A stretch of 64,000 nt of DNA from Octopus sinensis. Taxonomy: Eukaryota. The position numbers and the translations under genes are program-made. How positions within the stretch are numbered: position 1 is the first letter of the stretch; the number at the start of each line of letters is the position of its first letter. Location: NCBI RefSeq assembly GCF_006345805.1, contig NC_043001.1, positions 2,046,001 to 2,110,000 on the forward strand. Direction: 5' to 3'. The notes beneath the pieces were generated by a model that ran no database searches, was not told where the DNA came from, and saw only the letters and a list, made by a program, of their open reading frames with translations. Of the stretch, positions 1 through 64,000 are shown piece after piece.

Positions 1-169
1 GAGGAGATGATTTTGAGAGATGAGGGAGAGGAAAGTGAGAAAAAGAAATGAAAGGAAAATCTGAGTGCTAATACATGAAATATTGCATAGAAGTGATGTG
101 TGTGTGTGTGTGTGTGTGTGTACAGGTATATATGCACACATATATATTTATTTGTATGACATATATATA

Positions 170-490
170 GGTGTGGCACGTAAAAAACACCATTCGAGTG
201 GGATCGTTACAAGCGTCACCTTACTGGCACTTGTGCCGGTGTGCAGGTGACATGTAAAGAGAAAAGAAAAGAAAGAAAACACGATTTTTTCGTGGCTGTT
301 GCCAGTACTGCCTGACTGGACATAGTGCTGGTGGCACATAAAAGCACCCACTACACTCTCAGAGTGGTTGGCATGAGGAAGGGCAGATCAAGATTGGAGC
401 CCAGTGCAGCCATCTGGTTTGTCAGTCCTCAGTCAAATCATCCAACCCATGCTAGCGTGGAAAGCGGACGTTAAACGACGATGATGATAT
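170..490 (+). mobile_element. RTE-clade LINE 3' UTR fragment ending in (GAT)n
   Basis: GGTGGCACGTAAAAA.CACC motifs and CCAACCCATGCTAGC.TGGAAA.CGGACGTTAAA(TGA)n tail. The same tail follows RTE ORF ends at 6936 and 20155. Confidence 0.8.
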
Positions 491-633
491 ATATACATAT
501 ACACATGCATACATATATATATATATACATATACGTATACATAAGTGTGTGCATGCATGTGTATATATATACATATACACACACATACATACATACACAC
601 ACATATATATATGTATATGTTTACATATGTAAG

Positions 634-783
634 CATCATCATCATCATCATCATCGTTTAGCGTCCGTTTTCCATGCTAGCATGGGTTGGACGGTTCTAC
701 TGGGGTCTGTGAAGCCAGAAGGCTTCATCAGGCCCAGTCAAATCTGGCAGTGTTTCTACGGCTGGATGCCCTTCCTAACGCCA
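634..783 (-). mobile_element. RTE LINE 3' tail, 5'-truncated
   Basis: Reverse complement of the same tail, (CAT)n CGTTTAGCGTCCGTTTTCCATGCTAGCATGGGTTGGACGG, flanked by TA-rich repeats. Confidence 0.8.
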
Positions 784-785
784 AG

Positions 786-841
<56 letters not shown>

Positions 842-1058
842 CATCCAATAATACTATACTTGTTCCACGTCCTCATGTTGTTGTGTTTTCTCTTTCTGTT
901 TTCATGTTTGGATTAACTATATATATACCTCGAACACACAAGTGCAAACAAGGGAGTCAGAGAAAGGCAGAATGCCACTTAAATCTGAACACTACTATAG
1001 AAATATTCTTTTAAGAAAACTTTTCTTCTAATTTTTCTAAATTTAATTATTTAATCGT

Positions 1059-1100
1059 TACAGTTGAAAAGGTCTCAAAATGACCGAAACCGGTACTGAA
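1059..1100 (+). ncRNA. Degenerate minimal type I hammerhead ribozyme (Penelope-like)
   Basis: CAG-ttgaaaa-GGTC tcaaaat GACC-GAAAC-CG-GTA-CTG: stem I CAG/CTG, stem II GGTC/GACC, palindromic ACCGGT, GUA site. The CUGANGA box has 2 substitutions. Confidence 0.55.
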
Positions 1101-1154
1101 ATGTTCACTATAAAATTATTTTAGCATTTTCTATTTTTTACTTGTTTTTTCATA

Positions 1155-1225
<71 letters not shown>

Positions 1226-1254
1226 ATATGTGTGTGTATATATGTTCGTAATTA

Positions 1255-1470
1255 TTGGTCTCAAATTTTGGCCCAAAGCCAGCAAGTTTAGGGAAATGGT
1301 TAGTTGATTATAGCAACCCCAATACTCAACTGGTATACATTTTATCGAACCTGAAAGGAAGAAAGGCAAAGTCAACCTTGACAGAATTTGAACTCAGAAC
1401 ATAAAGATGGACGAAATACCACTAAGCATTTACCTCAGCATGCCAACGATTCTGCCAGCTTACCATTTTC
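1255..1470 (-). mobile_element. tRNA-derived SINE, family A
   Basis: Reverse complement of the 51277-51510 element (GAGTTCAAATTC B box, GACTTTGCCTTT central domain). Confidence 0.75.
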
Positions 1471-1589
1471 ACAGTTCATAATATTGAGAACAAAAACAAA
1501 AAAAACTCCAGAAGAATGCAAATACCTTATGGCAAAGCTGACTGATGCAGCTTCAACTGTGAACTCAAATCATTTTAGGTAGAACAAAG

Positions 1590-1638
1590 TGGGCATATGG
1601 TGTAGTGGTTAAAAGTGACCTGAATAATAATAATAATA

Positions 1639-1703
<65 letters not shown>

Positions 1704-1880
1704 GTAATAATAATAACAATAATAATAATAACAACAACATCAAAAAATACTTTAAGAATGAGAACCCAGGTTCGAAATTTTCCTAAGACACTTGATGAAG
1801 GCTGGAGGGTATATCAGCTGAAACGTGTTAACAACAGACAAGATGAGGACAAATATTCGTCAGATGTAAATATAATGTAG
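1590..1880 (+). mobile_element. Composite element: truncated tRNA-like head, (AAT)n, hammerhead cassette
   Basis: GGGCATATGGTGTAGTGG head, (AAT)n at 1623-1740, then GAGAACCCAGGTTCGAAATTT..GACAC-ttgatga-AGGCTGGAGGGTATATCAGCT-GAAACG. Same order as 8161-9155. Confidence 0.7.
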
Positions 1881-1943
1881 ATATGTAGATAGAATACCTT
1901 TCAATATAATAAACATACCGATTTTAATTTTATAAAGACAATG

Positions 1944-2032
1944 TTAACAGTTACTTTGAAGTTTTGGTTATGTGGCTTTCATCAGACAGTTTTATGAAAG
2001 CTACAAATCTGAAACTTTGAAGAAATTGTCAA
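1944..2032. repeat. Inverted pair of decayed hammerhead-like motifs
   Basis: Minus arm CTGATGAAAGCCACATAACCAAAACTTCAAAGTAACTGT; plus arm ACAGT-TTTATGAAAGCTACAAATCTGAAACTTTGAAGAAATTGT. Both can derive from GAAAC-TTCGAA-GTA by CpG decay on opposite strands. Confidence 0.45.
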
Positions 2033-2049
2033 CCCCTTCGTAGTGACCT

Positions 2050-2488
2050 GTCAGTCCAAGTGAGATCGTAGTCATGGCTGATGCTGGTGTTTTATAACTG
2101 GCACCCATGCTGAGGGCTTGTAAAATGCACCCACTACACTCTTGGAGTGGTTAGTGGTAGGAAGGGCATCTAGCCATAGAAACCATGCCAAATCAGATTG
2201 GAGCCTGGTGAAGCTCCCCAACTGACCAGTTTTCAGTCAAACTGTCCACCTCATGCCAGCATGGAAAACGGACCATAAAGGATGATGAGGATCAGGAGGA
2301 TATCATCATCATCGTTTAACGTCCGTTCTCCATGCTAGCATGGGTTGGACGGTTCGACCGGGGTTCTGGGAAGCCAGAAGGCTGCACCAGGCTCCAGTCA
2401 GATCTGGCAATGTTTCTACAGCTGGATGCCCTTCCTAACGCCAACCACTCCGTGAGTGTAGTGGGTGCTTTTTACGTGCCACCTGCAC
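2050..2488. mobile_element. Two RTE 3' tails, tail-to-tail (+ about 2050-2295, - about 2303-2488)
   Basis: Same tail consensus on both strands, meeting at a GAT/ATC run. Confidence 0.75.
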
Positions 2489-2567
2489 ATATATATATAG
2501 ATATATAATAGAAATATTAAAATTACTAAGTCTCTATAAGAATGCCATATTAATATGGCGATAACAA

Positions 2568-2630
<63 letters not shown>

Positions 2631-2890
2631 TATGGGGTAGTTATCTCCCCTGTCAATGTACAGCTATTGTGCTCTTCTTACAGCATTAAGAGTCTTTAAC
2701 TCTTATTTCCAGCAATAATGGTGCTTTGGTACCCTCAGTCACCTTTAGTGATGATTAAACTTTTCCTTTATGGTATTATATTGTGCCTAGCTGCTTACAT
2801 TAATTTACACACACACACACACACACAATTGTGTGTGTGTATATAAATACATGCACACATATATATATATATACACACACAAATATGTAA

Positions 2891-2925
<35 letters not shown>

Positions 2926-4729
2926 CACATTTGTATGTCTACAAAATTACATTGCAGTGTCAGTAATATTTGTAAATGCTGCTGTTCTCATCTTAGAATC
3001 ATCTAAAATTATGTAAACGAATAAATAAATTTGAAAATTCAGAAAATGAAAAATATATTAAAAACTAAGAGATAACAAAATATATAACAAAAATATTAAA
3101 AAAAAACTGAAAAATAACAAAAGATAAAGAATATATAAAAAAAAGAAAAGATAATGATTGAATAGGGAAATGTCAGTTGATTAAAAATTGTTAAATAACA
3201 TGAATAAATGTAGAAAATTAGAAAATAACATTATTTCTGATCAATGTTCTCTATCTGCATGTTATTTTTTGAAAATAATTTATATTTCATCGATGTTATT
3301 TCTGTTGATTTTTTAGTTTTCGGCTTTCGGCTTTTGAAAGGTTAAAATATCTATTTTATTTTAAACATGCATGGTTAGGGAGATTGAGTTGAAATTATTT
3401 GTTGATTAAAATGAATTAATTGAATTAATATAATGGTTTTAAAAAAATATACACACACAAAACCAAACTCATTTTGATTTAGGATTTATCGCTGTTTCGA
3501 TGGAATTACTAATTTTTAACTATTCCATTCATCTTAAAATGGTAGAAAATTTTGAGCTTATGAACAGATATAATTTATAAGCTATGCAAGAGATTTGTTT
3601 CTTTTGAATTAATGTAAAAGATTTCCTTGATATTCTAGCTTTCGAATTTCTATGAAAAGAAAAATTATTCATTTCAATTTATCCATCTGTTTATAGATTT
3701 AATATTTATTTACGTTAAAAATCTTCAGTTTTGCATTTAATTCTGAAATTAGTTGAATGATTTACAATATTTAGAAATCAGTAACTTTCTTAAGAAAGAA
3801 AACTTTGTTTTGATATAATGAAATATAAGCAATGAGTATTAATGAGTAAAACAACTTGAAACACCACAGAACTAGACTCAAGGTCTAACTAGGAGTTCAA
3901 ACCTTATCAAATCAAATATCTTATATTTTTTCCATGGTCATCATTCATAACCCTTTTTTTTCTCATTAATGCTGGCACAAATTTCTTTTGTATCCACAAA
4001 TTAAATTATGCACAGTCAAAAAGAAAAATAGCATTAAAACAACATGAAAGAATTAACAACCAAATTTTCATTAAATCACAACCTACTCTCTTATAAAAGT
4101 GAATAATACATTATTAATATCATTGGTACCCCTAAAATTGATGGTACAGTGTCATTTGAGATAGATTCGGAAATTATTTCTAACAGGTGAGCAATCCTGT
4201 TGAAGCTCCCTCACAAATTTAAAGAAATTCTTGTTTAAAAGACTCACGGGAGGTTCTGAAGTTTCTTAGAATTTATTTTCCTGTATTTGAAAGAGACAAA
4301 ATAAATGTTGCAATGGCTAAGCACATGTTCTCTATCACATGATATTCCCAGAAGATTTGGAGCCAAATTCCAACAGTTCCATATGCCATTCAACATAGAA
4401 ATAGCATGTGGGAGTGAGATGAAAGATTTGGAAAAAATATCAAAGAATATTTTTCTTTTTTTCTCATGGATGAAGACATGAATGTGTGATTTAAAATTTT
4501 AGTTTGCAGCCATCAAGTTTTGGATTCAATTGCTGTATGCAGCTGCTTAGGAAAGCGTATGTGACCATAGCTTCAAATTATTAAACGATGTATAACTAGA
4601 ATCCGGTTGACAGAAGGTGTGCATGTATATACATGTATATGTATACATTCTGCTCTATATGTCTTAACTTTTTCTTATAAAACTTATATCTATTTATAAA
4701 CATTGTTCTCTACAAAGTCATTTGCCTGC

Positions 4730-4868
4730 CTTCTGATGAAGATGACACGACTTCACACCATATATCTTTCAAAATTCATGCAAGCCAACCAACCTACGTT
4801 AATGGATCTGGTTGTGTAATATACATTGTTATGGCACCAGTAATCAATTATCTGAAACAGCTGTAAAG
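4730..4868 (+). ncRNA. Type I hammerhead ribozyme with about 100-nt stem II insertion
   Basis: CTT(4730-32)-CTGATGA(4733-39)-AGATGA...TTATCT(4848-53)-GAAAC(4854-58)-AGCT-GTA(4863-65)-AAG, then ATTAAA. Core intact, palindromic ACAGCTGT. Confidence 0.6.
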
Positions 4869-5173
4869 ATTAAACTTTATTTGTATCTACAACTTTCAAT
4901 GAGAATACATGCCTTATCACTACATTTGTTTGTCTTTTCTGCTTCTATTCGTATGTGTGTGTGTACGTGGGAGAGAGAAAGAGAGAGAGAGAGTGGTAGA
5001 CAGACAGAAAGAGCGTGTGTGCACATGTATATATACATACATATTTACATATATAAATATATATATGTGTGTATGTATTGTGTATGTATATATATATATA
5101 TATCTATATCTATACACACACACACACACATATATATACACATAAACATAGACACGTATATAATATATAATTA

Positions 5174-6455
5174 TCGGGCTGAGGAATAATTCAAGAGTGA
5201 TCTTTTCAAATTTATTTTAAACAAAAAAACTACAACAAATTAATCAATAATATACTCTCTGCTGTTGTTTATGACTTCCTCTCATCATTCAATAAGTTTT
5301 TGATGCGTCAGCAATAGAAATTTCCTGGTCCTGACTCAAAGAATTCGTCCAACCAAGTCCCCAATTCTACATCATTATTGAATGATATACACACAAGACA
5401 TTCGAAAGCAGTTGAAAGAGATGAAAATCTGACGGAGCCAAGTTTAGAGAGTATGGAGGATGAGGCGACACTTCTCATTCGAGTTCTTGAATCGCAGGTT
5501 TGGTCATATTGAGGACAGGCATTGTTGTGCTGCAGAAGAATTCCATTTCACCTATTCGTTCTTTTTTGCTGAATTACTTTGTTGAGTTGGTGCAGTTGTT
5601 GAATGTATAACTCCACATTGAGTGTTTAGCTATGCTCAAGTCGTTCATAATGAATTATGCCTTCTCAGTCCAACCATACATACAACATGGTATTTCAATG
5701 ATGAAGGTCTTGTTTTGCTCCCGGAGTTGCTGGTTTGTCGGGGCTGAGCCATTCTTTTTGCTGCTTCATATTGATGTAAAGGCACCAATATTCATTGCCA
5801 GTGACAATGTTGTAAAGAAAATGCTGTTTGTGACCATGTGTTGAGCAATGTCGTGTGAGTAAACTGGCGATGATTGTGGAGCATTGATTTTTGTTGTTCT
5901 TGCTCAAAGTGTGTGGCACCCAATCTCCATGTTTCTGAACCTTGCCCATTGAGTGAACGTGGTTCAGCACAGTTTTCTTTTTTTTATCAAACTCCATCTG
6001 CTCCACCAATCCCCTGGTCGTTTGATGTGATTTTTCCTGAAGAAGTTGATTCAATGACTCTTCATTGAACTCAGTTGGCCAGCCAGTGTGTGATCCGTGC
6101 TTGAGGTCAAGATTCCCCTTTTTGAAGCATGGAAACCAACAGCAGATGGTATTTTAAGGTATTGCTCCTTCTCCATACACAACATGAATCTCATGAACAG
6201 CTTCAGTGGCCTTAACACCTCGATTAGATACAAAAAGCAAATGGAGTCAAAAATACTCAGTTTTGTCCACTTGACATTCCCTTTTAATTATCTGAAAATA
6301 GACAAAAATCAGTAAAAATTAAAAATCAAAAGACACTGTCTTGTAGAGCAAGAAATTCTCTTTTAAATAACATAAAACATTTTGCCAATGTGTTTTATTT
6401 CTGTGTGCATTTTTAAATTTGTAATAAAACGCTCATGAATTATTCCTCAACCCAA
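5174..6455 (-). mobile_element. Full-length decayed mariner transposon (about 1.28 kb)
   Basis: TIRs TCGGGCTGAGGAATAATTCAAGAG and revcomp TTGGGTTGAGGAATAATTCATGAG, TA on both sides. Minus-strand WVPHTL, IVTGNEYW and PHPPYSLNLAPSDFHLF motifs with stops and frameshifts. Confidence 0.93.
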
Positions 6456-6632
6456 TATGTGGATCTGAATATATGTGTATACAGATGTGTGTGTGTGTGT
6501 GCATGTGTGCAGGTATGTACGTGTACTGTGTGGCTGTATGTCAATTAGTCTGCAATGTTTAAGCTGGTCAGTTCAAAAGCTCTACCTCTGTCCTGCCTCT
6601 GTCAAGCCACAAATTGCTCCCCAACTAAAAAA

Positions 6633-6832
6633 ATTTCTGAAGGAATAAAGGGTGCATTATGCCGCCTTCTCATCAGGAAAGACAAGGAACTTATGTCAGC
6701 ATCATGACGAACAAAAACTTTTAGATGACTGCCCACACGGAGTCCATAGTGATAATGTCATGATGCTGACATAGGTTCCTTGCCTTTCCTGATGAGAAGG
6801 CGGCATAATGCACCCTTTATTCCTTCGGAATT
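6633..6832. repeat. Long inverted repeat (about 75-bp arms, about 50-bp spacer); inverted partial copy of a hammerhead-bearing terminal repeat
   Basis: GAAGGAATAAAGGGTGCATTATGCCGCCTTCTCATCAGGAAAG..ATGTCAGCATCATGAC mirrored by GTCATGATGCTGACAT..CTTTCCTGATGAGAAGGCGGCATAATGCACCCTTTATTCCTTC. Confidence 0.9.
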
Positions 6833-6865
6833 AGGAATATGCTGTCTTTGAAACATATGTCGAGA
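6785..6865 (+). ncRNA. Intact type I hammerhead ribozyme with long stem II
   Basis: TTTC-CTGATGA(6789-95)-GAAGGCGGCATA..TATGCTGTCTTT (12 bp including GU pairs)-GAAAC(6850-54)-ATAT-GTC(6859-61)-GAGA. Palindromic ACATATGT; AATAAA at 6865-70. Confidence 0.8.
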
Positions 6866-6935
6866 ATAAAGGAATTTTGTTAAATCGTTGTTCAACTCCA
6901 TTCTTTCATTTATTTATATATAAATATATATATAT

Positions 6936-7532
6936 AGACCCAGGAAAACCTGGGACGAGGTGGTAAAGCACGACCTTCGAACTTTAGGTCTCACCAAGGA
7001 AATGACTAGAGACTGAGACCTATGGAAGTATGCTGTGTGTGAGAAGACCTGGCAAGACCAGTGAGAACAGTCAAAATCAAACCAAATCAACATCAGTGGA
7101 AATTGCAGCTGTGGTTAAGCGAACCATCCGATTGTTTGACCGTTGCCAGCCTCGCCTGGCCCCCGTGCCGTTGGCACGTAAAAGCACCATCCGCTCGTGT
7201 TCGTTACCAGCCTCGCCTGGCCCCCGTGTCGGTAGCACGTAAAAGCACCATCTGTTCATGTCCGTTGCCAGCCTCGCCTGGCCCCCGTGCCGGTGGCGCG
7301 TAAAAACACCATCCGTTCATGGCCGTTTGCCAGCTCTGTCTGGCACCTGTGCAGGTGGCATGTAAAAAGCACCCACTACACTCACGGAGTGGTTGGCATT
7401 AGGAAGGGCATCCAGCCGTAGTAACACTGCCAAATCTGACTGGGCCTTATGAAACCTTCCGGCTTCACAGACCCCAGTTAAACCGTCCAACCCATGCTAG
7501 CATGGAAAACGGACGTTAAATGATGATGATGA

Positions 7533-7535
<3 letters not shown>
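6936..7535 (+). mobile_element. RTE LINE 3' end (ORF C-terminus plus 3' UTR)
   Basis: RPRKTWDEVVKHDLRTLGLTKEMTRD*DLWKYAV, four tandem GGTGGCACGTAAAAGCACC-type units, (GAT)n tail, flanked by (TA)n. Confidence 0.88.
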
Positions 7536-7597
<62 letters not shown>

Positions 7598-8009
7598 CAC
7601 ACGATGGATTACTTTTTCAGTTACCATCCAACCATCCACTAAATTCACTCTTGCATCTTTGATTGACCTGAGGCCATAAGAAACTTGCTCAAGGCATTGT
7701 TCAGTGGGACTGAGCTTGAAGCTAAATGGTTGGGAAATGAATTTCTTCAACCTGCAGCCATGCCTTTGCCTTCTAGCCATGCCAGTGCCATTAAAGAAAA
7801 TTGTGTGAAGTGAAAAATCTCTCACCAGAGATCAATATTTCAAGTCAGTGATTGGAGATGTTAATTTATTGAATCTGATAAGCTGAAGCAATTGTCATTG
7901 ATATGTGGTTAGCTAATATGCAATTACTTATCTCACTCACTCTCACAGAATAAATAGATAACCATTTTTTATTGATGTGAGGCTGTGTAACTGATAGACA
8001 AATGTATAA

Positions 8010-8160
8010 CTCTATATTTAAGAAATGAGGAATTATTCACATTATTTACATTATTTACATTTGACGGATATTTGTCCTCATCTTGTTTGTTGCTAACACA
8101 AAGTTTCGGCTGATATACCCTCCAGCCTCCGTCAGGTATGTTGGGGAAATTTCGAACCTA
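8010..8160 (-). mobile_element. Inverted partial copy of the hammerhead cassette
   Basis: Revcomp reads GGTTCGAAATTTCCCCAACATAC-CTGACGG-AGGCTGGAGGGTATATCAGCC-GAAACTTTGTGTT..(TGTAAATAA)n. It directly abuts the forward element at 8161. Confidence 0.8.
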
Positions 8161-8243
8161 TGGACATATGGTGTAATGGTTAAGAGCGTGGGCTATTAAC
8201 CCCAATATTCTGAGTTTGATTCCAAGCAGTGACTTGAATAATA

Positions 8244-8338
<95 letters not shown>

Positions 8339-8341
8339 TAA

Positions 8342-8900
8342 TAAATGCCCTGATGCAGTACCAGGCAGTGGCTCTCATGGCTTCTGATCTTAACTGATTG
8401 GAAGTGTTATCATGTACATTGTTTTGTCTTGGTATAAAAGATGGGCTACAGCAAATATTCTGCTCAATACCACAGATTTGCTTGTCAGTTGTTTGACCTT
8501 AACCAGTTGAGCATGTCCCTTGGTGGCTGATGATATGTGCATCTCTGATCATGAGCAGAAGTAGTGGGGGAGCATCATAGCCATGTGTTGAGAGGGATTC
8601 TTTGGGGTTTGAATAATTCACCTCTGGAAACATGGGTGGTTCTTTCAACATCCTTAAACAACCCTTATTCAGGGACCGTTTGAGCGGGATGGGCTACTCA
8701 ACCTGAAGAAAATTCTAACTGTGCCCCACCTGCAAGGTCATGTGCTGTTTATCTTGATATGAGATCACCATGTTGCGCACATATGGTTGTGATGCATGTG
8801 CCTGGTGTAACCTTATCAGACGGGTAGTCATGATGGGTATATTGGGCTTCGAATATTTTACCCCAGTGTCATTTTGATGGCATGAACTGCTCTCTCACTC
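8342..8900. mobile_element. Unclassified interspersed repeat (about 560 bp) inside (AAT)n
   Basis: ATGCAGTACCAGGCAGTGGC..CTTCTGATCTTAACTGATTGG.. is highly similar to 32618-33035; both lie next to (AAT)n. Confidence 0.8.
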
Positions 8901-9035
8901 AATAATAATAATAATAATAGTAATAATAATAATAATAATCATAATAATAATAATAATAATAATAATGATGATGATGATGATAATAAAGTTGAAAAATACC
9001 TTAGGAATGAGAACCCATATTCAAAATTTCCCTAA

Positions 9036-9081
9036 GACACCTGATGAAGTCTGGAGGGTATATCAGCCGAAACGTTGTGTT
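9036..9081 (+). ncRNA. Minimal type I hammerhead ribozyme (dimer type)
   Basis: GACAC-CTGATGA(9041-47)-A-GtCTG gagggtatat CAGCC-GAAAC(9069-73)-GTT-GTGTT. Stem I GACAC/GTGTT, palindromic AACGTT, GUU site. Confidence 0.75.
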
Positions 9082-9872
9082 AACAACAAAGAAGAAAAGG
9101 ACAAATATCTGTCAAATGTAAATAATGTAAATAATGTACATAATGTAAATGTATAGCTCTTACTAACAGGTGGACAGTCAGTAGCATATCCCTTTCATTT
9201 CAACTTTCTAGGATGTGCCTCTTTTATTGGGCTTCTTTGTTTGGCATAATCTCCTATTGTATTTCCAATTCTTTTATTATTTTGCCCATTCTCTTATTTA
9301 TATTGCTGATTCTCTTGTTGTCATCCCCTTGGGGCCATTTAGCAGAGTCCATTCCATTGAAAGCCTTCAGGTCAAGTCTCTTTATTTTAGTTTAGCTTCC
9401 TTGCTGTCTCAACACCTTTCCCCATTTCCAGAGACCCTATAAAAGATCGTTAACAATGCCTTCCATTCTGATTCAAGAAAAGAATATTGAACTCATAGCC
9501 TGATACTCCCACTCCAGCAGGGTAACTCATTAAAGATTTCTTATTGCTTAAGGCTTACCAGCAAATGTCAGCCATCACTGGCTCAACCTGAACAAGCAGT
9601 AATCATTTTGATTTATTAATCTAAGACAACTTGTAATGGCTCTGCACAAGGCTTTATCTTATTCGCACTAAAATCTTAAATCTTGTGCAGCCTGTTCCCA
9701 TTACAAGTTAAATATTCCTGTCTTTGGGAAGATAGGACATATATCTCTTGAGTTTTAGACAGACAAGATCATTTATATTAAGATGGTCCGGTGATGGTTG
9801 CACAACCTGTTTGGATGGATTATCATACTACATTTCTTCCTGGCCTTTGACTTGTGTCACAGGGACAACTGA

Positions 9873-10421
9873 TACATACATACACACATACATACACACA
9901 TACATACACACACACATACATACATACATGCATACATACATACATACACACACACATACATACATGCATACATACATACATACATACACACACATACATA
10001 CATATATACATACATACATACATGCATACATACATACATACACACACACACACATACATACATACACACACATACATACATACATACATACATGCATACA
10101 TACATACATACCTACATACATACATACCTACATACATACATACATACATACATACACACATACATGCATACATACATATACACACACATACATACATACA
10201 TACATACACACACATACATACATACATACATACATACATACATACACACACACACATACATACATACATGCATACATACATGCATGCATACATAGATACA
10301 TACATTCATACATACATATATACATACATACACACACACATACATACACACGCACACACATACATACATGCATACATACATACATACATACATACATACA
10401 CACACACATACATACATACAT
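9873..10421. repeat. (CATA)n/(CA)n compound microsatellite, about 550 bp
   Basis: Read directly from the sequence. Confidence 0.97.
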
Positions 10422-10459
10422 ATGCCAGCTCTTTTTGCCGAACGACCTGTACAAATGAT

Positions 10460-10675
10460 TTGCTTAGAGTGTTCAGATGTATGTGCTGTACATTAGATCT
10501 CTCTCTCTATCGAATCAACGTTGTCTGAACAGGTGCACCCAGGTGTACCAAACTTCAGGTGCCGAAGAGATTGCAGAGCAATGTGAGATGAAAGGTTTTG
10601 CTCAAGAACACAACACACCACAAGTTCTAGGGATTGAAACCATGACCTTATGACCGTGAGTTGGACACCCTAGCC
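10460..10675 (-). mobile_element. SINE-like repeat, family C
   Basis: Revcomp GGTCATGGTTTCAATCCCTAGA..GTTCTTGAGCAAAACCTTTCATCTCAC; a related copy lies at about 44490-44605 (+). Confidence 0.5.
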
Positions 10676-10817
10676 ATATATACCTATACATACACACACA
10701 CACACGCATACAAACATATATATATATATATATATATAATGGGAAGGTTTACGAAAATAGACAAAAGACGAAAGACAAACAAACAAATGTATTAGTATGG
10801 CGCTCAGGAATATGACT

Positions 10818-10900
10818 ATATACACATGCAGACATAGATATACATATACATACATACACACACATATACATAACTATATGTGTGTGTATATATATATATA

Positions 10901-10942
<42 letters not shown>

Positions 10943-10976
10943 ATATCTATATATATATATATTATATATATATATA

Positions 10977-11013
<37 letters not shown>

Positions 11014-11027
11014 ATATATATATAGAT

Positions 11028-11060
<33 letters not shown>

Positions 11061-11292
11061 CCGCTCGTGTCCGTTGCCAGCTCTGTCTGGCACCTGTGCA
11101 GGTGGCACGTAAAAAGCACCCACTACACTCACGGAGTGGTTGGCGTTAGGAAGGGCATCCAGCTGTAGAAACACTACCAAATCTGACTGGGCCTGATGAA
11201 GCCTTCCGGCTTCACAGACCCCAGTTAAACCATCCCACCCATGCTAGCATGGAAAACGGACGCTAAATGATGATGATGATGATGATAATGAT

Positions 11293-11334
<42 letters not shown>

Positions 11335-25776: not shown

Positions 25777-26347
25777 TGTATGTGTATGTATGTATATGTA
25801 TATATACATATGTATATAATTTATATGTTTGTATTTTAAATTTTGTTCATTCTATAAAGCATCTAGTGTTTGTCATATTTACTTGAGGTGAGGTTTAGCA
25901 TCTGTTGGAAAGAACGGATTAAGCACTTCACAAGCTGGAATGCGTTTGAATAAGCAGTCAGTTCTTTAAGTCCGATGCTTAGCTCGATCTGTCGTGCAAT
26001 GTCCACCTTGCCTGATATTCCACTCAAGTGTCACCTTTTACAACAATTCTTCTGTTATCGAACATCATACAGTTGAACATTTCAAAGACATTATTTAATG
26101 TGATGGACTGGATTAGCAAATTCTTCACTTGGAACAGGCATCCATCATGCTATATTGAAGTAATGTATAGAGAGTTAATGCAAAATATGGTGCTATTCTT
26201 AAATTCTACAAATAGTTCAGTTATTTCACCTTTTTTTGTTGCCTGGAGTGAAGCATAGTTTTTTTATGAATGGTGATTAACTAATTCAGGAAGAATTTCC
26301 ATAATGTCTGTAGACATATTCGGCAGAGATTTTATTATTTTAGTTAA

Positions 26348-26378
<31 letters not shown>

Positions 26379-27209
26379 GTTCTGTCACGACCACTATGAG
26401 GACTCAAAAGAAAGAACACCTGGTTAATTAATGGTTTTTATATTTCTAATTTATAAATTATTCTAAGGTGAATGTGCTGAGTATAACGGGAAGGTGTTGA
26501 GTTTCTATGGCCTCAACAGAAGAGGAATTCCATGTTCCGTCACTGACTCTTAGTTTAAGAGAAAATAAAATTTTCTGTTGAACATTTCATTTTCTTCAAA
26601 TAATTTCATTTCTTCTCAGACAAAGGCTCAGCCTTGAAATCTTGAAATGTCAGTTCATCCCACCACCCCTACCCAGGTCCCTACCACATACAAACTTATC
26701 AAAACTCATCAACTTCACCCAAGAGTTTTTACTAATACAGATCCTTGCCAGCTTCATTTTTTACTCGTTATCTCTAAAGTGATTAATGAGTTCAACTCAC
26801 AATCCTAAGATCATAAGTTTGATGCAGGAATTGGGCAGAACATTGTTGTCTTCAGCAAAGCTCTTTACTTCATGTTGTACCTGTGTTTACTCAACTGGAA
26901 ATGAATGCCACAAGCTCAGGGCTGATACAACAATTTCTTCCACCATGTGCTTCACCCTGGAATGTTTCACAGGCTCAAGTTTGCGGGTGCTGATGAAGTG
27001 ATTATATCTGTTGATGACAATACAGGCACTCAAAACAATATCTGAAAGCATGGTACATGCTACTAAAATAATACTTGTGGCTTACGGCTATGGGAAATCA
27101 ACTGGAGTTAAATTAGTCTTTCTTGTGAAGCCTAAATTGTTACCATTCTGGAGTTAAGAAATAAACACTGTTGGTGCTAACAAGAAGATCTACCTTTAAA
27201 ATGGTACTT

Positions 27210-27425
27210 GTTCCAAATTTTGAAATAAGGTCTGCCAATTCAGGGAGTGGGTAGGTTAATTGCGTTGACCCCAGTCTTCCACTGGTTCTTATTTTATCGA
27301 CCCAAAAGGATGAAAGGCAAAGTCAACCTTGGTAGATATTGAACTCAGAACATCTTTAAGACAGACTGAAATGCTGTGACACATTTTGCTCAATGTGCTA
27401 ATGATTCTGCCAGCTTGTTGCTTTA
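27210..27425 (-). mobile_element. tRNA-derived SINE, family A
   Basis: TTTTATCGACCCAAAAGGATGAAAGGCAAAGTCAACC..GAACTCAGAAC..GATTCTGCCAGCT. Confidence 0.75.
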
Positions 27426-27756
27426 ACCTTTACGATAATATTGTATTCCTCAATGGTGCTACATGGCAGTAAAATATAGAAGAAAGCAGAAATCACCAGA
27501 ACATCAGACTGCCTTCATCGATGGGGATTAAGGAAAACCTTGAGAAATTTGTATTGGAGTCATATTGGAAAGAAAGATGTCTTAAGAGAAGTGCAGTTAT
27601 AAAGATTACAAAACAAGGTGAAAGAGTGAAGTATGTGACTGGCTTTTCATGTGACACAAGAAGCAAAGTCTTGAGATGGATTCAGATGGGAAGAAAGAGG
27701 AGATGAGAAAGTTCATGAATTCTGTCGTTTTGAAACTGTAGATCTGTCAAGAAATA

Positions 27757-29287
27757 CACTGAACTGCAAAGAAATGTGATTTTTACAAATGTCATTTTTA
27801 TATGATAAATTCTGAAGATTTATTTCGGGGATGTAAGTGTAAATATTCCCAGACATGATGGTTTATTACTGAGACCCAAAATGCAGGTAACCTTTCAACT
27901 TGCCCTGAAATGAGATGCCAAAATGCAGCTGTTTTGAATGAGTGGGTGACAGTCACAAACAATTGTCATGAAAACCAGAATGCACATGCATCTTGTGGAG
28001 GCTATGGGTATAAAAACCAACTTGAACTGCATTCCTGGCATCCGTAGTTTGGATGCATCAAGTATGATGCAATTGTCTGCAATGCAGAGAGAACAAGCTT
28101 TTGGACGATTGCAGGCAGCGTGCCCTGGTTGTTGCAAAAGCTTACAATGTCCATGTCAGAACCATCAATCGCCTGCAACAGTGATGCAACACCAACAGCA
28201 CTGCAGACCATGCCCACAGAGGGCGCCCCAGGTGACCACATCCAGGCTTCATTACTTCATCCACCTGCAACACCTCTGTAATCACTTCAGACCAGCCAAT
28301 GTGACAGCTCGCGAGACCATTGGCACTAGACAGCAACCCATCAGCGATAACACGGTATGATGTCGACTGGCCACCAACAACCTGCGTTACCATCATCTTG
28401 CTTGAGGGCCTGTCTTCACTGCCTGCCACCATCAGGCTCGACTACAGTGGGCTACACAGTACCAACATTGGTGGTATGAACAATGGAGGTCAGTAGTCTT
28501 CTCTGAGGAGAACAGGTAATGTGATTCTACCTTGGCTGGCAGAGTGAGGGTGTAGCATAGGAGGGGTGAATGCAACAGAGATGCATGTGTCATGGAGAGA
28601 AATACATGGGGTGGCCAGAGCATTATGCTTTGCAGTGCTATAGGCTTGAATCAGAGAATTGGGCCTCATGTGTTCCAAAATGTTGGTGAAGGCAGAGGGA
28701 ATGGTATCACAGTGCAGCCCTACGTTGACCAGATCCTAAGACCTTACATTATGCCCTTCTTCACACGTCACCATAGTCACGCGTTCCAGCAGGACAATGC
28801 TCCCTCCCACATGGCCAGGGTCACCTTGGACTTCCTGCATCAGCACAATCTCAGAACCATACCGTGGCTGGCTCTGAGCCCAGATTTGAACCCAATTGAA
28901 CACCTGTGGGATGAAATCCAGAGACAGCTGAACTAGATGGTTCCAAGGCCAACAACTCGTGTGGAACTGGAGGCAGCTTTCCTCATGGTGTGGGCACAGG
29001 TGCCAATGGCTTTTGTGAGCCGTCCCATGCACTCTAAGTACTGACAGTGTATGGCCATTTTGAACATCCATGGAGGGCATACACCGTATTGAACATGTCA
29101 TGCCCTACAATCTTGATGTGCTGGATCCACCCGCTACCAGAACACATAAGAACAACCCATAGACTGTGGTCGAAGTGCATCCAGGAAACTGACTTTATCA
29201 GATTTATCAAAATTTATCTCTGACATAATATAAATCAAAACATATTTCACAGTCACACATGTCTCGTGTTTCTTTTGGGCTTCAGTG
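27757..29287 (+). mobile_element. Decayed Tc1-family (DD34E) transposon, about 1.53 kb
   Basis: TIR-like TA-CACTGAACTGCAAAGAAA and revcomp CACTGAAGCCCAAAAGAAA. N-terminal MQLSAMQREQAFGRLQA; FQQDNAPSH..WLALSPDLNPIEHLWDE in 28592-28936; several stops and frameshifts. Confidence 0.9.
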
Positions 29288-31018
29288 CATTAGGGAAACA
29301 TAGAAATGATAAAGAGGACCGCAACAGAATATGAGCAGAATGGACTGACAGACTGAGTTTAAGCTGTGTTAACCTGTCCAGGATTGAAATGTCTTCTAAA
29401 GAGTGGAAATTATGTTGATTGTGTCTATGTAAAAATATAAAAAATTATTCATTTTTAAAGATGAGGTGAATAATCCACCCTGAAAGTCTTTTTTAACAAA
29501 AGCTTATGTCAGTTAATTAGGCAATTAATGAATAAGCTGGTTTTTTTTTATGTTTTGTCTAAAGGTTATTATATCTAGTAAGGTTCAGTTTTATTTTTTT
29601 GTACAAAGATATTTATATTTGGTGAAGTAAGTATGATATGGCACCTCATTTCTTGTTGGAACTGAGTACTGGCCACATGCTGGGGCAGCCGGCTTTCCCT
29701 CTCACTGCAACATCTTCAATATTCCACTGCATCAAGATTGAGCGAAGAGGATGTCCATGCCTGCTCGTGACTTCATAGCTTTCTGAACCAATCGTTAAAA
29801 GCATGCTACACATTTACTCCCACTAATGAGCGGAGGCTGTGCTTCTTGCATATATTTATGTTAAGAAGCTACCAATATACCTTTTCTGTCTCTTTGCAAC
29901 TTCTCCATAGAACAGGAAATTTTATGATTCTTCACTTTTATCTAGAATTACTTTAATTTAATTGTTGTTGTTGTTGTTGTTGTTGTTTAGATTCAGGTCT
30001 TCTATGATTGAGCCAATCTATGGTCATAGACATTCCACCTGTGGCCATTTATTATTTATTTCAGACATAGTGTATCTTGGACCACATTATCTAAGGCACC
30101 CTCCTCTTTATTTAGATGATCGGGTGTGATTTAAGGGAGATTTCACTTCTATTTCAAGCAGGTGTGATCAAGTGAACAGAGGTTCCTCGGCTGCCTATTT
30201 ATTCCAGTCAGGTTTATGTGTGGCATTAATTGACAGAGGAATGAAATAATTCATATTAATGTCAAGAGAAGCACAGCATAGATTATAGAAATATAATTAC
30301 GGTCTCGTCAAATGATATCTACTTCCACTGTATACATACACGACCCCCAGTGATAGCTTAATATTAAGTTAAGGCTGCAATGCCATAAAGATAAAGTAAA
30401 ACAGAGACAAGGTATTTGTGAAGCCAACAGAAATTAGCAACTCATACAAGGCTCTTTTAGTTTCCCAAACTAAAGCTGCCTACAGCATGCGGATATTATA
30501 TTTAGGCTCACCATAAAACTATTTGATAGACACCAGTTTTGAAATACTTTTCTGCATGTATTAACATTATATTAACATATATTAATGCCTCATTATCACA
30601 AAATGTACTAAAGACTAGTTCTGGGAATTATTGCAATCAAAGGTGATATCAGGTATTTATTTGTAAATTATGTAAAACAAGCAAAGTTGATTATGTTGAT
30701 TATACAAAGGAAGCAAAAGTAATTAACTATTATCTGTGTCATCATTATGATAATAATAATATTAATAGTAAAGATGATGAAAATAATGATATTAGTGATG
30801 ATGATGATGATGATGATGATCATGGTGGTGGTGGTGGTGGTGGTGGTGGTGGTGGTGGTGGTGATGACGATGACGATGATGGTAATGATGATCATGATGG
30901 TGGTGATGATGTTCAAACTGAATTAATGAAAAAATATATTCTAAAGACCCAAGAATGGTGTATTCTGCTTGATGACAAAATATAATTCTTCCTAAATGTT
31001 ATTCTAAAAAGAAATATT

Positions 31019-31441
31019 GGGATCTTTTCGGTTTGAACGGCAGTTTTTTACAATAATTTCCACGTAACTAAACACTTTTAAACTTCGTATACTGATAGAA
31101 TGTGTTTATAAAACATCTTTTTCTCCTGGCTTTATTGAGAAAATTCTATAGTTGATAAGATATTTGTTGTCTTTTTTTCTTCAGTTTCTGCAGTTTCAAC
31201 CAATCAATGGCGTCTATTGAGGTAAAAAAACAATCTGTGCCATATGAATATGTCCCTCGTTTAAAAAACAGATTGGGTTTATTTACGTTTGTGAAGAAAA
31301 AAAGATACCCCCCCAACCCTAACTCTAACCCTAACCCTAAAACAGATTGAAATGCAATAGATCAATACTAGGGTCATAATTATGGGTGACAATTTCATAT
31401 GACACTGCTAGAAAAAACTGCCGTTCAAACCGAAAAGATCC
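31019..31441. mobile_element. Young MITE with perfect 30-bp TIRs and internal (CCCTAA)n
   Basis: GGATCTTTTCGGTTTGAACGGCAGTTTTTT..AAAAAACTGCCGTTCAAACCGAAAAGATCC. AAATATT on both flanks (31012-18, 31442-48). Confidence 0.9.
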
Positions 31442-31611
31442 AAATATTGTTGTTAGAATATATGTTTACATTCTTAATAAACAATGTGCTAATAAAAGAT
31501 GTCTGTTGCTAGGTTGCGAGAAAAATGAAGGAAATTAGAATTTGAAGAAAGTTCTGGAAAGAAAATGTATCCCAAAAGGAGACCAAATGTTCAGAGCAAT
31601 TGACGCCGCAG

Positions 31612-31640
31612 CTTCTTCATCTTCTTCTTCTTCTTCTTCT

Positions 31641-31673
<33 letters not shown>

Positions 31674-31761
31674 CCTCCTTCTTCTCCTTCTTCTTCACCT
31701 CCTTCTTCTCCTCCTCCTTCTTCTCCTTCTCCTCCTCCTCCTCCTCCTCCTCCTCCTCCTC
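31612..31761. repeat. (TTC)n/(TCC)n microsatellite
   Basis: Read directly from the sequence. Confidence 0.95.
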
Positions 31762-32371
31762 TGTCTGTGTGTCCATGTGTACCAGTGAATTGTTATTGCT
31801 GTTTCTTTCACGTTGTGCAAATTTGCATTTTTAGTCAAGAACCATTCTCTGCAGCCGAGACTTTATTTTCTTATGCTTTGTTTCACTTTCTTTGAATTCT
31901 GCAAATATAATTCAAAAAATTATTATTATTATTATCATTATTATTATTGTTATTATTGTTGTAGTTGCTGTTGTTGTTATTTTTTATTTATATATTTATT
32001 GTTTACATGTATTGAGTACTTAACTGTTTTGCTACAAAAAGCCATATTTAGTGCTACTCCCTTTCTTGTTTTATACTCTCACTGCTACTCTACAAAAAGG
32101 AAGCCATATTGAAACCTATTGTAAACCCAATAAAGGTTCAATCGGATTTTAAAACAGACCCTACGTCTACTTGAGGTATTCAAGTAGACACTCTGGCACT
32201 CCTAAAATAATTCAAAAAGAAATAATTTCCATTCTGTAAAATGTGTTTAGAAAATATTTTCTTGGAACTTCATGAGACTCACTGAAAAACAAAAAATAAT
32301 ATTAATAATAATAATAATAATAACAATAATAATAAAGATAATGATAATGATAATAATAATAATGATGATGA

Positions 32372-32405
<34 letters not shown>

Positions 32406-32548
32406 GGTAGTGGTAGTAGTTTCAAATTCTGGCACAAAGCTAGCAAGTTTGGGTTAGGTGAGGTGAGTCTCAAAAACATTGACTCCCAAAGTACAAATGG
32501 TACTTATTTTATTAACTCTGAAAACTGAAAGGTGAAGATGACCATAAC

Positions 32549-32597
<49 letters not shown>

Positions 32598-32617
32598 TAA
32601 TAATAATAATAATAACA

Positions 32618-33035
32618 TGCAGTACCAGGCAGTGGCCCTCATGGCTTCTGATCTTAACTGATTGGGAATGTTATTATGTACATTGTTTTGTCTTGGTATA
32701 AAAGATGGGCTACAGCAAATATTCTGCTCAATACCACAGATTTGCTTGTCAGTTGATTGACCTTAAATAGATGAGCATGTCCTTTGGTAGTTGACAATAT
32801 GTGCATCTCTAATCATGAGCAGAAGTGGTTGGGGAGCATCATAGCCATGTGTTGGGAGATATTCTTTGGGGTTTGGAAAAGTCACTTCTGGTAACATGGA
32901 TGTTTCATTGAACATCCTTAAATAACATCCTTAAATAACCCTTATTCAAGAACCTTTTGAATGGGATGGGTTACTCAATCTGAAGAACATTCCAGCTGGG
33001 CCCCACCTGCAAGATCATCACTGTTTATCTTGATA
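32618..33035. mobile_element. Second copy of the (AAT)n-associated repeat
   Basis: Colinear with about 8352-8760. Confidence 0.8.
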
Positions 33036-33746
33036 AGTTTCCAGAAATGATATTCAAAGTGTGAGGAGATTAGTTGAAACAATTGCCATGGATACTTGAC
33101 CGGTGACGATTTTGTTGTCTGCAAAGGAAATGAAGAAGCAAAGTTGGTGCCTGGTAAGATTTGAAGCTGGAACAATAACCACAATTTCTAACAAAATACA
33201 AAACATTTCTAAAATGTCTGAAAGTCATGGCTGGAATGTCTTTGAGCATAGGCTTGGTAAAAGGAAGCTGAGCTGGACCTGAGCAACAAGATAACTTGAT
33301 GAAGCTAGATTCGAAACTCAGATCCCACTATTCCAATGTAGTAGAGATGTGGAAGGGAATTGCTATATTATTCATGGAGGAAACATACGGTAATGGAATT
33401 CAAAGCAAGAACAAAGCAATTGCCAACTTGAATTCCTAATCAAGCTGAATTTTTAATGTCCGTTAGAATCTGGAATAATTCAAAACCCAAATCAACATTT
33501 TGGAATGGAACGAATTCTGTTCTGGTTCCTCCTCCTCTCTGTAAAATACATCAACACGTTCGATTAGATACAAAGAACTGTGTGTGTGTACACACACACA
33601 CACACACACATACATCAATGATAGAGGAAGAGAAAGAAAGAGGGATTGACAGATCTATCCGATGCATGCAAGCATGAAACATGGACATATAAAAAAATTT
33701 TGATGATTATAATGGTATACATTCATATTTATACATGTACACCCCC

Positions 33747-33785
<39 letters not shown>

Positions 33786-34269
33786 CATACACACACATAA
33801 ATACATATATAGATGCATATATACATGTGAATATGTGTGTGTGTGCATGCACATGTGTGATTTCTGATATCTCATTTATTATTGTGAATATCAAGTAAAA
33901 CTTTTCCTTTATTTTTGGGGTTGTTTTAAATATTTTTCTCATTGTTTTTATTTTATTCTTTTTTAATCATACACGGAAAAAAAACAGCTTTAAATTTTAA
34001 AAAATGCGTATTTATCTAACATAGTTGAATAAAATATAAAATAACGAGGGAATTTATCCCTCGTTATATCAGTGTTAGCATGTCCTTTAATGAAGCAAAA
34101 TGATCAATACTGGTTTTGTAAAGTGGCCAAAGATTTTCTTTTTTTTTATTTAAGACCTAGAATTAATAAAAGAACAGCTGTAAAACCAAAATGGCTTCAA
34201 TTCCATTGTGTTTGAGGTTCCTTCACTTCTGGCATTTCCCCTTATTCTTCCTGCCTTTCTGCCTCTAAT

Positions 34270-35085
34270 CTCTTACTTGCTTCACTCATTAGACTGCAGC
34301 CATGCTGGGGAGTTTTAGTTGAATAAATCAACCCCCCCTCCCAGTACTTATTTTTCATTTTGTAATGCCTGGTACTTATTCTATCAGTCTCTTTTACTGA
34401 ACTGCTAAGTTACAGGCATATAAACACACCAACACTAGCTGCTAAGCAGTGATAGGGGCACAAACACACACACACTCACACAGACGTATATACAACAGAC
34501 TTCTTTCAGTTTCTGTCAACCAAATCCACTCACAAGGCTTTAGTGCCCTGGGGTTATAGTAGGAGACACTAGCCCAAGGTGCCACGCAGTGGCACTTAAC
34601 CCAGAACCATGTGGTTGGGGAGCAAGCCGCTTACCACACAGACACATCTGCACCATTATTATTAATATTTTCACATTTTGGAACAAGGCCAGCAGTTTTA
34701 AGGGAAGGGCTGAGCAGAATAATTGACCTCAGTGTCCAACTGGTACTTAGTTCCTTGACCCCGAAAGGATGAAAGGCAATGCTGATCTCAGCAGAATTTG
34801 AAACCAGAATGTAAAGACAGACAAAATCCCATCAAGCATTGTGCCTGGTGTGCTAACAACTCTACTGGATCATCACCTTAATAATAATAACAATCCTTTC
34901 TACTCAAGGCACAAGGCCTGAAATTTGGGTGGGAGGGGACAAGTTGATTACGTCGACCCCAGTATTTCACTGGTACTTAATTCATCGACCCCCACAAAAG
35001 GATGAAAAGCAAAGACAAACTTGAAGGAATTTGAACTCAGAATGTAGAGACAGGTGAAATACTACTAAGCATTTCTTCCAGAGTG
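34270..35085 (-). mobile_element. SINE cluster: family B (about 34270-34655) and two family A copies (about 34675-34880, 34900-35085)
   Basis: Reverse complements of 58181-58600 and 51277-51510 respectively. Confidence 0.75.
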
Positions 35086-35650
35086 CTAAGGCCAAAACCT
35101 TCACTGTCTGCTATGCCAGAAGTATGGATATGAGATAATGGATGCTTGGTACAAAGTTCCAGATCCTCTGGGACTTCGACTGACAAACAGATAATAATAG
35201 CCTTTAGGAGGGATAAGCAAGAGAGCCTAATAATCGATGATGATGATGATGATGTAGAATGGTAATAGTCATTTGGATGAACCCCAGTATTTGTGTTGTA
35301 TTTTATTGTATTGATTCCATGTAGAGAAAATGCAGAGTTGACCTGGCCAGGATATGAACTCAACATGAAAAGAGCTAAAACAAGCACACCGGGTATTTTT
35401 GTCCAACACTGTAATGAGAGGTTTCTTTCACTTTCCTCTCACAAGACTTTGGGCAGCCAAAGTTTTGCTTAAGGTGCTATATGGTGCAACTGAATTCAAA
35501 GTTGTGTGATTGGGAAGTGACCTCCTGAAGGAGACAGCCATCAATTGTATTTGAGGGAACCTGAAATCTGCAAAGATTTAAAACAATACATTGTAGCAAC
35601 AACAAAAATTTTGTCTGAAACATGTTTAGTGTTACTAAGTTTGAGTGGTG

Positions 35651-35983
35651 TGGACATTTGACATGATGGGCATTTAAGATGATGGCTACTTCACAGGATG
35701 GATATTTCACATGATAGACATTTGACATGGTGGGTATTTGACATGATGAACTTTTGACATGATGGATATTTCACAGGTTGGATATTTGACATGATAGGTA
35801 TTTGACAGGATGGACATTTCACATGATAAACATTTGACATGGTGGGTATTTGACATGATGGATATTTCACAGGTTGGATATTTGACATGATAGGTATTTG
35901 ACAGGATGGACATTTGATATGATGAATTTTTCAAGGACGGACATTTGACATGAAAAATAGTTCGCAGGTTGGATATTTGACAT
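35651..35983. repeat. 16-bp minisatellite (GGAYATTTGACATGAT) with a 96-bp higher-order repeat
   Basis: About 20 units. The block GATGGATATTTCACAGGTTGGATATTTGACATGATAGGTATTTGACAGGATGGACATTT occurs at 35761 and 35857. Confidence 0.9.
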
Positions 35984-38900
35984 AAATGTGAAGATCTAAA
36001 AAGTATAATGCTTGTTGTTTATATCTCACGTCAGCTCACTTAGAACAGGCTATGGCCAACCTATCATTTTCCTAAATGCATGAAATTTGGGTCTACAATA
36101 TCTATATGTGTTTTTCTAAAACAATGTGATGGGGTTTGAGGAAGTAATGATTACTATATCTAGTAATTCAGCTGACCACCACGTGGCTGCTCCCTCATTG
36201 GCTCACCGATGGTTGGGAAGGAGGCTGTCAGCTTGTGTGGCCCATTGTAGTCGTATTTCTACAGAGCTAATTTACTTTATGGTCTTCCACACTGAGATGG
36301 TTTTCTCTCAATAATCATTATAACAGGAAATGGTACTGTTTTTATGGCTAGGCTGTCATTAGACAAATTGTCAGCACAACATCGAAGGCCATTTACCTTC
36401 TTTCTCTTTGTTTCTTTCCCACTACCCCAGCCCCTGTCTCTTCCTCTTCCTCCTCTTCTCTCTTTCTTTCTCTTTCTCGTCCGTCCTCCATCCAGCTGGT
36501 TTCGGTTCAGTTTATCTCTTCCTGGCTATTCAACTATTGCCAGAGCCGAGCGCTGCTATCGCTATCTATCGTTGTCATCTAAATAGACTGGCTTATGATC
36601 AATAAGCAGAAATAGATTAGAAAAATGACTGGATTAGTTAGGTGGGTTTCATTAAAACCGAAACGTTCCGTTTTCTCTTTTTGGTTTGTTTGTTTTGTGT
36701 TTAATATCTTAGGTAAACTCCTGCTGCTAGTTATTAGCTCCAGCAGCATCGTTTATAGTTAAATAATTATAACAACAATGGCACAAGTATGAACAGCAAC
36801 AGCAATAACAACAACATTAACGGCATGAATAATTGGAATAACAACGGCAGCAACGTTAACTGCATGCGTAAAAATAACATCAACAAGATTTAACAACGAA
36901 TTGCATTGGCAATGTTAACAACAACAACAAGCTCTGACGACTGAGAGCTGAAACGACCACATTTTATGTTACACTCGGAAGATTCTATCAATTGGGTATC
37001 CATAATCCAATGTGTCCAAATACACATGATACGAGGTATACAATATACAAATGATGCAGGGGAAGGGGGGGGGGTTAGGAAATTAATATAAAAAATTAAG
37101 GGAGAAGTAATAATGTTATGTAATACATGCAAAATGGGTGAAAAATTGCAGATAATGCAAAAATAGACAAAAAAAATTGTTAAAAAAATACTGAATAAAA
37201 GACAATATGACTGAAATTTTAGTCCCTCCCAAATGGCTGAAATGACCAATTAGCTCTGATCATGATCGCTCATTGTTCCGGTTTCTCTCTGGGGCTGATA
37301 AAATCTCATTAGAAAAGAGTTTGTGGGCTGAGTGGGTGGTGCAGGGGGTAAAAGAAGCTCCATATCTTGGTTGTGATCCACATACAACCATTGGTAACAA
37401 TAAATGCTTAATCTGATGACCACCCTGTCTTTGGAATGTTTCCCATAATGGGATTCTATTGCTTCTCATGTGTGCCCCACATCTGATTCCAAAGTTTTCT
37501 TTTGTCTCGTTTAGGTCCTCCATTAGTCATTTATCTGTCTTTACATCCTGAGTTCTAATTTCCTGTCTGCATTGATAAAGCACCAGTTGAGCCCTGGGGT
37601 CGATGTGAGTCGATCACCCCCTACCCCCACCCAACTTGATTACCTTGTGTCAAAATTTAAAACCAACACGAAGCAATGTTAACCAGAAACTGTTGCTTGG
37701 CAAGAAACCTGGATGTTTTGGTTATCTTCCTCTTGGGTTCATTTATATTCTTTGAGACAGGGTGTCCTTTTCTATTTTCTTATTTTCTTTGGCACATTCT
37801 GTTGCTGCATGCCCTACTCATGGCTTGAACTCTGGCCCCTCTACATTACAAGATGATATTGAACCTTAAATCCATTGTTTCTGGAACTAAGAGAGGAGCT
37901 GCTTTCCCAAATGGCAGTGCTACTTGAACTCTACCTGATGGCATTCTAGAAACTAAGACTCTGAAACTATGACTAGCAGAGTTCTAGAAACGGAAGCTGT
38001 AGGTTCTCTGCCACCCTTTCTTCTTCCCCTCCACTTCTCCAGTTCTTCACAGCATCACAACACAGTTCTAACAACCAAAATTTAAGGCATGCATCATTTG
38101 AATCTCTTCATTTTTACTCCCTCAACTGGGCATAATTCTGGTTCATTCTTTGATAATCAAGGGTCATTGGAACTTGTAGATCCATCCCAGTTCCTCTACA
38201 ACCACATATTTCAACTGGTTCCCTCTGTGTTGCAAATCAATCACTCTTTCTCTGACCTAAAACAGTCTACAGACCAAGAGTTAATGAGTCAGATAGCATA
38301 AACCTCTCGCCACACAACATAGAGGATCTCTTCAAAATGAATTTTTTTAAAGGCAACTGAAAACCACAATAATTCTTTAATCTTCACAGACTGCCAGTTC
38401 TTGGATTTTGTCTGGAAGCAAGGAAGTGCCACCTTAGTTAATATCATCCTTCTAGAACCCTGTCTTTTATGTGAATCTAATCATGTTCACTGTTTTGATG
38501 GGTTGGTGTCACATACATGATTCATCATCATCATCATCATCATCATCGTCATTTAATGTCCCTATTCCATGGTGCCATGGTTTGAATGGTTTGAGAGAAT
38601 CTGATTGGTCTGAAGACTGCATCAAGATTCAGTGACAACCTTGACATTACTTCTACGACTGAATGCCGTTCCTAATGCCAACCACTTTACAGAATATGCT
38701 GAGTACTTTTTCCTTGGCACCAGCACCAGTGAGACCACCATGCTTGCCTGCATGACTAAAATCTCCTTTGATTGATGGGAGCAACATTGAGAGGGAGGCA
38801 TCTTTATGCTATTGATGAGGGGTTGGAGTGAGAGAAAAGGATGGCTTCAGAACTAATGCTTTACAGTGTGGCTTGGTGTGTGAGTTCACACAAACATCAC

Positions 38901-39556
38901 AAAAATATTTTCCACTACAAATGGCGTCGCCCACAATTTGCAAATCAATGTTAATAATATCCATGGAATAATCCTTTCTTTTTCCATTTATTGAGGTAAA
39001 CATTATTAGTTTAGTGAGGCATAATTTGATACTGTTTGATTTCATTTTTAATTTTTGTAAAACATGTTCCATCCATTGATATCATTGGAATGGTCACCTG
39101 TGTTGCAGCTGTTGTTGTTGTTGTTGTTGTTGCTGTTGTTGTTGTTGCTGAAGATGTGAATGCAAACAAGTTACAAAAGATAAACAAGTCTAAAATCTAA
39201 GACCTTTAAGCATTTCACAGCTTGAAGAATACATCTCTGGTATTTCCAAAGAAGGGTTTCTGTGTGAATTATTCTTAAGAGGAGCTTCTTTAATTCAATA
39301 AGAACATAAAGATTTACCGAAATCTTTGGAGCTATTTCAATGTCTTTCCAAAGCAAGTTACAAAAATAATTCAAATTCTATAGATGAGCAGAAATTTTGT
39401 GGGAAGGGTGAGTTGATTAACTTTACACCATATTTAATTGGTATAATAATCTATTGACCCCATGAGGTAAGTTGAAGTTGACCTCACTTGGAGTAGAACT
39501 CAGAATCTAAAAAGCCAGTAGAAATGTCATCAGGAATTTTGTCTCAATCCTTTAAT

Positions 39557-39830
39557 CAGTGGCAGACTGGTCAGGTTACCAACTTGCCTGGTAGCAAGCA
39601 GGTCCCTGTGCCATTAGAATCCATATATGGGGGCCTATGTTAGTATCTAAGGGACCCATCCCCTCAAGTTTGAGAATTTTTTTATTCACTCCTAGAAGAA
39701 TGCATTAATTATTTCAGCCTTGATGAAAAGAATACTTTTAACAAAACGAAATTAAATGATAGCATTGCAGTTGCAAGTGGGCCTTCTTAGTCTCCTGGCA
39801 ACCAATATTTTTAGATCAAGTCTGCCACTT
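39557..39830. mobile_element. hAT-like MITE nested in a family A SINE
   Basis: TIRs CAGTGGCAGACT / AGTCTGCCACTT; 8-bp TSD CCTTTAAT vs CCTCTAAT. SINE sequence (about 39385-39850, -) resumes after it. Confidence 0.75.
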
Positions 39831-41369
39831 CCTCTAATGATTCTGCCATTCCAAAGTCCTTAGAACTTGGATGGAAGGTTTTAATTTAGATCTCTTTAAT
39901 TCTTTTCTGTTGATAAACACTGATTTTGTTTCAATTAATTTTAGAGAAAAAAATGAAGTATTTAGTAAAACAACTTTGTCGTTCTTGAGATGGTGTTTGA
40001 AACATCGCATGAGATTTTATTGGAAGACTTTTAATTTCAAAACAGAAAGCTTGCACCAAAGAACAGCAGTGATATCAGGTGAGTTGATATTAAAAGCTGT
40101 TTCTGTACATAACTTCAGTCTGGTTTAATAGTTTTCCCTGGATAATGAATTAGATTTGCTAACAAATTACCCCAGGTGATTGTGTATCATAATACTGCTG
40201 GAATCATGAAGTCAATGTCTCACACCTGCAAAATTTGGTGGGTATGGACACAGCACACCTTCAACACAGGCCAGCTGGGTTGAGTGGACGGTTGGTCGAA
40301 CATTACACAGAAGTATGATTCATCTAAAACAAGATGTCACTGGATGAAAACCAATGATTCACCTGGTTACTAACATGTCACATACACACCCGATCAAGAC
40401 TAATCTGGGCTCAAACAAAAACAATGAAAACAAAACAATCACAGCAGCAGCAGCAGCAGCCGTCCGAGAATTTGGACCTGGAGACCTCCATTTCCAGCGA
40501 CTTCGAGGGCCACCTCCCAGTGGTGTCGGGCGTCAACGAAGAGTGCTCGACTACAACAAGATGACCAAGTTTTTTTTTCCAAGGTCTGGGGTCTCCTGCC
40601 CCTAAGCCCTAGACCATCACCTAATCACCCTTACCTGTCTCTTTGCTTAACAACAACAACAACAACAACAGCAGCAGCAGCAAAAACGACAACAACACTG
40701 GCTCTATAAAATTCAAAGTTAATACATCTGTTATGCTTCTGAAAACAGAATAAAATGAAGAGTTGTTACTGGAAAAAAAAAAAATAGAAAAGAGAAAAGG
40801 GAATTTTCGTTGACAGAGAAATCATAACAAGAAGCAATATTCACATAGAACTTGTTATTAGAGAGCTGAAATTAATTTAGTACCATCTGACTCAACATTC
40901 ATTTTCCCTCTAATATTCACATGTGCAATGACCATTAGTAGAGCGGAGATAAAATCAGTGAACATTTTTGCTGTTTTTTATGTGTATTTTGTTTTTAGTA
41001 TTGTCAGATGTATTACCAGAACCGGGCAAAAATTTATATTGAAATTAGAAGAGTGTTGAAGCACTACAATGTAAAGATCTTAGAAACACATGTACTTGTA
41101 TTTGTATTATTATTACTCTTATTATTATTAATAAAGTCGACTGCTTTTCCATTACTTCAAGTTTTGCAGCACCAAAGAGGCATTCATGAGATGTCATAAA
41201 AACAAAACAAGTAATACATTCAACAGCAAAAGGACGAAAGACTCTTTTTATGGCTAATGTTAAAGTAGTCATCGGCAACAATAAAAACAATCTACATTTT
41301 ACTTCACCAGATCTCGTCAATGGTGGTCTAGCCTTCACTTTGCTCCTAACTACTGCTTGCAAGCAGAAA

Positions 41370-41710
41370 TACTGTGTGATAAGAAGCTTCCAAACCACAT
41401 GGTTCCAGGTTCAATCACCCTGTGTGGCACCTGGGACAAATATCTTCTACTACAGCCTTGTGTTGACCTAAGCTTTATGAGTGGATTTGATAGATGGAAA
41501 CTGAAAGAAGCCCACCAGGTATATGCATATATCTATGTGTGTGTCTGTGTGTCTGTGTTTGTTGCCCACTGCCTTGACGGCTCAGCAAAAAGAGTCTGAT
41601 CGAATAAGTAACAGGCATTGGTACTGAAGTTGATTTGTTTGACTAAAATTCTTCAAGGTGGTGCTCCAGCATGGCAGCAGTCTAATGACTGAAACTAGTA
41701 AAAGATAAAA
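41370..41710 (+). mobile_element. tRNA-derived SINE, family B
   Basis: Colinear with 58181-58600; further copies at about 43597-44025 and 48878-49170. Confidence 0.78.
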
Positions 41711-42568
41711 GATGTCTACTTTGTCTTGCTGGACATCTGTCATTGACAAGGCCAAAGAAAGCTGAAACCACATGATCTAACAGTTCCAGTGGCTGTGGTG
41801 GACAGTTCTCACCCACCTGCAATATAAACAGGGTGGTCAACAGATTAAGCATTTATTATTATAATATGAGGGGTTCTCTCAGGATAAATAATGCAGTATT
41901 CACTGTTCTAACACAACATCTACTGTAAATGGAAGATCAGGATTACTGTTTGGTATTAATGCTGCCTCTACCCCTATTAATTATATCGATGTCATCATTT
42001 TAATGCTTGCACAGGTATGACAAAATCTGTTGCTGTAGATTTTCTATTGTCAGGTGTCCTTACTTCTGTCAGCCCTCACCTGTTTCTAAGCAAGGTACAA
42101 TGCAGCTCTACTCACATTTAATTGCAGCAACAGAATGCTGAAGTTAGATTGGGGATTGAGATGTCTGCAGTAGAGAAATGATAGCTATTGGAGTGGGCTG
42201 CAGAGAAAGTTGTGCAAAGAGGTCAGTTAAACACACATTCACACACACACATACACATACATGTATGGATGCATACATACATACATACATACATACATAC
42301 ATACACATATATGTATGTGTCCACACACAATTTTTTCCCTCTGTGTTTTTTCCTCTCTCCATCTGTTTTCTCTCATACATATATATATATATTAGAAGGT
42401 TTGGAGATGATGTACAGGTATTTTATATTAGAAGAAATGAGGTACTCAGAAATTCGGATAGTTTTATATTTACAGATATTTATTAGTATGTTACATGTTT
42501 TTAAAACTCATATATCATAAATCATATATTAGCGCTTTCATCCATTCTAGTGGAGTCTTCAAATGGAA

Positions 42569-42599
<31 letters not shown>

Positions 42600-42603
<4 letters not shown>

Positions 42604-43345
42604 TAAAACAGCCTCCATTGTATTCCAGGGATAAAAACTACAAGTAGTTGATAGCTTCCACTGTCTAGATGACTCAGTCTGTAGCGGGGTCAGTTGCTCT
42701 GAGAGTGTAGCTACTAGAATAAGAATAGCCTGGGCAAAGTTCAGAGAGCTCTTGCCTCTGCTGGTGACAAAGAGCCTCTCGCTCAGAGTAAAAGGTAGAC
42801 TGTATGACGCATGTGTACGAACAGCCATGCTACACAGCAGTGAAACATGGGCCATGACTGCTGAGGACATGCATAAACTTGTAAGGAATGAAGTTAGTAT
42901 GTTCCACTGGATGTGTAATGTCAGTGTGCTCACACAATAGAGTGTAAGCACTCTGAGAGAAAAGTTGGATTGAAGAAGCATCAGATGTGGTGTGCAAGAG
43001 AGATGACTGTGCTGGTATGGTGATGTATCGCGTATGAATGAGGACAACTGTGTGAAAAAGTGTCACACCCTAGCAGTAGAGGGAACCTGTGGAAGAGGAA
43101 GACCCTGGGATAAAGTGTTGAAGCATGACCTTCAAATGTTGGGCCTCACCAAGGTAATGACATGTGACCGAGACCTTTGGAAATATGCTGTGCTTGAGAA
43201 GACCCAGCAAGCCAAGTGAGACAATAACCATGGCCTATGCTGCCAGAGCAGCATAACCAACCCATTTAAAAGTACCCTTCAATCATTGGGCAATAAACTG
43301 CGCTTATGAAGACCTATTGAGGCAAGTGAAGTTGTTGTTGTAGCT
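42600..43345 (+). pseudogene. RTE LINE reverse transcriptase C-terminal remnant
   Basis: RIRIAWAKFRELLPLL..VKGRLYDACVRTAMLHSSETWA..LCWYGDVSRMNED..VEGTCGRGRP, with in-frame stops. Confidence 0.92.
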
Positions 43346-46139
43346 GGTCCCGTCTCATCTCCTTTGTGAATTTCAAAATCCTGAAATTAGTTTGTTCTGG
43401 CCATTTTGAAGTGAAAAAAGAATGTGTTACTCTTTGACTGAGAAAGTAAAAAGACTATTCTGATTCTTTTATACACCAGCAGAGAATCTCAGATGAAGTG
43501 TATTCTTGGTCCAAGCATTCCACATATGACCATCACAACTTATTTTCAAGATATTCAGGTCTACACTATTGAATGTGTTCTTGATTTTGTAGATGTAAGC
43601 ATGGCTGTGTGGTAAGAAGCTTGCTTCCCAACCACATTGTTCTGGGTTCAGTCACTGCATGGCACCTTGGGTAATTATCTTCTACTATGGCCCCAGGCAG
43701 ACCAAAGCCTTGTGAGTGTATTTTGTAGATGGAAAATGAAAGAAGCCTGTCATATGTTTTTGTCTGTGTGTGTGTGTGTGTGGTGTGTGTGTGTGTGTGT
43801 CAGTGTATGTGTGTGTTTGTCCTTTATGACTACTTAAGAACTGGGGTTGGCTTATGCAAGTCCCCATAACTTAGTGGTTTAGCAAAAGAGATTGATAGAA
43901 TTACTACCAGTCTAAAAAGAAGAAAATAATATCCTAAGCTTGATTTGTTTGTCTAAAAACAACCCTTCAAAGTGGTGCCCCAGCATGGCCGCAGTCCAAT
44001 GACTGAAAAAAGTAAAAACTAAGAGATGTGGTTTGAAAAGAATTTGGCTTCCAATTTATAAGGGATTCAAGGTCTGCATAAAATGCCATTGTTCCTTAAC
44101 AGTGAACCAGGAATGGAATTTACCATTGTTAATAGAAATAATGTTTAAGAATTCCAGTTTGGTGTTTATTCTCCAGTTATTTAGACTAATAACTTGATGT
44201 TTCCTTGAATTAAGAACACTAGAAATAAAGAATTAAATCAAAAAAATATAATATTATTAACATAAAATTTTAAATTAAATTGAAGTGTTTCATTCACTTC
44301 CTTGGTTGATTTCCTCCGATTTTTACTCAATGAATTTGAAGATTTGATGTGTTATGAAGAAAATTCTTGAATTTTAAATCAAATTTAAATTTAATAACTT
44401 TATATTGGCAAGTGAGAAAATCTAAGTTTGCAACAAGTTTCATTTCCAAATGGAAATTCATTTCCACGCCCCAATCGACTTTATTGTGGTGGTGCATGAC
44501 CCAGTGGTTTGGGTATTGGGTCTATGATCATAAAGTCATGGCTTTCATTCCTGGACTAAGCGGCACATGGTAGTCTTGAGCGAGGTCTTTCATTTCATAA
44601 TATTCCTCTATAGTGCTGACGCAGCCATTTTTCTCTCCAGCCACCACATCCTTGATGTTCTGCAGCTTTGATGGGCCTAGGGTATAGTGACCCCTACAGA
44701 GGCACCTAAAACAGGGGAAACATGATACAAGCTAACAAGTCACATGCATTATACAGCTGTTAGATATTGTATCATGTTTATTGTTGCTTTGAGAAAGGAT
44801 GAACACCACAAATTCCAATGTCCAATCTTTATAAATTCTACCCAATCAGAAATCAATATATTGGGTTTTATCTCCTCACAGACTATTCCAATCTGCTAAT
44901 GTAGAAAGGACTTCTCTCTCTCTCTCTCTCTCTCTCTCACCTTCTCTCTTCTCTGTCTCTCTTACCCTCTCTCTTCTCTGTCTCTATCACTCTCTCTCTG
45001 TCTGTCTCTCTTTCCCCATCACAGTCTGATCACCATTACAAAGGTATGCTGGATCACTGCTTTGTTCTAAACCATTTAACTGCTTATCTCAATGCCTCGA
45101 CATCTCTCTGCTCAATCATGATTGGCAATCAATAAAATATTTTAGTTTTTCATTTATTTTATAGCATTTTAATGGCCACAGTTCAGCTGTTTGACGACTG
45201 GCAACAGTTTCTCTCTCGTGACTTTAAGTCTGGTAACATCTATTCTTTTGTATCCCTTTTGGTCCATGAAATAACAAGGACGATCATCCCTGCCTTACAG
45301 ATTTACAACATTACCAAATACTGCGACACTTTCTTCAGGGGTACAAAATGCTTGACCTATGATCTATTGCTGGCTCTCTACAAAGTCCAAATAAGACCAC
45401 CTTCATATGTAGGACAATATACCTGCTACACACACACACACACACACACAATGAGCTAGAAATGCATCTAGGGGCCCATTTCAACATCTACTATTTCATG
45501 CTTGCATGGGTTTGATGGCAGTACCCAAGGCAGATTTTTCTGTGGCTTTTTTGTTGCCAACCCTCTCCTGTTTCCATGGTTATTAATATATCTCCATTGC
45601 TAGAAATATTTAGATTGGAAATGAAGGCCAGAACATGGGTTTCTTTCCCTTTCCTTCTCCCAGATTCCCTTACAAGGCTTTGGTCTGCCTAGGGTTGTAG
45701 TAGTAGAAGACACTTGTTCAAGGTGTAACTGAATGAACCCAGAGCCATGTTTTTGGCAAGCAAATTTCTCTTCCCCCTCCCCCCACACCTGCCTGCCTCC
45801 GGTCATGTTTGCATCTATTACAAAAAAACAAAAACAAAAACCATTTTCTGGGTTGTAAATACCATTCCTGTTGCTAACTAACACCTTTTTCTCAAGTGAG
45901 AGATTTTTTTGATTTCGTTCTGTTCTCAAAGGTGTAGAGACACAGGATTCGTTGACTGGAATTACCATCAAATATTCTCTTCTTTTAGCATACATTCTTC
46001 ATGTTTCCATGAAGAATGTACGCATTCACAGACACTGACACATGTGCATAATACACACACATGTGTCTGTGAATATTGAATGTCATCATCATCGGTTAAC
46101 ATCCAAGTTTGAAGCTGATATTCGTTCAACAGATGCATG

Positions 46140-46170
<31 letters not shown>

Positions 46171-46492
46171 TCAGACGCACACACTATGATTTTATTAGCA
46201 GAAAGTTATAAGAAGGGACTCAAGTGGGTCTGATGTGTGTCATGAACAAAAGTAACTCTGGAGTTACTTTTGTAAGTTCAAATCCTGCCAACGTTACATT
46301 TGTCTTCCACCTTTTTGAAGCCAACAAAGAATGTCAAACCTCCAGGGTAATGGAATTGGTGAAGTGAAAGAAGGTCAGACTGGAAGCCTTACGGTATTTG
46401 TGCTGTGTTGTGGCCTTCTGAGTTCAAATCCTGTTAGAAGTAACCCATCACCTAGTTTCCCACCGACACCATCAGCTGTGCTGCCTTTTGTA

Positions 46493-46778
46493 CAAAAGTT
46501 CTCAAACTTTTTGGATCACTGCCCACCTCATGGCCACATCACACCCTCAGCGCCCCCACCCCTATTTTTATGTGTAAATAAATATTTTATATTTTACTAA
46601 TTTATATACACTATGAATCATTTGATATTTGATATAGTATATAGTTTGTATACAATACTATAATAATATCATAAATTCATAGTGTCCCCTAATTCCCTGC
46701 CTTCCTCCCAAAGCCTCCTTTTTCCATACCATCTCAAGGCCCACTGGGGAGTGGTAGTGCCCATTTCGAGAACCTATG
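46493..46778. mobile_element. Old hAT-like MITE
   Basis: CAAAAGTTCTCAAA vs revcomp CATAGGTTCTCGAA; TSD only partly conserved. Confidence 0.45.
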
Positions 46779-47091
46779 CTTTAAAAGAAACCATTGGGCG
46801 TGTATGACTTCAGGCCAAGACTATCTTTGGAAGATACCTTCTTTCCAAATAGCCACTGGTGCCTGAGGACCTATCAAGAGTTATGGTCGCTGTCCACATT
46901 CCTGACTTTAAAAAAAAAAAAAAAATCATGATATGTATGGTTTCAATTTTTTCAATTTTTGGTTATTTTTGCATTTTTTAATATTCTTTTTGGAATCAGC
47001 TGACAGAAATAAGAACTCTCTCTTGAGGACCACTTATATATTTCTGTGTGTGTCCTGGTCTGTGTAAATGTGTGTGTGTAGATATAACCAC

Positions 47092-47189
<98 letters not shown>

Positions 47190-47907
47190 ATATATATTAT
47201 ATATATATGTACTTGATTGAATGTATGGTTGTGTATAAGTGTTTTTGTGTGTGCGTGTGAGTGTGTGCTAGAATGGAGACGCAGATTGCAAACACTACAC
47301 AATATTAATGACTTTTATATATCAATTTCCGCTGTATTTATTGACACAGCTGGCGAAAGCTGATAAAAAGTTAGATTAGAAGAGTGAAAAGGGCATAACT
47401 TCTGATGAGCAACACAGTTTTGTGTCTGGAGAAGAACCATTTAACTTATAATAACTTTCATCAACAAGAAGTGCTACAACATAACACTGAGAAATGGTTT
47501 GCTAAGTGGTGGTGCTCAATTCACATCCATCCATTAATATAAGTCGAGGAGCTTTGGACACCAGTAAACTGAATTGCACTCGATATTTCACAGAAGAGCA
47601 AGGTTTCTAAGGGAAACCAACAATCCCAAGGTTGATGTACAAAACCCAGCATAGTGTTTTCAAATCACAGAAATTTCCTGCAACAAATATGAGCAGAGGG
47701 CATGGATGGGTGGTTATGAAGCTTGTGTCCGAGCCATGTGATCTTGAGTTTGTGGTCCCACTTCACTTCACTGCTCTTTGGGAAAATATCTTTAATATAG
47801 AGACTGAAAGACACCTATGAAGTATACATGTATACATGTATGTATGTATGTATGTATGTATGTATGTATGTATGTATGTATGTATGTATGTGTATATATG
47901 TATGTAT

Positions 47908-48462
47908 GTCAGGTCACTTTCGAGTGCTACTGGTAACATGTAACCCAGTAAAACCTGTTGCATGGTCGGGCCGTTGGCGACTAAACCGGCAACTCCACCA
48001 AGCTTGCTTGGTGGGGAGGGTGTTTATTGGACACCCTGCAGGATGAAAAACAAAACCCATCAAAGGGCTGAGAAACTCTTGAGAATCAACAGCCATCCAA
48101 TAAATGTCTTAAAGCTGTATCATGCGTGGGGACATAGAAATAATCGGACTGAATACCTGATCGTGCGGTTAAACCATTGGGAGTGAAGGACTCGTAGCCT
48201 TTGTTAGGGCATCCTTCTAGGAGAAGGTAACTCAGGTAACTGTGATAACTCTGACATAAAACCTGTGGCTCAGTGGTTACCGATGATGTTGACTTGTTCT
48301 TCTTTTCGGATTAAGACTGCTGTTGCTTAGTGAGTGGGATTGACTCAGTGCACAGCCTTTCCTCACTTTAAAAAAAAATCTTCTTGCACAGGCATTGCAC
48401 GATAACAACATTGATTAAGCTTTGTGCAATGGCCATACTCGATAACGAGGGGGCAGCCACCA
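47908..48462 (+). mobile_element. Multi-hairpin repeat, probable RTE-type 5' UTR
   Basis: Second copy at 19177-19380. Contains CTAGGAGAAGG..ACTCTGACATAAAACC, which resembles RTE 5' UTRs as I recall them (not verified). Confidence 0.55.
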
Positions 48463-48511
48463 TATGTATATATGAATATATGCATATATGTATATATTAT
48501 ACATATATACA

Positions 48512-48581
<70 letters not shown>

Positions 48582-48666
48582 ATATATATGCATGTACATA
48601 TATATATATACATACATATATGTATATAAATATACATGTACATATACATATATATGTATATATATA

Positions 48667-48699
<33 letters not shown>

Positions 48700-51276
48700 C
48701 ATCATCATCATCATCATCATCGTTTAACGTCCGCTTTCCATGCTAGCATGGGTTGGACGGTTCAACTGGGGTCTGGCAAGCCCGAAGGCTGCACCAGGCC
48801 AGTCAGATCTGGCAGTGTTTCTACAGCTGGATGCCCTTCCTAACGCCAACCAATATATATATATAATATATATATAGGTGCAGGAGTAGCTGTGTGACAA
48901 GTAGCTTCCTTACGAACCACATGGTTCCGGGTTCAGTCCCACTGTGTGTCACCTTGTGCAAGTGTCTTCCTCATGAGTGGATTTGGTAGACGGAAACTGA
49001 AAGAAGCCCATCGGATATATATGTGTGTGTGTGTGTATGTTTGTGTTTCTGTCCCCCCAATATCACTCGATAACTGATGTTGGTGTGTTTACGTCCCCAT
49101 AACTTAGCAGTTTGGCAAAAGATGCCGATAGAATAAGTACTAGGCTTACAAAAGAATAAGTCCTGGATGCATGCACATTATTAATGAGATCTGACCTGGG
49201 GTTTAGCAACAACAAATAAACCTGAATACTGTGTGGGAGTATGGCTCAGACACGTTTAACTGCGTTTTTCAGGAGTTCATTTCACAGCCACATTCTTGGC
49301 TTTGGTCCCACTGCTCATCATGAATTTCACACCTGCATATTTAAGGATCACACTTGATCCAACTCTATCCAGTATAGCGAACCATCATATATCTTGACTG
49401 CTCACCAGAATTCTTTCTCCAATGAATCATTAATTATTAATAACACTCCCTCCATGTCAGGATCATCTAAATCTGTCACTCTTTATCTCTCACTCTATCT
49501 TGCCCTTACCAGCAAACATGCAACTGCCTTTATTGTCTCTCTTCCATTACTTCCCCCAGTCACTTGGCCTCTCCCACTATATTATCTTTCTTCTTTCATC
49601 CTCTTATCCTGGTTCTTCTTTGGTTGTTTGGATTGACAACCAATGTGAAACTAAGGTGGTGCCTTGCTTAATGGAATTGTACCCAGTATGATTTCTAGAA
49701 TGGTTGGTGACAGAACAGAGACAATGAAGTGTTTAAAGAATGTTCAAGTCATGCTGAAGGCATGACAACATCTTTAATGTCGGTGCCATGATAAAAAGTA
49801 CATTCTGTTAAATGGTTGGTGTAACAAATGGAATTTAGGCGCAGAAGCCTTGCTGAAATAGCATGATTGAGATCGAAATAAAACTAAGCTGGATGGTTAC
49901 CTGTCCAATCCATGTCAGCATGGAAAGTAGATGTAAAAGGACAATGATGATTGTGATGGTGGTGATGAGGTATGTGCATGCATGAGTGTGTGAGTGTAAA
50001 TATATGAGTGTGGATGCATGTGTAAAGTTGCATACATAGACATGTACATACACATACACACACATATAAATATGCATGGTTGTGTACATCTAAAAACATG
50101 TATAAAGACAAAATTACGTAATATATACACAAACATACTTGTGAGCATGTATTACTAAAGTTGTCGACCATGTTCTATGAAACTATACAATGCCTCTCTG
50201 ATCCAAATTAGTCACCCAAATGGATTTAGTTTTGGAACAAACCCGTCAAAAGAAAGAGCTTATTTGATTTTTCAGAAATTTAGTGCACATTCGAGCTGAG
50301 CAGCTGTTAGCTATATATTGCTTCATCTAATTGAATTTAGCTTTTACTTATATCTGGGTTGAAAACAAATGAAAGATGTATGAGAGAAAGGACTAAGTGT
50401 TTTAGTTTTTTTAAAGAAATTTTGTAGCCAGAACGCTGTTTCTCATATCTGGACAGAAGGAAAGTTAATCTAATCTTCGAAGATGGGAAGAAATAAGCAA
50501 TAAGAATTAGACATAAAGTTCTCTAAATTTTAGTTTTTTAGTGTAATGCTAAACTATTACTTGTCAAATTCTCATTATGGAATTGAATTAAAAAAATACT
50601 GGAAGAAGATTAACATTTTGAATAACAAACATTTCTGTGTGGAAAACTGCAACCATACACATCTGAAATGAAATTGCAATTTTCATGGTTTAGTTTTCAT
50701 TTTTTTAAAAAGGAAAAGATAAAAATAATGCATAAATAATGAAAAATAGAATAAATCAATAAATAAATGAAAAAAAAAATAACACGAAACAAAAAAGAAA
50801 GAGCATCAGCTTCAACCAACCAGCTAACCAGCCAACCAACCACCCACCCAAACATGGCAGAAAAAAATTTCTGAAGTGGTTGAAGGCCAGGCAGAAAGTT
50901 TTTATAAACGTTTGAATATTGTTTTAAGTTTTTAGTTGAATGTCGCCATATTCGTCCTCTCAGACACCAACAGAATGGTAGAGTCAGCAGTGAATTGGAT
51001 AGAATACCACTCTCTACTTGCAACTATTCTCTGTTCAGTGGGTTCAAATTCTACTCAGATCAATTTTACCTTTCTTCTGTTAGGTTCATGAAATGAAGTA
51101 CCAATGCCAGAAGTCAGACCAATTCTTTTCTCCATATTACTGTAATTCAAAGGTCAGACCTTATCAAACAATATTCTGTGCAAACTCATCTTGAGGATTA
51201 AATCTGGGGTACATGTGTCTATGAAATCTTTGGATGTTTACAGATTAATTTCATGAGCAGAAATCTAGTTGGGCAA

Positions 51277-51510
51277 GGCGGTGAGCTGGCAGAAATGTTA
51301 GCACACCGGGTGAAATGCTCAGCGGTATTTCGTCTGCCGCTACGTTCTGAGTTCAAATTCCACTGAGGTCGACTTTGCCTTTCATCCTTTTGGGATCGAT
51401 AAATTAAGTACCAGTTACGCACTGGGGTCGATATAATCGACTTGATCCCTTTGTCTGTCCTTGCTTGTCTCCTCTATGTTTAGCCCCTTGTGGGCAATAA
51501 AGAAATAAGA
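51277..51510 (+). mobile_element. tRNA-derived SINE, family A (best-preserved copy)
   Basis: TGGCAGAAATGTTAG A-box-like sequence, GAGTTCAAATTCC B box, central GACTTTGCCTTTCATCCTTTTGGGATCGATAAATTAAGTACC (MetaSINE-like from memory), A-rich end. Another copy at about 53145-53355. Confidence 0.85.
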
Positions 51511-53355
51511 AATTTAGTTGATCAAACAAGTGAATGCTCATTACTGACCCCAGATTGATGAATGATAAAGTCACCCTAACACTTGATTTGAACTCAGAAG
51601 CTAAAGAATCACTACAATATATCACAAGGTATTTTTGTCCAAAAGTTCTAATAATTCTACCATTCCAACACCACACTAAAGAATTTGCAAAACTGACATA
51701 TTCTCTTCAATTATCTTGAATATTATCTTCATATATCCTCAAACGCTCTTATTTCTCAACATCTTTGATCTTTAGATAAGTGTTGCTGTCGTAGTTGTCA
51801 TTGACATTGCTGTAATCATTATCATCCTCCTCCTCATCCTTATCATCCTCATCACCGTAGTTGCCATCATCTGAAAACATTTGCCATCTTTTACCGTTTT
51901 AGATTCAAGAACTCTACCATTCTACTGAATTCCAGATCTAAAATTTTCAGCAAATACAAGCATATGGACAAATTTCTTTTGATGAATTGGAGAACGCCAC
52001 CTTCTTCTGATTGAGTTGTTGTCTTGCAGTCTTTGAAGCTGACTCCATTAAATCATTCTACAACCAGTTTTAATTATAATTTCTACAAATGAATGAGACA
52101 TGAATCTAATTTTCTTTTTGTTCTTTTCTTTTTCCTTTTTTGTTCACTCTTCAACATCTTGCATCGACCTTCTTCTTGCTTTTTCCTAATTTTTTTCTTG
52201 TAGATTCTCATGTTTCAGCATCCTGATTTTTAAATAGACCAGACTATGTGCTCAGAGCCCGAAGATTGCTTGGAGACACAAGGCATATTATAAAAACCTA
52301 CCTAGCCTGGTGTATTCACAGCAAGAAACAATAAGTAACTCATATCTTTATATTGTGTACATTAAATGATAATTATCTTTCACTGACTGGATGGAATGCC
52401 TTTTTGTTGATTCTATCTTTATGGAACAGTAAACCTTATGTATTCACACACACACACATGTATATATGCCTGTATGTATATATATATATAGATCTGCAGA
52501 AGGAAAAATACTCTACAGATATATAGGTATGGTATATCTTATTAGTGGGAATGGCTTGTTTGGTAAGAATCATTTATTGAATAATCTCCAACATATCCGC
52601 CTCTCACATTAATTTCACATAAATATTAATTAAATCCTCACACACACATATGATATTTCCATCCAGCTCTACCTAGGTTCCATTGCTGTTATTTGGAACC
52701 CCCTGCCAAGTATCCATCAAATAACTGACCAATGATATTCTACTGAAACATAAAGCAGCTGTTTTAGTCCCATATTGGTTGTTGTGCTTCACTGAAGTGC
52801 AGCATGCAGTCACCTCCATGGTGCACTAGCCTCATAACAAATCTCGTGCTCTTTCCATAATGTGTGCATTTTTATGCACACACACACACACACGCACATG
52901 CACATGCACACACATACACACATTAATATGCGCATACACAAAGAGCTGCAGAATCCCATGGCTAAAACTTCTGCATTTGGATGTGTAAATGAGTGACTAT
53001 GAAACAATCTGCAATATCTCAATGAAAGTAAAATGTTAAGTATACAGAGCCATTGTCATCTCAGTTTTATTGTATGGAGCAGACACTTGAATTCTTTACA
53101 AAATACAGGTGAGAAGGGTCAGTTCCTTTCTCATGCAATATCTGAGCGAGCTGGTAGAATTGTTAGCACACTGGACGAAATGCTTAGCAGTATTTCACCT
53201 GCTGCTCTGTTCTGAGTTCAAATTCCGCCGCAGTTGACTTTGCCTTTAATCCTTTCAGGGTCGATGAAATAAGTACCAGTTACACACTGGGGTCGATGGA
53301 ATCGACTCATACCCCTCCCCTAAATTTCAGGCCTTTTGCCTGTAGTAGAAAAGAA

Positions 53356-53620
53356 TATCTGAGAGTCATCATGAATATCAAATGGTGGCAACATATCTCA
53401 AAACTTGGAAGTTTTCTGGGAGGCTGGCTTTCAATTCTTGCAGCATTGAGGCAGAGGAATCTCTGCTGGGTATATCACATTGCCAGATTTGGTGACGATA
53501 GACTTCTGAAGAAAGTCCTTTTTAGGCAACATGCAGAAGGCTATTGAAGCATTCGAGGACACTATCAAACAAAATCTAAGGGATCTATCCATATCTGCTG
53601 ACAAGTGGTAACAGCGATCT
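53356..53620 (+). pseudogene. RTE/BovB-like LINE fragment
   Basis: YLRVIMNIKWWQ..LRQRNLCWVYHIARFGDDRLLKKVLF matches the RTE C-terminal pattern RRLRW.GHV.RM.D.RLPK. Confidence 0.7.

Positions 53621-64000: not shown

What the first reader, a model, noticed from the sequence alone, without database searches (positions are those of the whole stretch)
6785..6872. Intact hammerhead whose enlarged stem II loop can pair with its own downstream AATAAA
Seen: a perfect core (CUGAUGA, GAAAC, GUC), a 12-bp stem II with a 30-nt apical insert, and palindromic ACAUAUGU. The insert's CCTTTATTC (6814-22) is the exact complement of GAATAAAGG (6864-72), which covers the AATAAA just 3' of the cleavage site. Inference: either a pseudoknot that stabilises the short stem I, analogous to the loop I-II contacts of natural hammerheads, or a switch coupling self-cleavage to polyadenylation.
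Basis: partly seen in the sequence, partly recalled or inferred. Interest (0 to 1): 0.72.

Follow-up and report, generated by a model that had tools for sequence, protein, structure and literature searches.

The report
Long-armed Hydra retrotransposon hammerhead
This is a hammerhead ribozyme motif at the end of a very common Penelope-type jumping gene in what is likely an octopus genome; it has an unusually long arm and is predicted to cut RNA only weakly and in pairs, and the special pairing proposed for it is likely a side effect of two ordinary stems that use similar sequences.

Summary
The motif lies in the terminal repeat (pLTR) of a Penelope-like retrotransposon with RT and GIY-YIG ORF and Hydra-clade motifs; 4,131 matches genome-wide. 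The window copy is a short head-to-head truncation ending in (TA)n.

The proposed pseudoknot is poorly supported. GAATAAAGG is the 3' strand of a long stem I, and CCTTTATTC pairs locally in a second hairpin. Position 6816 stays paired with 6834 in 1,219 of 1,228 copies (C-G, U-G, U-A), but mismatches the proposed partner in 64 of 124. With the same 3' strand, 555 copies lack the perfect complement and 205 have it. At this locus the segment would be buried in a 74-bp antisense hairpin.

Not excluded: the 5-bp UUAUU/AAUAA core is nearly invariant, the hexamer is AATAAA or AGTAAA in 136 of 146 copies, and energies are close before any pseudoknot penalty. No cleavage or poly(A) data were obtained. 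The scan already noted long-armed Hydra hammerheads elsewhere in this genome. Verdict: new member of a known kind.

The parts
6757..6922 (+). 5'-truncated pLTR copy (about -104 to +61 from the cut site), ending at the element's short 3' end
   Evidence: 91.6% identical over 167 nt to the 3' pLTR of near full-length copy L136
6632..6757 (-). Inverted (head-to-head) pLTR copy, about -153 to -28; stops inside the stem II insert, so its hammerhead is incomplete and the long tail is missing
   Evidence: 91.9% to L136 over 123 nt; arms 6635-6708/6757-6830, 96%; loss of the rest is inferred from other copies
6643..6651 (+). GAATAAAGG in the inverted arm: antisense partner of 6814-22 inside a 74-bp hairpin
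   Evidence: MFE -149 kcal/mol for 6632-6920
6773..6788 (+). 5' strand of stem I (distal 6773-81, proximal 6785-88)
   Evidence: pair counts
6789..6795 (+). Core C3-A9, CUGAUGA
   Evidence: CUGAWGA
6796..6849 (+). Stem II (12 bp) with 30-nt insert 6808-37 that folds as a second imperfect hairpin (6814-22 with 6828-35)
6814..6822 (+).
   Evidence: 6816:6834 paired in 1,219 of 1,228 copies
6850..6861 (+). GAAA, 2-bp stem III with palindrome ACAUAUGU (6853-60), and GUC; predicted cut after 6861
   Evidence: self-duplex -8.4 kcal/mol and self-pairing variants
6862..6877 (+). 3' strand of stem I, containing AATAAA at 6865-70
6915..6936 (.). (TA)n target microsatellite
   Evidence: the same flank in other copies

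Best explanation
This is the hammerhead motif in the terminal repeat of an abundant Penelope-like retrotransposon, likely of the Hydra clade, left here as a short head-to-head truncated insertion; it likely folds with GAAUAAAGG as the 3' strand of stem I and CCUUUAUUC inside a second hairpin, and it is predicted to cut only weakly and as a dimer. Shown: family membership, link to an RT/GIY-YIG ORF, two fixed 3' ends (+64 and +214), variable 5' truncation, inverted partner, (TA)n target, paired changes in stems I, II and the insert hairpin. Inferred: two hammerheads on one tandem transcript pair their ACAUAUGU palindromes to build helix III and cut after C17, perhaps helped by the element's protein; most inserted copies came from uncut RNA; this copy would be inactive in any transcript that starts upstream of 6635 because the antisense arm buries its 5' half. 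The 9-nt complement likely arises because stem I and the insert hairpin use near-identical purine strands (GAAUAAAGGAAU and GAAUUAGGAAU).
For: 4,131 pattern matches, reversed control 0. 20 of 20 loci found with an upstream fragment carry the hammerhead arm about 800 nt downstream, one with an internal deletion. L136 shows partial pLTR, tail, ORF pieces, pLTR, tail; YRDD motif, RVT_1 E=0.0012 below cut-off; SIY-YIG, DKT, CxxC and CxH read by eye against Craig 2021. 6816:6834 is C-G 912, U-A 169, U-G 138, C-A 9. Perfect complement 205 versus 555 with one break and the same 3' strand. Loop III variants AUAU 115, AUGU 27, ACGU 1 of 146, and 25 of 25 ACGU in subfamily F, all self-pairing. 29 of 30 tail-bearing copies run across the cut site.
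Against: No cleavage was measured. Copy counts reflect few independent events. RNAalifold recovers only stem II. The insert hairpin's closing pair is broken in 5 of 23 rows. In the window copy the catalytic fold is 3.6 kcal/mol above the MFE, and proximal stem I has pair probability about 0.33. Hydra placement rests on motifs by eye; the CxCX5C linker is absent and the element is about 3.5 kb.
Confidence: 0.82

Rival explanations
1. A short loop II/stem I pseudoknot (UUAUU with A(A/G)UAA) forms in the active fold, as in natural pseudoknotted hammerheads, alternating with the local insert hairpin.
For: The five core pairs are kept in 20-23 of 23 rows; the A-to-G change at 6866 keeps a G-U pair. 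In B-type subfamilies AAUAA lies unpaired in an enlarged stem I loop and the contact costs +1.1 to +1.3 kcal/mol before penalty (L041, L206); in subfamily E it scores -2.4. About 40% of hammerheads were predicted to use a stem I-II pseudoknot (PMC3088659 passages).
Against: No double change inside the core except none-to-one rows; both strands have other partners that explain their conservation. In the window copy the 5-bp contact costs +5.0 kcal/mol. In C, C2, D, F and G the hexamer is largely inside a continuous stem I. PMC3088659 reports that stem lengths constrain such contacts; here stem II is 12 bp.
Confidence: 0.1
2. The ribozyme gates a real poly(A) signal: stem I (not the insert) hides AAUAAA, and cleavage five bases upstream removes the signal from the upstream transcript, as in Clec2.
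For: AATAAA 127, AGTAAA 9, other 10 of 146; a CA about 23 nt downstream followed by U-rich sequence (poly(A)-site layout recalled). The Clec2 precedent is in PMC6765202 (passage).
Against: Inserted copies end at +64 or +214, so their templates were not polyadenylated near +30. Stem I pairing alone can explain the conserved hexamer. No poly(A) data were obtained. This is compatible with the best explanation, not exclusive of it.
Confidence: 0.2
3. The motif no longer cuts; the fold is kept for another job, such as a protein-binding or template-structure element.
For: Most copies derive from uncut RNA; no excess of copies starting at the cut (6 at +1, 19 at +4, 3 at -2, 0 at +2); fold-backs at the cut (5 loci) are no more common than at nearby short palindromes. 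PAc ribozyme mutants still insert in vitro (PMC11167929).
Against: Core, A15.1-U16.1, GUC/GUA and a self-pairing helix III are kept in all subfamilies examined, including the youngest.
Confidence: 0.12

Closest known systems
Hydra-clade Penelope-like elements and their hammerheads, including Hydra-1_Obim (Craig et al. 2021, PMC8557442; seen: passages, section 11, supplement look-ups and part 2 of 59)
   Same: C-terminal GIY-YIG, DKT, CxxC and CxH, (TA)n target, hammerhead near the 3' end, inverted 5'-truncated copy, tail on one end; ORF motifs line up by eye with the printed Hydra-1_Obim protein
   Different: Stem II is 12 bp plus a 30-nt insert, against 3-7 bp and 3-10 nt loops in the listed Hydra hammerheads; RWF for RWK; Asn-rich linker without CxCX5C; about 3.5 kb; tail about 150 nt rather than 30-40; a different family from Hydra-1_Obim
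Metazoan PLE hammerheads with small palindromic helix III (Cervera and de la Pena 2014, PMC4209133; seen: parts 1-2 of 4)
   Same: Type I, in pLTR, palindromic 15.2-16.2 region, predicted dimer, pairs on opposite strands 100-700 bp apart
   Different: Longer stems I and II; no extra nucleotide between A9 and 10.1; G-U at 10.1-11.1 in some young subfamilies
PAc (Poseidon) of Anolis (PMC11167929; seen: parts 1-2 of 4)
   Same: Two 3' ends matching a tail, AT-rich target, uncut RNA as main template
   Different: ORF starts about 260 nt past the cut here, not inside stem II; different clade
Pseudoknotted hammerheads (Perreault 2011, PMC3088659; seen: passages)
   Same: Concept of base pairs joining stems I and II
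   Different: There the pairing adds to the stems; here the 9-bp helix would compete with stem I and shows no covariation
Non-LTR retrozymes (bioRxiv 10.64898/2026.07.22.740005; seen: part 1 of 5)
   Same: Type I hammerhead in a short non-coding repeat tied to PLEs
   Different: This is a truncated end of a coding element with variable 5' ends, not a fixed tandem non-coding unit

Membership tests
Type I hammerhead | Core CUGANGA, GAAA, UH | tested here: met
   invariant in 23 of 23 rows except N7 and H17
Type I hammerhead | Stems I-III around the core, stem I open | tested here: met
   stem III is 2 bp as a monomer
Type I hammerhead | Self-cleavage after H17 | not testable with these tools
   junction counts gave no excess at the cut
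PLE hammerhead, dimer type | Palindromic helix III kept by variants | tested here: met
   AUAU 115, AUGU 27, ACGU 1, other 3 of 146; F 25 of 25 ACGU
EN+ Penelope-like element | RT and C-terminal GIY-YIG upstream of a hammerhead pLTR | tested here: met
   motifs by eye; Pfam RVT_1 below cut-off, no GIY-YIG Pfam hit
EN+ Penelope-like element | 5' truncation, inverted 5' copy, tail at one end | tested here: met
Hydra clade | DKT in place of DKG | tested here: met
   QSDKT in L136 ORF
Hydra clade | RWK motif | tested here: inconclusive
   RWF at that place
Hydra clade | CxxC and CxH around conserved E and N; no CCHH | tested here: met
   CGVC..E..N..CMH read by eye
Hydra clade | CxCX5C linker | tested here: not met
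   Asn-rich linker without it
Hydra clade | (TA)n insertion | tested here: met
Hydra clade | Length generally under 3 kb | tested here: not met
   about 3.45 kb unit (L134, L136)
Hydra clade | Placement in an RT tree with published Hydra proteins | not tested
   compared by eye only; so filed as Hydra-like, likely Hydra
Pseudoknotted hammerhead | Pairing that coexists with stem I | tested here: not met
   9-bp form leaves 2 bp of stem I; shorter forms drop distal stem I; possible only in B/E types
Pseudoknotted hammerhead | Compensatory changes in the pseudoknot helix | tested here: not met
   event counts are inconclusive

The most novel reading that the evidence does not exclude
The long arm is a two-state element: its near-invariant UUAUU swaps between the local hairpin and the AAUAA of a real poly(A) signal built into stem I. 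The retrotransposon would then choose between self-cleavage, polyadenylation and read-through to its two reverse-transcription start sites with one RNA fold; B-type subfamilies, which opened a stem I loop that exposes AAUAAA, would be the natural test.
Probability: 0.1. Interest if true: 0.65.

Novelty: new member of a known kind. Interest (0 to 1): 0.27.

Why it matters
The role of hammerheads in Penelope-like elements is still open. This family offers thousands of copies, about ten subfamilies including one with identical copies, a structured 54-nt arm and a hexamer overlapping stem I, so it is a good natural allele series for testing cleavage, dimer need and 3'-end formation. The window copy itself is an ordinary decayed insertion.

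Tried and rejected
Rfam found no hammerhead; the miRNA-type hits only reflect the long hairpin. A fixed palindromic MITE or retrozyme reading was rejected: spacers and 5' ends vary and long copies run into an ORF. Sequencing runs: no RNA holder listed on record; contigs of guessed-RNA runs cover the family but give no starts, ends or poly(A) information, and none bridged this copy's unique flanks (many loose-end rows not shown). Genomic footprint of cleavage: 4 of 84 anchored copies begin at about 0 to +2, but genome-wide counts show no peak, and fold-backs at the cut (5 loci) match those at CATATG and TTCGAA centres. A forced double-hammerhead energy was not obtained (crashed). No other part of the element or its ORF lies in the window. 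For alignment A1 I used the window copy plus 22 of 39 cluster representatives; left out were 3 non-family hits, 7 whose stem I 5' strand is replaced by a junction, 5 with deletions and 2 decayed singletons. A1 has register errors in L199 and the D-type insert. The samples of 146 and 124 copies are biased towards copies like my queries. Paper searches listed nothing on this family or on a PLE hammerhead overlapping a poly(A) signal; the library lacks most subscription papers and Repbase, and Lunse et al. 2017 was seen only through a review passage.

Full report
Observation. All stated features are at the stated places. The 9-nt complement is modestly above chance, 327 of 20,000 shuffles. An inverted repeat, 6635-6708/6757-6830, turns the region into a -149 kcal/mol hairpin that buries the 5' half of the ribozyme, including 6814-22.

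What it belongs to. The region is a repeat in a 2.72-Gb animal genome; a core pattern has 4,131 matches and the reversed control none. Copies end at +64 or +214 from the cut, are variably truncated at the 5' end, often carry an inverted partner, and sit in (TA)n. Walking upstream reached an ORF: 20 of 20 loci found with an upstream fragment carry the hammerhead arm, and L136 holds partial pLTR, tail, ORF pieces, pLTR and tail. The ORF has YRDD, a weak RVT_1 match, SIY-YIG, DKT, CxxC and CxH; it lacks the CxCX5C linker and has RWF for RWK. This fits the Hydra clade as described in PMC8557442 section 11 and, by eye, its printed Hydra-1_Obim protein. The named homologues are Octopus proteins, so the host is likely an octopus. 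The window copy is a sense pLTR piece (6757-6922) joined head-to-head to an antisense piece (6757-6632) that has lost its outer part.

Test of the proposed pairing. Genome-wide, 205 copies have the perfect complement and 555 have the same 3' strand with C at 6816. That base follows a local partner, 6834: C-G 912, U-A 169, U-G 138, C-A 9. RNAalifold recovers only stem II. The UUAUU/AAUAA core is nearly invariant, and in B-type subfamilies AAUAA is unpaired in a stem I loop. So the 9-bp pseudoknot is not a family feature; a 5-bp contact stays possible.

Mechanism. Stem III has 2 bp as a monomer, and its palindrome varies only among self-pairing forms in 143 of 146 sequences (F subfamily 25 of 25), as expected for the dimer model of PMC4209133. 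Cleavage is inferred, not shown. 29 of 30 tail-bearing copies span the cut and no excess of ends at the cut was found, in line with uncut RNA as the main template in PAc. The hexamer is AATAAA or AGTAAA in 136 of 146; it could be a leaky poly(A) signal hidden by stem I, but inserted copies extend beyond it and no RNA-end data were available.

Comparison and novelty. PLE hammerheads, head-to-head truncations and an octopus Hydra element are in print. The arm is longer than in the Hydra hammerheads of File S2, although a spike-moss PLE there has a 35-nt loop. Earlier notes of this scan report long-armed Hydra hammerheads in other pieces of this genome; none matched this sequence. My reading was fixed before I saw them. 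Verdict: new member of a known kind, interest 0.27; the switch reading has probability about 0.1.

Noticed in passing
window 1792-1830 (+) and 9040-9082 (+): Two copies of another short hammerhead-like repeat next to (AAT)n runs; the first has T at the C3 position. My stem scan did not score them.
   Followed up: partly
window 5695-6153 (-): 152-aa frame that looks like a mariner-type transposase fragment (WVPH and VTG motifs; family name recalled, no search)
   Followed up: no
window 7140-7373: 61-bp unit repeated 3.8 times inside another dispersed repeat
   Followed up: no
L252-L276 (subfamily F): 25 of 25 hammerheads identical, 40 top hits at 100%: a very young subfamily, with ACGU loop III and GUA triplet
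   Followed up: partly
G000: Head-to-head junctions near the ribozyme often centre on short palindromes (TCGA, CATATG, TTCGAA), suggesting fold-back by microhomology
   Followed up: partly
P0002, P0040, P0055: Pieces of this element's ORF family are named GATA zinc finger or myb-like host proteins in public databases, likely misannotation through the Asn-rich linker
   Followed up: no
L066:1700-1745 and matching tails of other subfamilies: Pyrimidine tract followed by a conserved CAG/G in the tail before the ORF start; looks like a 3' splice site (by eye)
   Followed up: no
L015 / G000:C4:17372075-17375362: Three tandem copies of a whole 550-nt palindromic insertion
   Followed up: no
window 58994-59052 and 60285-60343: Identical 59-nt stretch at two places, both matching the loose hammerhead pattern; no stem support
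   Followed up: no
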